64,000 nucleotides of DNA from NCBI GenBank assembly GCA_037310415.1, contig CP147780.1:2080001-2144000 (forward strand), in the 5' to 3' direction. The stretch comes from Candidatus Atabeyarchaeum deiterrae. Its GTDB lineage: Archaea > Asgardarchaeota > Atabeyarchaeia > Atabeyarchaeales > Atabeyarchaeaceae. Both the position numbers and the translations under genes were made by a program. Below, piece after piece: positions 1 to 64,000 of the stretch; position 1 is the first letter of the stretch; every line of letters begins with the position of its first letter. The notes under the pieces are model-generated. The model worked only from the letters and a program-made list of their open reading frames with translations, was not told the DNA's origin and ran no database searches.

Positions 1-466
1 TCTTCTTGAGCTTCTTCAGGTGTTGTGTCTTGCAGTTGCCACATTTTTCGCACTCAGAATTACCGTAGGGGAAGTTGATTCTTACCCTTCTGTCTTCAAA
101 AATAGCTTTGTTACAGAACACCTTCATACCATCTAACCCAACCTTGCTCAAGATCAGGTTAACATAAAAGTCCAATCCGTCACTGACCACGTATACAGGC
201 ACATTTCGTTTGCTGCATGTTTCGATGAAACGATCAAATGAGGGGCTGATGCACACATAATTGGATACGAAGTCCTCGATCTCCTTCCTTTCTCCTCGCA
301 CCGTACTGAATTCGCCGACCAACGCGTTCTTGCAGCTGATTTCGCCTCTTCTGAACCGGTTCTCGAGGTCCCACCACATCGTGCTACCGAATCTGTCGAA
401 TATGAGTTGAGCCACGTCGTCGTCGGTTACCGTGCCATCGAAATCGCACATGATAGCTGCGTTCAT
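1..466 (-). CDS. HAD-IB family phosphatase, MtnX-like (runs off window edge)
   Basis: Manual translation from ATG at 466: MNAAIMCDFDGTVTDDD (HAD motif I DxDGT), VVSDG motif II, C-terminal CEKCGNCK typical of the MtnX family; absent from ORF track because truncated. Confidence 0.85.
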   Translation of the reverse strand, partial: MNAAIMCDFDGTVTDDDVAQLIFDRFGSTMWWDLENRFRRGEISCKNALVGEFSTVRGERKEIEDFVSNYVCISPSFDRFIETCSKRNVPVYVVSDGLDFYVNLILSKVGLDGMKVFCNKAIFEDRRVRINFPYGNSECEKCGNCKTQHLKKLKK

Positions 467-602
467 GGTTAGGGAAGTATACGGGATTCACGTATAAGTG
501 TTAGGTAAAGAAAACCGCGCCCCCTGTCCATGCTAGTTAAAAGGGGGATGCGGACCGTAATATGTGTCCCATGCATGAACCAAGATGCGACAAGCTTACA
601 GT

Positions 603-1322
603 TCAATTAAGAGGGGATCCGCACTCAGGACAGTAAACTGCACCAGGTGGGTAGACGGCACCGCAACTGGGACATCGACGTTGTGCCAGTGATTTGGATT
701 TCTTGGAGGGGATTCCCATCACAGAGATAACGAGTTTCTTTCCACTCACGCGATCGACTCGCACCTTTTCCCCTTTCTCGATGAGAGAGCCGTTAGATGA
801 CCTTGCCCACCAGATTGTGTCGCCCACTTTCACTCGCCCTGCATTGTCCTCATCAATACGTTCCACCACTACCCCCTCTGACCCAATGTCCTCCTCTGGC
901 CCCGAGGCAGGGGTTCTGAATATGACGTTCTTCAGCGCGAATTGGTAGAGTATCACGAGTAAGAACAATGTTGCAGCCAAGGCAACCATTATGCCCGCCA
1001 CACCAAAAGCTGCAAACAAGGCGACTGCAAGGACAGCGTAGCCAGGTATGAATTTCTTAGCAGCTTTAATCATCGCTCCGTGTGTGAGCAGCGTAAGCAA
1101 ACCAATGGAAAGGACAAATGCTATGATGAAGAGCATGGCGCTTGTGAAGGCTTGTGTGCTTCCGTATTGTTCAAGGGTTGAGGCTGGCAGAACCTCCATT
1201 AAACTATGGAAGCCCACGGTGGAAGAGTATAGAAGCATACCGAAGAGCATCATGATTACAAGCACAACTACAGCTCCTAATATGAAGCCCTTGAGAAGTG
1301 ACCTGTTTTCTTTGTCAGCCAT
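603..1322 (-). CDS. NfeD-like membrane protein (OB-fold) with C-terminal zinc ribbon
   Basis: N-terminal TM helices; IGSEGVVVE..GRVKVGDTIWWARS..IEKGEKVRV NfeD OB-fold; CPSCG-x-CPECG tail. Confidence 0.8.
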   Translation of the reverse strand: MADKENRSLLKGFILGAVVVLVIMMLFGMLLYSSTVGFHSLMEVLPASTLEQYGSTQAFTSAMLFIIAFVLSIGLLTLLTHGAMIKAAKKFIPGYAVLAVALFAAFGVAGIMVALAATLFLLVILYQFALKNVIFRTPASGPEEDIGSEGVVVERIDEDNAGRVKVGDTIWWARSSNGSLIEKGEKVRVDRVSGKKLVISVMGIPSKKSKSLAQRRCPSCGAVYPPGAVYCPECGSPLN

Positions 1323-1591
1323 TGCAATCTAACTCCAAACGGGGTGCTTTCAGCAAGTGTAACCGCTTTCCCCTCAAGTAACCTACTAGTAGCTGCAAAT
1401 AGATATAAGTTTTTCTCGAACGAAACTAACAGTGAAACCAATGTTTCCCTGTCCTTTGAATACAGGCGTGAGAGACGACCTATCTAGGAATCGATGAATT
1501 CACCAAACGGGGCGTTGACGTTAAATATGTGAACCATCGTAATACATATCTACCTGAGGTGCAGTAATTAAGGAAAGCTAAAAGAGAACTG

Positions 1592-1843
1592 GTGGGTGAA
1601 ATAACTAGTATGAGACCTTGGTTCAGGCACATAATCCTTCTCACCGCGACGTTACTAGTCTACTACGCAGTGACTTTCGTTGTCATCTATCTCACAGTCA
1701 CTACCCCTAGCGTGGCAGCGTCACTCATCGCCAATGGCCAGAGCCTTGAAGCTACAATGGGTCAATTGATTATGGCTCTGTTTCCGATCCCATTCTTTCT
1801 CTGGTTGATTGGAGTAGTACTGAGCAAGTGGATTGCCTTCTGA
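1592..1843 (+). CDS. small two-TM membrane protein
   Basis: Two hydrophobic helices; fills intergenic space. Confidence 0.55.
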   Translation: MGEITSMRPWFRHIILLTATLLVYYAVTFVVIYLTVTTPSVAASLIANGQSLEATMGQLIMALFPIPFFLWLIGVVLSKWIAF

Positions 1844-1948
1844 CAGAGGGAGGCACGCTAGTCTATTTCTCTTTTTCAACTGCCATAGGTTGGGTCATCT
1901 CTGTACGGTGCCCGTTTCGGGACCGGCTGAGTCCTGAGTTCCTTCAGG

Positions 1949-2743
1949 TCACCCTTTTCCTGGCACTACCTTGTATTTGACATGCTTTGTCCACAACAAT
2001 AGAGCGAAGATCAACAATGTTGGCAACGCAAGTCCCAAAAGAGTAAACATCTCAATAAAGACAAGTGGTATCAGCGGGTGAGGCAATTTCATACCCCTCT
2101 TCTTGGCATCGTAGTATACCACCGCCACGACAAGAGCACCGAATGCGATCCATGTAATTACCACGGCAAGATAACCATAGAGGATTGCGGCAGTCTCGAA
2201 CACTGATGCCACTGCCAAAAGCATGTTGCAGCCAACGAAAGTTAAGACCAATATCTCAAGCTCCCGCCTGAACAGCAATCGGAAACCCACAGCGATGAGC
2301 ATAAGGAATACCATGGTTCCTTCAACCGCCGCCAGACTGTACGCGAAGAACTCCAACCACGTATGAGGAAACTGATTGAGAAGCGACCAAATCGCATCAG
2401 GCGGACTTATGCCCTCAACCAGACATATCGCGGAAAGACCCAATCCTGATGAAAAGCCTGATAGCATCAAGAAGAAGGTTCCAAGAAACGGGATTACTTC
2501 CAACAAAATTATCTGCATGTTGTGAAAGAAGATCGCCACAGGTGTAATGGGGATACTTGCAAGTTCATTGTATAACTCCTGAGCAACCGGTAGGGGTATC
2601 GGAGTCAGACCACCAATAGCAACAAGAACAGTGAACAGTATGAGATTCCCGAGAAGCAACGTAACACGAATTGCATGTCGGTAAACAACAATAGTTCTTA
2701 TCATGACAGCCCTTCCTCTTCTTCCTGACTGCGCCATTATCAA
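1949..2743 (-). CDS. SpoIIM-like (stage II sporulation protein M family) membrane protein
   Basis: IFFHN, PHTWLE and AxxFE motifs in a multi-TM protein. Confidence 0.7.
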   Translation of the reverse strand: MIMAQSGRRGRAVMIRTIVVYRHAIRVTLLLGNLILFTVLVAIGGLTPIPLPVAQELYNELASIPITPVAIFFHNMQIILLEVIPFLGTFFLMLSGFSSGLGLSAICLVEGISPPDAIWSLLNQFPHTWLEFFAYSLAAVEGTMVFLMLIAVGFRLLFRRELEILVLTFVGCNMLLAVASVFETAAILYGYLAVVITWIAFGALVVAVVYYDAKKRGMKLPHPLIPLVFIEMFTLLGLALPTLLIFALLLWTKHVKYKVVPGKG

Positions 2744-2960
2744 ATAGTTACGGATCTACTAATTATCCATTCCTATGATCCGAAGTCGACGTGTGTTCCA
2801 ACCGTCTACCATAATGTTTCTTGCCAACAACAAGCCAATTGAGGGTATCGCAATTCTTGAAAGACTAGCGTATTGACTTATCTCCGAGTTTTAAATATGC
2901 GTTCTTGCTATCAAGGATCACACCAGAATTCCGGGCCCAAAACGGGGGAATCATCTAGAT

Positions 2961-3707
2961 TTGTCAGATATATCGAACTTGACATCGTCTCTGAACAAAA
3001 TGAAACTCGTGATGAAGGATCTGCTCGCAATAGTCGACAAGGAATCAAATGGCGTATCACTTGGCGTTGACGCGATCTCAAACCTTGCCAAGCACTTTGA
3101 AGGAAGTGTCAAGGACAAGAGCAGAGCCGAGGAAGAGAAGCAGAAGAAGATAGCTCAAGTGGAAGGTGAAGTGGGAGAACTAGACAGGAAGAGAAACCAG
3201 CTGGAAGCCAACCTCGCACAATCTAACTCCAGCATCGACCAACAGAACTCAAAACTCTCAGACGTCAAACGAACACAAAACTCAACCAAGGAGGAACTTG
3301 CAGATGCCTCTGAAGAGCTGAGCAACCTTGAGAAGTCGACAACCGAGAAGAAACGCACAGCGGACAAGTTGACAAGTGATCTCCAGTCAATGAAGAAGAG
3401 ACATGAATCTGACATCCAGTCACTAAGGAAATCCTCTGAAGATGCTTCATCCAAATTGGCGCAAAAAGAAGCCCATCACAAAGCCCTACGCCTGCTAATT
3501 GGCGAGAAGGCAGTGTCCTTCCCCGAACTAAAAACCATACGAGCACTTCATGATCAACCCAACACAAACCTTGACCACCTCCAAAGAATAACTGAGTCAA
3601 GACGAAACGAAGTCGAGGACACTATCAGAGCATTAGCAAAAAGAGGAGTCGTGCAGTACGATTCGAAGTCAGGAGACGTAAGAGTTCTCAGAGATATGGA
3701 AGTATGA
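2961..3707 (+). CDS. coiled-coil protein with C-terminal winged-helix domain
   Basis: About 170 aa heptad-rich region followed by wH-like TIRALAKRGVVQYD. Confidence 0.7.
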   Translation: MSDISNLTSSLNKMKLVMKDLLAIVDKESNGVSLGVDAISNLAKHFEGSVKDKSRAEEEKQKKIAQVEGEVGELDRKRNQLEANLAQSNSSIDQQNSKLSDVKRTQNSTKEELADASEELSNLEKSTTEKKRTADKLTSDLQSMKKRHESDIQSLRKSSEDASSKLAQKEAHHKALRLLIGEKAVSFPELKTIRALHDQPNTNLDHLQRITESRRNEVEDTIRALAKRGVVQYDSKSGDVRVLRDMEV

Positions 3708-3736
3708 TCAAAACTTGATTCGGAGGCCACACTCAA

Positions 3737-4486
3737 ATGTCTGAAGTTGATAGATTGAAGGACTTAATCAATAAGAATGAAACCAGAATAATGGACTTGG
3801 GCAAATCAATTGAAGAGACTCTCAACTCATATTCAGAGGAATCCAAGAAAACATTAATCGTCGCCGAAAGAGTCAACGAGAAGCTGGAGGAAGCTGACAA
3901 AAGAATAAGCGGGTATGACGCTCAGATAACAAGCCTCGAAGGGAAGAGACAGGGACTAAAATCAGAGACAGGCTTCTTGGAACAGAAGATCAAGGAAGCC
4001 GAGAAGAGAATCTCATCAATAAACTCTGATATAAACTCCACGAACAAAGACATACTTAGGATACAAGACAGCATTAAGCAGTACCAAATCAAGATTGACG
4101 CTGCCAGAACCGAACTTGAGAAATACGAAAAAGAAATAGATGAGCTTGAAAAAGGCATTGAGGATACCAGACAATCAAACGAGAAGGAATTCAATGAGAG
4201 GAACGCAGCGTACACAAATGCTCTGAAGAAAACCAAGGAACTCTCGGAGAAGGAGCCTATTATGGATTTCCTATTAACAGAAGCGTCCTCAGAGCCGCCA
4301 GAGATCCCAATAGTTGCAAAGTTGATCACAGAAGCAGGATCCGCAAACATCGACGATCTCAAGAAAACTACGAAAGTTCCTCCGGCAATAGCGCTGAGAA
4401 CAATAAGCGCTCTTGAACAGAAGGGAATTGTTGAGAAGCCCGACGAAAAGCAAGTTAAACTGAAGAAGGCGTTGCCCGACCAGTGA
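3737..4486 (+). CDS. coiled-coil protein with C-terminal winged-helix domain (same architecture as upstream gene)
   Basis: Long heptad region then wH-like ALRTISALEQKGIVE. Confidence 0.7.
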   Translation: MSEVDRLKDLINKNETRIMDLGKSIEETLNSYSEESKKTLIVAERVNEKLEEADKRISGYDAQITSLEGKRQGLKSETGFLEQKIKEAEKRISSINSDINSTNKDILRIQDSIKQYQIKIDAARTELEKYEKEIDELEKGIEDTRQSNEKEFNERNAAYTNALKKTKELSEKEPIMDFLLTEASSEPPEIPIVAKLITEAGSANIDDLKKTTKVPPAIALRTISALEQKGIVEKPDEKQVKLKKALPDQ

Positions 4487-4527
4487 TTGGAAGCAGACGC
4501 AGAACTGTTTTCATCCATCCCTCCTTT

Positions 4528-5259
4528 TTATATTTTTGCCAATTCAGCGACTGGTGCCCCAACTTTTTCGAGATCCAAGTACGCCGCCAGTTTGAAATGA
4601 ATCGACCCAGGATTCACGACAAGTGTCTCACCGAGCCTAGCTATTCCTCTAGCTTCATGTATGTGACCACAACAGATTGCCGCCGGTTTCCACTTCAATA
4701 CTGTTCGTCTGATTCCTTGGCTGCCAGCATTTGATCTGCTAAGGACAGAGAAATCGCATGCCCCGAAAGGCGGATCGTGAGTCACGAGAACGATCCTTTT
4801 CGGTTCCGCATGCAACCCATCTATTGCCTTCGTAATCAAGCTGTCCAAGAACTGTTCAGCTTCATTGTCACGATCAATGGGTTGTCCCTCTATGTTCCAA
4901 CTTCCGTAGAAGGCAGGGTGAAAACCAGACATGCCAATGAAGGTGAAGTCCCCGAACTTGAGAAATCTGCCGTGAAGACAGGTGACCCTGCTAGTTGAGG
5001 ATTTCCCATTACCAATGGCGTCACCATATTTCATCAGGAGAGGAGGGTCATGATTTCCAGTCACATAAAACACGTCTTGAAAGCCTTTTCTAACCTCTTC
5101 AATGATAGCAACACCTTTATCAAAGGAGCCAAACTCCGAAAGGTCTCCACAGAGCACAGCAGCATCGACATCTGACCCGCCGAACTCAACGTTACAACTT
5201 CCCAAGGCTTTCGCCGAGCCTAGGTTTCCATGGAAATCAGATGCTACAAGAATCCTCAA
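4528..5259 (-). CDS. calcineurin-like metallophosphoesterase
   Basis: SDFH, GD, GNHD, THxPP, GHIHE, NPG motifs. Confidence 0.9.
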   Translation of the reverse strand: MRILVASDFHGNLGSAKALGSCNVEFGGSDVDAAVLCGDLSEFGSFDKGVAIIEEVRKGFQDVFYVTGNHDPPLLMKYGDAIGNGKSSTSRVTCLHGRFLKFGDFTFIGMSGFHPAFYGSWNIEGQPIDRDNEAEQFLDSLITKAIDGLHAEPKRIVLVTHDPPFGACDFSVLSRSNAGSQGIRRTVLKWKPAAICCGHIHEARGIARLGETLVVNPGSIHFKLAAYLDLEKVGAPVAELAKI

Positions 5260-5683
5260 GTCTGAAACACCACGTAAACTACCACCTATTGAGATAGGTG
5301 GCTTTCCTTAGGGGTCGATTCAAGGTGCACTGCACCGAAACCGAGTCCCTCATCGGAACGCAACAGTCCGTTTACAGAGACTGGTCTGTTGGTAAGCTGG
5401 AAGAAGGCACTCTGGTTGAGAGTGTGCTCGTTCTCGTTCCCATTCCGCACCAACAGAGATTTTACAGCGATGGCTGAGCTCGCTTTTCTATCGCTGAATC
5501 TGGTCAGAGTTTCCACTTTACGCTTTGTAGCACCTGTTTGTACTAGTATTGCGCGTTGCATGCTCTCAGCCTACATTTATGTTATTTGCCGACCTTAAGA
5601 ACTCAACGGAAGTGGTTCCGCAATTCCTCCACTCTTTGAAAAAGGGCGGTCTCCTTGCAGTGGTTTCTGTGAGATTACAAGAT

Positions 5684-6202
5684 TCATTCCTGTAGATGTC
5701 TGGTGAGTCTCTCTAATGTCCTTGTAAACCTTGATGGGTCGTCCACGTTGAAGAAGACTCTCCTAAGTCTCTTGGTATCACGCTCAATCATCACGAAAGG
5801 CGAGCTTGTTTTGAAGCAGTACACCAACTTTCCTCTCCCAGGAGAGACACCAGAGTTTGATGTGTGCCAGCCTGACGGATTCTGGACAGAGAAACTCCGA
5901 ACAATAGAAAGAGGTATCGAACTTCTCACTGGACCGAAACGAACAAACACTCTCCAATTGCTGAGCATCACCTTTCTCGAGTAGAGAAATGAGAGGATGA
6001 GTCCCAAAACCGCACCTTCCACGACAAAGACGGAAGTCAAAACGATCCAAGGAAGTCCGAGATAAACCAAGACCAAACCTATAACGAGATTGTCCATAAT
6101 CATCAAAACCAACAACGCTTCAAACAAAGCACTATCTATCTCAGGTTTCTCTTCGTATAGGACATGCTCGGTCGCCTTGCGGTCGCGTTGGTCTCCGATC
6201 AT
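5684..6202 (-). CDS. two-TM membrane protein with bacterial PH-like domain
   Basis: Two N-terminal TMs, VFVRFG..SIPLS.., FNVDDPSRF pattern typical of bPH domains. Confidence 0.55.
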   Translation of the reverse strand: MIGDQRDRKATEHVLYEEKPEIDSALFEALLVLMIMDNLVIGLVLVYLGLPWIVLTSVFVVEGAVLGLILSFLYSRKVMLSNWRVFVRFGPVRSSIPLSIVRSFSVQNPSGWHTSNSGVSPGRGKLVYCFKTSSPFVMIERDTKRLRRVFFNVDDPSRFTRTLERLTRHLQE

Positions 6203-6321
6203 GATTCGACCCTCCTTCGACTATTTACACGACAGATATATAACCAAACAGTTCCTAATAACCTACACAGTGTTTTCTTTTTTTGCTTTTTTGTGCTGAG
6301 AGAGTGAAGAGAGGGTGAAGG

Positions 6322-6669
6322 GTGACGAGTAACAAGTCTCTTCAAGCTATAGCTGACATGATCAGTAAGTGCACAACCATGTATTTTGCTGAAACACTTG
6401 AAGAAATGGAAGCGCCAATTAGAAAGCGACTCGAAGACTACATGCTTCTCAGATTTCGCCAGATTTTTGCTCTAGCAGGAGGAGTCGGATACCCATGCGA
6501 AGATCTTGAAAAGTTGCTTAGGGTACAGAAGAAAAGCGACCCCGAAAGACTAGAGAAGCTCGTTGAGGGAGTCATACGTGAACTAAAGGCGTACATTGAT
6601 GCAGAGGAGAGAGAAAAGGAACGAAAGAGGAAAGGAATGAAGCCCCTAATAGAAGAATATGTCACATAG
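6322..6669 (+). CDS. hypothetical helical protein
   Basis: ORF with purine-rich upstream sequence; no family recognised. Confidence 0.55.
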   Translation: MTSNKSLQAIADMISKCTTMYFAETLEEMEAPIRKRLEDYMLLRFRQIFALAGGVGYPCEDLEKLLRVQKKSDPERLEKLVEGVIRELKAYIDAEEREKERKRKGMKPLIEEYVT

Positions 6670-6905
6670 AGAATGTTCTGTGCCAATCTCTGCAGTTTGT
6701 CAGCAACCTCCTGTCATAAGTCAATGACCCTTGGGCTGATTCACCCTGTTCTGGCCGAGCCCAGCTATTTCGCAATAGATTCCCACCGCTTCACGCTATC
6801 AAAATTGCGAAGAGAACCTGCTGAAATCGTGAGGAACTTAAACGCAGATCAAATTGTTATTCACAAGCGGAGTTGCATAACGGAGTAGTGGTGTCTATCA
6901 CTGAA

Positions 6906-7694
6906 TCAACCAAGAGGCTTCTGTTGTTTGGATCTCGTGAGCAGCCGCGTCAATGAAGGCGGGGACAGATTCGCTTTTTCCAGCATGTCTCGATTGGAAA
7001 GTATCTCTTCCACTGGTCCTTCTGAAGTAATTCTGCCCTCGCTCATTATGACGCACCTATCTGCAATCAGCGGGAGGATATTCACATCGTGAGTAGCGAC
7101 AATGATAGTCTTTCCGCTAATGTTGAGACGACCAAGCAGTTCTATCGTGGAAGCAACGCCTTTGGGGTCGAGGTTGGCAGTAGGTTCGTCTAGGACAAGT
7201 ATCTCGGGATCCATTGATAGTACGGTAGCGATTGCGGCTCTCCTTTTCTGACCTAGGCTGAGATGGTGAGGAGCCTTCTTCTCAAGCCCGCTCAGACCAA
7301 CGGTCTTGATGGCTGCGTTGACTCTTCGAACTATGCTGTTCCTGGACATACCAAGGTTCAGCGGTCCAAATGCGATTTCGTCCCACAGTGTTGACAGGAA
7401 AAGCTGGTCATCAGGATTCTGGAAGACCATGCCCACTTTGGACCGAATGAATTTCAAGTTGCTCCTCTCGGAGGTGACTCTGCCCATGATGCTCACGCTT
7501 CCGCTCGGCGGAACTAGGAGCCCATTTAGATGTAGGAAGAGCGTCGACTTTCCAGCCCCGTTGGCGCCGAGGAGCGCAACACTCTCACCTCTCAAGACCT
7601 TTAAGCTGACTCCGCGAAGCGCCTGGGTTCCATCAGGATACGAGTAGTAGAGGTCCTTGACCTCGACGATTGGTTGATCAACTGTTGTCTCCAA
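6906..7694 (-). CDS. cbiO: ECF Ni/Co transporter ATPase (CbiO/NikO)
   Basis: GANGAGKST, FQNPDDQ, LSLGQKRR, LDEPT; operon context. Confidence 0.92.
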   Translation of the reverse strand: METTVDQPIVEVKDLYYSYPDGTQALRGVSLKVLRGESVALLGANGAGKSTLFLHLNGLLVPPSGSVSIMGRVTSERSNLKFIRSKVGMVFQNPDDQLFLSTLWDEIAFGPLNLGMSRNSIVRRVNAAIKTVGLSGLEKKAPHHLSLGQKRRAAIATVLSMDPEILVLDEPTANLDPKGVASTIELLGRLNISGKTIIVATHDVNILPLIADRCVIMSEGRITSEGPVEEILSNRDMLEKANLSPPSLTRLLTRSKQQKPLG

Positions 7695-7703
7695 GACCGC
7701 GAA

Positions 7704-8591
7704 TCACCATCCAGTTAACGCTCGAATATGACCGCGCAGCATAGGCACAACTCCCGGAAAAATCATGCCCATGTCGGTCAGAAGTATGATTACTAGGACG
7801 GAGATTAAGGCAAAACCTCCAACCACGCCAGGCAACCTCAGCTTGAGGTCGTTGAAAGTTCTGAAGCTTCCATCGAAACCTCTTGCTAACATGGCATCAT
7901 AAACGCGCTCGCCCCGCTCATAAGATCTACCAATGGATGTGGAAATCACGCCACCGACGAGCTTCGCGCTCCGCAAAGTACCAAGTTTCCCGAACGTCCG
8001 CGCCTCCCTGGCCCTCAACATTCTAAGAAGCTCGTCAATAGTGAGAAAAATGTACCTGTAAGTCATAGACAACATCATCGTGAAAGCTCTTGGAATCTTG
8101 AACTTCTCCAGACCGCGAATTAACCTCGTGAAATCTGTGGTCAAGAGCAAAAGAATGGTCGCAGCAACGCAGAGCCAAACGCGAAACACAAAATGAAAAG
8201 CCACTGCAACCCCCTCTCTCGTAATGAGGAAACGGTATGTCTCCAATTGAAGGGAGAATACCGGGGTACCTGGCGTTATGAATAGCAGGGGCAACGCTAT
8301 GATGCCTGCGAAAAAAGGAACAAAGAATGTAGCCCTCCCCAAATAGCTACGTGCTGGTAACCTAGAGAAAAGTCCAAGAACTATAATGATAAAGAAAAGA
8401 AAAAGCATAGAAACAATGCTCTTGACCATGACCGCCGTAAAGATCAAAAGCACCGTGCTAACTAGCTTGATGCGAGGATCCCATTTGTGCACGGGAGAAG
8501 ATAAGCTAGAGTACTTCTCGACATCCATTACGTCCCTGAGGGACTTGAGCAAACCTCTACCGCCAAGCAAGATGTTTGAACCATCCGCCAC
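7704..8591 (-). CDS. cbiQ: ECF transporter T component (CbiQ/NikQ)
   Basis: DPRIKL, YRYI, AREAR, AMLARGF motifs. Confidence 0.92.
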   Translation of the reverse strand: MADGSNILLGGRGLLKSLRDVMDVEKYSSLSSPVHKWDPRIKLVSTVLLIFTAVMVKSIVSMLFLFFIIIVLGLFSRLPARSYLGRATFFVPFFAGIIALPLLFITPGTPVFSLQLETYRFLITREGVAVAFHFVFRVWLCVAATILLLLTTDFTRLIRGLEKFKIPRAFTMMLSMTYRYIFLTIDELLRMLRAREARTFGKLGTLRSAKLVGGVISTSIGRSYERGERVYDAMLARGFDGSFRTFNDLKLRLPGVVGGFALISVLVIILLTDMGMIFPGVVPMLRGHIRALTGW

Positions 8592-8657
8592 AGTCTTGTT
8601 TCAGTTTTCTACTATCCCGCAAAAAGGGGGAAACGGTTAGGGCTTCGTCATGTTAAA

Positions 8658-8999
8658 TCATTTCTTCTGCCCTTTGACACTAACGCGGAATCTCTGAAGA
8701 GAAGCAATCTTTGACACGAGGTACATGAATGCAAATACCAGTACTATCCCCATGACTCCAGCAACGAATGTGCTGATCCATGGATTCGCGATAAGAGCCA
8801 CGCTGTATTCTGGGAAAAGACCTTCCCAAAGGGGGATACTTTCAACACCCAGTGATTCTGCTGTCTTATCCAACCCATCGGGGTTTGTTGAGCCAAGCGG
8901 TATAAAGAGGAATAGGAGCAGAGCGATTATTCCAATCGAGAGAGCGATCTGTCTATAGAGCTTTCTCCTCTCAGCAGAGATATTCGCGGACTTGCTCAA
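8658..8999 (-). CDS. PDGLE-domain component (NikN-like) of Ni/Co ECF transporter
   Basis: STNPDGLD motif between two TMs. Confidence 0.85.
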   Translation of the reverse strand: MSKSANISAERRKLYRQIALSIGIIALLLFLFIPLGSTNPDGLDKTAESLGVESIPLWEGLFPEYSVALIANPWISTFVAGVMGIVLVFAFMYLVSKIASLQRFRVSVKGQKK

Positions 9000-9006
9000 T
9001 TATCTA

Positions 9007-9696
9007 TCACCCCTTCTTTTCCGCAGCGACGTTCGTCATAGCAGGCAAAACGCTGGGCTGGGCCCTCATGAGAGCAGCCAAGATCAGCACAGTGATTATT
9101 CCTTCACCCAGCCCAATAATCACGTGCCAGACTACCATGACTGGAACCGTGACACCAATCCCGTACGGAAATATGCTTGAGAATCCTATCTCGAGTCCGC
9201 AAACGAAGGCGCCCAAGACAATGCTGACCCACGATGCTACAAAAGCCGACGCTAAGGTGACTCCTGTCCCACGATGCAACCTTGTTATTGCCTTGTAGAT
9301 TAGGTATCCCGAGAATGCAGCTACAATACCCATGTTGAGGACGTTAGCACCTAAGGCAGTTATTCCCCCGTCGCCGAACATAAATCCTTGGATCAGCAGA
9401 ATAGTGGTTATCGACACAATGGCAGCGTAGGGGCCGAAGAGGATTGAGATCAGTGTCGCACCGACCAAGTGTCCACTTGTCCCTCCAAGAATAGGAAAGT
9501 TGACCATCTGAGCCGCGAAGACACCCGCAGTAACGAGAGCCAGCAGAGGAACCTGCTTCTCCCCCAAGGCACCTTTGAATTTGACAGAGGCAACTATCCA
9601 GAAGATTATTGTTATAGCAAACGTGATGGCGATCATTCGTATGTCGAGGAACCCATCAGGGATATGCATGCACGCGATCTCTCCCGCTGGTTGCAA
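9007..9696 (-). CDS. cbiM: ECF S component CbiM/NikM (true start likely MHIPDG at 9669)
   Basis: MHIPDGFL metal-binding N-terminus, GTSGH, GDGG, HxxIGxGEG. Confidence 0.93.
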   Translation of the reverse strand: MQPAGEIACMHIPDGFLDIRMIAITFAITIIFWIVASVKFKGALGEKQVPLLALVTAGVFAAQMVNFPILGGTSGHLVGATLISILFGPYAAIVSITTILLIQGFMFGDGGITALGANVLNMGIVAAFSGYLIYKAITRLHRGTGVTLASAFVASWVSIVLGAFVCGLEIGFSSIFPYGIGVTVPVMVVWHVIIGLGEGIITVLILAALMRAQPSVLPAMTNVAAEKKG

Positions 9697-9726
9697 TCAG
9701 ATACCTACTCACTATGTGAGAATTGG

Positions 9727-9790
9727 AGTAATAAAAACCTTTGTATAAGTATTACTAACAACATAAATATATGCAAAATAGTATTACTCC
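9727..9790. promoter_or_regulatory. NikR operator between divergent nik/cbi operon and nikR
   Basis: AGTAATA-N16-TATTACT palindrome (9727-9756) with the 6-16-6 NikR geometry; extra TATTAC half-site at 9782-9787. Confidence 0.8.
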
Positions 9791-9859
9791 GCACTAGTAA
9801 ATGCAAGGCACATTGAACGCTTTCATAGAACCAGGTATCATTCTACGATCGGAGATGAG

Positions 9860-10324
9860 TTGAGAGCAATGGCAAACATACGAAAGTTAGCAAAAAGTGT
9901 AGAAACTGAGGAAGGCGTGGTTAGAGTGAGCATGAGCTTACCTAACGATTTGCTGGAAGATTTTGATGAAACTGCAAAGAAGAAAGGGTACTTCAAAAGG
10001 TCTGAGGCCATCAGAGATGCTTTGAGAAACTTCATCTTGGAGAGCAAATGGGCCACAGATGAGAACTCTATCTTAGCTGGAACTATATCAATGGTCTACG
10101 ACCATGAAGTAAGATCTCTAGTAGACAAATTGATTGACCTTCAGCATGACTCCGGAGTACTCATTAAGGCCTCGTTACACCTTCACCTTGACGAGCACAA
10201 CTGCATGGAAATACTTGCTTTGGAAGGTAAGGCAAAGGAATTGAAGAGGCTATCAGAAAGTATGATAAGTAAGAAAGGAGTCAAGACATTGAAACTCACG
10301 ATACTTCACGCGAGAACCACTTAG
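9860..10324 (+). CDS. nikR: nickel-responsive regulator NikR
   Basis: RHH (RVSMSLP..RSEAIRDALR) plus YDH, LQH, HLHL..HNCME Ni ligands. Confidence 0.95.
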   Translation: MRAMANIRKLAKSVETEEGVVRVSMSLPNDLLEDFDETAKKKGYFKRSEAIRDALRNFILESKWATDENSILAGTISMVYDHEVRSLVDKLIDLQHDSGVLIKASLHLHLDEHNCMEILALEGKAKELKRLSESMISKKGVKTLKLTILHARTT

Positions 10325-10503
10325 CACGTGATCTCTTGGGCGTACTGCCTTACGTAGCGTTTATCTACTTATTCGCAGCTATTTTCCTAGAAACGTGAAT
10401 GGGGAATGGTTCTTCCTTACGGTGACCAGTCGCGGCTGGCAATACGTATAGTCCTAGAAGGCATCCAGTCTGCCAATAGTCGTACTCAGGGTGTGTAATT
10501 GCT

Positions 10504-13500
10504 GTGAAAGCTACAAATAACGAGGGCTCAGCGAAGAAAGTGATCAGATCCGGACATTACTTTTTGTTCGACTTGGATGACCGAGTCATCCACTCTAGAT
10601 TAAGTGAAGCAAATGGAGTGAAGATAAAGAGTCAGAGTTTTCCAGCAGCTAGGCTTAGTTCACTCGTTTTTGGCGCTATGATCTCCGACAGGCGGGTGTA
10701 CAATCCGAACGACACGATTAGAATTCTCGTGGCGTCTCCTGGCGGTGCAGGGAGAGGCGCTCACTTGGATATTCTTTATGGCGGAAAGCGCGAGGTGCTG
10801 AGCGACAACTTTGTGCTTGACGATTACGGTGTCCACCTGTGCGAGTTGAAGGGAATAGAAGAAACAGGTGAATACACAGCGACTGTTACCACCTCTGCCA
10901 CTGTCGGGAGTGGCAAGAACACGCAGGTGGAGACGAAATCATTCAACTGTGACTTCACTATTGCCCAGCATACCCTTAGTCCCCTACTAGTTCAGATCAA
11001 GAAGCAGGTTATCAGCGGAGATACGTTGGACGCTGAGCTTCTTGCTACCGTGCTGAACCAACCGTACACCGGCTCTATGAGAGTTGGATTGTATTGTGAT
11101 TACTGTAAGCAAGTCGTAAACGAGATGTCCGCCGAGACCAAAAAAGGCTCCTTCAGTCTCAAAATAGGTTTGAGTGGGCATACGGGTCCATTCAGACTCG
11201 AATTCTCCACTCCAGACGGAAACACAGCTTCCGTGTCACTTCAATCTACAAGGGTTGAGGAGCGCCAAGAGATCCAAGTTGGCAACCTCGGAGAAATCGT
11301 GAATGTCGCTCTTATCCCAATACCTGACGGAACGAATGTTCGGGGAATCAACTGGGCGCCTCGAGGTACGTCAACAGCTCCCGTGATCGTCAAGAGCGCA
11401 GAGTCCGACAGAATTGATGTGCATGTTGCAAGGAATCTCGACTACGTCTATGTTCACTCAGTTAACCCGTTCACGAAGGAGGCGAAGCAGTGGTTCAAAG
11501 GTCCCGTCAAAGAAGGTGAAGAGTATTCTTTCAAGAATAGCGCGCCATACCAGATCGTCTTGGTTGGATGCATAATCAATGCTAAGGAGCAAGCCTTGTT
11601 CGAAGGCAGAACCATAGTCTTCTGCCCGGAGGAGCTTGAAGTCAAAGTCAGTGCTCCCTCGAAAGTTGAGCCAAGCGAAGAAGTAACGATCACCCTAGAG
11701 ACAAACAAGAAGGCACAGTGCCTCCTCATGGTGTTCGATGAGAGACTCGATACCGAGAACATCACTGGCAAACTTGGAAAAGACATCTACAATCAAATCA
11801 AAACGCTTGGAAGCATCGAGGAACTGATGATGCAATTTGAGCCAAAAAGAGAGGAAGTATTAGAGGCGAGGGAGATGACCCGTCCTTCTGGAACGGGCAG
11901 TCGTCCCTACTCCGCTCAGCCATCAGCGGTCCCGCCCATGGTCAAGATGGCTGCAAGAGCCATGGCTGCTCCACTGCCTTCGGCGCTTATGAAGTCAGGA
12001 ACAGCCCGCTCCTACGCCGCTGCAGACATTGGAACCGTTGCCGCAATGATAACTGCTGAAATGCCAGCATATATGGCTGCTGCGCCCAGGAGGGCATGGT
12101 TCCCCAAGATACTTGCTTGCAAGCTGATAGAAGTTGAGGGAGTTCACGAAGAACGCGTTAGACTCGGTGATACCATAACGAAGTGGAAGGTTCAAGTGTA
12201 CGCCTTTGCTGACCTCGACTACATATCGAACTCAATTGACATCGAAGCTGATAGGAGTGTAGTGGTTGATGTCGACGTCCCTTCGATGATAGATGAAGGG
12301 GATGAGTACTATGGTAAAGCAGTTTACCATGTTGCTGAGGGGAAAGCAAAATTGCGGGTAAAGCTTCCTGACGGGAGCTTCTATGAAGGAGAAGTCGAGG
12401 GAGATGGATTTCGGGAATTCAAGCTCCCAGGACCAGGCACTGTTGAAGCCGAGTTGACTTCTCCCAAGGGAAGCGACTCGATAGTGAAGAGCGTAGACCC
12501 ACAAGTAAGTGAGAAGGTAACGGTTTCAGCTCTAAGCCTCTTGGAGAAAGGTGAGGAGCTACCAATCGATGTCGATAGAAAAGTCTTCATTTACACAAAT
12601 GTGAAATCACTACTCTCCTATTCAGTGAGGTCACTTATCCAATACCCATTTGGGTGCGCTGAGCAGACGAGCGCAAAGCTCTGTGGACTTGCAGTGGCAT
12701 GGGAATTCGGAGAAAACACAAATGAAATAGCACAGATGATCGACGCTGGACTCTCAAGGATGACCAAGTTCATACAACAGGATGGACTCTACTCACTTTG
12801 GGAGGGCGCCAAAGAAGGAACCCCTGAAGTCACAAAGAAAGTCCTGAAGAACCTGTCACCCCTAATAAGACTCGGGCGATTCAAAGAAAAGACAACACCT
12901 CTCATAGAGAAACCCGTGCAGGAACTTGAAAAGAGGAAAGTCGCAGACAACACGCTACTCTCTCTCAGCGAGAAGTTCATGGCACCCATGACGACCGTTG
13001 AGGACGCAGCCAACATAGCCATCTACAGCGGAGGAAAACGCAAGGAAGCGTTGAAGTTCATAGAATCGAAGGCGGTCGAAGGGTCAGGGGGCACAGAGGT
13101 CCACTGGGAACCCGCTCAGGCAACATGGGGTGGAGTTCTCGAATCAACAGCTACATGCCTTCGCGCTCTTCACGCATCGGCTGACGACAAACATCAAACC
13201 CTCTTCAGGAAGGGCTTCAAGTTTGTGGGAAAGAGGATTGTTGGGGGAAGACTGCACTCGACAGCGGATACAAGAGCATTGATCGAACTCTTCGGTGCAA
13301 TGAAAGATATGGATACCAAACCGAAGTTCTATTATCAAACATACATGAAGAGCGATCCAAGCACGCCAGTGACCAAGACGGAGAAGGACTTCGAATCAGG
13401 TGACTCCAATGGGATCATTGCTGTCGACGACGAAGCCGAAAGCGACATGTCAGCAAAGGGAAGAAGGCTCATAGCACACAGCATGCTTTTCGCTAGAGTC

Positions 13501-13851
13501 GACGGCATTGAAGTCATAGATTACAAGAAGACCAAGTCCAACTTCAACTTCGACATGAAACTTGAGAAAATGTCGCTGAAGCTTGGCGAACGCATAAAAC
13601 TCACATTGACCCCAAAGGACCAGTCAATATGCCCAGTATCCAAGGTATTTCTGCCGGCTAACGTGGCCTTCTTGGAAGGAGGAGTAAACGTCCAGACGAT
13701 ATCGAAACCTATAACTGAAGGAAGCATCGTCCTAGACCTCATAGGAACGGCACGCGGAAAATGCAGACTTTACGCCGTGCTTTACGACATGTACGACTCA
13801 AACATGGTCGGGGTCGCAATCCCGGCACGAGTGGACGTCACGTCCCCTTAA
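10504..13851 (+). CDS. alpha-2-macroglobulin/thioester-containing protein, paralog 1
   Basis: MG2-like SDRRVYNPNDTI; bait-like low-complexity segment; RRAWFP..LGDTITKWKVQVYAF A2M motif; YPFGCAEQT thioester; QQDGLYSLW TED motif. Confidence 0.85.
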   Translation: MKATNNEGSAKKVIRSGHYFLFDLDDRVIHSRLSEANGVKIKSQSFPAARLSSLVFGAMISDRRVYNPNDTIRILVASPGGAGRGAHLDILYGGKREVLSDNFVLDDYGVHLCELKGIEETGEYTATVTTSATVGSGKNTQVETKSFNCDFTIAQHTLSPLLVQIKKQVISGDTLDAELLATVLNQPYTGSMRVGLYCDYCKQVVNEMSAETKKGSFSLKIGLSGHTGPFRLEFSTPDGNTASVSLQSTRVEERQEIQVGNLGEIVNVALIPIPDGTNVRGINWAPRGTSTAPVIVKSAESDRIDVHVARNLDYVYVHSVNPFTKEAKQWFKGPVKEGEEYSFKNSAPYQIVLVGCIINAKEQALFEGRTIVFCPEELEVKVSAPSKVEPSEEVTITLETNKKAQCLLMVFDERLDTENITGKLGKDIYNQIKTLGSIEELMMQFEPKREEVLEAREMTRPSGTGSRPYSAQPSAVPPMVKMAARAMAAPLPSALMKSGTARSYAAADIGTVAAMITAEMPAYMAAAPRRAWFPKILACKLIEVEGVHEERVRLGDTITKWKVQVYAFADLDYISNSIDIEADRSVVVDVDVPSMIDEGDEYYGKAVYHVAEGKAKLRVKLPDGSFYEGEVEGDGFREFKLPGPGTVEAELTSPKGSDSIVKSVDPQVSEKVTVSALSLLEKGEELPIDVDRKVFIYTNVKSLLSYSVRSLIQYPFGCAEQTSAKLCGLAVAWEFGENTNEIAQMIDAGLSRMTKFIQQDGLYSLWEGAKEGTPEVTKKVLKNLSPLIRLGRFKEKTTPLIEKPVQELEKRKVADNTLLSLSEKFMAPMTTVEDAANIAIYSGGKRKEALKFIESKAVEGSGGTEVHWEPAQATWGGVLESTATCLRALHASADDKHQTLFRKGFKFVGKRIVGGRLHSTADTRALIELFGAMKDMDTKPKFYYQTYMKSDPSTPVTKTEKDFESGDSNGIIAVDDEAESDMSAKGRRLIAHSMLFARVDGIEVIDYKKTKSNFNFDMKLEKMSLKLGERIKLTLTPKDQSICPVSKVFLPANVAFLEGGVNVQTISKPITEGSIVLDLIGTARGKCRLYAVLYDMYDSNMVGVAIPARVDVTSP

Positions 13852-14068
13852 CCTTGCTGGGATGCACCGATTCAGCCTCTCACCGTCACCGGAGTCAGTC
13901 GTGTGGAACCTTCATACTTTCCTGCTATTCGAATCGTTCTTTCCTCTGATTAATCGCGTCTTGCGAACCAAACGCAATTAGTGTTATGGCAACGAAACAG
14001 AGACACACTTTGTCAGTGATACTCTACTTAAGTATGCTCGCGCGTGGTATTAAACAAGGTCACTCTGT

Positions 14069-17000
14069 TTGATTAGTAGCGTGTTAAGGACGTGGGCAGT
14101 TTTGGAAGATCGGAGTGGGGGAGACAAACCAGTAAAGGGTATCAGAGCTGCACATTATTTCCTGTTTGATCTGCAAGATGTAAACATTTATCCCAGATTC
14201 AGCGAATCAAAAGAAGAAATAAAAGTCAAAGGTCAGAGTTACCCGACAGCGAAGATAGAATCGCTTCTATATGGTGCCTTGATCTCCGACAAGCGCGCCT
14301 ATGTTCCCGGAGATACCGTGAGACTTCTAGTTGCTTCTCCCGGCGGCGCCGGAGTACATGCTAGCCTAGAGGTTACCTTTGAAGGTCAACGAACAATACT
14401 AGCTGACGAATTCATACTCGACGACTATGGCGTATACCTATACGAGCTGAAAGGTCTCGAAGAGTCAGGCACGTATACTGCCACAATCGTAACTAACGTG
14501 ACCCCTCCTCACAAGGACGTCCAAGCAGATAGAAAAGTCTTCAGTTGTGACTTTGCTGTAACCCGGCGCACACTGAATCCTCTATCGGTTCAACTCAAGA
14601 GGCTGACTATCAGCGGAGACTCGCTAGATGCTGTAATTGTGGTTACGGTTCTCAACCAGCCGTATACTGGCTCCATCCGAATCAGGTTCTATTGCGATTA
14701 TTGCAGACAGATAATAAACGAAATGTCCGCGGAAGCCAGGAAGGGCTTATTCTACCTTAAGATCGGCCTGAGAACGCACACTGGACCATTCCGACTTGAA
14801 TTCACTACGGCTGATGGAAATACTGCTTCCTTGACACTGCAATCCATTGGCGCTGAGCAGCAACGAGAGATCCAAGTTGGTAATCTCGGCGAAGTCGTAA
14901 ATGTCGCCCCCACGCCGATGCCAGATGGTAGAAATTTGAGAGGTATTTACAGGGCGAGCCGTGGCGTGTCGGCTACCCCGATAATTGTCAAAGGAGGAGT
15001 CTCAGACAAAGTTCGATTGCAGGCTACTAGCGCCCTTGATTACGCCTGTATGTACGCCTTCAATCCATTAACGAAGAAAGTCAAGCAATGGTCTAAGAAG
15101 CGTGTCAAAGAGGATGATGAGTTCCTTTTCGACAACAGTGCGCCTTACGAAATCATTCTGGTCGGATGCATAATCAATGCCAAGGAAGAAACAGTGTTTG
15201 AAGGTAGAACTGTTGTCTTCTACCCAGAGGAACTTGAGGTCAAACTCAGCACACCGCCAAAAGCGCAGCCTAATGAGGAAGTGAGAGTTGCCTTAGAGAC
15301 GAGTAAGACAGCTCAGTGTCTCCTCATGGTTTATGACGTAAGGCTTGATACTGAAAATCTGACCAGCAAACTTGGAAATGATCTCTACACTCAAATAGCC
15401 ACGCTTGAAGCCATCGAGGAACCCGGAACTCGATACCAGCAAAGAAGAGAAGAAGCCCAATTCGGTAAGGATGCAACAGACTTACCCTCAGGCGTTCATG
15501 TCGCCCACCCAGTTGGCTCGCTTGGGGTCCAACCCGAGCCGAAGACTGCTGGGAGAGTGATGTCTGCTCTGCCACCCACGCCTGTTATGAGACTTCGAGC
15601 TGACATGTCTGAAGCGTCGGCTGCAAGAGCGCTTGCATCTATTGTCGCTTCTGAAATACCAGTTCAACTGGTTACTGCACCGAGACGAGCATTGTTTCCA
15701 GAAATCCTCGCATGCAAGCTAATTGAGGTCGATCGAGTTCACGAAGAACTCGTCAAGCTCGGCGATACCATAGGGAAGTGGAAAGTACAGGTGTACGCTT
15801 TTGCTGACCTCGACTACATTTCAAAGTCTTCTGAAATTACCGCTGACAAAACGGTGGCAATTGACATTGACATCCCCACCATGATAGAAGAAGGCGATGA
15901 GTACTATGGAAAAGCAATCTACCACGCAGCGGAAGGAAAAGCGAGACTACTTGTCAAGTTGCCTGATGGAACTACCTATGAGGATGAGGTTGAGGGTGAC
16001 GGTATCAGGGAATTCAGGTTATCCAGACCAGGCAAAGTTGAGGCTCAGCTGACTTCACCTAGTGGCGTCGACTCAATAATGAAGAGCATGGACTCCCAGT
16101 TGAGTGAAAAAGTGACAGTCTCAACGCTGACCTCGCTCGAGAAGGGCGACGAGCTATGCATTGAAGCTGGCAAGAAGTTATCTATCTACAATTCCATGAG
16201 ACCGTTGATCTCGGAATTGGCTAAGGCATTATGCCAGTATCCGTTCGAGTGTTCAGAGCAGACCAGCGCAAAGCTCTGTGGACTTGCAGTAGCATGGGAA
16301 TCCGGCGAAAGGACCAAAGAAGCAGCACAGATGATCGACGCTGGACTCGCAAGAATGGCGAAGTTTCTGCATCCAGATGCGCTCTACTCTCTTTGGGAGA
16401 ACGCTAAACTAGGAACCGCTGAAGTCACAGCAAAAGTGCTGAGGAATCTAGCACCGATTAGGAGAATAGACAGATTCGAGGAAAAGGTGAACCCGCTCAT
16501 AGTGAAATCTTTACAAGAGTTGCTTAGGAGAGACGTCCTGGATAACTCGCTACTCTCACTCAGCGAGAGATTCATGGCTCCGATATCAACCGTTGAGGAC
16601 GCGGCGAATATCGCTACATACAGAGAAATAAGGGGTGGAATGCGAAGAGGGGCCCTCGAATTCATCGAGTCCAAGGCAATCGGGGAACTTAGTGGAGACG
16701 AAGTCTACTGGGAGCCCTCAAGAGCATCTTGGGGTGGAGTTCTTGAAGCGACGGCTACTTGCTTGCGCGCACTTTATGAATCAAGCGATGAAAATCGTCG
16801 CTTTCTTTTCAAGAAAGGCTTCAAATTCGTGACAAAGAGACTTGCAAACAGTAGACTTCATTCGACAGCGGACACTAGAGCACTAATCGAGCTTTTCGCT
16901 GCAATGAAAGACGTCGGTGCGCGACCAAGGTTTTCCTATCAGACCTACGTCAAGGCCAATCCAGCTTCTCCAGTCATAAAGACAGAGAGAGATCTCACAA

Positions 17001-17455
17001 TAGGCAAGTCGGATGTTTTCATTCCAATCGATGACGAAGTCCACACTGACATATCCTCGCCGGGCAGAAAACTCACCGCACGTAGCCAACTTTTTGTGAG
17101 AATCGATGGCACCGAAACGGTAGACTATAAGAAGGTCAGGTCAACTTTTGACTTCGATGCCAAGCTCGACAGGATGATTCTGAAACTCGGACAGCGAGTA
17201 AAACTGACAGTGACACCGAGACACGAGTCAAGATGCCCAGTTGTTAGAGTCTTCCTCGCGCCTAACCTAATCTCTCTAGAGGGCGAAGTGAACATGCAAA
17301 CAATATCAAAACCCATGGTAGAAGGAAGCATCGAGCTTGATTTGCTGGCGGCAAGTCGTGGAAGATCTAGACTCTATGTAATGCTATATGACATGTACGA
17401 GCCGAACATGATTGGTATCACTATTCCGATCGGGATAACGGTGACGCTGCCATGA
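14069..17455 (+). CDS. alpha-2-macroglobulin/thioester-containing protein, paralog 2
   Basis: Colinear with paralog 1; SDKRAYVPGDTV, RRALFPE..LGDTIGKW, YPFECSEQT. Confidence 0.85.
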   Translation: MISSVLRTWAVLEDRSGGDKPVKGIRAAHYFLFDLQDVNIYPRFSESKEEIKVKGQSYPTAKIESLLYGALISDKRAYVPGDTVRLLVASPGGAGVHASLEVTFEGQRTILADEFILDDYGVYLYELKGLEESGTYTATIVTNVTPPHKDVQADRKVFSCDFAVTRRTLNPLSVQLKRLTISGDSLDAVIVVTVLNQPYTGSIRIRFYCDYCRQIINEMSAEARKGLFYLKIGLRTHTGPFRLEFTTADGNTASLTLQSIGAEQQREIQVGNLGEVVNVAPTPMPDGRNLRGIYRASRGVSATPIIVKGGVSDKVRLQATSALDYACMYAFNPLTKKVKQWSKKRVKEDDEFLFDNSAPYEIILVGCIINAKEETVFEGRTVVFYPEELEVKLSTPPKAQPNEEVRVALETSKTAQCLLMVYDVRLDTENLTSKLGNDLYTQIATLEAIEEPGTRYQQRREEAQFGKDATDLPSGVHVAHPVGSLGVQPEPKTAGRVMSALPPTPVMRLRADMSEASAARALASIVASEIPVQLVTAPRRALFPEILACKLIEVDRVHEELVKLGDTIGKWKVQVYAFADLDYISKSSEITADKTVAIDIDIPTMIEEGDEYYGKAIYHAAEGKARLLVKLPDGTTYEDEVEGDGIREFRLSRPGKVEAQLTSPSGVDSIMKSMDSQLSEKVTVSTLTSLEKGDELCIEAGKKLSIYNSMRPLISELAKALCQYPFECSEQTSAKLCGLAVAWESGERTKEAAQMIDAGLARMAKFLHPDALYSLWENAKLGTAEVTAKVLRNLAPIRRIDRFEEKVNPLIVKSLQELLRRDVLDNSLLSLSERFMAPISTVEDAANIATYREIRGGMRRGALEFIESKAIGELSGDEVYWEPSRASWGGVLEATATCLRALYESSDENRRFLFKKGFKFVTKRLANSRLHSTADTRALIELFAAMKDVGARPRFSYQTYVKANPASPVIKTERDLTIGKSDVFIPIDDEVHTDISSPGRKLTARSQLFVRIDGTETVDYKKVRSTFDFDAKLDRMILKLGQRVKLTVTPRHESRCPVVRVFLAPNLISLEGEVNMQTISKPMVEGSIELDLLAASRGRSRLYVMLYDMYEPNMIGITIPIGITVTLP

Positions 17456-17487
17456 ATCCCAGAGGCAAAACCTTACCAAGTTATGTA

Positions 17488-17850
17488 TCATGGCAAAGCT
17501 AGGTCAACAGTCTTAGTCTGTGTTCTCCCGGCAACTAGTATGGTGTAGTTTCTCTGCGGTAATATGAGCCATTTGACTGACAATACATATTGTCCATTGT
17601 AAGCATGTGCGAAGGTTATCTGCCCACCCACTGTTATACCTGATCTCTCTACAATCCGACCTGTTGCATCATAGAGCGTCACTTGGGCTTCACCATAAGG
17701 GTATCGAGATATGCTATATGAGTTGTATGTGACATTCAGCGTGAAGTCTGTGTAGAGTAAAACGTCCACCATAATTCCCGCGAAAACCCCAAAGACCATA
17801 ACTGAAACGAATGCGATGGCGAGAAGCTTCCTTGCCCTAACTTTCAACAT
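17488..17850 (-). CDS. membrane-anchored beta-sandwich protein (carboxypeptidase-regulatory-like domain)
   Basis: N-terminal TM; AQVTLYD..T..GQITF..GQYVLSV pattern. Confidence 0.55.
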   Translation of the reverse strand: MLKVRARKLLAIAFVSVMVFGVFAGIMVDVLLYTDFTLNVTYNSYSISRYPYGEAQVTLYDATGRIVERSGITVGGQITFAHAYNGQYVLSVKWLILPQRNYTILVAGRTQTKTVDLALP

Positions 17851-17892
17851 TTCCCTCTCCCATACTTAACAAACATGAGGTGAAAGGTGATG

Positions 17893-20808
17893 CTAGAACT
17901 CTGTTCTCGCTATTATTTCGTCTTGGACAAGCCTGTCGAGATCCGTAAACAACGCACTGTAACCTGCAACTCGGACCACTAGGTCGCGGTGTTCTTCTGG
18001 GTGTTTCTGTGCTTCGAGTAGGTCTTCGCGGCTTACAAAGTTGCTTTGCATGTGCATGCCGCCCAGCTTAAAGTATGATTTGATTAGCGACTTCAAGTTC
18101 TCTATTCCTTCATCGCCTCGAAATGTGGTTGGATTGAACTTCAGAGCTAAGACGGCGCCATTCGACACGAGTTCATAGTTTAGTTTCGCTGCTGATTTTA
18201 GGAGGGCGGTTGGTCCAAATGCTGCGGTTCCAGGCTCAGGTGTGACTCCACACGATAATGCTTTGGTAGCTTTCCTGCCGTTCGGAAGGGCTCCGACCAG
18301 TAGACCAAATGTCACATGCATTGTTACTGAGTACAGGCCGGGCTGATACCATCCGCCTCTTGGGTTCTTGAATTTCTCGACTTCTTTGCAGTAGATCTCT
18401 CCGACCCGACGAGCATAGCTATCTGCCAAGTCGTTATCTGTCCCATACTTTGGAGCTTGGTTGACTAGCATTTGCCGGAGCGGTTCGTAGCCTACAAAGT
18501 TCTTGCTGAGTGCCTTAACAAGGTCACCCATTGATACCCTTCCTTCTCTGAAGACGAGTCGGTCGATTGCAGTCAATGCATCAGCGACCGTGGCAACCCC
18601 AACTCCCTGTGGTCCGGTGAAATTGTATACAGCTCCCCCTTGTGTGAGGTCTTTGCCTCTGGTCAGACAATCATCTGTTAGTGATGAAGCGAATGGAGTG
18701 GGCTTTATTTCTTCGTGCACTCTCGCGAGAACATCCAAGCCTTCTATCATTCTACTGACAAGGTATGCGACTTGCTTCTCGTAGGCTCGTGTCACGTCTT
18801 CCATTGACGTGAATGTGTTTGGGTCTCCAGTTTGAAGCCCGATCTGCCCTACCATGACTCTCCCTTTACCATCGTTTAAGGCGAGCTCGAGGCAGAGACC
18901 CAAGTTGAGCAGCGCAGCGTCAGAGGAAGTGAAGCTCTTTCCTGGAACAGCCGGTTCAACGCATCCGATGATCCCGTAGTTGCGGGCTTCTTTCAGTGGT
19001 ATCCCTTTCCGAGTCATTGACTTGATGACCAAGTCATCGTTAAATACGTGGGGCAGCGTTCCCATTTCGAGAGCTGCACTGCAGACTTCAGTAAGGAGTT
19101 TCTCTGGGGTTGATCTGTGGATTCTTATCCCGAAGTTTGGTTGAGGAGTTTTCACGCTTCTCGCAGCGTTTAGAATCACATATGACAGGTTATTGGTAGC
19201 GTCGTTTCCGTTCTCATCTATTCCACCTATTACAGCATTTGCGAAGGCAGTCAACCCGGCGAAAGCTATGCTGGCATCGGTGTCAAATAGCGGTATTACG
19301 CTGGACAGCTTGAGAAAGAAGCATTCAAGCAGTTCTTGAGCTTTGTCACTGCTTATTCTTCCTGCGTTCAGATCTGCTTGGTAGTACGGGCTCAGATATT
19401 GATCCATTCTCCCGAGAGAGATAGCAGACTCGTAGCTCTCCATTTGGCATGCAAGATGAGTAAAGAACATGGCTTGCAGGCACTCCTGGAATGTCTCCGA
19501 GGGATTCTCAGGAACTTTGGCGCATATCCTTGCAATCTCCTTGAGTTCTGCGCGTCGTTCCGGGTTTTTCTCTGCATCGGCCATTTGCCCAGCAAGTTCG
19601 CTGTGTCTGTTTGCGAAATGTATAACACTCTGGCACGCTATCTCTGTAGCGTCACAGAATTCGATTTTGTGCTGCATCTCAACGCTTCTAGGTTTACCTT
19701 CATCAAGTGCCTCCTGTCGCAGTTTCTTGGCCTCGTTGACTATCTGCTTGAGTCCAAGTTTCAGCACACGCTCATGGTTTATCAGCATGTGCCCAATTCC
19801 CGCTATCTCTGTTAAGATGAATACTCCAAGCCTATCGAATAAGTCGGCAACTTCTTTTGGCAAGTATTTTCTTGTCAGATCGACAATTGTTTTGCCCCGC
19901 CAGTAAGGAAATACCTTCTCTTGCAGTTCCCGCTTCTCATCTTCGGTTATGGTGAACGGATTCGTGCTTCTTTGTCCTATTCTGTTGAGTTCTCCTTCTA
20001 TCCGTGGTCCGAGTGCTGTCTCTGGGTAGACCCCTGCCGCAAGAGGCTTACTTGTGATATTGCCAACTATGAACTCGTCAGGATAGATGTTGACGGTGAG
20101 ATTGTCCAGAGTAAGCTTCAACGCTTTTGCCTGCCGGATGACGGCTGGCTCTCCCTCAGTTGATTTGTGAGATTCAGTGTAATATCTTGCTCTCTCGACA
20201 CATATCTCCCTCCGCTGTGTCAGGAAACGTTTCTTGAGGCGATTCACTCGCGACTCTGCGGAATCGGGCTCAGGGGACGGCTTAGGCGCACCTTCGTGAA
20301 CGCCTCCTTTTGTGGGCGTCTCACTAACGATGCCCAACTCTTTGCAGTACTCGATATACGTTCTTATGGTTTGGGGAAGTGTTCGTGTCATCTTTGTAAC
20401 GACGCTTCTGTCGCCATCAGTTCTCACGGAATCGGATCCGAATGCCTGAAAAGTGCTTAGTCTGCCTGAATACAGTTCATGAAACGTATTGGCACTTAGG
20501 GTCAAAGTCACGTCGGGTGTTTCCTTGGCTTTGCCTTGAAACACTCTCACGCGCTTTCCAGTTTTGGTATCGATAATGATGAAGACCTCTGGATATTCGA
20601 GATGAATTTGAATAATGGCATTTAAGTCCAACAATGCGTTGGCGACTTCTGGATTTCTATTGGCTCTTCTGTAGAATTCCACCAAGAACTCTTCAGCTTG
20701 TCTTGGATTCTTTAAGTAAGGGAATTCATCCTTTTCGATTGCTGTTCTTGCAGTTGAAGACATGTGTGGTCTCCTCTCCTGCCGCCCCGCTTCTGACGGG
20801 TGATTCAC
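17893..20808 (-). CDS. glycyl radical enzyme (PFL2/dehydratase-like) with N-terminal SCP2 domain (likely start 20763)
   Basis: ICVERA, GRMDQ, GIIGCVEP Cys loop, VRVAGYSA Gly loop; N-terminal PDVTLTLSANTF..SGRLS.FQAF..V..DGD SCP2 pattern. Confidence 0.88.
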   Translation of the reverse strand: MNHPSEAGRQERRPHMSSTARTAIEKDEFPYLKNPRQAEEFLVEFYRRANRNPEVANALLDLNAIIQIHLEYPEVFIIIDTKTGKRVRVFQGKAKETPDVTLTLSANTFHELYSGRLSTFQAFGSDSVRTDGDRSVVTKMTRTLPQTIRTYIEYCKELGIVSETPTKGGVHEGAPKPSPEPDSAESRVNRLKKRFLTQRREICVERARYYTESHKSTEGEPAVIRQAKALKLTLDNLTVNIYPDEFIVGNITSKPLAAGVYPETALGPRIEGELNRIGQRSTNPFTITEDEKRELQEKVFPYWRGKTIVDLTRKYLPKEVADLFDRLGVFILTEIAGIGHMLINHERVLKLGLKQIVNEAKKLRQEALDEGKPRSVEMQHKIEFCDATEIACQSVIHFANRHSELAGQMADAEKNPERRAELKEIARICAKVPENPSETFQECLQAMFFTHLACQMESYESAISLGRMDQYLSPYYQADLNAGRISSDKAQELLECFFLKLSSVIPLFDTDASIAFAGLTAFANAVIGGIDENGNDATNNLSYVILNAARSVKTPQPNFGIRIHRSTPEKLLTEVCSAALEMGTLPHVFNDDLVIKSMTRKGIPLKEARNYGIIGCVEPAVPGKSFTSSDAALLNLGLCLELALNDGKGRVMVGQIGLQTGDPNTFTSMEDVTRAYEKQVAYLVSRMIEGLDVLARVHEEIKPTPFASSLTDDCLTRGKDLTQGGAVYNFTGPQGVGVATVADALTAIDRLVFREGRVSMGDLVKALSKNFVGYEPLRQMLVNQAPKYGTDNDLADSYARRVGEIYCKEVEKFKNPRGGWYQPGLYSVTMHVTFGLLVGALPNGRKATKALSCGVTPEPGTAAFGPTALLKSAAKLNYELVSNGAVLALKFNPTTFRGDEGIENLKSLIKSYFKLGGMHMQSNFVSREDLLEAQKHPEEHRDLVVRVAGYSALFTDLDRLVQDEIIARTEF

Positions 20809-21078
20809 CGTGAGGGTTAATGAGATATCGGTTCTGCTTGACCGAGTTACTAATAGGTCAGTCTATCCAATATAATATAGTTATTCAATTGCATCACGGG
20901 GGACAACAACTGAACCTAGACGAGAGAAACCGAGCGTGTTCGATAGATGATGCGCACTTAACTTTGGTGTAGCGATTTCACGATGTGTGTCAAGGTTGCA
21001 AAGAAAGATTTACAATGGGGAAGATACATAGAGATCGTGTTTGAAGACAGTTGCAGTTGAGAAGGATGAAAGAGTCGA

Positions 21079-21804
21079 GTGAGTCGAAACATGGAATCGA
21101 GACCCAAGGACGGAGAAACGGCTTCTGAATGGCTTAAAAGAGCTAATCAACTTGCAGAACTGGGCAAATTCGAGCAAGCATTGAAGGACTATGATAAAGC
21201 AATCAGACTAGACCCGAAATGTGTCGAAGCATGGGATAGAAGAGGCGTCGCCCTTTACGAACTCAGCAGATTTGATGAAGCATTCCAAAGCTACGATGAA
21301 GCCATCAAGTTGAACCCAAGATTTGTCGAAGCACTCAATGACAAAGGTCTTGCCCTGTACGGTATCGGATTGTTCGAAGAGGCCTTGGAGTGCTACGATG
21401 AAGCCATTAGAGTAGACCCGAGGAACAGTCAAACCTGGAACAGGAGAGGAGTCGCGCTCCACAGTCTCGGCAGGATTCAGGAAGCATTGAGATGCTACGA
21501 GCGAGTCAATAAAATGAACCCGGAGCTGGTCGACGCGTGGTACAACGAAGGTTTTGCTCTCAATGATATTCGCAAGTTTAGTGAAGCCGTCAAGTGCTTC
21601 AATGAAGTGCTCAAGACCAAACCAGAGCATATTTACGCACTCATTGACCGGGGATTCGCTCTGTACAATCTTGGTCGGTTCGAAGAAGCGCTTGAAAGCT
21701 ATGACAAGGTATTGAGAATTGATACTTCTCTTGGTCAGGCAAGAGAGGGCAAGAAGCTAGCTGAAGAACAGCTGAGAGAAAGAGGAGCCAATGGTCATTC
21801 CTGA
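21079..21804 (+). CDS. TPR repeat protein
   Basis: About six 34-aa repeats (G.AL..LG.FEEAL..YD.AI..P). Confidence 0.92.
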   Translation: MSRNMESRPKDGETASEWLKRANQLAELGKFEQALKDYDKAIRLDPKCVEAWDRRGVALYELSRFDEAFQSYDEAIKLNPRFVEALNDKGLALYGIGLFEEALECYDEAIRVDPRNSQTWNRRGVALHSLGRIQEALRCYERVNKMNPELVDAWYNEGFALNDIRKFSEAVKCFNEVLKTKPEHIYALIDRGFALYNLGRFEEALESYDKVLRIDTSLGQAREGKKLAEEQLRERGANGHS

Positions 21805-21834
21805 GGGCACGGTGTCGGCGCGCCGCATTCAAGC

Positions 21835-22995
21835 TTAGAAATCGATTGATTTGTTCCTGAGCATACAGTCGAATATCTTTGTGAAGTCTTCATTTGTTGC
21901 GTTTCTTGGGCTTGTAAAAGAGGTCGGATCCTCTGAAGAGAATTTCACCAAATTGGGAATCAACTTTTCGAATTTGGCATCTGCGATGCCTAGACCCCTG
22001 ATTGTTGTTGGGAGTTGTATCTTGGTGAGCAATTCCCTGATCATGGCTGAGAGCCTCTTAGCCGGATCCTCAGGTGCGGCTCCCTTGATGTCAAGCATTC
22101 TTAGAATCTGAGAGTATCTTTCTTTGGATGTTTCAGCACAGAACTCTATCGCGTAAGGAAGCGCAAATCCCACCGCCGCTCCATGAGGAAGATGCAGTAG
22201 GGCACCTATGCTGTGTCCCATGGCGTGAGCGATTCCGAGACCCGAGTTGTTCATAGCAATTCCTGCGAAGGTTGCCGCGTAGTGCATCTTCTCCATCGCC
22301 GTCTCATCACCTGTCTTGAAGGATTTCTCAAGGTATTCGAATACGGTTTGGATAGCCTTCATCGCGTGCGCGTCACTGAAGTCAGTGTGCATCTGGGTGA
22401 TGTATGATTCAATGCCGTGAGCGAGAACGTCAATCCCAGTGGTTGCTCTGAGCTTCGGTGGCATTCTATAAGCTAGCGTTGGATCCAAGATAGCAACATC
22501 TGGAACCAATTCGTAACAGGCTAGCGACATTTTGTTGCCGCTCTCCGAGTCGGTGATGACGCATCCTAGACTTGCCTCCGATCCTGTTCCTGATGTTGTT
22601 GGGATGGCTATTAGCTTCGCTTTGGTTCTGAGATTGTATGTCTCTAAGGGGCTCATATTGCACAGCTTCACGTCGGGTCGCTCATAGTTGAAGAATGTTC
22701 CTTTTGCGACGTCTATCGAGGAGCCTCCACCGAGCCCAATGATCAGGTCTGGTTCGAATTCTGTTGCTAGCTGGACACAGCGCGCCACGGTTGTGTCCTT
22801 CGGGTCGGGCTCAACTTCGTCGAAAACCGCAACCTTGGTGCCGCCATCCTTCAGACGCTTCTGGACTTCGTCGACTACCCCCAAATTCTTGAGCGTCTTA
22901 TCAGTGACGAGTAAGACGCGTTCCGCTTTGATTTCTGCTATCCTATCTATGGCGCCCGTGCCGAAATAGATTAGAGGACACTTGAACAATTTCAA
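21835..22995 (-). CDS. iron-containing alcohol dehydrogenase
   Basis: GGGSSID, PTTSGTGSE, DxxxH, HAMGH, HG metal ligands. Confidence 0.93.
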   Translation of the reverse strand: MKLFKCPLIYFGTGAIDRIAEIKAERVLLVTDKTLKNLGVVDEVQKRLKDGGTKVAVFDEVEPDPKDTTVARCVQLATEFEPDLIIGLGGGSSIDVAKGTFFNYERPDVKLCNMSPLETYNLRTKAKLIAIPTTSGTGSEASLGCVITDSESGNKMSLACYELVPDVAILDPTLAYRMPPKLRATTGIDVLAHGIESYITQMHTDFSDAHAMKAIQTVFEYLEKSFKTGDETAMEKMHYAATFAGIAMNNSGLGIAHAMGHSIGALLHLPHGAAVGFALPYAIEFCAETSKERYSQILRMLDIKGAAPEDPAKRLSAMIRELLTKIQLPTTIRGLGIADAKFEKLIPNLVKFSSEDPTSFTSPRNATNEDFTKIFDCMLRNKSIDF

Positions 22996-23169
22996 GACCT
23001 CGCAATTGCTGCTAGTGATAGTATATGAATACGATTTGACAAGGCAACAATATACTAATTGTGCCTAGCATGACACATAAGTATTTAAGGAATATCGAAT
23101 CAGACTCTTAGAAAAAGGAGATCAGTATTTCCTTCAAAGGAGGGAAAGAGTCTGAGAAAGTTCGATCTG

Positions 23170-23352
23170 TTGCTTTTCCTGTGGGGCGCTATTACGTCTT
23201 TGTTGGTGTTTGTAGCATATTTCCTGTATGGCATGGCTGGCACGCCCGGGATAGCCGATGTTGCAGGTCGCATCATGTTTGCTTATGTGATCCTCGGAGC
23301 GGTGGTCGTAGGAGCCTTTGTGGCCAGCATCTACATTGCAGCGAAATCTTAG
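23170..23352 (+). CDS. small two-TM membrane protein
   Basis: 60 aa with two hydrophobic helices. Confidence 0.45.
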   Translation: MLFLWGAITSLLVFVAYFLYGMAGTPGIADVAGRIMFAYVILGAVVVGAFVASIYIAAKS

Positions 23353-23391
23353 GTCTGAGACAAGAGTGCTCCCAAGAGTCGGCTTCTCTTT

Positions 23392-24546
23392 TTAGAAGTC
23401 AATAGGCTTGTCTTTCGTCATGTACTCCAGTATCGTTGTGAACTCTTTTGTCGTGGGTACTCTGGGACTTGTGAATGTGCACAAGTCTCCTGCAGCGAAC
23501 CCCGCCATGGTCGGGATCTTGCTTCTGAATTCGTCTTGATCGATTTCAAGATCCTTTATTGAGGTGGGTTCCTTGATCTCCGTCATTAGGCCCTTCACCG
23601 CAGTGAGTAGTTTCTGAGCTGAGCTCTCTTGCGTGGCGCCCTCTACTCCGATAGCCCTGAGGAGTTCCAAGTACTTGTCCTTGGCCGTCTTGGTGCAGTA
23701 CTCTATCGTGTAAGGCAGCGCCCATCCAACTGCTTGTCCATGTGGTAGGTGAAATGCTGAGCCTACCGCATGACCAAGGCTGTGAGCAATGCCAAGACCG
23801 GAGTAGCTCATCGCCGATCCAGCGAGACTCGCGGCGTAGTGCATCTCTTCCATTGCTATCTCGTTGCCAGTCTTATACGATTGCCCAAGATAGCGGAAGA
23901 CTGTCTGAATAGCCTTGATGGCTGACGCACTTGTGAATTGGTTGCTCATTTTGGTAAGGAGGCTCTCTACTGCGTGAACAAGGGCATCAAGACCCGTGTC
24001 TGCCCTGAGTTTCGGCGGCATTTTGAAGGCCAACTGTGGATCCAGAATAGCAACGTCTGGAACCAATTCAAATGATGTAAGAGTTAGCTTCCTCCCCGAC
24101 TTGGAATCTGTGACAGCGAGTCCGATGCTCACCTCAGAACCTGTTCCTGATGTAGTCGGTATCGCCACAAGCCTTGCCTTCTTCCTCAAGCCATAATTTA
24201 CTAGAGGGCTGACAGTAGCAAGCTTAACATCAGGTCGTTCGTACAATAGAAAGGCGCCTTTCGCAACGTCTATTGGAGATCCTCCGCCCAGCCCCATGAA
24301 CAAATCTGGCTTGAACGCCGCTGCGATCTCAGCACAGCTGGAAACGGTTGAGTCTTTCGGTTCAGGTTCAACCTCGTCGAAGGTCTTTATCTCTGAGAAC
24401 TTTCCTTTTAGGTGCTTCTCTAATTCACTCAGAAACCCCAGCGCCCTGATCTTCTTATCCGTGACTATCAGAGCCCGTTCTCCTTTGAGATTGGCGATTC
24501 TTCCGATCGCGCCTTTGCCAAAGTATATCAAGGGACTCTTAAACAA
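23392..24546 (-). CDS. iron-containing alcohol dehydrogenase (paralog)
   Basis: GGGSPID, PTTSGTGSE, DALVH, HSLGH. Confidence 0.93.
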   Translation of the reverse strand: MFKSPLIYFGKGAIGRIANLKGERALIVTDKKIRALGFLSELEKHLKGKFSEIKTFDEVEPEPKDSTVSSCAEIAAAFKPDLFMGLGGGSPIDVAKGAFLLYERPDVKLATVSPLVNYGLRKKARLVAIPTTSGTGSEVSIGLAVTDSKSGRKLTLTSFELVPDVAILDPQLAFKMPPKLRADTGLDALVHAVESLLTKMSNQFTSASAIKAIQTVFRYLGQSYKTGNEIAMEEMHYAASLAGSAMSYSGLGIAHSLGHAVGSAFHLPHGQAVGWALPYTIEYCTKTAKDKYLELLRAIGVEGATQESSAQKLLTAVKGLMTEIKEPTSIKDLEIDQDEFRSKIPTMAGFAAGDLCTFTSPRVPTTKEFTTILEYMTKDKPIDF

Positions 24547-24765
24547 TTGCGAAACCTCCGATCTGCGGTCTTCTTTGCGACGACTAGTCTACTCACTGCA
24601 TGATTGGCCAGCATTCACGGTAACGCCCAGTATGCAGGCACTCAAGATATAAATCCTGATGGCTCTCGGACAAAAAGAAGGGAGAAGATGAACAACACCA
24701 TGACTGTTCTATTGTCACTGAACGTAGCGCACAGCTGGTTATCTCCAACCTCGTCTTCGACAAAA

Positions 24766-25179
24766 CTACCATGGGAAACCTTTTGCCATCACCGTGAGCG
24801 TGTAAGTCATCATCGCTGTTCCACTAACTTGAACTGTGTGAGCTCCGAATGCAGAGAACCACGAAGAGTAACCAGTCGTGTTAGTTGACGGAACACTAAA
24901 AGTGGTTGAATCGAAGACAATGCTGCCGGCATTGTCCCTGACTATAATGCGGTAGAGACCTGTCCCACTGCATGTAAAGACAATTTGGGCTGACGACTTT
25001 GGAAATAGAATTGAGAACGGATAGGTATGGCTGGCAACACCGCTCAGAGTGCCTGACTCGTTAAGCACCGCTGAAGGATACGCCAAGACAAGGTAACCCA
25101 TTATAGAAGCGACCATGACCACGAGGATTGCCGCCACTATCTTTGTTTTTCCACTCGCTCTTCCCATTCCTTCTCTCAC
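24766..25179 (-). CDS. membrane-anchored/secreted beta-rich protein
   Basis: Basic N-terminus, TM helix, Ser/Thr-rich beta domain. Confidence 0.55.
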   Translation of the reverse strand: MREGMGRASGKTKIVAAILVVMVASIMGYLVLAYPSAVLNESGTLSGVASHTYPFSILFPKSSAQIVFTCSGTGLYRIIVRDNAGSIVFDSTTFSVPSTNTTGYSSWFSAFGAHTVQVSGTAMMTYTLTVMAKGFPW

Positions 25180-25751
25180 CCCCCTTCATTTGCGGACGCT
25201 AATAGTCACCTCTATTGGGACGAGGTAATTAAAGGGTTCTGTTACGACAGTTATTTATGTTCAATCTTTCCTCCAATCAATTGCTGTATTGAATTCATTC
25301 CTCCGATTGCAGTCCCTACCAATGTTACAGAGTGCTATCTCAATCAATAGTTCTATCGTCATTTCGAAGAAGAGAGAAACACTAATCTGAAAGGAGCATA
25401 ACTCGACAGACTAGTCACTATGTCATCTACCGTTGATCATTAACCTAAAATACTTGAATGTGTAGATAGATTGCTCGAGGTTAAGGGCGAGTACTACTAC
25501 AATCTTTGACCCAAGGGAGCAAACTGATCATTTCGTCCACGCCAGTTACATGTTAGTAAGATGCCTTGCCCGCTGATGAGGCTTGCGAGGTTTGAGTAAT
25601 CGCTACGAAAAAGATAAGAGAGCAATCAGACGCAGTCACACCCACATGATCGTCAACATGTGCGATGCTTTCATTGCGAAAGATGAACTCGATGCATGTC
25701 ATCCGGACTCTCGAAGGTCCGGCAACACTCAGGCAGGACGGGTAGTAGTCT

Positions 25752-26657
25752 ATGGGGAAGGTAAGTATCACTGATCATTTGTTCTTGATAACAGCTAGAG
25801 ATCCGAAGAGGTTTCCGTATTCCAATTCTCTCCTCATAGACGACGAAGTGAAAGGTCTGGTGGACACTGGTCTTGACTCAGCTCAACTCAAGAAGCTGGC
25901 AAATGAAAACAAGATTGATATTCTTATTAATTCGCATTATCACATTGACCATGTTAGAGGAAACTGGATGTTTCCAAACGCGTCGCTCTATGCGCCAACA
26001 CAAGATGCGTTGGCGATCAGTTCATATGATAAGTTCCTTGAGATGACTGGGTTCAACAAGAACAAAAAGCTCGTCAAGTTCTTCGAGAAGAACAGGCCCG
26101 AACTTTTTGGCGTGAGAGAAAAGATCAGGATCAAGGTAAGGTTCAAGGACAATTACGAATTTGACTTCGGCGAGACCAACCTGAGGGTTATCCATTCTCC
26201 CGGACACACCCCCGGTCACTCTTGTTTCTATGAACCCCGAAGCAAGATACTGTACTCTACCGATGTGGACTTGACGTCGTTTGGACCATGGTACGGTAAC
26301 GCTTCATCAGACATAGAAGACTTCATAAATTCAATTGAACGCCTTCACCATCTCAGACCCAGAGTCGTCATGACGAGTCACAGTGGACCATTCGAAGGCC
26401 AGGACAGGATAGATCTCCTATTCGATAAATATATCGACGTAATCTATAAGCGGGACGAGAAAATACTTGATCTGTTGAAAAAGGAGCGAACGCTCGACGA
26501 CCTCGTAGGTAGAGGGATAATATATCCTAAACCTAAGCAACCAATGGAAATGTTCCACTTCTTCGAAGAGGTGATGTTGCAGAAACATCTTGACCGACTC
26601 GTGGAAATGGGTGATGTATCTCGAGTAGACAAGGACAAGTACAAAGCTGAGCCCTAA
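25752..26657 (+). CDS. metallo-beta-lactamase fold hydrolase with C-terminal wH
   Basis: SHYHIDH, PGHTPGH, D, SH motifs. Confidence 0.9.
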   Translation: MGKVSITDHLFLITARDPKRFPYSNSLLIDDEVKGLVDTGLDSAQLKKLANENKIDILINSHYHIDHVRGNWMFPNASLYAPTQDALAISSYDKFLEMTGFNKNKKLVKFFEKNRPELFGVREKIRIKVRFKDNYEFDFGETNLRVIHSPGHTPGHSCFYEPRSKILYSTDVDLTSFGPWYGNASSDIEDFINSIERLHHLRPRVVMTSHSGPFEGQDRIDLLFDKYIDVIYKRDEKILDLLKKERTLDDLVGRGIIYPKPKQPMEMFHFFEEVMLQKHLDRLVEMGDVSRVDKDKYKAEP

Positions 26658-26757
26658 AGAACGTCTTTTATGATCACTTAACGTTGACTAAGCTCTTTTC
26701 GCAACCTGCAACATCATTCTAAAAGTAGTTTCTAACATAGATCATGGAGGGCCGAAA

Positions 26758-27513
26758 TTGCTGATCGATGTTCATTGCCACATAGATGACAAATCCTTCG
26801 ACAATGACAGGGAAGAGGTCCTAGGAAGAGCTAGCAACGTGGTAGTTCTTAACGCGGGGGTCGATCCATCCAGCAACAGGAAAACCCTCGAGATCACGGA
26901 CAAGTACAGAAACGTGAAAGCATGCCTAGGTCTTCACCCTGAATTCATAGCGAACTTTTCGGAGTATGTCATAGGAAAAGAAATAACTTGGATCAGTAGC
27001 CAAGCGAAGCGGATTGTGGCTATCTCGGAAATCGGATTGGACTATTACTGGGTCAAGGATGAGGAGCAACGGGAGAAACAGAGAATTCTTTTCAGAAGGA
27101 TGCTGGCGCTTGCTGATGATCTGGGTCTTCCGGTCATCGTTCATTCGCGGGACGCTCCAAAGGATACGTTGAGTATTCTACGAGAGTTTCCGCGACTGAA
27201 AGTAGTTCTTCATGGTTTCAGCGAGCCAGACAACATGGGATACTTTGTTTCAGTGGCGCCAAACATATGTCGAAACAAGATGAAGCAGAGGCAGGTCGCG
27301 GTTTTGCCTATGGAGGTTCTGCTTACAGAGACAGATTCGCCGCTGTTGGGGATAGATCCAAAAGAGAGGAATGAACCGAGGAATGTGTTACAGGTCGTCA
27401 AGAAGATATCTGAATTGAGAGACATGAGCGCAGAAGCTGCCATAGCAGCAATCTCGCGTAACGCCAAAAACCTCTTCCCATCTTGGTGGGATTACAATGA
27501 TGACCCGCGCTAA
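26758..27513 (+). CDS. tatD: TatD family deoxyribonuclease
   Basis: DVHCH, GLHP, EIGLDY, VHSR, ETDSP. Confidence 0.92.
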   Translation: MLIDVHCHIDDKSFDNDREEVLGRASNVVVLNAGVDPSSNRKTLEITDKYRNVKACLGLHPEFIANFSEYVIGKEITWISSQAKRIVAISEIGLDYYWVKDEEQREKQRILFRRMLALADDLGLPVIVHSRDAPKDTLSILREFPRLKVVLHGFSEPDNMGYFVSVAPNICRNKMKQRQVAVLPMEVLLTETDSPLLGIDPKERNEPRNVLQVVKKISELRDMSAEAAIAAISRNAKNLFPSWWDYNDDPR

Positions 27514-27572
27514 ACTGCGAAGCCACCGAAGCTCCCGATAGAAGGCAAGAGACGTTCTCACTCAGTCCATTT

Positions 27573-28094
27573 CTATTCTCTCAGAAGTCCTTCTATTACG
27601 CTTGTCGAAACTTGATAGGCTGATTCATCAAGGACAGAAATAGGATAGATCTTGATGTCCTTGAATGTCTCTTCCAGTTCTTCGACTGTCAAGACGTGTT
27701 TATCCCACTTTGTTACCAGAACATAGACCTCAGCATCAGGAGAGTTTCTTCTCAGGTTTTCATGGTACTTGCGGAAAAGCTTGGAGGCACCCTCCAGATT
27801 CTCCTTAGATGATGAATCTACCATGAAAAGGAAAACTGATACCTTTCCGAAAAGAGTCGGTATCCACTGGTCCGTCGAATAGGTGTCTACGAAGCTTGTC
27901 TGCCCGCCACAGTCAAATGCGGAGACCATCACACCCTCTGAACCCTTAAACTCATAAAGGGATATGCCAACGCCGAAAGTTGGTCTGTATTCTTCAATTT
28001 CACTGAATTCCTTTTTCTCGAAGACATGCTTGATGAAGGTCGTCTTTCCTGACGATGGTAGTCCCATTATGAGTATCTTCAGTATTTTTGGCAT
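27573..28094 (-). CDS. RagA/Gtr1-like small GTPase, G domain only
   Basis: GLPSSGKT, PT, DCGGQ, NSPDA..LVTKWD, ISV. Confidence 0.85.
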   Translation of the reverse strand: MPKILKILIMGLPSSGKTTFIKHVFEKKEFSEIEEYRPTFGVGISLYEFKGSEGVMVSAFDCGGQTSFVDTYSTDQWIPTLFGKVSVFLFMVDSSSKENLEGASKLFRKYHENLRRNSPDAEVYVLVTKWDKHVLTVEELEETFKDIKIYPISVLDESAYQVSTSVIEGLLRE

Positions 28095-28290
28095 TCTTTC
28101 GTTAACACCTAGCTATTGCTATTCTGATTCATGCGACCCATCAAGCTGCGAGCGTCAACTCCAAGATCCTTCTCGACGCAAGACGAACTCCCAATACAAC
28201 TATGCCGCGCAATTCCATATAACCGTATTCTGTTGAAAGACTTCTTTGGTGTGATTCACAAGTAGACCAGACACGTGACAAGAGCATTAC

Positions 28291-29097
28291 TCACACTGAC
28301 AACTGCTCCAATGTGTAGACTTTTTCCGGATACACTACTATGCCGCTCTCATTGATAGCCATAGCTCTGAGCCCCAATTCGGATTTGGTTCCCCTCATTT
28401 TGGTGATCTCAATACACCTGAACCGTAGGAGCCCCTTCTGAATTACCTGCAGAACGATTACTCCGTCAACTACGAACTCCTCAACTCCAAATCTTCCGAA
28501 TCCAATGGCGCCCCTAGGCACTTCTGAAGTAAGGACTGTAGTACATCTTAACTTTTTCAAAGCCGCACTGACGCGTTGCAACTCCCTGCGAACAATGTCT
28601 GTATTTCGGAATTGTAGGAGAAGAGCGGTAACCGAGTCAAGAACAATCCTCTTTGCCCCAATCTCATTTACAGTATACTCAATCGCCTTGATCAAGGGAT
28701 TTAGATTGAATTCTGCTGATTCAATGATAACATCAGAGGTCCTTGTTTTTGCAGCTGAGAAATCTATGAATGCAAGTTTCTTCGACGATTTCATTTCTGA
28801 AATTTCCCAACCGAAGCGTTGAGCGTCACTAATAACCTCATCTACAGGTTGCTCGAACGAGATATAGACTCCTGGCTCGTCGTAGAGTATTGCACCAGAG
28901 TACAGGAACTGTAGGGAGAAGATCGTTTTTCCACTTCCTGCTCCCCCTGCTACGAGCATCGTTCTCCCTTTTGGGAATCCGCCTTCAATGAGTTTATCTA
29001 GATTCGTTATTCCCGAAGGTGTTCTATCCATTCTATTATCTACCCTCCTGAAAGACTTCCCTGGCATCCTGTTGTGCAACAAAACTTTGCTCCCCAA
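28291..29097 (-). CDS. single-domain KaiC/RAD55-like ATPase (likely start 29031)
   Basis: SGITNLD..GGFP, GAGSGKT, SFEQ, LDSVT, GVEEFVVD, KMRG. Confidence 0.92.
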   Translation of the reverse strand: MGSKVLLHNRMPGKSFRRVDNRMDRTPSGITNLDKLIEGGFPKGRTMLVAGGAGSGKTIFSLQFLYSGAILYDEPGVYISFEQPVDEVISDAQRFGWEISEMKSSKKLAFIDFSAAKTRTSDVIIESAEFNLNPLIKAIEYTVNEIGAKRIVLDSVTALLLQFRNTDIVRRELQRVSAALKKLRCTTVLTSEVPRGAIGFGRFGVEEFVVDGVIVLQVIQKGLLRFRCIEITKMRGTKSELGLRAMAINESGIVVYPEKVYTLEQLSV

Positions 29098-29458
29098 CGG
29101 CGTTCAGCGTCGCTGTGAGAATATCATCTTTATCAGGCACGCCAACGAATTTCCATGCGCCTATTATGATTACTGGGAGCGCAAGTATTCCCTCTTCAAT
29201 CACCATGCGGGGATCATCATCTATGTCAATTTCCTCAACTTTGACTGTGTCTCCGAATTGCTGCAACACTGAGTCGAGTATGGCCTTCGCAGCGCGACAG
29301 AAACCACACTGCTTGGAAGTGAAGAACCGCACATTGGATCTCATCAGTTCGTCCTCCATAACTAACTGTGCTCTGTACAGGTTGGCGGAAACAACTTGCG
29401 CCGACAGGCTCCCGTCTCTTTCGCCTCGACTTGAATAATCATGATACTTTGAGACCAC
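29036..29458 (-). CDS. thioredoxin-fold protein, KaiB-like
   Basis: CGFC; EIDIDDDP..IEEGILALP resembles KaiB IDVxxxPxLAEEDKILATP; directly upstream of the KaiC-like gene. Confidence 0.75.
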   Translation of the reverse strand: MVSKYHDYSSRGERDGSLSAQVVSANLYRAQLVMEDELMRSNVRFFTSKQCGFCRAAKAILDSVLQQFGDTVKVEEIDIDDDPRMVIEEGILALPVIIIGAWKFVGVPDKDDILTATLNAVGEQSFVAQQDAREVFQEGR

Positions 29459-29476
29459 GTTTCCGTGGCACTTAAT

Positions 29477-29938
29477 TCACGAATCAGATTCGCAGATCCT
29501 TCTCGTCTTCAGCTCTCCTGTCAACATCGCTGCTTCGAAGAGTTTCCTTGCAAATTCTTGGAAATCCCTGTCGCAGAGTAAGGGAAAGACAACGGACCCC
29601 ATTGTGGTGAGCATCTTCTTATATCGTTCAGGCGTGTCCGGTCTGTCGAGAAAGAGCAACAGACAATGAGGCTTGCAGCGCAATGGTTCCAGATTGCCGG
29701 TGTAGTAGCTCATGACAACTCCTTCGCCCACTTCGAGCGAGATAAAGCCTGGCTCATCTCCACTGAAAGATGACAGACTGAAGATATCGTTCACTGTCTT
29801 GTCACTGAGTTCGAACGGGGGGTAAGAAGCTTTGAGGATCGGTTTGTCATTCTTTACATTATGTCCGATAATTGACACACACAAAAGATACGTCTCTTTG
29901 CCTGCGATGCATTTCTCAACACTAAGGGTTTTGGCCAT
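29477..29938 (-). CDS. longin/uDENN-like domain protein
   Basis: beta-beta (PILKASYP)-helix-three beta strands (FISL, VMSYY, CLLLFL)-two helices, matching the longin/uDENN topology. Confidence 0.55.
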   Translation of the reverse strand: MAKTLSVEKCIAGKETYLLCVSIIGHNVKNDKPILKASYPPFELSDKTVNDIFSLSSFSGDEPGFISLEVGEGVVMSYYTGNLEPLRCKPHCLLLFLDRPDTPERYKKMLTTMGSVVFPLLCDRDFQEFARKLFEAAMLTGELKTRRICESDS

Positions 29939-29990
29939 CTCAGTTTCCTCCTTTCAGAAACCTACCGTTTGTTGAAGTAGCAGGTAACAT

Positions 29991-30290
29991 TTAGAGCCCA
30001 CAGGGATCCTCATTCACGCTACTTGATTGGCATTCTGATTCTCCCAAGTTTCTTCTCTGTGCAACGATCCGCGCCAGTTTCAAACCTTCCTCCGTGAGAA
30101 CGTAACTCAGGGCATCCGCAAATATGAGTTTCAAGTCGACCAACACGCGCAGGCGGGTAGCGACCAGTTTACTACGCAGTCCAGTTATCGCCTGAATTTG
30201 CTCAGCTTTTCTGGCGCCATCCATTATCGCCAGCAACACAACCTCCCCACATTCTCCTAGAGTCGCATCGAGGATTCCAAGATCTGTCAA
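29991..30290 (-). CDS. small winged-helix protein
   Basis: IQAITGL..VATRLRVLVDLKLI..YVLTEEG. Confidence 0.75.
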   Translation of the reverse strand: MTDLGILDATLGECGEVVLLAIMDGARKAEQIQAITGLRSKLVATRLRVLVDLKLIFADALSYVLTEEGLKLARIVAQRRNLGESECQSSSVNEDPCGL

Positions 30291-30375
30291 GCGCCTGCCC
30301 CCAAGACCCCATCCTCAACAATCGTCACCAATTCTTCAACAGCGGTTACCCCGTACCAAGCCTGTCTACGACTGC

Positions 30376-30795
30376 CTACCCAGTTGTCTCTAAATCAATC
30401 CTCTTCACTTCGACCTTCGTGGTGCCTTCTAGTGACTCTATGAGGTCCTGCATTTCTTTGTCTTTAATGCTAATCTGTGAGGGATCAAAGTAAGCTTCGT
30501 ACAAGCATTTGTCTCCTTTGTAGCAGAATCCTGTCGAGTAGACGACCTTGAGGTTACGTTTCACAAATGTCTCACTCATCTGTTTGAGGTATTCTGGAGT
30601 AAGCTTCTTGATCTCTATAGATACCTTGACTGCTTCTGAACTAGTGGTCGGGATTAGTCTAACGGTCTTGGTGGACACAGCGAGGATCATTAATGCATTT
30701 GTGTTCTCCCCCAGAACCTTCTGAAATTCATTTGGCAGCAGTATGGGTTCATCAGAGATCTTCACCATCCTTGCGAACGTCACGTCTTGTGACAA
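30376..30795 (-). CDS. AbrB-like N-terminus plus ACT-like domain protein
   Basis: ILLPNEF..LG swapped-hairpin pattern; C-terminal beta-alpha-beta-beta-alpha-beta ACT-like pattern with CYKGDKC. Confidence 0.55.
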   Translation of the reverse strand: MSQDVTFARMVKISDEPILLPNEFQKVLGENTNALMILAVSTKTVRLIPTTSSEAVKVSIEIKKLTPEYLKQMSETFVKRNLKVVYSTGFCYKGDKCLYEAYFDPSQISIKDKEMQDLIESLEGTTKVEVKRIDLETTG

Positions 30796-31091
30796 TTCAA
30801 GTCACCACCCCATCCTTTCTTTTGCGGTTATCGCAAATCGAAGAGCGAAAACACTGAACAACACACAACTTATCAGAAACAGCTATATAAGTCAATCCGA
30901 AATCAATTAGTATTAGGCACGCACCGTTACGAACATTCTTCCGTTGAGGGGACGGGTTAAGAGCACAACACCCCGAATCCACGGTTGATCAGTGATCGCC
31001 TATCAGCGTCGTTGGGGGGTCTGATCAGGCGTATTTGTCACCCGGCGCCTACTGGCGCAACGGCGTCTCACGGATGAGGTAGTCGAGGCTG

Positions 31092-31901
31092 GTGTTGTTG
31101 AGCAACAAGAAGAACAGGAAACACAGTAAGAAAGATCAAAGTGGTCATAGATCCAGACATTCGGCCAATGTGGGTTTCAGGACAAAGGGCGGAATAGGAC
31201 TGCCTACGGATCCATGGTGGGAAGAAGCGTTCAAACTTGGCGTAGAGAGGGTAGCTGCGGAGGCGGCATTGAACTCACTCGAGGATGCAAAGAAACGGGG
31301 GATTATCGGTCCCAAAGTCTATGACAAACTAAGAGAAGTCTACGTTGAGAAATTGACGGTAGTGGGGCAAAAGACGACAAACTGGCACCAAGAGTTTCCC
31401 TCATTCTCTGAGCCCGAATCAAGGCGAGAAATGATGAACGAACTCAGCAAGGCTGCAGCTCAGCCTTATGAGATCCCAAGTACGGTTGTCGCTATGCACA
31501 GGCGCGAAGAGCAATCCACTTCTTATCCAACGGGAAGCCCAAGAACATTTTTGGCAGATCCCGCACCAACAAAGATGGAACCCAAGGTGCCCGCAGGTCC
31601 AATTAATACGAGACGGGCGATGCTAGATGAACTTAAGGGTATACTCTCATCTGCGACTCATTCTCTTACAAAGGCTCCTGCATCTTCTATCAGCGGAAAG
31701 CATGCCACACCACAGAGAAAGCTCGCCCGTCCGCCGGCAGGAGCTGACAAAGCTTCTCCAAAATCGCCCCCGAATGTGCAAGCTCCCAAAGTTCCAACTT
31801 CCTCACCAGCACCTAGACTTCCTACGAAGATCATGGAGCTAAACCGAGAGTTCTTGGAAGAATATCGGAAACTCAGAAAAGGTGGTCCCCGAGCTGAGTA
31901 A
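31092..31901 (+). CDS. proline-rich protein with N-terminal helical hairpin and repeated short amphipathic helices
   Basis: LEDAKKRGII..YDKL hairpin; RREMMNELSK, RRAMLDELKG, NREFLEEYRK motifs in a Pro/Ser-rich region. Confidence 0.65.
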   Translation: MLLSNKKNRKHSKKDQSGHRSRHSANVGFRTKGGIGLPTDPWWEEAFKLGVERVAAEAALNSLEDAKKRGIIGPKVYDKLREVYVEKLTVVGQKTTNWHQEFPSFSEPESRREMMNELSKAAAQPYEIPSTVVAMHRREEQSTSYPTGSPRTFLADPAPTKMEPKVPAGPINTRRAMLDELKGILSSATHSLTKAPASSISGKHATPQRKLARPPAGADKASPKSPPNVQAPKVPTSSPAPRLPTKIMELNREFLEEYRKLRKGGPRAE

Positions 31902-31953
31902 CATTTCACTCGTGCCATATCTAATGAACCCGAGCAAGAGGTGCTAAAGACAT

Positions 31954-34900
31954 ATGTTGAAAGAAGAAAGACCGGAAACTCTTGAGGAACAAGGAATTCT
32001 TTTCAATCAAATTCTGAAGGAAGCCATGGGCATCTCGGATCAGGCAGCAGAAGCATTCAAAGTTCTTCTCACTCTTGGTCCGCTAACCCTTGGAGAGATT
32101 TCAACTAATAGTGGTTTGGGTTATGCACTTTCAACGAAGGCAGTACTTGAACTGGAAAGCGAGCGCCTGGTCAGGCGCATTCCTGGAGTTTTGAGCCGCT
32201 TTACAACGATTCCTCCTTATGCTGGTTTCGTAGCATTTCTTAAGGATTTCCAGAAAATCGCTAAGAACCTCGGGGACAGCACTACCAGTGCCGTTGACTC
32301 CGCATTGACAACCGTCAGCAAGAATTGCGGAGACTGGAAGAAGGAGGCTCAACAGGCGGCTAAATCAGGCATACAGCAGACTGTAAGTGAGATTGACCTC
32401 TACAAAAGCAGCTCTTCAAAAAACGTAACTGATATGCTGGAGAAGTTGAAACAGGAAACCGAACTCACGAAGACCATGGTCACAGACTCAATTAAGAAGC
32501 ATGTTGATGAGCACAAGATAAAATCAACTGAAGTTGAAACAGAACTCGCCTCCGGAATAGACAACGTAAACACAAAACTTGACACATCAGCCAAGAAATA
32601 CCTGAAAGACACCACAGACATGATGTCCACTTTTCTGGAGAACTACAAAGGAACCGTTCAAACGTTTGCTGAAACCGTCCATACAAACTTACAACAGTAC
32701 AAGACTGATATCAGAGAGAACCTCATCGTATTAGAAAATGAGATCTCGTCAATTGAAGCCAAACTCGAGGAGAAAGCGAGATCTACGATAACAAGTTCTA
32801 AAACCAAGAGTTCCGATGTCCTGGAAAGCCAGAGAAAGTCATTTGGAGAGAAATCCCTCGAACTCCAGTCCGGCATCAGAGATGTTACCGATCGTTTCAT
32901 GAAGGCAGCTTCAACTAATCTTGGCAAGTTCAAGTCATCCGTCGATGGAGCGATGAAGGAATTCTCGGTTGACCTCAGCAAGACTCTATCGGAATTCAAG
33001 GAGAAGACCACCGCATCTCTCGACAAATGGTGGTCGAACTTCAAAACAGGGATCAACGACTCGACCCAACTAGTTTACAAGAACATAGATGTGCTGGTGA
33101 ATTCTATCACCCGTGAGGGAGAGAGCCTCAACTCATTGGTACAGGGGTTAGTCGGATCTTTTACAACGAGAACCAAATCCTCCTTTGGAGAGCTCAGAGG
33201 AAAAGTAGAAGAACTATACTCGACTGGACTAGCTAACCTAACCGGAGCCGCTTCTGCCATTAAGGGCACATTGGAGGGGCTCATTGCTTCCCACGTATCA
33301 TCGAGCCAACTTATATCATCATTCTTAGAATCGACGCTCTCAACGGTTATCCCAAGTTGCTCCAACGCTTTGGCAGCAGTGAGTTCAGAGATTGGCAAAA
33401 ATGCTCAGAAGATGATGGTGCCACTGAGCAAGAAAAACGAGGCATTATTGTCCGCCCTAACAACAAAAGCAACAAACAAAGTCTCCTCATCATTCCCGGC
33501 CTTGGAGAAGGAAGTCGGCGGGATACTTGAAAGAATTCTCGCATCAAACACGCCTGCACCAATTTCAGAGAGTTCCTCAAAACCGACAACCAGAAAGACG
33601 GCTTCACCTGGAAGAAAGACAGCCCTATCCGCTGAAGCGAAGGAAATCATAAAAGGTTTCGAGAGGAAACTTATCGATGAATTGAAAGAGTACCTCGAGG
33701 AAGAGGCAAGCACGGGGCATACTTCCTTTGAAGAAGAAGCCAAGAAGCTGCAAACCGAGATCCGCGGAACACCTTTCACAAGCCTGAAAGCAGCAAGGCA
33801 AGGGCTCGGACAAAGCGAGGTTATTGCCGCAAGTCTGTTGCCCAAGTTCGCCGAATACTCCCAATCGATTGAATCCCTCGGCACACAGGTAAAAGACTTC
33901 GTCGATGTCTCCGCAAGACAATATGCTGGCGAAGCCGAGATTGCCAAAAAGGCTTTGAACGATCTATTATTGAGAAACGAGGAAGCATTAGGAGGAACTC
34001 TTAAGAAGGTTACTGAAGGGATTGGCTCCAGCAAAGCTTCACGCACAAGGCAAATCGCCACACTCGTCTCCGAAGCTCAGAACACGATTGGATCAGCCTC
34101 CGCAAAACACTTGGACGAGTTGGATGAACAAATTCAGCAAAGCAAATCAGGCTTGCTCGCGCTCGTCAACCAAGCAACGAAGAAATCCGACACGGCAAAG
34201 TCGTCAGCACAGACAAGTATCGCGAATCAGGTCAGCACAACTCTGGGAACATGTAAAGAGATAACGGAGTCGACAACGAATTCCATGCGTGCGGCAATGA
34301 TATCAGTTTCGCAGGAATTCGACGCTCAAACCTCGGCTCTGCAGAAGGACCTAGGCAGCTTCATTGCCCAATCAACAGACGAGATAAAGGCCTTCGTAGA
34401 AGAATCTGCTTCCAGGGTCGCCGAATTCAAAGAGAATCAGTCAAAGCAGATCGACTTAAAACTGGACAAGGCAGTCAAGGAACTTGGGGATTTTTCGAAC
34501 AAGCAAGTGAGCACCGCAATCGATACAACCTCCGCAATGAATACCTCACTTTCGAAGCTAACCAACGCGTCGCTAGGGGAGTTCAAGTCAGAAGTGGTCG
34601 GGGGCAAGGATAGATTCCACAGGGTGATCTCTTCTCATCTGCAGGATTATGAGCAGGAAGCCTTCGGTGCCAGCGGAACATGCGGCTACCTTCTATCAAG
34701 ATCTTATGAGAAATATAGAGAAGTCTCAATGGTTAACGAAAAGAATCATTCAGACGCTCTACTGACTCACCAGACAAGATATGAGAACTCGATGAACACC
34801 GCACAATCCGGCTTAATAGGCTGCATTGACAAAAACGAAGCATTACTGAAGGAAGAGACCAAAAGGATCTTGGGAGACTTCCGCGATAGCATTGAAAAAC

Positions 34901-35442
34901 ACAAGAAGGCGTCGGCCAGCGTTGAATGGATCCTTCAAAGCGCTTGGATGGCACTTGAGCGCGCTCCTCAGTTTTCAGAATCCAACACGTGGCCGGTCAT
35001 ATCGAGAACAGCTTTGGCTGCACACCTACAGGATATGATCAAGCGAACCAAGAGTCACATAGCGATTGCACTTCCAACGCTTGCAGAAGCACCTCTTGAA
35101 GACTTACAAAAGGTCAAGAAAGCGACCAGAGTAACACTACTGATTGGCGAATCAAAGGGTGACGAGAATCAGGAGCAACTGCTTGCCGGGTTATCGAAGA
35201 TGGGCAACGTGAGCATTCGGGCATCAGGAAGTTTGTCTTACTTCGGATGCTCCAAGGATTCCGAGGAAATACTCTTCGCTCCGATTGCCCAGAAAGAAAA
35301 TGATACTATCGGAATAGTAAGTGTAGAGGATGGCTACATTGAACTCTTTGAAAAACTGGTCCTTCCGGCTTTACTTGCTCCATCCTATGATCTCAAAGAG
35401 TCCGCAAAGCAGCAATCGACACCCAAGAAGACGCAAGAATAA
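31954..35442 (+). CDS. giant TrmB-like protein: N-terminal wHTH, about 900 aa helical insert, C-terminal TrmB/PLD-like domain
   Basis: GPLTLGEIS..LESERLV..RFTTIPP TrmB HTH; W.VISR..MIKRTKSHI..DSEEILFA C-domain. Confidence 0.75.
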   Translation: MLKEERPETLEEQGILFNQILKEAMGISDQAAEAFKVLLTLGPLTLGEISTNSGLGYALSTKAVLELESERLVRRIPGVLSRFTTIPPYAGFVAFLKDFQKIAKNLGDSTTSAVDSALTTVSKNCGDWKKEAQQAAKSGIQQTVSEIDLYKSSSSKNVTDMLEKLKQETELTKTMVTDSIKKHVDEHKIKSTEVETELASGIDNVNTKLDTSAKKYLKDTTDMMSTFLENYKGTVQTFAETVHTNLQQYKTDIRENLIVLENEISSIEAKLEEKARSTITSSKTKSSDVLESQRKSFGEKSLELQSGIRDVTDRFMKAASTNLGKFKSSVDGAMKEFSVDLSKTLSEFKEKTTASLDKWWSNFKTGINDSTQLVYKNIDVLVNSITREGESLNSLVQGLVGSFTTRTKSSFGELRGKVEELYSTGLANLTGAASAIKGTLEGLIASHVSSSQLISSFLESTLSTVIPSCSNALAAVSSEIGKNAQKMMVPLSKKNEALLSALTTKATNKVSSSFPALEKEVGGILERILASNTPAPISESSSKPTTRKTASPGRKTALSAEAKEIIKGFERKLIDELKEYLEEEASTGHTSFEEEAKKLQTEIRGTPFTSLKAARQGLGQSEVIAASLLPKFAEYSQSIESLGTQVKDFVDVSARQYAGEAEIAKKALNDLLLRNEEALGGTLKKVTEGIGSSKASRTRQIATLVSEAQNTIGSASAKHLDELDEQIQQSKSGLLALVNQATKKSDTAKSSAQTSIANQVSTTLGTCKEITESTTNSMRAAMISVSQEFDAQTSALQKDLGSFIAQSTDEIKAFVEESASRVAEFKENQSKQIDLKLDKAVKELGDFSNKQVSTAIDTTSAMNTSLSKLTNASLGEFKSEVVGGKDRFHRVISSHLQDYEQEAFGASGTCGYLLSRSYEKYREVSMVNEKNHSDALLTHQTRYENSMNTAQSGLIGCIDKNEALLKEETKRILGDFRDSIEKHKKASASVEWILQSAWMALERAPQFSESNTWPVISRTALAAHLQDMIKRTKSHIAIALPTLAEAPLEDLQKVKKATRVTLLIGESKGDENQEQLLAGLSKMGNVSIRASGSLSYFGCSKDSEEILFAPIAQKENDTIGIVSVEDGYIELFEKLVLPALLAPSYDLKESAKQQSTPKKTQE

Positions 35443-35516
35443 GATCCATTTCTTCTCCTCCTCTTTTTGGTATCTCATTAACGGCGCAGTAGATGTCGCG
35501 CTTCTTGGAGAACAGA

Positions 35517-36110
35517 CTATTCATGTAAGGCGCTCACGTATGGCGGTGGGGTTTTACCGTCTCTTGGCTGTCGCTGTTTCCTCTTTTCCAACATGTCATC
35601 TATGATCATTTGTGAAACCTTTCTGGCTGAGCCATCAGTGACAGATACTGGGTGAACCGTTACATTCTTGAATACACCCTTCAAATCATCCTCCGATAGA
35701 GTGTGTCTGTCCCATTTTGAAGCTAGCACGGAAACAACGCACTCATCTGAATACCTGATCACATTGTTGAGATACTTCTTGAAGAGTTTCCCCGCTTCCT
35801 TCAAGGTCTTCTTCGACGATGAATCGACCATGAAGAAGAGCAGAGACACCTCTGAGAATAAGTTTGGCAACCACTGGTCGGTAGAGTATGTGTCTATGAA
35901 ACTCGTCTGACCGCCGCAATCAAAAGCAGATACTTTCACTGTCTCCGAACCTTTGTAATTATACAACGTAATGTGCACACCGAATGTCGGAATATAATCT
36001 GTAAGCTGATTGAACTCCTTGCCCTCAAACACATACCTTTTAAAAGTTGTCTTCCCCGATGCAGGCATACCCATTACCAGAATTTTAAACACCGGCATCC
36101 TCAGGCTCAA
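35517..36110 (-). CDS. RagA/Gtr1-like small GTPase, paralog 2
   Basis: GMPASGKT, PTFG, FDCGGQTSFIDTYSTDQW, SKWD; close paralog of 27573-28094. Confidence 0.85.
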   Translation of the reverse strand: MSLRMPVFKILVMGMPASGKTTFKRYVFEGKEFNQLTDYIPTFGVHITLYNYKGSETVKVSAFDCGGQTSFIDTYSTDQWLPNLFSEVSLLFFMVDSSSKKTLKEAGKLFKKYLNNVIRYSDECVVSVLASKWDRHTLSEDDLKGVFKNVTVHPVSVTDGSARKVSQMIIDDMLEKRKQRQPRDGKTPPPYVSALHE

Positions 36111-36327
36111 CCTCCCTTCCTAACAAGAACGCCGCTCCGTTGCAAACTAAACATGATACTTATGTGTATTTAACTTGCTAGGGATTGCCCACGGTTCCCT
36201 GTCACCAATGCAACACCAGCTAAGGGCTCAAAAGACTGATCAACGGCTTTGAGTTTCCCGAGAAAGTATAAGCGTTGATACGCGTGGCAAGTGAAAATAT
36301 AAACTGAAGGATCCTTCAATTATCTGT

Positions 36328-37158
36328 TTGGAAAAGCGATGCCTCGTGTTCTCGAATGACATCGGGGGTTTGTTCGCTGCCCTCGATCTCGCTTTCCGAT
36401 CCTGCACTCATAGTCAAAAAGAATTATATATCAGAGCGAGAATATCCGAAAAGAACGAAGTGTGGCTGATGAAAGTGGCACAAGTACAAAGCACATCCGT
36501 TAAACAGGAACCCATTCTTCTGCTACTGAGAAGGGCTTCGAAAGCTAGCTATCTAATGGGTGCGTATATGTTAGTGTCGAGTTTGGTGAGTATTCTGAGT
36601 TCCGCGATCACACTCGGCACCGACATCTTGGCGTCCTCCACGCTACTGAGCATTATCTGGTCTTTTGTCGCTTTGTCCTTCTCCGCGGTCTTCGGATTCT
36701 TTGCATTCAGAGTCGGCGACGCGTACAAGTCCTCAACTCTCAAAGCCGGAGGTCTGCTGTTCGTCATGATCTACTTGTGGAACGTTGTCTCCGACGCATT
36801 GAGCATGGGGTCGGGCTTCTCCACCAACTTCGTTCTTACGCCATGGATTATACTTAGTTACGCGGCTTTCGCAGCGCTCAGCTTAGCATCTTCTGGGATT
36901 GCCTTGGCTGCATACATCTGCCTAATCATCGGAATGGCAAACATGAGGAATAGAACTGGCTTACAAAGCTTCAACACTGCAATGATTCTCTTCATTCTGT
37001 TTTTCATACCATTCGTCTTCGCATTTGGACTACTGACTCTCGGCGCAGCCCTCAACGAACTCGCGCGCAAGGATGAGAAGAAGAGGTGTCCGAATTGCGG
37101 GAGGGAGATCGAGCCTCACGAGTTGTATTGCAGGTTCTGTGGCGCAGAACTGAAGTAA
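36328..37158 (+). CDS. multi-TM membrane protein with C-terminal zinc ribbon (likely start 36469)
   Basis: Five to six TMs; CPNCG..CRFCG. Confidence 0.7.
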   Translation: MEKRCLVFSNDIGGLFAALDLAFRSCTHSQKELYIRARISEKNEVWLMKVAQVQSTSVKQEPILLLLRRASKASYLMGAYMLVSSLVSILSSAITLGTDILASSTLLSIIWSFVALSFSAVFGFFAFRVGDAYKSSTLKAGGLLFVMIYLWNVVSDALSMGSGFSTNFVLTPWIILSYAAFAALSLASSGIALAAYICLIIGMANMRNRTGLQSFNTAMILFILFFIPFVFAFGLLTLGAALNELARKDEKKRCPNCGREIEPHELYCRFCGAELK

Positions 37159-37200
37159 CCTATGGCGGGGAGCGTAACAGAGTAGATTCATACATTCTCT

Positions 37201-38088
37201 TTATTCTAGTTTGCCAATTGTCCTTAGCGCTTCTCTGATCTTCTCTTTTTGGTCTTCCTTTAGAGTCATTACAGGTAACCTTGGTTTGCCGCTTATTACT
37301 CCGACCAAGTCCAAGGCTGCGAGTATCGGCGCAGGGTAGGCCGCACCTCCGAAAGACTTCTTGAGGATTGATATCCGGCTTTGTATTTCCCGAGCCCTCT
37401 CAATATTACCCTTCGCGAAAGAATCGAAGAGATCGAATACGAGCTCAGGAACTACATTGCTGACGGCGCTCACAACCCCGTCGCCCCCCATTGCCAGCGA
37501 TGCTAACATCAATTCGTCCTTTCCGCTTACAAGCGAGATCTTCTTCCCAACTTTCATAATGTATTCGCCATACTGCACGAGATCCCCGCTACTGTCCTTG
37601 ATGGCGATTACATTGCTGTTCTCTTTAACTATTCTTTCAAGCAGAGAAGGTGAGACGTTGTTACCAGCTCTAGCAGGGTTGTTGTACAGAATGACGTCCA
37701 TATCAACTGCCTCTGCGATTGCCGTAAAATAACGGAATAGCTCCTCGTCTTCGACTTTGACATAGTACGGAGTAAGAACCACTGCCGCATCCGCGCCAAT
37801 ATCCCTGGCGTGCTTTGCGAGATCCACGTTCTCCCTCACAGTGATCCCGCCCGTTCCTGCATAAACCGGGACTCGACCCCTTGACTGCCGAACGATGAGA
37901 TCGACCACCCGTTTTCTCTCGTCCGGCGTCATGAGGTAGAATCCCCCAGCAGTTCCAGCAGCAAAGAGAGCATCAACCTTGCCTTCAATCAAGTAGTCAA
38001 CTATTCCTCTTAGCGCTTCCTCGTCAACTTCTTCTTCGGCATCGAATGGGGTAACAACTGGGGTAATGCTTCCTTTTACTTTCACCAT
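37201..38088 (-). CDS. DapA/NAL-family class I aldolase
   Basis: TPF, GTAG, TPYY, LYNNP, IKDSSG catalytic Lys. Confidence 0.88.
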   Translation of the reverse strand: MVKVKGSITPVVTPFDAEEEVDEEALRGIVDYLIEGKVDALFAAGTAGGFYLMTPDERKRVVDLIVRQSRGRVPVYAGTGGITVRENVDLAKHARDIGADAAVVLTPYYVKVEDEELFRYFTAIAEAVDMDVILYNNPARAGNNVSPSLLERIVKENSNVIAIKDSSGDLVQYGEYIMKVGKKISLVSGKDELMLASLAMGGDGVVSAVSNVVPELVFDLFDSFAKGNIERAREIQSRISILKKSFGGAAYPAPILAALDLVGVISGKPRLPVMTLKEDQKEKIREALRTIGKLE

Positions 38089-38151
38089 TCTCTCAACTTC
38101 CTGTTCTCAGTTCAATATCCGCAGTAATAGACGATCGCAAACATAGTGAAC

Positions 38152-39084
38152 TCACTTGCCTAGTATTCTGGGGATCGCTTTTTGAAATGCTTCGATCAGA
38201 ACACCTTTGGCTGTGCTCACAACTTCTTTGCTCGATTGATACTCTTGAGGCTTAACCTCGAAACCAACCATTCCACAGTAACTAACATCCATTAGAATCT
38301 CCAGCAGTTCTGATACATCCTTAGTTGTGTTGATTGAGTTCTTGCTATAGAATCCGGGGTGTTCATCAAGGAGCCCACCTTTGTCTCCCTTTTTGGCACA
38401 CCCAATGTGTATATGGTCAAGGTACTCGGCTGCCTGCCTCAGAACATCTGGCTTCTCGCCGATAATCGGGCTGTGACTCAGATCCCATAATAGACCAATG
38501 TTGAAGTAGTCTTTCCTTACTTCACTCACGACCTTCACTGCTTCTTCCATCGGTCCTATCAGAAGTTTCCTATCATAACTCCTGTCAAAAGTCTCCAGAA
38601 GCAAGTTGACATCATAGTCCTCCGCTTTTGCGCAGAGTTCCCTCAACGATCCGACCAGCTTGGTTGCAGCTTCATCTCTCTTGCCAGCTCCAGGGTCGGG
38701 ACCAGAGCAAAGGGCGATTAGAGGAACGTCATGGTCTCCTGCAGTCTCAATTATCTCCCCAAAATGGGTGACAGCTTTTTTCCGCTCATCTTCATTCGAC
38801 GAACTGGGGTTGAACCCATGTTTAATTACGTCTGATTGGGCACCAACAATGACGAATCTGTCTTCGACAAGTTTCTCAAGTCCTCCCCACAGCTTCTCCG
38901 GAGGGTAGGGCATTTCCACCCCGTCGAAGAATGGGTCGTCGACTATCGCTCGAACTCCTTCAATGAAGTTATCATCACTTTGCGTCATGTCGGGGTAAGC
39001 CATGTTGCTCACGATGCTGATTCCCCAAGGAAACGTAACATGAATATCCAAATCTTTAAGTAAAAGGTCTGCAACGAAACCCAA
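38152..39084 (-). CDS. sugar phosphate isomerase/epimerase (xylose-isomerase-like TIM barrel)
   Basis: LLE, DLSH, HIHI, FEVKP metal ligands. Confidence 0.8.
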   Translation of the reverse strand: MGFVADLLLKDLDIHVTFPWGISIVSNMAYPDMTQSDDNFIEGVRAIVDDPFFDGVEMPYPPEKLWGGLEKLVEDRFVIVGAQSDVIKHGFNPSSSNEDERKKAVTHFGEIIETAGDHDVPLIALCSGPDPGAGKRDEAATKLVGSLRELCAKAEDYDVNLLLETFDRSYDRKLLIGPMEEAVKVVSEVRKDYFNIGLLWDLSHSPIIGEKPDVLRQAAEYLDHIHIGCAKKGDKGGLLDEHPGFYSKNSINTTKDVSELLEILMDVSYCGMVGFEVKPQEYQSSKEVVSTAKGVLIEAFQKAIPRILGK

Positions 39085-39296
39085 CTCAGGGACACCTCCT
39101 AGGAATGCAAAAGTAAGATCAGTTACTGCACGATAATAACTCTATCTCCTTCCTGCTGGCCTGCAATAGATGAGAAAAAACTTTTTGTGTCTGAAGCGCT
39201 CTCCACAAGGCTATGAAAGTTGATCATGAGTATTCACATTGCATTATGGCTTCGAAAGTATTGACTGTCTGATTCGGTTTTGGGAGTTGGATTCAT

Positions 39297-39821
39297 GTGT
39301 TTTGGTCTGGCCAGAGAATCTTCGATGAAGTCTTAAAAGTTGTTGAAGCAAACAAGGACGCCTTGGGCAAATTGAAGATAAACCCTAGTGGAGTTGACAT
39401 AGGTATCTCAAGCGCAGAACGAATACAGGACGACGCTATTGCCACTATCGATGGCGAGAGAAGGGAGTTAGACTCGAAGACTGTCACCTACAAGCCACAT
39501 GAGGGATACTACGCGTTGCCTCGCGGAGTCTACGTCGTACGCCTCAACGTAGCTGTCAAGATACCTGCCACCGCGATAGGACTATCCTTACCAAGAAGTA
39601 CCCTGATTCGCCTCGGCATAATAAAGTGCGAGACGGCGGTGTTTGACCCCGGATATGAGGGAATCGGCATCCAAACCGTCTACATTCCAATAAAGGAACT
39701 CAGGATCGCTGAGAACGAACGCTGGTTCCAGTTCCTTGTCGCCGACGCAAAGAATTCAGGCATGACATACTCCGGTAAATATCAAGGAGAAGGAATAAGG
39801 AGGAGACAGGCAAGAGTCTAA
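39297..39821 (+). CDS. dUTPase/dCTP deaminase family protein
   Basis: INPSGVD, PRSTLIR, FDPGYEG, YSGKYQ. Confidence 0.85.
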   Translation: MFWSGQRIFDEVLKVVEANKDALGKLKINPSGVDIGISSAERIQDDAIATIDGERRELDSKTVTYKPHEGYYALPRGVYVVRLNVAVKIPATAIGLSLPRSTLIRLGIIKCETAVFDPGYEGIGIQTVYIPIKELRIAENERWFQFLVADAKNSGMTYSGKYQGEGIRRRQARV

Positions 39822-39847
39822 TCGCATGCAGAGCGGACATCTTGGGC

Positions 39848-41062
39848 TTAGCTTAGCTCGCGCGTTAGGGCGCTCTTCAGTTCTTTTGGTTGAGTTCTCA
39901 TCACGGTCAGACTAGAAACACTGTGGAAACTGAGGAACCTTCGCAAGGTCGCCACAAGTTCATTCATGAGTCCACCGCCAGCTTCTCTGTTGATCAAACT
40001 TAACGAGTTGATGATCATACTTTGGTTTTGCCTATCCAGTTTGGGGTCGATTCTTCCAACAAACTTCGTTCCATGTAGAATCGGCATGACATAATAACCG
40101 TAGATCCGTTTCTCAGGGACTTTATACACCTCCCATGAATAGTCAAAATCGAATATCTCTGAAATCACCTTGCGGTTCCACAAAAGGTTGTCAAGCGGTG
40201 CTATGAAGAAGACTTTTTCATCAATCGACGTTCTTGGATCCTCAAGCGAATTCAGCAACTCCCTCAGGACATAGTATTCCTGTCTCACGCCTTCGACTTT
40301 GACTGGACATAGTGTACCGCTCTCAACCATTTTCTTGACAATTGCTTTTCTTTGGAGAGCTTTCATTGGGAGCCAACCGAATCTCCAATCCCGCGTATCA
40401 ACCAAGCCGTATGCCCACATGTATTTTCGGATCATGAATTGTTCATATTCTTCTCTGGACGGCACTTCGATATCAGTGACTGATGGAACTATGTGGACTG
40501 TGAGGTCGTAGTACCGTCTATTTCCCTCGACATGGTGGATCATGAGTTCACCGCAGTCCCATAACAGGTTTAGTATGTTTGTCTCGAGCTTCCCTTTGAT
40601 CGCGCCACCCTGCTCAAGCTCTTGAGAAGAGAGTGGTCCATGCTTCTCGATTTCTGAGAGAACTTGGGCGATAGGCTTCTTTAGTTCTTTTCTTCTCGCT
40701 TTGACCCGGTCATAATAGGGAGACTGGAACTGCGATGTGTTTTGCATGCGATAGCGGAAGTAGCGAAGGTCGCTGAAAGGGATTATGGATTTCTCGTTGC
40801 ACCAGTACTCGAATAGTTTCCTGTCCTTGTAGAGCAATTCCTCCAAGCATGACGGACTATAGCTTCTGATTCTGTTGTGGAGAACCAAGTGATGGTTGCG
40901 ATGCACGACATTAATCGGATCTGTTTGTACACATTCGAGCCGAGTTACTGCTGATAGCGTTCCGTCCTTGCCGCTTTCTTCCTTTAAGAGGTTCTGTCTC
41001 TGAACAAGGAATCGTCTCGCATTCTCTTTTGAAATCTCCACCTGTTTCAAATCGACCACCAA
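39848..41062 (-). CDS. AlkZ/YcaQ-like winged-helix DNA glycosylase
   Basis: QTDP (QxD) catalytic motif, FEYW, APLDNLLWNR, WEVY.P..R.YGYYVMP. Confidence 0.85.
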   Translation of the reverse strand: MVVDLKQVEISKENARRFLVQRQNLLKEESGKDGTLSAVTRLECVQTDPINVVHRNHHLVLHNRIRSYSPSCLEELLYKDRKLFEYWCNEKSIIPFSDLRYFRYRMQNTSQFQSPYYDRVKARRKELKKPIAQVLSEIEKHGPLSSQELEQGGAIKGKLETNILNLLWDCGELMIHHVEGNRRYYDLTVHIVPSVTDIEVPSREEYEQFMIRKYMWAYGLVDTRDWRFGWLPMKALQRKAIVKKMVESGTLCPVKVEGVRQEYYVLRELLNSLEDPRTSIDEKVFFIAPLDNLLWNRKVISEIFDFDYSWEVYKVPEKRIYGYYVMPILHGTKFVGRIDPKLDRQNQSMIINSLSLINREAGGGLMNELVATLRRFLSFHSVSSLTVMRTQPKELKSALTRELS

Positions 41063-41274
41063 GACATTCCCTCACCAAAGACTGAATAGCCGATTCAAGT
41101 GTATTCCGCTGTACTCAAGTACATGATACTTTTCCTCTATAATACCCCCATAGAAGGACCCATTTCCTTGCCCTTCCAAGTATAGCTGGGAAAGGACTTT
41201 CGATAACATTGAGTGCCTCTTTCCCTCATGCCAACCTAACAAAGAATTAATACCTTCATGTTCAGAAGGATAGA

Positions 41275-42006
41275 ATGTCATATGATTGGGGCGTAAAAGA
41301 TTTGGCAAAGGGAATCGAGAAAGAAAACAAGCCAAAAGCATCTGTCGAAAAACGCGTGATAAAAGTAGGCAGGAAAGGACCCTATCTTGTTTCCGGTGGC
41401 ATTCCACTTGCCATTCAGATCATCGACACCGACGCCGAAGGAACTCCCATCGAATGGCGTACGGGAAAGAAATACCCTCCACAAGACGATTATTCTCTGT
41501 GCCGCTGCGGACAAACTAAGAACAAACCGTTTTGTGATGGAACACATGCAAAAGTCCATTTTGAAGGGACAGAGACAGCCAGCCAAGAGCCCTACGACGA
41601 CCGGGCTGAAGTGATCGATGGCCCCGCTCTGGTGCTAACAGATGCCGTGGATTTGTGTGCCCGTGCTCGATTCTGCCATCGAGCTGGAGAAATCTGGAAC
41701 CTCATTCCACTTTCAGGCGACCCGAAGCAGAGGATAATTGCTGCTAAAGAGGCTGGAGACTGCCCCTCGGGTCGCCTAGTAATCTGGGACAAGGAAACCA
41801 AGAGACAAATTGAGCCTGTGTTCGAACCGTCCATAGGATTAGTTGAGGGTCCCCGACCAGGTATGAGCGGCCCAGTCTGGGTGCGGGGAGGGATTCCGAT
41901 TGAATCTGGGAATGGCAGGATCTACGAAATCCGTAACCGCGTCACTCTTTGCGGGTGCGGCAGGTCCCGCAACAAACCTTTCTGCGACAGCAGTCACCTC
42001 ACATAA
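41275..42006 (+). CDS. CDGSH iron-sulfur domain protein (two CDGSH domains plus central divergent Fe-S domain)
   Basis: CRCGQTKNKPFCDGTH, CARARFC..CPSG, CGCGRSRNKPFCDSSH. Confidence 0.9.
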   Translation: MSYDWGVKDLAKGIEKENKPKASVEKRVIKVGRKGPYLVSGGIPLAIQIIDTDAEGTPIEWRTGKKYPPQDDYSLCRCGQTKNKPFCDGTHAKVHFEGTETASQEPYDDRAEVIDGPALVLTDAVDLCARARFCHRAGEIWNLIPLSGDPKQRIIAAKEAGDCPSGRLVIWDKETKRQIEPVFEPSIGLVEGPRPGMSGPVWVRGGIPIESGNGRIYEIRNRVTLCGCGRSRNKPFCDSSHLT

Positions 42007-42237
42007 CAGCTGGCACTGGGCGGTATGCTGCAAGAAGACGATCGAGTCACGCATAGTCGAAACACAGAGACGAGTATGCTCACTCACGTCGAAAAAAATC
42101 CTCAGAAGTGAAGACTCACGGTACGTCTGCACGACGTACTCTTCTCAATAATCTCTTTTCCCTAGAAGACTATAAGAGCAGAATGCTTCGAGATTGTTGG
42201 CAGAGAAAAGGAACTGTGAGCAAGAGGTGCTCAGAAT

Positions 42238-42648
42238 ATGTCAGGAGCAAGAAAGAAGATTAGGGTTCTTATCGCCAAGCCAGGTCTCGATGGACATGAC
42301 CGCGGAGCCAAAGTAGTCGCTCTAGCTCTTCGAGACGCGGGCATGGAAGTCATCTACACAGGAATAAGGCAAACTCCTGAGAAGATAGTTGAGGCAGCTA
42401 TCGAAGAAGACGTAGATGTCATCGGCCTCAGCATTCTTTCAGGAACGCATAAGCACTACTTCAAAAAGGTCATAGACCTGCTGAAGAAGAAAGGAGCAGA
42501 CGACATTGCCGTATTCGGCGGAGGAATAATACCAGAGAGTGACATCCCGGAACTCAAAGGGATGGGAGCAGACGAAGTGTTTGGACCCGGAACGCCAACA
42601 AGCGATATAGCTGACTACTTGAACAGGAAATTTGGGAAGAAAAAGTAG
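42238..42648 (+). CDS. methylmalonyl-CoA mutase cobalamin-binding subunit
   Basis: [25 protein letters not shown]. Confidence 0.95.
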
Positions 42649-44353
42649 CAACTTGCCGGGAGGGACTCGTAACTTGTTCGATAAGAAGAAAGCGAATGGG
42701 ATCAAGGAAGCTCAGAAGAAATGGGAGGACACAACCGTCTCGAAAACCATTCAGAAGACGCCTGAGAGAAGGAAAGAATTCTTTTCCGCCTCAAGCATAC
42801 CAGTGAAGAGGCTTTACACTCCATCTGATATCGAGAAAATCGACTACATGCGGGACCTCGGCTTTCCCGGCGAGTTCCCTGCTACCAGAGGCGTTCAGCC
42901 TACCATGTACAGGGGTCGCTTCTGGACGATGCGCCAGTACGCCGGGTTCGGATCAGCCGAGGAGACGAATCAACGCTTCAAGTATCTCTTGAAGGAGGGA
43001 CAGACAGGTCTCAGCGTCGCATTTGATCTTCCCACCCAGATCGGCTATGACTCTGACCATGACCTTTCCTATGGGGAGGTTGGGAAGGTCGGCGTATCAA
43101 TAAACAGTATCGAGGACATGGAATTGCTCTTCCAGGGGATACCCCTCGACAAGGTAAGTACATCGATGACAATCAATGCCTCAGCCCCAGTGATCTTAGC
43201 CATGTACATGGTCGCGGCGGGAAAACAGGGAGTGGCTCCTTCAGCACTCCAAGGAACAGTACAAAACGATGTTCTGAAGGAGTACATTGCAAGGGGGACA
43301 TACATCTACCCTCCCAAGCCCTCAATGAGACTGGCAGTTGACATTATTGAATACTGCTTCAAGAACGTGCCCAAGTGGAATACTATCAGCATAAGCGGAT
43401 ACCACATCCGTGAAGCGGGTGCAACAGCGGTCCAAGAAGTTGCCTTCACTTTGGCTGACGGCATAGCATATGTTGAAGCTGCAGTATCAAGAGGACTCAA
43501 GGTTGACACCTTTGCGCCTCGACTCTCATTCTTCTTCGCTTCACATATGGATCTCCTCGAAGAGGTTGCCAAATTCCGCGCCGCCAGAAGACTATGGGCC
43601 AAGATCATGAAGGAGAGGTTTAGTGCTCAGAATCTTGAATCGATGATGCTGCGCTTTCATACGCAGACTGGCGGAGTTACTCTTACAGCTCAGCAGCCCG
43701 AGAACAATGTAGTTCGGGTGACGCTTCAGGCCCTTGCAGCTGTCTTAGGAGGAACCCAGTCTCTTCACACGAACTCCATGGATGAAGCTTTGGCACTGCC
43801 ATCTGAGAAGGCTGTCAGGATAGCTCTTAGAACGCAACAGATTCTCGCAAGTGAAAGTGGAACTACAAACTCGATTGATCCTCTTGCTGGATCCTTCTAC
43901 TTGGAGAGCCTCACCAACGAGATTGAGACCCAATCGATGGGATACATTGAGAAGATCGATGAAATGGGTGGAATGGTTACAGCCATAGAGAAAGGATATC
44001 CGCAGAAAGAGATACTTGGCAGCGCATACAAGTTCCAAAAGGAAGTCGAGAGCAAAGACAGAATCATCGTGGGCGTAAACGAGTATTCAATCAAGGAGGA
44101 ACTCACATGGGAAATCCTGCGAGTTAAGCCAGATGTTGAGGAGCGCCAGAGAAAGAGAGTGAAGGATCTCAAAGCAAGGAGGGACAGTGGCAAATCTCAG
44201 AAAGCATTGGAGCAAATCAAGATGGTGGCACAAGCGGACGAGAACTTGATGCCATCAATAATGGAAGCTGTCAAGGCATATGCGACAACTGGCGAGATTT
44301 GTGACGCGTTGAGAGAGGTCTATGGGGAGTATAGAGCACCAGAAATAATCTGA
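42632..44353 (+). CDS. methylmalonyl-CoA mutase substrate-binding subunit (probable TTG start 42674)
   Basis: [33 protein letters not shown]. Confidence 0.95.
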
Positions 44354-44391
44354 AGGAAAGCTTAGGATGGCGAAACCCCACGATCAGTAGG

Positions 44392-44865
44392 ATGGAACTG
44401 AGGAAAGCAACAAGTCGCGATCTACCTCGGATAGAAAGACTCCTTAAGGGGAACGAGCTGCCTTTTGAAGATATTCGATCGAAGATGGACTTCATCTTCT
44501 TGGCACGAGTGAATGCAGAAGATGTGGGAATAGGTGGAGTAGAAATCCGCGGAAAATGTGGACTCCTTCGCTCAGTTGTAGTTGAAAAACCACACCGTGG
44601 AGAAGGATACGGAAGAATGCTCTGCGACAAGTTGGTCGAATATGCAAAGACTCAGGGAGTTGGAGAGCTGTACCTTCTGACCATGACAGCGGAGCGCTTC
44701 TTTCTAAAAATGGGGTTTAGGAGGATCAACCGAGACAATGTTCCCATGGACATCCAGAACACAACTGAGTTTAGCGAACTATGCCCTGTGTCATCAGTCT
44801 GCATGAGAAAGATTGTCTCGAGTGGTAACTTTGAACGAGCAACAATAGCAGGAAAAAATAGGTGA
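44392..44865 (+). CDS. GNAT acetyltransferase, ArsN2-like
   Basis: LLRSVVV..RGEGYG, LYLLT..A..FF, TEFSELCP.S. Confidence 0.8.
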   Translation: MELRKATSRDLPRIERLLKGNELPFEDIRSKMDFIFLARVNAEDVGIGGVEIRGKCGLLRSVVVEKPHRGEGYGRMLCDKLVEYAKTQGVGELYLLTMTAERFFLKMGFRRINRDNVPMDIQNTTEFSELCPVSSVCMRKIVSSGNFERATIAGKNR

Positions 44866-44896
44866 AGAGTCCCGGTGCAATTGGGACCGTTTTCTC

Positions 44897-45502
44897 TTAT
44901 CGGATGCGTGCTCCGCACTTCGGGCAAAACATCATATCTGGTTCCACTCTCTCCCCGCATTCAGGACAGAATCTGGCTACAGGCTCTGGGACTCTGCCTT
45001 CTCTCGCTACAGGTTCACGAGAAAGAACCTCCGGTCTTTTGCGAGGAGGTATCGGTTCATACACAAGCGCCAGTATGCCTCCGATCAATCCAAATATGAA
45101 CGCTGCTCCGCCAAGCACGCCGAAGACAAGTATGATGACACCGTACTTTGTATGTTCCATAGGGTTATTGTTCAGGCTCCTAGCAGCAGCAAGCACGGCT
45201 AATGAAGCAATCATTAGCCATCCTGAAAGCACTAGTCCAATGGTCAGAATGAAGTTGAAGTAGCTAGCCCAGAAGCTGCCCGGGACGTAGCCGTATTGGG
45301 TTGCCATGTAAAGCGGTGCGACGAAAGAATAGAGCACTACAATGCCCACAAGTAGCCCGAGTATTCCCCCGATTACCGAAACAACGTATGCTGCAGTCGG
45401 TTTCTCCTCCACTGCGACGCTACTCAACTCTATCACCCATCTCTTGATTGATAGCTTGTTTGTACTTAAAGATATCGTTTTCAACGATTGAAAGCTTACC
45501 AC
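44897..45502 (-). CDS. membrane protein with C-terminal zinc ribbon
   Basis: PTAAY..SVIGG TM, IGGILAL; CPECG..CPKCG. Confidence 0.7.
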   Translation of the reverse strand: MVSFQSLKTISLSTNKLSIKRWVIELSSVAVEEKPTAAYVVSVIGGILGLLVGIVVLYSFVAPLYMATQYGYVPGSFWASYFNFILTIGLVLSGWLMIASLAVLAAARSLNNNPMEHTKYGVIILVFGVLGGAAFIFGLIGGILALVYEPIPPRKRPEVLSREPVAREGRVPEPVARFCPECGERVEPDMMFCPKCGARIR

Positions 45503-45700
45503 GCTTTAATGACGGAGTAGTTGGTCAATTTTCTCGGTTATCTTCTGAGGCATAATTGCTCTCAGTGAACGGAGAATGACCAAGGAATTCCTCGCTTGCG
45601 GGAGTGATCCTCTCTTCGATAAAGACTTATACCTAATTCCTCTATTGAAACTCATCTATGTTGACAGTTCTCGCACGAATTGACGAGAGGTTAGAGCACC

Positions 45701-46102
45701 ATGTTTAGAAAAATCAGTCATATCGGCATAGCTGTGAGAAATATGGATGAGGCGCTGAAGCTGTATTCTGAGACACTTGGTCTGAAGGTGTCTGGCATTG
45801 AGACCGTTGAAGAGCAGAAAGTGAAATCCGCGATGATCCCCATAGGCGAATCGAGAATAGAACTCATGGAGTCAACCGATCCGGAGGGGCCAGTAGGGAA
45901 GTTCATAACGAAAAGAGGCGAAGGGATGCACCACATATCACTCGAAGTTGATGACATTGACAAAGAGCTCGCCAAACTCAGCAAAGCAGGCATCGAATTG
46001 ATCGACAAGAAGCCCAGATTGGGCGCAGGTGGAAATAAGATAGCGTTTGTCCATCCGAAGAGCATGCACGGAGTATTGCTAGAACTCACCTCGAGAAAGT
46101 GA
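45701..46102 (+). CDS. mce: methylmalonyl-CoA epimerase
   Basis: HIGIAV, IELME, GEGMHHI, FVHPK..GVLLE; next to mutase. Confidence 0.93.
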   Translation: MFRKISHIGIAVRNMDEALKLYSETLGLKVSGIETVEEQKVKSAMIPIGESRIELMESTDPEGPVGKFITKRGEGMHHISLEVDDIDKELAKLSKAGIELIDKKPRLGAGGNKIAFVHPKSMHGVLLELTSRK

Positions 46103-46221
46103 GGTGCGGAATTCCTGAGACAGAAGGCATATTTAATATCATCCCCGTTTTTCCTTTTTGAACCGAAAAAGGCGTGGCAATCCACACCTCATGCGACCCT
46201 GAACAGATCACTCGCTAAGGG

Positions 46222-47091
46222 ATGCGTGATTCCCTATTGAATGGCAGCGAACGTAGTCCCCAGAATTCTTCATTTGGAGATCAGATCTCGCTAGAGGCCA
46301 TCAAGAGGAATTTTCACTCAAAGATCATTGGTTGCCATATAGTCCTTATTGATGAGACTACCTCAACAAATGATGAAGCCAAAAAGCTGGCTGTGAAAAA
46401 CGCGAATGAAGGAACCGTCGTTCTGGCAAGAGTACAAAGCGCAGGGAGAGGACGCTTCGGAAGAAAATGGCACTCACCCGAAGGCGGCCTCTATATGTCA
46501 GTCATCCTGAGACCCAATGCAAATCTACCTATTCAGAAGATAACTCTGATGACCGGGCTATCCGTAGCCAAGACCTTGAGGAGACTCTACAAGATTGAAG
46601 CAGTTCTTAGGTGGCCAAACGACGTTCTCGTCGGAGAAAGCAAGATTTGCGGAATACTTGCAGAGGGAGCTTTCGAAGGAGACACACCCCTGTACGTTAT
46701 CATCGGTATCGGGTTAAACGTCAACGTCGATACTAACACGCTTCCAAAGGAAGCAGGACTTCGAGCTACGTCGCTAGAAACCCTTCTTGGGGAAAGGGTT
46801 CTCTCAAACACCCTGATCAGCGAACTTCTCAAAACAATCGACCAAGATTACAGGTTCTTCATAGGTGGGAAAGATGAAAAGCTGTGGACGAAGTATCGGA
46901 AATTATGCAAAACAATCGGATCAGAAGTCCGAGTTGAAGTCTGCAGAGGTGAAGTCTATGAGGGATATGCCGAAGGGCTATCGGATGAAGGGGGCTTGAT
47001 CCTGAGAACACGAGATGGATCCAGAGTTACGATTCTGAGTGGCGACTGCGTGCACCTAAGAACTATGAACAAGCACAAAAAAGGATATTAA
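46222..47091 (+). CDS. birA: biotin-protein ligase (group I, no HTH)
   Basis: STN, QSAGRGR..W.SP, WPND, KICGIL, GIGLNV. Confidence 0.92.
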   Translation: MRDSLLNGSERSPQNSSFGDQISLEAIKRNFHSKIIGCHIVLIDETTSTNDEAKKLAVKNANEGTVVLARVQSAGRGRFGRKWHSPEGGLYMSVILRPNANLPIQKITLMTGLSVAKTLRRLYKIEAVLRWPNDVLVGESKICGILAEGAFEGDTPLYVIIGIGLNVNVDTNTLPKEAGLRATSLETLLGERVLSNTLISELLKTIDQDYRFFIGGKDEKLWTKYRKLCKTIGSEVRVEVCRGEVYEGYAEGLSDEGGLILRTRDGSRVTILSGDCVHLRTMNKHKKGY

Positions 47092-47182
47092 GAAAGAAGT
47101 AGTGAAAGTCACCACGACACGTTCATTTCTCACCGATTCAACATCTTACTGAGTGTGACTTTGAGAGGTGTAAGTCCGAAAC

Positions 47183-48736
47183 ATGTCATCAATTGAAGAC
47201 AAAATTAGGAAACTCAAAGAAATGAAAGAACAAAGCAAGCTGGGCGGCGGGAAAGACAGAATAGAGAAGCAGCATGAGTCAGGGAAGCTAACCGCTAGGG
47301 AGAGACTAGAGGCGCTGCTCGACACAGGAACATTTGTGGAAATAGACCCATATGTAAGACATCAAAGCACCAATTTCGGAGCAGAAAAGAATCGACCTCT
47401 CGGCGACGCCGTGGTCACAGGCTGGGGAAGAATGAATGGCAGACTGGTCTACGTCTTCTCCCAAGACTTCACGGTGTTCGGAGGATCCCTTGGTGAGGCT
47501 TTCGCTCAGAAAGTCTGCAAGATTATGGATCTGGCTGCAAGAAATGGCGCACCAGTGATAGGATTGAATGATGGCGCCGGAGCGAGAATACAGGAAGGAG
47601 TCTCAAGCTTGGTTGCCTATGCAGACATTTTTTACAGGAATGTTCTTTCTTCGGGTGTGGTTCCTCAAATATCGGCCATCATGGGGCCCTGCGCTGGGGG
47701 TGCAGTCTATTCGCCTGCGATGACTGATTTCATAATCATGGTTGAAGGAATATCATACATGCACATCACGGGACCTGATGTAGTAAAAACAGTCACCAAG
47801 GAAGATGTCACCTCTGAGCAGCTCGGTGGGGCTCAGGTTCACATGGAGAAAAGCGGAGTCGCCCACTTTTCGGCGAAAACAGAACAAGAGTGTTTCGATA
47901 TAATCAGAAAACTAATGGGTTTTATCCCCTCAAACAACATGGAAGACCCGCCGATAGCTGAGGCGACTGACGATCCAAATAGAATGGATGAAGAATTGAA
48001 TCACATAGTCCCAATAGATCCAAACAAGCCATACGACATGCGGGACGTGGTCAGACATATCGTTGATGACGGTGACTTCTTTGAAGTTCAGCCTCTGTGG
48101 GCTGAGAACATTATCATCGGCTTCGCTAGGTTAAACGGCAGACCGATTGGTATAGTCGGGAACAATCCGAGAGCACTTGCTGGCACACTTGACATCGACT
48201 CATCCACTAAAGGTGCCCGGTTCGTGCGGTTCTGTGACTGCTTCAACATACCCATACTGACTTTCGAAGACGTACCAGGATTCCTCCCCGGAACAGCACA
48301 GGAACATGGAGGCATAATCAGGCATGGATCAAAGCTACTCTATGCTTTCTGTGAAGCAACTGTTCCACGCCTAACCGTGATAACAAGAAAAGCGTATGGT
48401 GGAGCATTTGACGTGCTGAACTCGAAGAATGTCGGAGCAGACTACAATGTAGCCTGGCCCGGGGCAGAGCTGGCAGTCATGGGACCAGAGGGCGCAGTCA
48501 ACATAATCTTCAGAAAAGAAATCGAAAAGGCAGCCGACCCCCAGAAGGAAAGAGAAAGACTTGTGAAAGAATACCGTGAGAAGTTTGCGAATCCCTACAT
48601 AACGGCAGAAAGAGGCTATATCGACGACGTTATAGAACCGAAAGAAACTAGGCCCAAGCTAATCAATGCACTGGAGACTCTTGCAAACAAGCGGACAAGC
48701 AGACCAGCAAGAAAGCACGGCAACATACCCCTGTAG
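47183..48736 (+). CDS. acyl-CoA carboxyltransferase beta subunit (PccB/MmdA/transcarboxylase 12S-like)
   Basis: [39 protein letters not shown]. Confidence 0.95.
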
Positions 48737-48847
48737 ATTGCGCTCTCGGCATGATGGTTTTTTCCGCGAATATCGAGACGGGGATCGCAGTGCGAAATGG
48801 TAGGTTCGGTGCCGCGTTGTGATTCCTCAGCCTCATTTTTGAGGGGA

Positions 48848-49156
48848 TCAAGCTTCCCCGTTTAGCGTTTGTTTCCAGCCGCATGATTCACACAGTATTT
48901 CTCCAGTTCTTGTTTTGGTTCTCACAGAACTAGTCCTGGGTCTCTTGTCGATCGAAGCTGCAATAGTCTTTCTGCCGCATTTCGGACAGCCGAGTCTGGA
49001 GATATCTGTCGAGTAAAGGTGGCAATTGGAGCAGCGAAAAATCACTCCATATTCCAACATTTCGGCGGCAACAGCTGCCATAGGATGCAAAGGACCTACG
49101 GAAGCAGTCACGTTTCCTCCACATTCGGAACATTTGAGACTCTTCATGTTGGGCAT
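48848..49156 (-). CDS. small zinc-finger protein (four CxxC pairs)
   Basis: CSEC, CSNC, CPKC, CESC. Confidence 0.6.
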   Translation of the reverse strand: MPNMKSLKCSECGGNVTASVGPLHPMAAVAAEMLEYGVIFRCSNCHLYSTDISRLGCPKCGRKTIAASIDKRPRTSSVRTKTRTGEILCESCGWKQTLNGEA

Positions 49157-49262
49157 GTATTTTTGTGAGCGGTATATTAGACTATGGGTTCAGACACGCA
49201 GAAGAAGACGAAAGTTCAAATATCCTAATTGAACCAATACATTGGCAAGAAAGGGATAGTCG

Positions 49263-51797
49263 ATGAAAGGAACTCCCTCAACGTTTTGGAGCGTAAGTGG
49301 TCGCGACCTTCTCAAAGATCTCGAAACCAGACCCCAGGGATTAACAAGTGAAGAAGCGAAGCAGAGACTAGAGACCTACGGCTTCAATCTCCTTAAGGCA
49401 AGAAAGAGGACTGATGCACCCGCGTTACTCCTTGCTCAATTCAAGTCCCCTATCATTCTGATTCTTCTATTCGCGGCAGTATTGTCACTCTTCTTGGGTG
49501 GTCAAACAGGCGATCAGACTAGCTCCCTCATTATCTTGGCAATCGTATTCATTAGCAGCCTCCTTGGATTTTGGCAGGAAAGGGGAGCAACGAATGCGGT
49601 CAAGAAGTTGCTCTCCATAGTTCAGATAAAGTCCGTCGTTATGCGAGATGGAAATCCTAAGGTGATTCCAGCGGAAACGATTGTACCTGGGGACATTGTG
49701 ATTCTATCTGCGGGAGCAAGCGTCCCTGGAGACTGCCTAATTCTGAAGTCGAAGGACCTTTTCGTCGATGAGGCAACCTTGACGGGCGAGACCTACCCTG
49801 TCGAGAAAACTGTTGGAGTGCTGGCGCCTATAACAGCTCTCAGTCAGCGCACAAATGCGCTCCTAATGGGGACACACGTAGTGAGCGGAACAGGGCAAGC
49901 ACTCGTCGTTCGCACGGGAACAGAGACGGAATTTGGCAAGATCTCGGAAAGGCTGAGGCTGCGGCAACCGGAAACAGATTTCGAGCGAGGCGTTAGGCGA
50001 TTTGGCTACCTCCTCATGGAGGTCACTCTCATCTTGGTGTTCGCCATCTTCGCGATCAATGTCTATATGGCGCGCCCCGTATTGGATTCCTTTCTATTTG
50101 CATTAGCACTTGCGATTGGATTGACTCCACAATTGCTTCCGGCAATAATCAGCATCAACCTTTCACATGGTGCCAAACGTATGTCACTCGCCAACGTGAT
50201 CGTCAAACGCTTAGCTTCTATCGAAAACTTCGGTAGCATGAATGTGCTCTGCTCAGACAAGACCGGAACCTTAACTGAAGGAGTGATGCGTCTTCAAAGT
50301 TGCGTTGATGTTGAAGGCAATAAGAGCGAGAAAGTTCTGCTTTACGCCTACCTCAATGCTTTCTTTGAGACTGGTTTCGGAAATCCTATTGATGAAGCAA
50401 TAAGAGGCTACAAGAAGCTGCGCGTCTCAGACTACTCAAAACTGGATGAGGTGCCGTACGACTTCTTCAGAAAGAGACTGAGCATCCTTGTTTCCAAAGA
50501 GAGTACGCATCTGATGGTGACCAAGGGATACATTCAAAGTGTGCTCGACATTTGTTCATCAGCAGAAATGCCTCAAGGAAGAATCATCGAAATAACTTCT
50601 ATCCGAGAGCAGGTAATGAAACGTTTCAATGACGTTGCCAGCAAAGGATTGCGAGCGATTGCCGTGGCATATAAGGACATTGGCTCCCAAGCCATCATCG
50701 GCAAGGAAGACGAAAAAGGCATGACTTTCTTGGGATTGGTCATTTTTCTAGACCCACTGAAACAGGGTGCCAGCCGAACTGTCAAGCACCTGAAGGATCT
50801 TGGGATTTCGCTGAAGATCATTACAGGAGATAATCCTATTGTTGCAGCTTATGCTGCTGGAAAGGTCGGATTGCATAAACCAAGGATCTGCACTGGTTCA
50901 CAGCTACGCCAAATGAGTGACGAGGCACTTCTCAGGCAAGTGAATGATGTTGATGTGTTCGCCGAGATTGAGCCGAATCAGAAAGAGCGTATCATCATAG
51001 CTCTAAGAAAGGCGGGAAATGTAGTAGGCTTTGTGGGAGACGGAATAAACGATGCCTCAGCTCTCCATGCAGCCGACGTGAGCATCTCGGTCGAATCTGC
51101 GGTGGACGTTGCAAAGGAGGCTGCCGACATTGTCCTACTCAAGAAGGATTTGGATGTCCTCGTGGACGGGGTCCGAGAAGGCAGATCAACTTTCGCCAAC
51201 ACCTTGAAATACGTGTTTATGGCGACAAGCGCCAATTTCGGAAACATGTTCAGTATGGCTGGGGCGTCGCTCTTCTTAGAGTTCCTCCCATTGTTCCCTA
51301 AGCAGATACTTCTCATGAACCTAATGACAGATTTCCCCGAGATGACTATTGCCACGGATAAAGTGGACAAAGAACTCATCGAAAAACCCAGGCGCTGGGA
51401 CATCAAGTTTATCCGCAGGTTCATGCTGGCATTCGGTGTTCTAAGCTCAGTCTTTGACTACATAACCTTTGGCGTACTTCTGTTCTTGCTCATGGCTACT
51501 CCCGACCAATTCAGGACAGGTTGGTTTATTGAATCCGTTGTCTCCGCAGCCGTCGTCGTACTCGTTGTCAGAACTAGGAAGCCTTTCATCAAAAGTAGAC
51601 CAGGAAAGTACTTGCTCCTGACGACAATGATGATCGTCCTAGTGGCGATGATTCTTCCATTCATCACGCTTGGAGCGCTCTTTGGTTTCCAGCCTGTTCA
51701 AACTTGGTTCATTCTAGTGATGGCGATGATCGTGGCTCTATACGTCATTGGAGCCGAAATACTCAAGCATTTCTTCTACAGAAGATATACAACCTAA
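49263..51797 (+). CDS. mgtA: Mg2+-transporting P-type ATPase (P3B)
   Basis: TGE, GLTPQLLP, DKTGT, GDGIND, SANFGNMFS. Confidence 0.9.
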   Translation: MKGTPSTFWSVSGRDLLKDLETRPQGLTSEEAKQRLETYGFNLLKARKRTDAPALLLAQFKSPIILILLFAAVLSLFLGGQTGDQTSSLIILAIVFISSLLGFWQERGATNAVKKLLSIVQIKSVVMRDGNPKVIPAETIVPGDIVILSAGASVPGDCLILKSKDLFVDEATLTGETYPVEKTVGVLAPITALSQRTNALLMGTHVVSGTGQALVVRTGTETEFGKISERLRLRQPETDFERGVRRFGYLLMEVTLILVFAIFAINVYMARPVLDSFLFALALAIGLTPQLLPAIISINLSHGAKRMSLANVIVKRLASIENFGSMNVLCSDKTGTLTEGVMRLQSCVDVEGNKSEKVLLYAYLNAFFETGFGNPIDEAIRGYKKLRVSDYSKLDEVPYDFFRKRLSILVSKESTHLMVTKGYIQSVLDICSSAEMPQGRIIEITSIREQVMKRFNDVASKGLRAIAVAYKDIGSQAIIGKEDEKGMTFLGLVIFLDPLKQGASRTVKHLKDLGISLKIITGDNPIVAAYAAGKVGLHKPRICTGSQLRQMSDEALLRQVNDVDVFAEIEPNQKERIIIALRKAGNVVGFVGDGINDASALHAADVSISVESAVDVAKEAADIVLLKKDLDVLVDGVREGRSTFANTLKYVFMATSANFGNMFSMAGASLFLEFLPLFPKQILLMNLMTDFPEMTIATDKVDKELIEKPRRWDIKFIRRFMLAFGVLSSVFDYITFGVLLFLLMATPDQFRTGWFIESVVSAAVVVLVVRTRKPFIKSRPGKYLLLTTMMIVLVAMILPFITLGALFGFQPVQTWFILVMAMIVALYVIGAEILKHFFYRRYTT

Positions 51798-52102
51798 GGA
51801 ACACTGATCTGAATGGGGCTGGCCAATTCCGTTAGCGCACTATTTTATGACTATCTGCCACTACTTTCTGTGCCCACGCAAGGCAGGGACAGCAACAATT
51901 GCCGCAATAACACCAACGCATATGCCAACGATTAATAGTCCAAAAGTTATTGTTCTTGCAAGAGGTATTGAACTAAGCTTTGAGTGCGATCCGTCCTTCG
52001 AAAAAGGTATAAATAATGCGTGCAATCCTTTACCTTCTTCTGGCTACTTCAGTCGGACTTCTGAGAGTGTCATGATCCGAATACCTCGGGAGGTAACCTA
52101 GA

Positions 52103-53635
52103 TTGTTCATCGGCAAAGCTCTGAAAATAACTGACACTGTCCTAAGGGACGCACACCAATCTCTATTGGCAACAAGGATGAAGACTGAGGACATGTTGCC
52201 AATAACCGAGAAACTTGACCAAGTTGGGTACTGGTCACTCGAAATGTGGGGAGGAGCAACTTTTGATACATGCTTGCGGTTTCTTAATGAAGATCCCTGG
52301 GAGAGACTGCGGAAACTGAAAAAGGCTATGCCGAATACGCCTATGCAGATGCTGCTGAGAGGACAGAACATTGTTGGTTATCGTCACTATGCTGACGATG
52401 TAGTTGAGAAGTTTGTCACCAAAGCGGCTGAGAATGGAATAGATGTTTTCAGGATATTCGACGCTGTGAATGACATAAGGAACCTTGAGAAAGCCATAAG
52501 AGTGGCCAAGAAAATTGGTGCGAGAGTCGAGGGTGCTCTGTCTTACACGATCAGCCCAGTCCATGACGTAAGACTTTTTGTAAACTTTGCGAAGAAACTT
52601 CAGGAACTGAACGTGGACACCATCTGCATCAAGGACATGGCAGGTCTTCTATCGCCCACAGAAGCCAAGGCTCTGGTAACAGGGTTGAAGAAGGAGATTG
52701 ACTTGCCAATCCATCTTCATACTCACTTCACAAGCGGGATGGCGATAGCCACGTGCTGGGAGGCAATAAGGGCAGGGGTTGACATCGTTGATACCGCAAT
52801 ATCATCCATGGCACTGGCCACCTCTCAGCCTCCTACTGAACCAATAGTGTATATGGTCAAAGGAACTCCGCGGGACACTGGCATGAATCTTGCTCTGCTC
52901 AGCGAGATATCAGATTACTTCGCCGAGATTAGAAAGAAATACACAAAGTTTGAGAGCACATTGCCCGGAGTTGACACTAATGTGCTTGTCTATCAAATTC
53001 CTGGAGGTATGACGACAAACTTGGTCAACCAATTGAGAGAGCAGAATGCGCTCGGAAAGCTTGGCGAAGTATTGAGGGAAGTTCCTATTGTGAGGAAAGA
53101 ACTAGGATACCCTCCACTTGTCACTCCAACTTCCCAAATAGTGGGAACCCAAGCAGTGCTGAACGTGGTCACTGGCGAACGGTATAAGATAATACCGAAT
53201 GAGGTTAAGCAGTACGTCAAAGGATACTACGGCGCATCTCCGGCTCCTATTGACGAGAAGGTCAGAAGAAAGGTGATAGGGAACGAAGAGCCAATAACAG
53301 GAAGACCAGCCGACCTGCTCAAGCCAGAGTTCGAAAAAGCCCGCAAGGAGCTAGATGGGAGAACAAGAAGCGAAGAAGACATCCTGTCATATGTCTTGTT
53401 CCCGCAGGTAGCTATAAGCTTCTTTGAGATGAGAGATTTAAGAGAGAAGGGTCTAGGTAGCAGTGAATCTGCTATGGCGGCGCTTGCGGCGGCAATTGCA
53501 GATGAATCAGTAAGAAGAGCTAATGCCCCACACACGACACAGCTTAAACTAGACAAGAGAGCAATATTCTCTCCAAGCCCGTGGGCGCTAGCGGGAAGAC
53601 AGGAACTCATGAGGTCAAGAACGATGACGTTTTAA
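52103..53635 (+). CDS. pyruvate/oxaloacetate carboxyltransferase subunit (PycB/OadA/transcarboxylase 5S-like) without biotinyl domain
   Basis: RDAHQS, WGGATFD, IKDMAG, HTH, PGGM, VTPTSQ. Confidence 0.92.
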   Translation: MFIGKALKITDTVLRDAHQSLLATRMKTEDMLPITEKLDQVGYWSLEMWGGATFDTCLRFLNEDPWERLRKLKKAMPNTPMQMLLRGQNIVGYRHYADDVVEKFVTKAAENGIDVFRIFDAVNDIRNLEKAIRVAKKIGARVEGALSYTISPVHDVRLFVNFAKKLQELNVDTICIKDMAGLLSPTEAKALVTGLKKEIDLPIHLHTHFTSGMAIATCWEAIRAGVDIVDTAISSMALATSQPPTEPIVYMVKGTPRDTGMNLALLSEISDYFAEIRKKYTKFESTLPGVDTNVLVYQIPGGMTTNLVNQLREQNALGKLGEVLREVPIVRKELGYPPLVTPTSQIVGTQAVLNVVTGERYKIIPNEVKQYVKGYYGASPAPIDEKVRRKVIGNEEPITGRPADLLKPEFEKARKELDGRTRSEEDILSYVLFPQVAISFFEMRDLREKGLGSSESAMAALAAAIADESVRRANAPHTTQLKLDKRAIFSPSPWALAGRQELMRSRTMTF

Positions 53636-53642
53636 GAAATAT

Positions 53643-54260
53643 GTGACTACACTACATGGAGGCTCTTGCTCGTTGAAATTCAAGCTGACGATCGACGGTA
53701 GAACGCATGAGGTCGAAGTGGCTCAACAGGACTCTCACTCAAGTCCCTCCCTAGTTACGGTTAACATCGATGGCAAGACATTTGCAGTGTCAATTGTTGA
53801 AAGAGATGAGACAAACAGAACGATTAGAGTCAAAGTTGGCGAGAAGCAATTCAAGGTCGGTTTGGAAAAAGACAGTCTTACCAACGGAAGACCATCAGAC
53901 GTCAACATCAATGATATTCCGTTCCGGATTCAGGTTGCCAACCTTGGTGTAGCCAGACCAGCAGTCAACCTCGCAGTAGACGGTCAAACGCAATCGAAAG
54001 TAGGGACACCGACTACGAAGGCTGCGTCAAGACAAGCAGCGTCTGGAGAGAAAGCAATAAGGCCGCCCATGCCGGGGAAGATAATCTCGGTTAAGGTGAG
54101 ACAAGGAGACGTGGTGAAGGCTGGCGACGTCGTGCTAATTCTGGAAGCTATGAAGATGGCCAATGAAATAACGTCACCATTCGATGGCAAGATCAAGGAA
54201 GTGCGTGTCTCGAACGGTCAGTCAGTTGCCCCGGATGACTCATTGATCGTTATAGAATAG
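53643..54260 (+). CDS. biotin carboxyl carrier protein
   Basis: PMPG, EAMKM biotinylation motif. Confidence 0.95.
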   Translation: MTTLHGGSCSLKFKLTIDGRTHEVEVAQQDSHSSPSLVTVNIDGKTFAVSIVERDETNRTIRVKVGEKQFKVGLEKDSLTNGRPSDVNINDIPFRIQVANLGVARPAVNLAVDGQTQSKVGTPTTKAASRQAASGEKAIRPPMPGKIISVKVRQGDVVKAGDVVLILEAMKMANEITSPFDGKIKEVRVSNGQSVAPDDSLIVIE

Positions 54261-54267
54261 GAGACTT

Positions 54268-54501
54268 CTATCTTTCTTCTCTGATAAGATACGTCGTCGT
54301 GTGAAGAACTCCTTCTATCGTTCTCATCCGCGCTGTGATGTCGCGCAGTTTTATGAGGTCATTGACATCAAGTTCTGCAATGAAGTCAACATCACCGTAG
54401 ACGAGTGAGACCTTTTTCACGCCTTTGAGCTTTGCAATCTCTTCCTTTACTGTGGACTCACTTCCAGAGTTCACCTTTCCTGTAACATACGCCATTACCA
54501 T
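54268..54501 (-). CDS. stand-alone Lrp/AsnC ligand-binding (RAM) domain
   Basis: From MVMAYV: VYGDVDFIA..IEGV..TTT. Confidence 0.85.
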   Translation of the reverse strand: MVMAYVTGKVNSGSESTVKEEIAKLKGVKKVSLVYGDVDFIAELDVNDLIKLRDITARMRTIEGVLHTTTYLIREER

Positions 54502-54849
54502 TCTGAGCCCTCTCCTGCAACACACAGGGTCCCTTTGAATCTGTTCCGGTGTTAAGCCCGTTCTTGCGTCAAACGATATCATAAAGATGATTCTGCTTAT
54601 CAATTTAATCTAATTTGTCGTTCACGTCTATCAGTGTGGTCCAGCTACATTTTTGCTGCCAGCTAATTCGAGGATAAATACGATATCTCGCTCGTGTCCT
54701 GAAAGTTCGCATCTGTCATTGTGAGAATCCTCATCGACCCCATCACGGATGTCAGAAAATCAGTAACTCATAAATAAACGAGGTCTTCAACCTAGTATTT
54801 ATGAGAATCTGTTAGTACTGCCTATGTTCACCAGCGTAAGGTGCATTAG

Positions 54850-55419
54850 GTGAGTGTTCCAAAAATGGTTGAAGAACCATCTAATCGAAGTGATGAAGGA
54901 AATGAGAAGCCGACCGCGGCCGAAAAACTTCTATTCTCTATTAGAGAGATGAAGGAAAAGGTTGATGGCCTGAGCAAACTGATCAATGATAAGGTGATGA
55001 GACCTCCCGACCCGTCTGTGGCGGCTGATTCATTGCATTCAACGGCAAGAACCTTGAAAGAAGCGGGCGATTATATTTCAGTAAACCTCAGTGGCGTGAC
55101 ATTCAAGGACCTCAAGGGTTCAATGGAGACACTTAACAAGACGATCAAAGATATGACATTCGTGATTAGCGGCCTGGATGTCAGAGTGAAAGGCATGACC
55201 GATCTCCTGAGCTCCGTTGTCAAAAACACTAGGGAACTCAGCGAGGACATCAAATCTAACACCGCACTCATGAATATGTTGATGCGGGCTCTCGACACGA
55301 CCAGTATGGAACGAGAATCACAGCTACTGAAGAATATGCAGACATCAACTGCTCTCATAGAAAAGTTCACGGCACTTGTGAAAACACAAATAGACACAGC
55401 AGCAGATAGAGAAGACTAG
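54850..55419 (+). CDS. hypothetical coiled-coil protein
   Basis: Heptad pattern across most of its length. Confidence 0.6.
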   Translation: MSVPKMVEEPSNRSDEGNEKPTAAEKLLFSIREMKEKVDGLSKLINDKVMRPPDPSVAADSLHSTARTLKEAGDYISVNLSGVTFKDLKGSMETLNKTIKDMTFVISGLDVRVKGMTDLLSSVVKNTRELSEDIKSNTALMNMLMRALDTTSMERESQLLKNMQTSTALIEKFTALVKTQIDTAADRED

Positions 55420-55510
55420 CTATCTCCGTGCAGTCAGGACACATGAGGTTCTCATTGTCTTAGATAGTTGTAGATCTGAGGTTCCTTATTCCTTGTGATT
55501 TGAGAGATCT

Positions 55511-55807
55511 CTATTTCGGCGAGCATTTGCATGGAGAGCTTTCGCATCGAGGGCACCTGCTGCTGTACTTTGACGTGGCAGATTCTTCTAGGTCTATCCC
55601 AAGCACGTTGCATACACTGCAAAGCCAAGCCAGAACATCAGCTGCCTCGCCTCTTATGACCCCGAGAGAACTGCTTTTTGCCATTGCTTCAGCGAACTCT
55701 CCAATTTCCGAGACGAGCCAGAGCATATTTGCCTGTGGACCTCTGGCCGTATCTCTCTCGCCGTAGAGAGTTTTCATCAAGACCTGAAACTCCCTTATCG
55801 ATGTCAT
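55511..55807 (-). CDS. MazG-like NTP pyrophosphohydrolase with C-terminal Cys cluster
   Basis: SEIGE, EAADV, CPRC..PCKC. Confidence 0.88.
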   Translation of the reverse strand: MTSIREFQVLMKTLYGERDTARGPQANMLWLVSEIGEFAEAMAKSSSLGVIRGEAADVLAWLCSVCNVLGIDLEESATSKYSSRCPRCESSPCKCSPK

Positions 55808-55856
55808 CTGTTATATCATACGCTCCTCTAGCTCTATAGAACAGTTCAGCAAGCAG

Positions 55857-56123
55857 TCAGTCTTCTTTTTCGAAGTCTTTGAAGCTTATTAAGCGTTTCC
55901 AGTAGGTCTTTCCTTCCCTGTTGAAGGAGGCGAGAGCACCTATGGTTTCCAGACGTTTGAGAAAGGTCACCAACTGCTCTTTGGTCATAGGCTTTATTCT
56001 TCTGTGGTCACAAGTTAGAAGGTAGTGCTGATACAGTTCGTCCTCGAGTTTGTAGACAGGTAGTCCGAAAGCATCTAAGACTATGAGTGCATTGTTCTCA
56101 TCAGCTGGATCGATGCTAGACAA
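55857..56123 (-). CDS. small winged-helix-like protein
   Basis: LVTFLKRLETIGAL..GKTYWKR. Confidence 0.5.
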   Translation of the reverse strand: MSSIDPADENNALIVLDAFGLPVYKLEDELYQHYLLTCDHRRIKPMTKEQLVTFLKRLETIGALASFNREGKTYWKRLISFKDFEKED

Positions 56124-56532
56124 AGTCTCTAAAACTCCATTGTGACTGACTCAAAGCTTCTTGCCATTGGATTCAGACAACATGACCAGCATGCACTTCA
56201 AGCTGCGCAGAATTCATGGTTGGCGACAAGCGGCATGGTGCTATTCTTCGTTTTAAGATTTCCGAGAGAACGCCAACCTTTGTTTGTGGGGGTGCATATG
56301 GAAAAAACGATTCTTCACGTTAACATGATGCAAGAGCAAAAGGAATTGGAGGCGGGGGGAAGGTTTAGCGGAGTTTTCGGAGCCACCCGATTTGGTTGGA
56401 TTATTGCCCAACCCCCGAAAAAGTAGCGTGCCTCGAATCCGTGTATGAGGCAACCCCCCAGTTGTTCATCCCTACTTTCGCCCCTTCCATGCCGCCTCTC
56501 TATCACCTTTTTATTCCCTTTCATCCCTGTAA

Positions 56533-56922
56533 CTATTTTTCGTCATTGTATTCTTCTAGTTGTAGCGCCGTTACCGCTTTCTGAATATCGAGGTTTGTTT
56601 TCCACACGACAAACCCGTCCTTCTTCGGGAACATGATCAGGTTGAAGTCGCTATTTGAAGCGACTACAAACAGTTTGTTCACCCTGAACGTCTTCTTGGC
56701 TTGTTCCAAGAGCATCTCGCCGAGTGCCCCAACCATACGCATTTGCTCCGGATCTGTGTCAGGTGAGATTATGTGGAGATCCTGAATCTCTCCGCGTCGA
56801 AGTGTAACGGCCTCACCGTCGATCTCTAAGGCGAGCGGGTTCGGCTGAACTCCATTGCTTTTCATAAGTTTAGTTTCCATATGGGCCTGGTCCACCTGGA
56901 TCCATTTTTCCATCTCCGTCAT
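56533..56922 (-). CDS. roadblock/profilin-like small protein
   Basis: Helix (DPEQMRMVGALGEMLLEQA) followed by three beta strands and a terminal helix. Confidence 0.4.
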   Translation of the reverse strand: MTEMEKWIQVDQAHMETKLMKSNGVQPNPLALEIDGEAVTLRRGEIQDLHIISPDTDPEQMRMVGALGEMLLEQAKKTFRVNKLFVVASNSDFNLIMFPKKDGFVVWKTNLDIQKAVTALQLEEYNDEK

Positions 56923-57243
56923 GTTTTCTCATTGTTGATGACTGCGTCATGGGAGTTTTTAAGGGACCAAAAATACGCTCTACTAAAAGATCTGCTTGCT
57001 CTTTCCCACGTTTCAGACACATTCTACACCAGAAAAGCAAAAATAGTCGAAATCGCGTCTCTTTCAAGCCTTTCTGGCACAGTACCGCCTCTAAGAGGAA
57101 CCAGATCGAGACATGTTTCTAGGCAACCGTTCCCTCTTCACCTAGTTTTATATATCACCTTGAGGATCTCTAGTCACTGCCCCCCGCGCGGATGGGTCAT
57201 TGCCTTCCTTTAGTAGCCCCTCTCCAACTGGTGACCATGAAGC

Positions 57244-58620
57244 TTGCTGCCCCTAGATAAGAACATGTTGACCAAGAGATACTCTGACATGTTCGTCCAA
57301 TGCAATGACAAAGAAGTGCAACAATTCTACTGGTTATTGACTTTGTACCTTGCGAAATGTGACGGGATAGTTTCGCCTTCTGAGGTTCGGAATCTGATGG
57401 GTAATACGGGCGCAATCCCTTTTGATCCTTATGTCACTCCTTTGGAGAGAAAAGAATCTTTACTGATAAGGTTGAAGTTTCTGAAGAAGTATGACATCAA
57501 AACACCTGGCGAGATCTCCAGAGTCCTAACACAGGGTCTATTCTCGACGGGCAAGTTCAATGCTGCTGATCGAAGATACCTTGCTGAATTCGTTGAGCAT
57601 CCAGAAGCCTCGTTCAAACAGTCCGCAAGCAGACTTAAAGTGGCGACAAGCTCGGTTTTTGAAGCTTATCACAGGCTCAAAGAGGTGATCCAATTCCGTT
57701 TTACATTCGACCCAAACTATCCTCTTCTCAAGCTCAGGCATTTTGTCGTCTTCTTCAAACCGAACGAATCATTTGACAGCAAAGAGATCTCCAGTAAGGA
57801 GTTCATCTTGTCAATCAATCGAGACACATTCGGGAACTGGATGTGGGCCTCTTTCCTAGTTCCTGACCAAGATAGGATCTTGCAGGAGTTCAGAAGTGGC
57901 CTAGCTCGTTTCGCGCGGAAGTCGTTCGAAGACCATCGACTTTACGAGGTTAGATCCATCGGAAGACACTTCAATCTCTCCATGTTCGATGGGGAGAGGT
58001 GGATCTTCACCGAAGAGGCTTTGGGAATCGGAGCTTTCAAGTTCGCTGAACACAGTAAAGAGATCTCCACGCCCATGCCAGAATCTGCCTACGGTGATAA
58101 GCCTATCAAATTCGACAGAGCTGATTTCCTTATTTCATGCCTCAAAATTGGAGATTCTCGGATCAAGAATTCGAATATCAGGGAGGCTCTTACGGAAAGC
58201 GGTTACGACTTCTCATGGGTCACCGTCTCGAAGAGACTCACGACACTGAAGCGCGCTGGAGTCTTCTTCCCAGGCTCCTATTTCTCTGGGTTGGGCCTGA
58301 ATTTGGCGTTGATGTTCGCAGTGGAGTGCAATGATGAACTGGTCCGGACGTTCCAACACGTGTTTCCAGCGTTTCCGGCATGTGTTGCGAGCAGAACGGA
58401 CAAGGGGGTTATTTTCCACGTGAGAACCACAGCTGAGACTGGCACAGCAATCTCCTATCTGATGCAAAGCTTAAAGGACGAAGTGGATGATATTATCGTC
58501 GCAAACCGGCTCGAGAACATCGGCATCAGAAATCCGTCAGCGCTTCACAAGTATTGGAATAATGACAGACAATACTGGGAATTCCAGCGAGGCGTCTTTG
58601 ATTTGGCACGGCAGCCCTAG
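57244..58620 (+). CDS. Lrp/AsnC-like protein with two HTH-effector modules, paralog 1
   Basis: HTH1 PEASFKQSASRLKVATSSV; HTH2 SWVTVSKRLTTLKRAGV; each followed by an alpha/beta domain. Confidence 0.65.
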   Translation: MLPLDKNMLTKRYSDMFVQCNDKEVQQFYWLLTLYLAKCDGIVSPSEVRNLMGNTGAIPFDPYVTPLERKESLLIRLKFLKKYDIKTPGEISRVLTQGLFSTGKFNAADRRYLAEFVEHPEASFKQSASRLKVATSSVFEAYHRLKEVIQFRFTFDPNYPLLKLRHFVVFFKPNESFDSKEISSKEFILSINRDTFGNWMWASFLVPDQDRILQEFRSGLARFARKSFEDHRLYEVRSIGRHFNLSMFDGERWIFTEEALGIGAFKFAEHSKEISTPMPESAYGDKPIKFDRADFLISCLKIGDSRIKNSNIREALTESGYDFSWVTVSKRLTTLKRAGVFFPGSYFSGLGLNLALMFAVECNDELVRTFQHVFPAFPACVASRTDKGVIFHVRTTAETGTAISYLMQSLKDEVDDIIVANRLENIGIRNPSALHKYWNNDRQYWEFQRGVFDLARQP

Positions 58621-58914
58621 CAACAGACACTAATATCTCGTCTCTATTCCTGAGACAGACAATAAAACGGAAAACTCGTTGAGGCGCTGCTACACTTGTC
58701 TCATCAAGATAGACAAGATTTTGACCGTTTCTTCGAAATGGGCCAATTGAGCCTCTTCTCGGAAACCGGCAAGATGCGAACGACTCTGATGTTCAGTTAA
58801 GACAGGTTTTCAGTAAAGTCTCTGAGATCATTTGATCTTATATCGCTCATGATCTACAACTGTCACTATGGTTTCGAAGTCGACTGATTTCTGATAGTAA
58901 CCTTTCTTCTCTCG

Positions 58915-60306
58915 GTGAGCCTCCAAATGCCCTATTCAGGCAAGAGCAGATTAATGCAGAGATATTCCAATCTGTTCGTTCGATGCGATGATCAAGAAGT
59001 GCAACAGTTCTATTGGCTATTGTCTTTGTTTCTCGCGAAATGCGATGGTCTGATTTCTGCTCCTGAAGTTCTGCAGTTGATGAGTGGCACGGGTGCAATT
59101 CCTTTTGATCCATACGTGACCCCCGTCGATCGGAAGGAGTCTTTGCTCATAAGACTGAAGTTCCTCAAGAAATATGACATCGACACTCCTAGGGAGATCA
59201 TCAGAGTACTCACTCAAGGTCTGTTCTCAAGTGACAAAATGAGTCCATCAGATCGCAGATATCTCTTCGAATTCATCGAAAACCCGACCTACACCTTTAA
59301 ACAGTTCGCAGGCAAGCTCAGTGTGTCAGTTAGTTCAGTTTTCGAAGCGTACCATCGACTTGGAAAAACGATCCGTTTCCGCTTTCCTTCCCTTCTCAAC
59401 TTTCCTTTGTTGAAATTGAAGCATTTTGTGATCTTCTTCAAACCTAATGATTCCTTCGAGAGTTCCATGATCTCAACCAGAGACTATACTCTGAGCATGA
59501 ACCGAGACACTTTCGGGGATTGGATGTGGGCCTCTTTCTTGGTTCCGAACCAAGTTCGAATCCTCAAGGAGTTCAGACGCGGTCTGTCTAATCTAGCAGA
59601 TAAATCGTTTCATGACTCTCGCCTGTACGAAGTCAGATCTTATGGAGCTCATTCCAACATCTCCATGTTCGACGGAGAGCGATGGATCTACAGTGAGGAG
59701 GCTCTGGGCATAGGTGCATTCAAGTTTGCCGAACGCAACAAAGAGATCTTCACGCCGATGGATGAGTTCCTTTACGCCGACACGCCCATTCGATTTGACG
59801 ACGTCGACTTCATTATTTGCTGCCAAAAGATTGGAGATTCCCGCATCAAGAACTCGGCAATCAAGGAAGTTCTTCGACAGAACGGTCACAATCTCTCTTG
59901 GGTTACCGTATCGAAGAGAGTAAACGCTCTGAAACGTAAAGGGGTCTACCATCCGGGTTTCGCTTTCTATGGTCTAGGTCTAAACTTGGCGCTGACGTTC
60001 GCGGTCGAATGCGATGAAGAAGTTGTCGAGACCTTCTATCATATGTTTCCTATGTTTCCTTGGTGTGCTGCAAGTAGGACTGATAAGGGCGTGATATTCC
60101 AGATTAGAACCACAGCTGAAACTGGTCCCGTGATTTCTTATTTGATGCAGAGTCTGAAGGATGAAGTTCACGATCTCATCATGGCTAACCGTCTTGAGAA
60201 TATTGGCACTAGAAGCCCATTTTCGCTCCATAAGCAATGGAACAGCACAAAGCAGTACTGGGAATTTGAAAGAGGGGCTTTTGATCTATCCAAGAAGCAT
60301 CAATGA
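58915..60306 (+). CDS. Lrp/AsnC-like double-HTH protein, paralog 2
   Basis: Colinear and highly similar to 57244-58620. Confidence 0.65.
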   Translation: MSLQMPYSGKSRLMQRYSNLFVRCDDQEVQQFYWLLSLFLAKCDGLISAPEVLQLMSGTGAIPFDPYVTPVDRKESLLIRLKFLKKYDIDTPREIIRVLTQGLFSSDKMSPSDRRYLFEFIENPTYTFKQFAGKLSVSVSSVFEAYHRLGKTIRFRFPSLLNFPLLKLKHFVIFFKPNDSFESSMISTRDYTLSMNRDTFGDWMWASFLVPNQVRILKEFRRGLSNLADKSFHDSRLYEVRSYGAHSNISMFDGERWIYSEEALGIGAFKFAERNKEIFTPMDEFLYADTPIRFDDVDFIICCQKIGDSRIKNSAIKEVLRQNGHNLSWVTVSKRVNALKRKGVYHPGFAFYGLGLNLALTFAVECDEEVVETFYHMFPMFPWCAASRTDKGVIFQIRTTAETGPVISYLMQSLKDEVHDLIMANRLENIGTRSPFSLHKQWNSTKQYWEFERGAFDLSKKHQ

Positions 60307-60358
60307 TGTCGAAAGTCTCTTCGATCATCAGACACCCAAGAAGCGCCAAGACCTTTTC

Positions 60359-60982
60359 CTATTTCTGTTTTGACTTCTCTTTCAGTTCTCCAAATAACTC
60401 AGCTCTCTCTTCAGGTGAGACGTATGAGAAACCTATGACTTCCATTTGCTGCCGGTTGAAAAGTTGCATGCTAAGCGCCACAGGTTCGGTTAGATTCTTC
60501 TGGTATCTGTTAATGAATCCTTCGATGGTTTCTCTTCCCATGCGCTTGAATCTCGATTCGTCTATGGAGTACGTCGATTTTCCTCCATCGCCTGTTTCTT
60601 TGACCACTGATATTATGATGAACTCCTCAAAATCCTGACGGCTCAGCAGTCTCTTCAGGCATGCATTATTGTCTTCTGTTTTCCCGCATTGAAAGAATAT
60701 TCTCTGCGTCTTTGAGAACATCGGTTTTATTGTACCGGCGTAGTACTGAAGACCGGGATACCGTTTCTCAAGCTCCTTCAGAACATCTACAGTCGAGATT
60801 ATTTCTCCCGGCAACATTGATACGCCTCTTGTATTGCCCTCTTGATTGTTAGAGTTCAAAAACTCATATGACGTTCTATCCAATATAACAGTTTGCAGTC
60901 GCTCTCTATTTGAAGGGAAAAGGTCTCGTCGATTGGGACAGGGGACTGCATCTTGGTGAGTAGGGTGAATTTCGACAGTCAC
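60359..60982 (-). CDS. hypothetical protein (likely start 60817)
   Basis: Protein-like composition from MLPGEII; no family recognised. Confidence 0.55.
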   Translation of the reverse strand: MTVEIHPTHQDAVPCPNRRDLFPSNRERLQTVILDRTSYEFLNSNNQEGNTRGVSMLPGEIISTVDVLKELEKRYPGLQYYAGTIKPMFSKTQRIFFQCGKTEDNNACLKRLLSRQDFEEFIIISVVKETGDGGKSTYSIDESRFKRMGRETIEGFINRYQKNLTEPVALSMQLFNRQQMEVIGFSYVSPEERAELFGELKEKSKQK

Positions 60983-61133
60983 CGTGATATCCTTGATTGC
61001 TGTCCGTTTCTCGAGGCAAAGCTATTTAATGCTGCCAGCATTACTGTTCATGAGTTCAACATCAAGACCGCGCAATGACGTCCGAGGACTGGACATCAGT
61101 CTAATGATCAACGGCAGAGTTTGAGGAACTCTT

Positions 61134-61895
61134 TTGGGGAAAATGCCTGAGAGGGGCTATCTTTTGAATGAGAGAGAAAGCACTGGGATAGCTGGACTCG
61201 ATGAAGTGATCGGCGGAGGACTAGCCAGACCCTCACTGACTGCCTTGATTGGAGCGCCCGGCACAGGGACAACAACCTTCTGTAAGCAATTCATAATGTC
61301 ATCACTTCAACGCGAAAGGAATGTTATGGTAGCTTGCACGGATGAGCCAGTAGGACACTTTCTCAGACATTTCAGGTTCCCTCAACCTTTTGACCTTGAG
61401 CCCTACGTGAGACAAAACAGATTGGTTATCTTAGATATGTACGAGCGGTTCACAGAACGGCTTGGCATAAAGAGTTACAGCAACATTGAAGAGGTTGGTG
61501 AGATTCCACTAGGGGAAATACTTGAAGAGCTTACGGAAAGAGTTGCCAGCGGGGTTCCCGGACTGCCACGCGAGTTTAACACTGTCATAGACTCACTTAC
61601 GGCCGTTGCACCATTCGTTGGAGTCCGTGACATGTATGCGGTCTTGCGTGAGTCTCGGAGAAGAGTCAGAGAGGGTAAGCACGTTGTTGTTCTTACCGCT
61701 CATGAGGGCGCTCTTGAGGGGAACATCATTCAGGCTCTTAGGCAGCACGCTGACTGCGTCATAAAAATGACTATGTCCTTGTCCAAGACAGATTTGAAGA
61801 GGCTAATGATAATCGAGAAGGCAGGCTTCACAGAGATAAAGCAGGCAACGTTAGAATTCAGTATTGGGTCAGCCGGCATTGAGATCAAACAATAA
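61134..61895 (+). CDS. KaiC/RAD55-like ATPase, degenerate (type A1)
   Basis: TGIAGLD..GG, GAPGTGTTT, IDSLT, ADCVI, IEKAGF. Confidence 0.88.
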   Translation: MGKMPERGYLLNERESTGIAGLDEVIGGGLARPSLTALIGAPGTGTTTFCKQFIMSSLQRERNVMVACTDEPVGHFLRHFRFPQPFDLEPYVRQNRLVILDMYERFTERLGIKSYSNIEEVGEIPLGEILEELTERVASGVPGLPREFNTVIDSLTAVAPFVGVRDMYAVLRESRRRVREGKHVVVLTAHEGALEGNIIQALRQHADCVIKMTMSLSKTDLKRLMIIEKAGFTEIKQATLEFSIGSAGIEIKQ

Positions 61896-61916
61896 ACTTC
61901 AATTTCACGATTTGGG

Positions 61917-62813
61917 ATGAGCTCTCGAAAGGTTGATATTAGACTCATAAGAAAGGATATTCGTGATTTGTGCGGGGGGAGAAACGGGATAAACCGAACC
62001 AAGACTGAGAAAGTGAAGAGCCAAAATCCTAGGCCGCTTTCCCTCAACTCAGTGCCAAGCGCCCTAGAGAGCCATGAAGAGCGGATTCCTTCTGGCATAT
62101 TAGGACTAGATGCGGCTCTGGATGGTGGGTTTCCAGAAGGAACCATGATTTCCCTCGGTGGCGACATAGGAACCGGCACTTCAACCTTCTGTCTCCAAGT
62201 GGTGTGGTCATGGTTGACCACAGGGGGAGCAGCAGCATACTTCTGCGTTGACGACCCGCCTGAAACAGTTGTGAATCATTTCAAGAGCTACGGCTGGAAT
62301 GTAGAACGTTACATTGAGAAAAAACAGCTGACAGTATTTGACACAAATACTGTCACAAGCCACCTGTCATCTAAACCTGAGGGGCAGAATGGAGTCGCCG
62401 AGAGGAGGGCTCTCCTTGGTAAGTATCTTGGAGATGTACGGGAACAATTGCACTCCCTGGGAACTAACAACAACACGGCTCTTCCCACCTTGGGCGTGAT
62501 TGACTCACTCTCTTCGGTGGCTCCGTACATTGATCTGCGGTCAGCTTACGTGTTCGCTCACATGATCGCAGAATATATTAGGAAGAGCGAAGACCTACTA
62601 ATTGCAGTTGTTCACACGGGAGCTTTCGAGGCCAACATTGTCTGCGCATGTAATTCAGTAGCAGACGGCATAATCAGATTAGAATCTGCGCTTACTAAGG
62701 GGGAAGTGAAGAGACAACTTCGCATCGAGAAGATGGCATTCACGCAAATACCCCCAAAGACGCTTGAGTACAAAATTACGAGCAAGAATGGCATTAAGAT
62801 TATCACAAGGTAG
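61917..62813 (+). CDS. KaiC/RAD55-like ATPase, degenerate (type B1)
   Basis: SGILGLD..GGFP, GDIGTGTST, IDSLS, ADGII, IEKMAF. Confidence 0.88.
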   Translation: MSSRKVDIRLIRKDIRDLCGGRNGINRTKTEKVKSQNPRPLSLNSVPSALESHEERIPSGILGLDAALDGGFPEGTMISLGGDIGTGTSTFCLQVVWSWLTTGGAAAYFCVDDPPETVVNHFKSYGWNVERYIEKKQLTVFDTNTVTSHLSSKPEGQNGVAERRALLGKYLGDVREQLHSLGTNNNTALPTLGVIDSLSSVAPYIDLRSAYVFAHMIAEYIRKSEDLLIAVVHTGAFEANIVCACNSVADGIIRLESALTKGEVKRQLRIEKMAFTQIPPKTLEYKITSKNGIKIITR

Positions 62814-62945
62814 CTAGCCGGAGCCACAAGTTACCTTGGCCAAGCAATCAACGTCACACGATAGCGGAGCCAATGTTCAGTGGTTCCCAACACGGTCAGA
62901 CAACTTCACAGATAAGCGCTTTGGGAAGAACTGAGGCGAGCCCAA

Positions 62946-63701
62946 TTGGATCAACTTGAGAGAGCTGACTTTTCACAATCCAGAGATAGTACCGGCATAC
63001 ATAGACTTGATGAAGTAATCGGAGGAGGTTTTCCAAGACCATCAACGACGGCAATAGTTGGTGCACCCGGCTCAGGAACAACATCATTCTGTACGCAATT
63101 CGCAGTGTCGTCGCTACTGGAAGGAAGAAAAGTTCTAATAGTCTGTACTGACGAACCCGTCGAACATTTCCTAAGGTACTTCAAGTCACGGGGGCCATTG
63201 GATGTCGATTCTTATCTGGAGGAAAAAAAACTAGTCGTCGTCGACATGTATGGCAAGTTCATAGAGCATATCGGGATAAGAGACTATGGTGATGTGAACT
63301 TGGTCCGAGAGTTTCCTCTTAATAAGTTTATCCTCGAGACAAGGAGAGCTGTGCAGACTGAGGAAGGAGAGGAGCCAAGTGGACTGACCACTATCCTTGA
63401 TTCAGTCACAGCTCTATCTCCTTTCTTGGGCGTTCGTGATATATATAGAGGAGTACGTGAAGTGCAGGATTTGATCAGGGCACATAACAATATCGTTCTG
63501 ATGACGGTTCATGAGGGTGTGCTTGAAGGCAACTTCGTTCAGGCTGTAAGACAGCAAGCTGACAATGTCATCAGAATGAAGATGCGCTGGGTTAGATCGA
63601 ATCTGAAAAGAGAGATGATAATTGAAAAGGTGGGCTTCACGGAGATCAAGCAACCAGTGCTGGGCTTTGTAATAACCGAACGAGGAATCGAAATCATCTA
63701 A
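62946..63701 (+). CDS. KaiC/RAD55-like ATPase, degenerate (type A2)
   Basis: TGIHRLD..GGFP, GAPGSGTTS, LDSVT, IEKVGF. Confidence 0.88.
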   Translation: MDQLERADFSQSRDSTGIHRLDEVIGGGFPRPSTTAIVGAPGSGTTSFCTQFAVSSLLEGRKVLIVCTDEPVEHFLRYFKSRGPLDVDSYLEEKKLVVVDMYGKFIEHIGIRDYGDVNLVREFPLNKFILETRRAVQTEEGEEPSGLTTILDSVTALSPFLGVRDIYRGVREVQDLIRAHNNIVLMTVHEGVLEGNFVQAVRQQADNVIRMKMRWVRSNLKREMIIEKVGFTEIKQPVLGFVITERGIEII

Positions 63702-63844
63702 GTTGATCTCCTATTGAAGTGGTTAATGTGGCTCCATTCAGATCGAGGCAAGAATGACAATCTACTCCCGTACCGAAAGAGTGAGATTTGTCCCTCTGAG
63801 AAGAGATTGCCTAGTCGCTGGGAAGTTGAGAGAGTGAATCAGAT

Positions 63845-64000
63845 TTGATACCAAAGTCAAGTACCTTCAGAGTTGACACTGAGAGAATTCCATCTGGTAT
63901 AACACTACTAGACAGGACACTTGCCGGAGGATTGCCCAGAGGAACGTTCATCTGTATCGACGGAGACATAGGAACTGGGACATCAACCTTCTGCATCCAA
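63845..64000 (+). CDS. KaiC/RAD55-like ATPase, degenerate (type B2), runs off window edge
   Basis: Manual translation from TTG 63845: ERIPSGITLLDRTLAGGLPRGTFICIDGDIGTGTSTFCIQ. Confidence 0.85.
   Translation, partial: MIPKSSTFRVDTERIPSGITLLDRTLAGGLPRGTFICIDGDIGTGTSTFCIQ

Follow-up and report, generated by a model that had tools for sequence, protein, structure and literature searches.

The 64,000-bp stretch of the Candidatus Atabeyarchaeum deiterrae genome analyzed here (GCA_037310415.1, CP147780.1:2080001-2144000; hereafter, the window) carries two adjacent genes for compact proteins resembling alpha-2-macroglobulin (A2M) and thioester proteins (TEPs) (Table 1). Translation of both intact ORFs bore out the original prediction of two paralogs with GCAEQ and ECSEQ motifs, and full-length alignment of the two proteins gives 59% identity. 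For gene 2, a GTG at 14081 or a TTG at 14102 could be the true start instead. The pair is surrounded by nickel-transport (CbiMNQO), glycyl-radical-enzyme, and alcohol-dehydrogenase genes and is not part of a defence island. Its only conserved same-strand neighbor, which Atabeyarchaeia-1 and a JGI contig share, is a NikR-like regulator whose functional link to the pair is putative.

Table 1. Features of the A2M/TEP-like gene pair and its conserved upstream neighbor (positions count from the first letter of the window)
Feature	Position	Strand	Description
NikR-like regulator	9860..10324	+	Pfam NikR_C and RHH; conserved upstream neighbor
Gene 1 (P0001)	10504..13851	+	GTG start, 1115 aa, intact ORF; compact signal-less A2M/TEP-like protein
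Gene 1 CxxC	11095..11106	+	Cys198, Cys201; second macroglobulin-like domain
Gene 1 bait-like loop	11746..12105	+	Residues 415-534, nested in MG6-equivalent domain
Gene 1 MG7 motif FP...LGDTITKW	12100..12186	+	Start of Pfam A2M domain
Gene 1 TED	12598..13308	+	Residues 699-935, nested in CUB-like domain
Gene 1 thioester motif G-C-A-E-Q	12652..12666	+	Residues 717-721; Cys718, Gln721
Gene 2 (P0002)	14069..17455	+	TTG start, 1128 aa, intact ORF; divergent tandem paralog
Gene 2 bait-like loop	15344..15700	+	Residues 426-544; aligned to gene 1 loop
Gene 2 TED	16193..16912	+	Residues about 709-948; aligned to gene 1 TED at 67% identity
Gene 2 thioester motif E-C-S-E-Q	16247..16261	+	Residues 727-731; Cys728, Gln731

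Related genomes have the same gene, and a second strain has the tandem pair in full, a recurrence that argues against a chance reading frame; synteny around the compact A2M gene is kept across the genomes compared. The nonsynonymous/synonymous ratio between strains is about 0.25 for the pair and about 0.27 for gene 2, pointing to purifying selection on both copies, with copy 2 evolving faster. Synteny, the second-strain pair, and purifying selection indicate that both copies are real, functional genes. The duplication is lineage-specific; gene 2 is the sister of gene 1 in the tree, on a four-fold longer branch. Gene 1 retains every family-wide conserved position. Gene 2 departs from 3 of 29 such positions and also differs in the residues flanking the thioester Cys, where Gly before it is replaced by Glu and Ala after it by Ser (subfamily conservation of 96% and 100%, respectively). 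Since copy 2 is altered next to the Cys as well as in its last domain, its reactivity may differ. One wetland RNA library yielded three short, nearly identical contigs that map to gene 1; this is weak evidence because DNA carry-over is possible.

The predicted full-length structure matches ECAM, A2M, A2ML1, CD109, TEP1, and C5 (Foldseek E 1e-34 to 1e-27). Full-length comparison with VIA gave Z of 20-22.6, with alignments that start at about residue 155 of the model and extend through its C-terminus, reaching the last residue of TEP1 and A2M; native-state structures outscore protease-induced ones (Z about 22 vs 17). This model is only moderately confident (pLDDT 68, pTM 0.44), too little for domain packing or Cys burial to be judged from it. 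From the N-terminus, the architecture consists of a short strand, one macroglobulin-like (MG) domain, equivalents of MG4 and MG5, an MG6 equivalent with a nested disordered loop (~100 residues), MG7, a CUB domain with a 240-residue thioester domain (TED), and MG8. The VIA alignments begin by pairing model residue about 155 with target residues about 311-336, presumably the start of MG4, judging from C3/TEP1 domain boundaries. Only one MG-like domain precedes this point, in place of the full set that makes up eight MG domains in eukaryotic TEPs; the proteins are thus compact, as originally described, in lacking roughly the first two or three.

The macroglobulin beta-sandwich array with a bait nested in MG6 was recovered from the Pfam A2M_BRD match, Foldseek, VIA, and the disordered insert. 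Pfam matches of gene 1 are to A2M_BRD (residues 374-414, 25.4 bits vs a cut-off of 22.7), A2M/MG7 (PF00207; residues 545-606, 23.2 bits vs 21), and TED, and gene 2 scores slightly under the PF00207 cut-off (19.7 bits); A2M-family sequence matches are weak. The predicted FP..DTI..W motif, an instance of the FP...D(S/T)IT.W signature of MG7, is readable in both translations; the stretch (WFP...LGDTITKW) lies inside the Pfam A2M/MG7 match. Neither protein has a Pfam match to an anaphylatoxin (ANA) or C345C domain, both of which C3, C4, and C5 carry in addition to their MG domains, or, at E up to 1, to bMG-type domains. The bait-like loop is the most divergent block of the pair (37% identity between paralogs vs 56-73% elsewhere), is Met/Ala/Pro-rich with unusually high Met, and is disordered in the gene 1 model (pLDDT below 50). 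It is flanked in gene 1 by a near-invariant D412-x-R414 on one side (D412 and R414 are kept in 99% of 101 full-length relatives) and by R530/F533/P534 on the other.

Modelled alone, the gene 1 TED is predicted at pLDDT 96.5 as an alpha/alpha barrel, nested in CUB and followed by MG8, with TM of 0.6-0.73 to the TEDs of TEP1, A2M, C5, C4d, and ECAM (for C5, VIA Z 17.7 and rmsd 3.5). The TED profile matches C4, ECAM, TEP1, A2M, and C5, with C4 and ECAM at E of about 1e-9. Both genes carry the Cys-x-Glu-Gln (CxEQ) motif, and its C, E, and Q (C718, E720, and Q721 in gene 1) are 100% conserved in the 101 full-length relatives. The nested TED, intact CxEQ, hypervariable bait-like loop, and structural matches together establish membership in the A2M/TEP fold, and the barrel on which the original prediction depended is present in the model.

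In some relatives, the codon at the thioester Cys is TGA, probably specifying selenocysteine (Sec). Sec/Cys pairs normally mark redox-active sites, and such variants make a different chemistry possible. The barrel also resembles, at lower rank, those of glycoside hydrolases and lyases (VIA rows 45 and 50). These two observations favor a scaffold that forms no thioester and has some other role, with the Cys (Sec in some relatives) serving in redox chemistry or metal binding, or with the barrel binding a glycan or isoprenoid. Such a role is improbable given that not only the Cys, but also the Glu and Gln of CxEQ are invariant among the relatives, and that the whole trap architecture is retained, namely, the bait loop in MG6, MG7, the CUB-nested TED, and MG8.

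No signal peptide, lipobox, membrane segment, or C-terminal anchor was found in either protein, in agreement with the prediction. The highest Kyte-Doolittle 19-residue mean is 1.23 for gene 1 and 1.20 for gene 2, whereas the control, a secreted Asgard A2M, reaches 2.2 in its signal peptide. In-frame stops lie 8 (gene 1) and 5 (gene 2) codons upstream of the starts; the open frames extend only that far and, for either gene, no upstream frame could supply a missed signal. A hydrophobic N-terminus is found in only 1 of 101 full-length relatives, and N-terminal fusions of relatives to Ser/Thr kinase (Pkinase), FHA, MerR HTH, zinc-ribbon, or ankyrin domains have no membrane segment, suggesting that the macroglobulin module is cytoplasmic. 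Export-signal absence and family comparison thus make it likely that both proteins reside in the cytoplasm, as had been proposed, and not in the extracytoplasmic location characteristic of the superfamily.

To our knowledge, every characterized thioester macroglobulin (A2M, C3/C4, insect TEPs, CD109, and bacterial ECAM) works outside the cytoplasm, and other Asgard archaea encode a signal-bearing canonical A2M of about 2040 aa, so extracellular trapping exists in the phylum. Both facts are in keeping with non-classical export, be it through vesicles, cell lysis, or an unknown secretion system, followed by extracellular action like that of canonical A2M/ECAM. This is, however, a slim prospect, as 100 of the 101 relatives and both copies carry no export or anchoring element, the kinase, FHA, and MerR fusions are without a membrane segment, and no disulphide pattern is evident among 13 cysteines, which include a CxxC.

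The gene pair belongs to a large, signal-less prokaryotic family (2555 representatives) that is apparently undescribed. The original notion of an archaeal system is not supported, as the family is for the most part broadly prokaryotic with many bacterial members; beyond Atabeyarchaeia, relatives were found in, among others, a Methanosarcinales MAG, Planctomycetota, Vulcanimicrobiota, and Eremiobacterota. It had also been suggested that the pair bears on how eukaryotic TEPs and complement arose. The host is indeed an Asgard archaeon, and TEP1 and A2ML1 are among the top-ranked structural matches, as might be expected if the Asgard genes were vertical ancestors or close kin of the eukaryotic proteins. 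However, the compact form is patchy: only 7 of 400 Asgard genomes, from five families, encode it, and the outgroups nearest to it are of bacterial or Methanosarcinales origin. The TED profile is equally distant from ECAM (1.3e-9), C4 (8e-10), and TEP1 (2e-7), the E-values being taken as of the same order of magnitude, and eukaryotic TEPs are secreted proteins with eight MG domains. Such an ancestry is therefore highly improbable; the gene pair could tempt one to regard it as informative on complement origin, a view that the evidence here does not support.

Comparison with known systems places the window proteins apart from each of them. The best structural matches are TEP1, A2M, A2ML1, and CD109 (PDB 2pn5, 4d94, 7von, 7q1y, and 8s3o; Z 21-22.6), with which they share CxEQ and the order from MG4 onward of MG6 with bait, MG7, CUB with TED, and MG8. 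Eukaryotic TEPs are secreted or GPI-anchored, glycosylated, disulphide-bonded proteins of 1300-1470 aa, whereas the window proteins are signal-less and have about one domain replacing MG1-MG3, a TED of about 240 aa instead of 300, sequence identity of 11-15%, and Pfam matches near or below threshold. Like type I bacterial A2Ms (E. coli ECAM/YfhM and Salmonella SaA2M; PDB 5a42, 4ziq, and 4u48), they are prokaryotic, monomer-type, and CxEQ-bearing, and the proposed structural comparison with E. coli A2M yielded a full-length match to ECAM (best Foldseek E 2.9e-34). ECAM, a periplasmic lipoprotein, has 13 domains in about 1650 aa and is typically encoded next to pbpC. Unlike ECAM, the window proteins are about 1120 aa long and lack a lipobox and bMG-type Pfam domains, and there is no pbpC neighbor at their locus; the lipoprotein signal, the set of about 13 domains, and the pbpC association of type I bacterial A2Ms are thus all missing.

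Archaeal A2M homologs with Ig-like/MG domains and a CxEQ-bearing TED have been described (Makarova et al. 2021, PMC8416519); the window proteins differ in being signal-less, in their family, which is a distinct one containing many bacterial sequences, and in their metabolic-gene locus. The canonical secreted Asgard A2M, exemplified by a 2043-aa protein with a clear signal peptide (L031, 4473-10604) and strong Pfam matches (TED_complement at 8e-27, MG2, A2M_BRD, A2M, and bMG10), shares phylum, superfamily, and a TED with the window proteins. About 24 of 400 Asgard genomes encode this canonical protein, compared with 7 that encode the compact one, and the genome of the window lacks it.

Each gene may therefore encode a cytoplasmic, single-use, protease-triggered covalent trap or tag of the A2M/TEP kind, a reading to which a probability of roughly 0.5 is assigned. 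By analogy with A2M, TEP1, and ECAM, Cys718 would attack the side chain of Gln721 after folding to form an internal thioester buried against the last domain, and an endopeptidase cut in the bait loop would cause a rearrangement exposing it. The exposed thioester would then acylate a lysine (or hydroxyl) on the attacking protease or a nearby protein. Given its apparent cytoplasmic location, the protein would be triggered by an intracellular protease, whether one of the host or one introduced by a virus or mobile element, and two copies with different bait loops could widen the range of proteases sensed. Weighing against a trap are the extracytoplasmic location of every known thioester A2M/TEP, the limited confidence of the full-length model, and the weak Pfam A2M matches. 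In addition, no conserved neighboring protease gene occurs in the loci examined, the genes have a metabolic setting, and a PADLOC-DB 2.0 search with P0001, P0002, and two distant relatives gave no family match at an E-value of 0.01 or below.

The N-terminal kinase, FHA, MerR HTH, zinc-ribbon, and ankyrin fusions of relatives, together with neighboring genes for a kinase-FHA protein and, at another locus, for MerR and VWA proteins, are also what would be expected of a cytoplasmic sensor rather than an inhibitor. In such a sensor, a proteolytic, nucleophile, or oxidant event would lead, through a conformational switch or tagging, to signalling or gene regulation; the Met-rich bait loop could respond to oxidation, and the Atabeyarchaeia proteins would represent the module on its own. 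The window proteins themselves have no signalling domain, however, and the NikR-like neighbor is linked to them only putatively, making this the less likely role, although sensing is compatible with trapping and the two overlap. A broader and more tentative proposal than the trap itself is that the family comprises widespread, undescribed intracellular thioester macroglobulins (probably selenoester in some bacteria) that carry out cytoplasmic surveillance: a protease that is foreign or misregulated would cut the fast-evolving bait loop and be covalently captured or tagged, an event that relatives would have wired to kinase/FHA or MerR signalling.

The retention by a large family of the whole trap (bait loop, TED, and CxEQ) without an export signal suggests that bait-and-trap chemistry is used inside prokaryotic cells too, and that, here, a covalent trap usually deployed outside cells probably acts intracellularly. 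Possible uses are against proteases of viruses or mobile elements, or in control of the cell's own proteases. If the surveillance reading is true, covalent immunity of the complement/A2M type would also operate within prokaryotic cells, including those of Asgard archaea. As soluble single chains of about 1100 aa, the proteins make the family easy to test and offer a compact scaffold on which to study how the thioester forms and is activated. One further feature concerns the CAEQ subfamily: the CxxC of gene 1 is invariant in an 11-sequence alignment and present in only about 30 of the 101 relatives, which make up this subfamily, and with His226 it is a candidate subfamily-specific metal site.

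The two tandem genes, gene 1 (encoding P0001) and gene 2 (encoding P0002), lie on the single 2,756,679-bp contig of the genome, of which the window spans positions 2,080,001-2,144,000, and their products share 59% identity end to end. The thioester motifs GCAEQ (12652-12666) and ECSEQ (16247-16261) were found exactly where the original prediction had placed them, and its alpha-2-macroglobulin (A2M) FP...DTI..W motif, read here as FP...DTITKW, falls within the Pfam A2M (MG7) match. G+C content near both genes is the same as in the remainder of the window. The best named relative, an "alpha-2-macroglobulin family protein" with 64% identity and shared synteny, comes from the complete Promethearchaeati archaeon SRVP18_Atabeyarchaeia-1 genome.

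Coordinates of the gene pair, P0001 domains, conserved residues and TGA codons (TED, thioester domain; MG, macroglobulin domain; percentages from 101 relatives in P0001 numbering)
Feature	Location	Strand	Remarks
Gene 1, P0001	window 10504-13851	+	intact ORF, GTG start, 1115 aa
Gene 2, P0002	window 14069-17455	+	intact ORF, TTG start, 1128 aa
Glycyl radical enzyme and two Fe-type alcohol dehydrogenases	window 17893-20808, 21835-22995, 23392-24546	-	block
A2M_BRD	P0001 374-414		Pfam match
A2M	P0001 545-606		Pfam match
TED_complement	P0001 706-783		Pfam match
N-terminal strand	P0001 G17, F20, F22		short, conserved
Single MG-like domain	P0001 ~58-132
MG4 equivalent	P0001 143-246
MG5 equivalent	P0001 294-371
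MG6 equivalent	P0001		interrupted by loop 415-534
MG7	P0001		after MG6 equivalent
CUB-like domain	P0001 601-698 and 936-1010		surrounds TED
TED	P0001 699-935		nested in CUB-like domain
MG8	P0001 1011-1115
Thioester motif	C718, E720, Q721		100% conserved
End of first half of MG6	D412, R414		99% conserved
Last domain	L1050		98% conserved
Last domain	P1051		94% conserved
Last domain	G1060		96% conserved
Last domain	M1096		97% conserved
TGA at Cys codon	L009:8284-8286
TGA at Cys codon	L028:4329-4331		same as L029:4294-4296
TGA at Cys codon	L030:7224-7226

The Pfam matches of P0001 are weak, yet they follow the A2M order. NCBIfam yielded no meaningful match, and the best hit in a single-sequence search of PDB sequences was to A2M, around the motif, with E 0.17; a profile was required to reach the known TEDs in that set. 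An AlphaFold2 model of P0001 built with 11 homologs as input (mean pLDDT 68, disordered at 247-292 and 415-534) matched ECAM, A2M, A2ML1, CD109, TEP1, and C5 over its full length in Foldseek (E 1e-34 to 1e-27). In VIA-align (Z 20-22.6), the model was aligned from about residue 155 to the C-terminus, with target residues beginning at about 311-336. These target residues were presumed, from C3 and TEP1 domain boundaries, to mark the start of MG4, and the N-to-C domain order in the table, with all of its assignments, follows from that assumption. According to this order, P0001 would lack about two to three of the N-terminal MG domains of eukaryotic TEPs. A TED-only model built with 40 homologs reached pLDDT 96.5 and matched the TEDs of TEP1 (TM 0.73), A2M, A2ML1, CD109, C5, C4d, and ECAM; the alpha-barrel, whose absence would have argued against a thioester protein, is thus present in the predicted structure. 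Native-state structures outranked protease-induced ones against the P0001 model (Z about 22 vs 17), which fits a resting conformation, if only softly. The equivalent of C3 His1104, which determines hydroxyl versus amine reactivity, could not be placed by alignment. The near-invariant Asp-Met-Tyr at 1095-1097, in the last domain, is a candidate shield for Cys718-Gln721, should these residues be covered by that domain.

Searching 1.84 billion representatives with a profile recovered 266 relatives at E up to 1e-30, and 2555 when the limit was relaxed to 1e-3; this was far more informative than a pattern-based contig search, which returned two loci only. Two motif classes are found, CAEQ (n = 32, the window genes among them) and CCEQ (n = 65). 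The least conserved block is the loop at 415-534, with 37% identity between the paralogs versus 56-73% in other domains. It is modeled with pLDDT <50 and is Met/Ala/Pro-rich in Atabeyarchaeia proteins and highly charged in Methanosarcinales-type relatives. In position, predicted disorder, and variability, it corresponds to a bait region. A separate feature of the second macroglobulin-like domain is a CxxC plus His (Cys198, Cys201, and His226 of gene 1; window 11095-11106 and 11179-11181, with matching positions in gene 2), which every CAEQ-subfamily member keeps and the CCEQ subfamily lacks. These residues may form a metal or redox site; the conserved upstream neighbor of the CxxC-bearing gene happens to be a NikR-like nickel regulator.

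For 18 of the 150 top relatives, gene calls stop exactly one position ahead of the thioester cysteine. In three independent bacterial loci of the signal-less family, the Cys position is occupied by an in-frame TGA (..YPFG-TGA-AEQTS..), past which the reading frame, with AEQTS coming next, remains open for 366 codons in L009, for 374 in L028/L029, and for 140 in L030, where the contig then ends. A second TGA terminates the L009 gene itself, which shows that this codon also serves as an ordinary stop in that locus. The TGA variants probably form a Cys/Sec pair, with TGA read as selenocysteine, and would underline this cysteine as the reactive center. A short, conserved hairpin lies 17 nt downstream of the TGA; it had no match in Rfam and showed no covariation among the three sequences.

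As originally predicted, both proteins lack a hydrophobic N-terminus, a lipobox, and any membrane segment; a C-terminal anchor is missing as well. A missed upstream signal peptide was considered and rejected: the open frames ahead of the two starts extend for only 8 codons (gene 1) and 5 codons (gene 2); the stop-to-stop frames 5′ of both genes offer no signal that could be joined. A hydrophobic 20-residue micro-frame at about 10338-10398 was rejected as a signal for gene 1, because two stops in frame, and some 100 nt, lie between them. Across the family, an N-terminal hydrophobic window of at least 2.0 occurs in only 1 of 101 full-length relatives, whereas a secreted Asgard A2M, taken as a control, scores 2.2 over its signal peptide on the same measure. 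The strongest argument comes from relatives carrying Pfam-confirmed N-terminal Ser/Thr kinase, FHA, MerR HTH, zinc-ribbon, or ankyrin domains, with no membrane segment between these and the macroglobulin part: because all of these are cytoplasmic-type domains, the whole family would be expected to work in the cytoplasm. Within the limits of sequence and predicted structure, the proposal of a compact, cytoplasmic A2M-like thioester protein is supported. The literature searched contained no description of a signal-less or cytoplasmic A2M family; the Atabeyarchaeia genome papers and one supplement set do not mention macroglobulin or thioester, and a 2026 review of A2M evolution does not mention archaea, prokaryotes, cytoplasm, or periplasm.

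Since the trap architecture is complete and CxEQ is invariant, a protease-triggered thioester mechanism, inferred by analogy with A2M, TEP1, and ECAM, is the most economical reading. The defense role put forward in the original prediction is plausible; PADLOC returned no match, and no protease was a conserved neighbor in the loci examined. Fusions to kinase, FHA, and MerR domains in relatives, together with a neighboring kinase-FHA protein at one locus and MerR and VWA proteins at another, suggest that the macroglobulin module is coupled to signaling in many bacteria, which would support a sensor variant of the same protease-triggered mechanism. No conserved functional partner emerged from the loci compared. 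NikR was set aside because its adjacency is limited to close relatives, as was a small ORF 3′ of gene 2 (17488-17850), which is not homologous to its Atabeyarchaeia-1 counterpart. DUF3352 was likewise rejected, occurring 3′ of the gene in only two related bacterial loci, where a 585-674 aa protein is encoded directly 3′ and on the same strand (L007:5658-7415 and L026:10271-12295); it could act as a partner, though only in that bacterial lineage.

Genes around the pair in the window encode NikR, a CbiMNQO-type transporter, a TPR protein, a glycyl radical enzyme, and two Fe-alcohol dehydrogenases. The glycyl radical enzyme (PFL-like plus Gly_radical) carries a sterol-carrier-type SCP2 domain at the N-terminus and is followed by the two dehydrogenases, a block whose synteny is kept in Atabeyarchaeia-1 and on JGI contigs. 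Across the whole 64 kb (window 1-64000), no tRNA was detected by ARAGORN and no Rfam family reached the gathering score. A promoter/terminator scan at both genes, which does not cover archaeal promoters, gave counts at shuffle level, and the regions upstream of gene 1 and gene 2 are dissimilar to each other. Gene 1 is matched by three short contigs (175-188 nt, nearly identical to one another) from one small wetland metatranscriptome, and these RNA-library contigs provide thin support for its expression. No contig fell on gene 2, and three other runs yielded none for either gene, which is no evidence that expression is absent.

P0001 and P0002 group together as sisters (support 100/99) within the Atabeyarchaeia clade of a maximum-likelihood tree, in which the P0002 branch is four times longer (0.57 vs 0.14). 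Atabeyarchaeia-1 and a JGI contig each have one copy in the same synteny as the window (NikR, A2M-like gene, then, on the opposite strand, glycyl radical enzyme and Fe-alcohol dehydrogenases), and the same tandem pair recurs in a second strain or close relative (JGI metagenome contig L032). Between strains, gene 1 differs at 60 codons synonymously and at 46 nonsynonymously, and gene 2 at 13 and 11, respectively; the nonsynonymous/synonymous ratio, a rough estimate from two strains, is about 0.25 for both genes, indicating purifying selection. In gene 1 (L032:933-4283 versus window 10504-13851), 20 of the 46 amino-acid differences fall within the first 50 codons, which suggests a recombined or fast-evolving N-terminal tail. 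P0001 keeps all family-conserved residues. Of these 29 positions, P0002 departs at three, 265 (R to Q), 1064 (P to A), and 1073 (G to E), and it is altered on either side of the Cys (G to E and A to S). Judged from this purifying selection and these residue deviations, copy 2 is a diverging yet functional copy, possibly with altered reactivity.

A search of 400 genomes from the phylum found the compact form (E below 1e-40) in 7, representing 5 families. About 24 others match over the TED only, in open frames of about 1950-2080 aa, with one such match falling in a cut 848-aa frame. The one examined (L031:4473-10604, minus strand, Asgard genome G142) is a canonical 2043-aa A2M with strong matches to Pfam TED (8e-27), MG2, A2M_BRD, A2M, and bMG10 and a clear N-terminal signal peptide; the canonical long A2M is absent from the genome of the window. 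Named compact-form relatives beyond Atabeyarchaeia come from a Methanosarcinales MAG, Planctomycetota, Vulcanimicrobiota, and Eremiobacterota, and two further loci have the bacterial-type neighbors xseB-ispA-dxs. By profile E-values (C4 7.8e-10, ECAM 1.3e-9, TEP1 1.7e-7, and A2M 3e-7), the TED is equidistant from bacterial and eukaryotic TEDs. Neither these distances nor the patchy Asgard distribution indicate any particular kinship with eukaryotic TEPs, and the suggested bearing on the origin of eukaryotic TEPs and complement is not supported. At another locus, four consecutive, unrelated small ORFs (63-69 aa; L008:171-1114) precede the gene of P0012, a Methanosarcinales-type relative, in an arrangement that recalls the gene strings of mobile elements or viruses.

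Follow-up and report, generated by a model that had tools for sequence, protein, structure and literature searches.

Introduction

Rag GTPases of eukaryotes are obligate heterodimers of two paralogues, RagA/B with RagC/D, whose dimerization is mediated by a C-terminal roadblock domain. The longin GAP complexes of eukaryotes are GATOR1 (NPRL2-NPRL3-DEPDC5) and FLCN-FNIP. A GTPase with a Roadblock GAP, MglA-MglB, occurs in bacteria and archaea. KaiB has a thioredoxin-like fold that lacks the redox CxxC motif, and circadian KaiC is built from duplicated CI and CII domains and is about 500 amino acids (aa) long.

Eukaryotic Rag GTPases have longin GAP complexes (PMC12290439), and NPRL2-like and FLCN/SMCR8-type longins as well as Rag-like GTPases have already been published from Asgard archaea, the same kinds of proteins in the same phylum as in the cluster described here (bioRxiv 10.1101/2020.10.19.343400; PMC12290439; PMC10933270). 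These reports contain no operon of a Rag-family GTPase with an NPRL2-like longin; the conserved operon described in them has a Rab-like GTPase, and KaiC is unmentioned in that context (bioRxiv 10.1101/2020.10.19.343400; PMC12290439; PMC10933270). In MK-D1, GTPase genes as a rule do not share an operon with longin or roadblock genes (PMC10933270). Archaeal KaiC-like ATPases that have a KaiB-like partner of the thioredoxin family (arCOG01174) have been published (PMC4858521).

Results

In the ORF listing of the 64-kb window, which is the whole stretch of DNA that was analyzed, six co-oriented minus-strand ORFs span positions 27573 to 30795, as an earlier note on this DNA had described (Table 1). 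The gap before the GTPase gene, given there as approximately 200 bp, measured 196 nt, and the remaining gaps within the cluster were 85, 52, and 18 to 117 nt. Gene calls in relatives (approximately 102 to 110 aa for the thioredoxin-fold protein and 246 aa for KaiC) suggest that these two true genes are shorter than their ORFs. With the KaiC start at 29031, the gap between the two is thus only 4 nt, and their spacing was 1 to 4 nt in every context found. Among relatives, the length of the spacer between KaiC and the GTPase ranged between 65 and 196 nt, and a search across them for a conserved promoter element in this spacer found none. A GGTG ribosome-binding motif approximately 14 nt 5' of the GTPase ATG was conserved among relatives, an RNA-library contig of 159 nt falls within the GTPase gene, and the gene 3' of it is a convergent TatD. 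Direct reading of the sequence upstream of the first gene identified a TTATATA box at approximately 90 nt and a GGTGGTGA motif immediately next to the gene, and the divergent intergenic region is likely to be the promoter region of the cluster.

Table 1. Positions in the window of the six cluster genes and of associated features
Feature	Coordinates	Strand	Remarks
First gene, ACT-like C-half	30376..30795	-	139-aa ORF
wHTH gene	29991..30290	-	99-aa ORF
Longin gene	29477..29938	-	153-aa ORF
Thioredoxin-fold gene	ORF 29036..29458	-	140-aa ORF; start probably 29359 or 29344
KaiC gene	28291..29031 (ORF to 29097)	-	246 aa by relatives' gene calls; ORF 268 aa
Noncoding spacer, KaiC-GTPase	28095..28290	-	196 nt
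Rag/Gtr-family GTPase gene, G domain only	27573..28094	-	173 aa; Gtr1_RagA match
Second Rag-like G-domain GTPase (paralogue, 57% identity)	35517..36110	-	Sequence comparison
Divergent intergenic region, likely promoter region	30796..31091	.	Motifs read from sequence; function inferred
Two divergent neighbors: 269-aa Pro-rich, 1162-aa TrmB-wHTH/coiled-coil	31092..35442	+	Co-conserved beside cluster

The GTPase matched Gtr1_RagA (PF04670) with 81.1 bits (E value, 1.1e-22; Pfam cutoff, 22) and scored lower with other Pfam small-GTPase families (Arf, 41.7 bits; Ras, 19.3 bits). Its closest solved relatives were Gtr1 (1.4e-12) and RagA (2.3e-12), with Arl1 behind at 6.5e-8. Both of the RagA-like segments that the earlier note had pointed out were present in the translation and were aligned by HMMER with Gtr1 DCGGQ and SPDA..KxD; the Rag-like assignment was upheld. 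The G domain occupies the whole 173 aa and there is no C-terminal Rag roadblock domain; hence, unlike eukaryotic Rags, this GTPase is not expected to form a Rag-type dimer. Since the closest Rag-like relatives in other Asgard families are full length (about 305 to 335 aa), the GTPase of the present lineage is a truncated form. No KaiC, thioredoxin, or longin was detectable by sequence search beside these longer relatives. The second Rag-like paralogue directly follows the first in tandem in two relatives of the present genome (L096 and G002:C8).

According to its predicted structure, the 153-aa protein is a stand-alone longin-domain protein that resembles NPRL2 and uDENN domains. The AF2 model has the topology b-b-a-b-b-b-a-a of the longin fold, and the nearest solved folds were a Lokiarchaeal longin and GATOR1/SEAC longins (Z, 12.1 to 10.7), with VIA superpositions on 8yqg_B (Z, 12.1; rmsd, 2.7; 122 aligned), 8fw5_B (Z, 11.6; rmsd, 3.0; 124 aligned), and 8adl_S (Z, 10.7; rmsd, 3.2; 128 aligned). 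The nearest GATOR1 chain, chain B, we take to be probably NPRL2. All of the best-ranked Foldseek matches were longin or roadblock-superfamily domains (best E value, 1.9e-3). The earlier note had made its proposal depend on a longin fold at this position, and topology, Z values, and Foldseek agreed on that fold. Among language-model look-alikes (Atlas features), NPR2/C9orf72/DENND11 reached 0.94, and the Atlas shape matches listed Asgard proteins first and DENND11/uDENN next. A Pfam search gave no match, and the gene is present in a single copy in the genome.

The longin carries a candidate arginine, R87, in the b4-b5 loop, presumably the same loop that bears the arginine fingers of NPRL2 and FLCN. 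It was conserved in 18 of 20 homologues (the others had one H and one K), and the loop was missing from most of the distant members of the family. A sequence comparison with NPRL2 (R78) found no sequence link. The GP motif of the b1-b2 loop in longin GAPs such as NPRL2, FLCN, and SMCR8 (PMC12290439) was absent from the homologue alignment, in which this loop, located from the predicted strands and not by structural alignment, has P, A, V, or T after K32. Both the absence of the GP motif and the variation at R87 were counted against reading the locus as a signaling cassette. The wider family consists of longin-wHTH proteins of approximately 360 aa from Thor/Loki-type genomes, and in family f13 these distant homologues sit directly 5' of an Arf-like GTPase.

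The thioredoxin-fold protein matched TIGR00411 of NCBIfam (E value, 5.3e-17) and exceeded the Pfam cutoffs for Glutaredoxin (32.3 bits; 1.1e-7) and Thioredoxin (27.6 bits), and it retains a CGFC (CxxC) motif in translation. Although it had been labeled "KaiB-like," the protein failed Pfam KaiB (15.8 bits; E value, 0.011; cutoff, 27) and is a CxxC thioredoxin, but it is the sequence and positional homologue (E value, 2e-9) of a true KaiB-like gene in genome G116, which passes that cutoff with 27.9 bits. The neighboring KaiC-like gene was confirmed by PF06745 (E value, 4.9e-71; 239 bits). It is not of the circadian type, as it has a single domain of 246 aa and reached 222 and 188 bits with the NCBIfam circadian models, for which the cutoffs are 408 and 546. 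The present genome carries approximately 25 KaiC-like genes, and some adjacency to KaiC is thus expected by chance. Another KaiC elsewhere in the genome, convergent with a small GTPase, was counted in favor of the cassette reading.

Two small putative regulators, an ACT-fold and a winged-helix protein, would head the cluster. In the AF2 model of the first gene product (pLDDT, 72), the C-terminal half (residues approximately 52 to 138) is beta-alpha-beta-beta-alpha-beta, and by VIA-align (Z, 10.6 to 9) it matched the NikR C-domain (Z, 10.6) and the ACT domains of AHAS small subunit, Rel, aspartate kinase, and PGDH (Z, 10.4 to 9.4). The Pfam search returned no match, ACT included, and ACT membership is thus assigned by fold only. 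Cys91 and Cys97 were invariant among homologues. The protein had been proposed to be an AbrB-ACT fusion, of which the ACT-like fold of the C-half held up; an AbrB-like N terminus, modeled with low confidence, was hinted at by NCBIfam PRK08577 (E value, 4.5e-4, far under the cutoff). An Atlas look-alike cluster (0.76) carries MazE_antitoxin and ACT. The wHTH protein (99 aa here and 82 to 98 aa in relatives) was conserved in 7 contexts, with weak Pfam matches that all fell below the cutoff (HTH_45, 5.5e-4; wHTH-PRTase_assc, 6e-4; HxlR, 1.6e-3).

The order ACT-wHTH-longin-thioredoxin-KaiC-GTPase was identical in 7 of 7 contexts (the window and six other contigs, with 55 to 89% protein identity), all of which belong to one Atabeyarchaeia-like lineage; conservation in relatives was the other point that the earlier note had staked its proposal on. 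Every ORF except the wHTH had a significant family or fold match and the order was kept on six other contigs, which shows that the cluster is more than chance. Insertions and rearrangements in relatives were confined to the outside of the cluster. The flanking genes (TatD, metallo-beta-lactamase, and the 1162-aa gene) were also largely syntenic, and since a single lineage is involved, the conserved order may in part be due to recent shared descent. The 269-aa and 1162-aa genes, the latter with a Pfam TrmB match of 3.5e-5, adjoined the cluster in all five contexts that reach that far and are possibly linked to it. The exact six-gene combination was found in one lineage only, which was also counted against the cassette reading, together with the variable spacer before the GTPase, the many KaiC-like genes, and the lack of detectable KaiC, thioredoxin, or longin neighbors beside the longer Rag-like relatives.

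Parts of the cluster recur in other Asgard families. The KaiC of the cluster and that of G116, a genome of a different family, were reciprocal best hits with 42% identity, and the latter sits in an operon of KaiB-like, KaiC, degenerate-KaiC::GTPase, and Roadblock genes that also occurs in family f13 and was carried by all 11 of the f13 and f14 genomes. This operon shares with our locus an orthologous KaiC, a homologous thioredoxin-fold gene directly 5' of it, a small GTPase, and a roadblock-superfamily protein, all co-oriented. However, its thioredoxin-fold protein has lost the CxxC and scores as KaiB, its Arf/MglA-like GTPase is fused to a degenerate KaiC, its partner is Roadblock/LC7 instead of a longin, and it has no ACT or wHTH genes. 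In families f30 to f32, the closest thioredoxin homologues precede KaiC and a degenerate KaiC, and a Ras/Rab-like GTPase lies beside them. The GTPase family beside the thioredoxin/KaiB-like and KaiC genes therefore varies: Rag-like here, Arf/MglA-like fused to degenerate KaiC with Roadblock, or Rab-like. The present cluster is a variant of this recurrent Asgard cassette rather than a separate kind. The claim that no system with this combination had been described was only partly right, given that the protein kinds and KaiB-like/KaiC pairs were published and that the KaiC-GTPase-roadblock theme recurs.

Compared with the described systems, the locus shares with arCOG01174 a thioredoxin-fold gene that lies directly 5' of a single-domain KaiC-type ATPase gene and almost overlaps it, but here the thioredoxin retains the redox-type CGFC, and the two genes have a longin gene on one side and a Rag-like GTPase gene on the other. 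With MglA-MglB it shares a small GTPase encoded with a roadblock-superfamily regulator, although the regulator is a longin, the GTPase is Rag-like, and KaiC, thioredoxin, and ACT parts are added. The likeness to eukaryotic Rags and their longin GAPs lies in the Rag/Gtr G domain and in a longin whose nearest solved folds include those of GATOR1/SEAC. In contrast to GATOR1 and FLCN-FNIP, the longin stands alone, without DENN or C-terminal domains, DEPDC5, or the GP motif; there is no Ragulator or TOR here, and the arginine finger is only a candidate.

Discussion

We believe, with slightly more confidence than doubt, that the cluster is the Atabeyarchaeia-lineage version of an Asgard signaling cassette made up of KaiB-like/KaiC proteins, a small GTPase, and a member of the roadblock/longin superfamily. 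In such a cassette, the longin would bind the Rag-like GTPase or GTPases as a platform, GAP, or GEF, and the ATPase or phospho-state of KaiC might gate the GTPase switch. The CxxC thioredoxin could modulate KaiC as a redox input, and the ACT protein may be a sensor of a small ligand and act together with the wHTH protein to control transcription from the divergent promoter. The same genes could instead be two or three independent units (ACT-wHTH-longin, thioredoxin-KaiC, and GTPase) that close kinship has kept together without any shared function. This is unlikely, even though all seven contexts belong to a single lineage whose flanks are largely syntenic, the 196-nt spacer carries its own ribosome-binding motif 5' of the GTPase, there are approximately 25 KaiC paralogues, Rag-like orthologues elsewhere lack these neighbors, and the GTPase genes of MK-D1 generally share no operon with genes for longin or roadblock proteins (PMC10933270). 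Indels and rearrangements strike the flanks and never the interior of the cluster, the second Rag-like paralogue joins it in two relatives, and KaiB/KaiC genes are independently associated with GTPases in at least four further Asgard families, where the GTPases differ and a gene fusion even occurs.

More specific readings seem still less probable. It is quite unlikely that the locus is a forerunner of Rag regulation, in which a stand-alone NPRL2-like longin would directly control, as GAP or GEF, a roadblock-less pair of Rag-family GTPases, and this control would be gated by a KaiC ATPase with its KaiB-like, redox-active thioredoxin and by an ACT ligand sensor; if it were, longin-to-Rag wiring in Asgards would predate TOR, Ragulator, and lysosomes and would be plugged into an archaeal KaiC hub. 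A complete proto-Rag nutrient pathway along the lines of the earlier note, with an ACT sensor of an amino acid or metabolite, a GATOR1/FLCN-type longin GAP that would use an arginine finger on the Rag-like GTPase, energy and redox inputs through KaiC and thioredoxin, and a transcriptional output, is a little more doubtful again. The Rag-family GTPase, the GATOR1/SEAC-like longin with its nearly invariant R87, and the ACT-like first gene speak for it, and the GTPase partners of GAP-like longins in Asgards have been posed as a question (PMC12290439). However, Asgards have no TOR kinase homologue (bioRxiv 10.1101/2020.10.19.343400), the GP motif and the Rag roadblock domain are absent, R87 is not invariant, and ACT domains bind ligands of many kinds. 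Moreover, other families combine the same KaiB/KaiC core with GTPases outside the Rag family, a finding that favors a generic switch over a Rag-specific pathway. Least probable in our judgment is a spatial or structural switch of the MglA/MglB style that acts on a cytoskeletal, membrane, or chromatin effector, such as the 1162-aa TrmB-wHTH coiled-coil protein, and not on metabolism. Consistent with it are the 269-aa gene and the 1162-aa gene, co-conserved in each of the five contexts that extend to them, and the f13/f14 sister cassette, where an Arf/MglA-like GTPase is paired with a Roadblock protein of the MglB type. So are the type IV pilus and archaellum loci to which archaeal KaiC-family ATPases have been linked (PMC4858521). 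Against this, the surroundings of the cluster within the window showed no genes for pili, archaella, or a cytoskeleton, and the idea overlaps with the KaiC-GTPase-longin cassette favored above, from which it differs in output only.

Asgard genomes are rich in Rag-, Arf-, and Rab-like GTPases and in longin and roadblock proteins, and matching the GTPases to their regulators is an acknowledged open problem (PMC10933270; PMC12290439). The cluster names a clonable candidate pair, an NPRL2-like longin of 153 aa and a Rag-like G domain of 173 aa, to which the paralogue can be added. Their neighbors, thioredoxin and KaiC, occur next to GTPases of three different families across Asgard lineages. As a pair proposed from sequence, longin and GTPase would not in themselves imply nutrient signaling, GAP activity, or binding. 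If the two proteins do not interact, the locus would be an ordinary lineage-specific neighborhood. If they do, prokaryotes would have their first matched pair of longin and Rag, and GTPase switches of the eukaryotic type would be linked with the KaiC signaling network of archaea.

Results

All six minus-strand open reading frames (ORFs) claimed by the earlier note were found again at identical coordinates in an ORF listing of the window, which covers positions 2080001 to 2144000 of a single-contig 2.757-Mb Asgard genome. Gene calls in relatives suggest that the true thioredoxin and KaiC genes are shorter than the listed ORFs. The thioredoxin stop and the KaiC start are separated by 4 nt, the remaining spacers within the cluster are 85 nt, 52 nt, and 18 to 117 nt, and the gap before the GTPase gene, described as about 200 bp, measures 196 nt (28095-28290). 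Close homologues of the window proteins occur in "Atabeyarchaeia-1" (CP147779.1) and "Candidatus Njordarchaeota archaeon"; two complete Atabeyarchaeia genomes have been reported (PMC11291895).

Coordinates of the cluster genes and of related Asgard loci (L, locus; G, genome, G000 being the window's own; C, contig; f, Asgard family)
Feature	Position	Strand	Content
ACT-like gene	30376-30795	minus	139 aa
Winged-helix gene	29991-30290	minus	99 aa
Longin gene	29477-29938	minus	153 aa
Thioredoxin gene	29036-29458 (ORF); likely start 29359 or 29344	minus	~102-110 aa by gene calls in relatives
KaiC gene	28291-29031; start 29031	minus	246 aa by gene calls in relatives
Rag-like GTPase gene	27573-28094	minus	173 aa
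Second Rag-like GTPase gene	35517-36110	minus	57% identity to the first
Second KaiC-GTPase locus, window genome	G000:C1:1349395-1350702 (L113:643-1971)		KaiC, 248 aa; Arf/MglA-like GTPase, 169 aa; convergent
G116 operon	L100:1085-3723 = G116:C1:2388008-2390646	co-oriented	KaiB-like, KaiC, degenerate KaiC::Arf/MglA-like GTPase, Roadblock/LC7
f13 operon	L107:365-3853 (G115:C6)		G116 gene set and one further degenerate KaiC
f30-f32 loci	L133, L136, L150, L151, L153, L156, L158, L160		thioredoxin, KaiC, degenerate KaiC

The order ACT, winged helix, longin, thioredoxin, KaiC, GTPase was identical in all seven distinct contexts (the window, L001, L003, L005, L095, L096, and L097), with 55 to 89% identity between the cluster proteins. 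Differences were confined to the outside of the cluster, where one to five additional genes stood between the GTPase gene and the neighboring TatD gene and where, on the far side, some contexts had a second GTPase and others a KaiC-like gene. Synteny, proposed in the earlier note as a check, was found throughout, in contexts that all belong to one lineage; since their flanks are largely syntenic too, the identical order is modest evidence by itself. Divergent from the cluster, window positions 31092-35442 encode two proteins, one of 269 aa and rich in proline, the other of 1162 aa with a TrmB-type winged helix and some 900 aa in coiled coil; both genes were conserved together with the cluster in every context reaching that far.

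The sequence upstream of the first gene contains TTATATA, which resembles a TATA box, and a ribosome-binding motif that is strong. The spacer between KaiC and the GTPase ranged from 65 to 196 nt among relatives, and its alignment over the seven contexts showed no shared promoter, the sole conserved element being a GGTG ribosome-binding motif upstream of the GTPase. In one metatranscriptome, a 159-nt contig lay within the GTPase gene and another overlapped the window from position 31140 onwards only, inside the 269-aa gene; none of its RNA contigs bridged the 196-nt gap.

The GTPase scored highest with the Pfam family Gtr1_RagA (81.1 bits; Arf, 41.7; Ras, 19.3), and its nearest solved structures were yeast Gtr1 and human RagA (about 1e-12), with the Asgard GTPases 8oun/8oum and Arl1 ranking behind. 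The two RagA-like segments that had been quoted for this protein were present in the translation and aligned with the matching segments of Gtr1. It consists of the G domain alone and does not have the C-terminal roadblock domain of Rag proteins. Because its closest relatives outside the family are 305 to 335 aa long (one of them likewise best matched to solved Gtr1/RagA), the window lineage seems to have a shortened Rag-like form. In L096 and in genome G002, the second Rag-like paralogue follows directly after the first. In four other families, searches with phmmer and hmmsearch around the full-length Rag-like relatives found no adjacent KaiC, thioredoxin, or ACT gene, and one longin-like ORF 5 kb away, in a type of search that could miss divergent longins. 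In Atabeyarchaeia-1, the second Rag-like GTPase has its orthologue between two KaiC-family genes (L092:5033-9357, G003), one of which has DUF7504/MEDS-like signatures. Two Rag-like genes of full length, encoding 306 and 312 aa, stand 2 kb apart on opposite strands at L085:8001-11971 (G127:C3) and could be a RagA/RagC-like pair.

The 153-aa protein had no match in Pfam or NCBIfam, and phmmer against 1.8 billion representatives retrieved its own cluster only. AlphaFold2, given 20 homologues, modeled it with precisely the topology of a longin (pLDDT 72). In VIA-align comparisons, the model reached a Z score of 12.1 to the Lokiarchaeal longin 8yqg_B and 11.6 to residues 6-144 of GATOR1 complex chain B (8fw5_B), which we infer to be NPRL2 from chain length and aligned range, the structure entry being known by its title only; scores of 10.7, 9.2, and 8.4 followed for a SEA-complex chain, Lst4, and the FLCN complex. 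The best Foldseek matches were all longins, at weak E values (1.9e-3 or worse). Language-model look-alikes came from NPR2, C9orf72, DENND11, and Avl9 clusters (0.94, 192 shared features), and shape look-alikes were Asgard proteins first and DENND11 and uDENN next. The modeled fold thus supports the longin that had been proposed here.

Asgard longins of the FLCN/SMCR8 type with a GP motif and an arginine finger have been described, and the GTPases that they serve were posed as a question (PMC12290439). No conserved Gly-Pro was found in the β1-β2 loop among the 20 homologues. R87, in the β4-β5 loop, was kept in 18 of them, but this loop is an insertion that most of the distant family members do not have, and a profile search of PDB sequences gave no longin match and hence no sequence-based mapping of an arginine finger. 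If anything, these results weaken the case for GAP chemistry in the window longin. The predicted complex of longin and GTPase scored 0.00, which carries no weight for or against an interaction.

Searched with a profile of the longin, 32 of 400 Asgard genomes contained weaker relatives, most of which form the N-terminal domain in proteins of about 360 aa that have a winged helix further along. In family f13, such a longin-winged-helix gene directly precedes an Arf-like GTPase with an N-terminal extension. The loci L043:7962-9924 and L044:7965-9967 carry a 360- to 370-aa protein, with an N-terminal longin akin to that of the window and an ArsR/TrmB-type winged helix, directly upstream of an Arf-like GTPase of 280 aa, 120 aa of which are an N-terminal extension. 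The idea that the stand-alone winged-helix gene is the counterpart of the winged helix fused to these longins was rejected (hhalign probability, 0.2%).

For the first gene, an AbrB-ACT protein had been proposed. The C-terminal half of the modeled protein is ACT-like (Z of about 10 to ACT domains and the NikR C domain), while the putative AbrB-like N terminus has a sub-threshold NCBIfam match and a weak look-alike cluster; a Pfam scan across all homologues gave no useful match. The 99-aa protein had weak winged-helix matches in Pfam. Cys20, Cys88, Cys92, and Cys122 of the longin were invariant and His91 nearly so, the R-C-x-P-H-C stretch adjoining the candidate arginine, and Cys91 and Cys97 were invariant in the ACT protein. 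The genes adjoin that of a redox-type thioredoxin, so these conserved residues may belong to a redox or metal site.

The KaiC-like gene was recognized correctly: its product is a single-domain KaiC-type ATPase (PF06745, 4.9e-71) that falls under the cut-offs of the circadian KaiC models of NCBIfam. KaiC-family genes number about 25 in the window genome (2.76 Mb), and four consecutive KaiC-like genes occupy window positions 61179-64000 on the plus strand, in an array that runs past the window end. The preceding gene, called KaiB-like, encodes a protein of thioredoxin/glutaredoxin fold with an intact CGFC motif that scored weakly against Pfam KaiB (15.8 bits); nevertheless, it is homologous (E value, 2e-9) and equivalent in position to the KaiB-like protein of G116 (another family; complete genome of 3.6 Mb), and that protein is above the Pfam KaiB cut-off. 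At L137:922-2925 and 11 similar loci of family f11, the nearest thioredoxin homologues lie inside PAS-thioredoxin-histidine kinase proteins of about 670 aa; therefore, this thioredoxin type is reused as a signaling domain.

The top match of the window KaiC outside its family was the KaiC of G116 (42% identity), and the two were reciprocal best hits with a margin of 44 bits over the next paralogue. The degenerate KaiC::GTPase fusion of the G116 operon was present in all 11 genomes of f13 and f14. In f30 to f32, the nearest thioredoxin homologues, which are of the CxxC type and score about 26 bits with KaiB, preceded KaiC and a degenerate KaiC (DUF7504) at 12 of 28 loci, and those checked for a neighboring GTPase (L133, L150, and L153) had a Ras/Rab-like one. 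The window genome has one more KaiC gene facing a GTPase. These recurring loci show that, in at least five Asgard families, a small GTPase accompanies the pair of thioredoxin/KaiB-like protein and KaiC; the family of this GTPase and the partner from the roadblock superfamily change from one lineage to another.

Discussion

The reading that fits the locus best is that of a lineage-specific version of an Asgard cassette of thioredoxin/KaiB-like protein, KaiC, and GTPase. Its particular features are a Rag-family GTPase without a roadblock domain, in two copies, a stand-alone longin that resembles NPRL2, and, at its head, the ACT and winged-helix genes. KaiB-like partners of the thioredoxin family are published for archaeal KaiC (PMC4858521). 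The conserved operon of Liu et al. carries a Rab-like GTPase, not Rag; Tran et al. found the GTPases of MK-D1 generally outside operons with longin or roadblock genes (PMC10933270), and a 2026 structural survey in Nature Microbiology mentions neither Rag, longin, nor KaiC (PMC12962969). The protein kinds are known from these published surveys, and the linkage of Rag, longin, and KaiC is absent from them.

Judged from neighborhood and family knowledge, the longin may act on, or scaffold, the Rag-like GTPases, KaiC and its redox-capable thioredoxin partner may gate the GTPase switch, and the ACT and winged-helix proteins may regulate transcription. The evidence for the locus reading is comparative and from one lineage only. 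The cluster itself is confirmed; the interpretation first placed on it holds in part, as to folds, families, and order, and its nutrient-signaling component has no direct support. Overall, the locus is of value because it puts forward a longin-Rag pair that is concrete and testable, and links this pair to the KaiC network.
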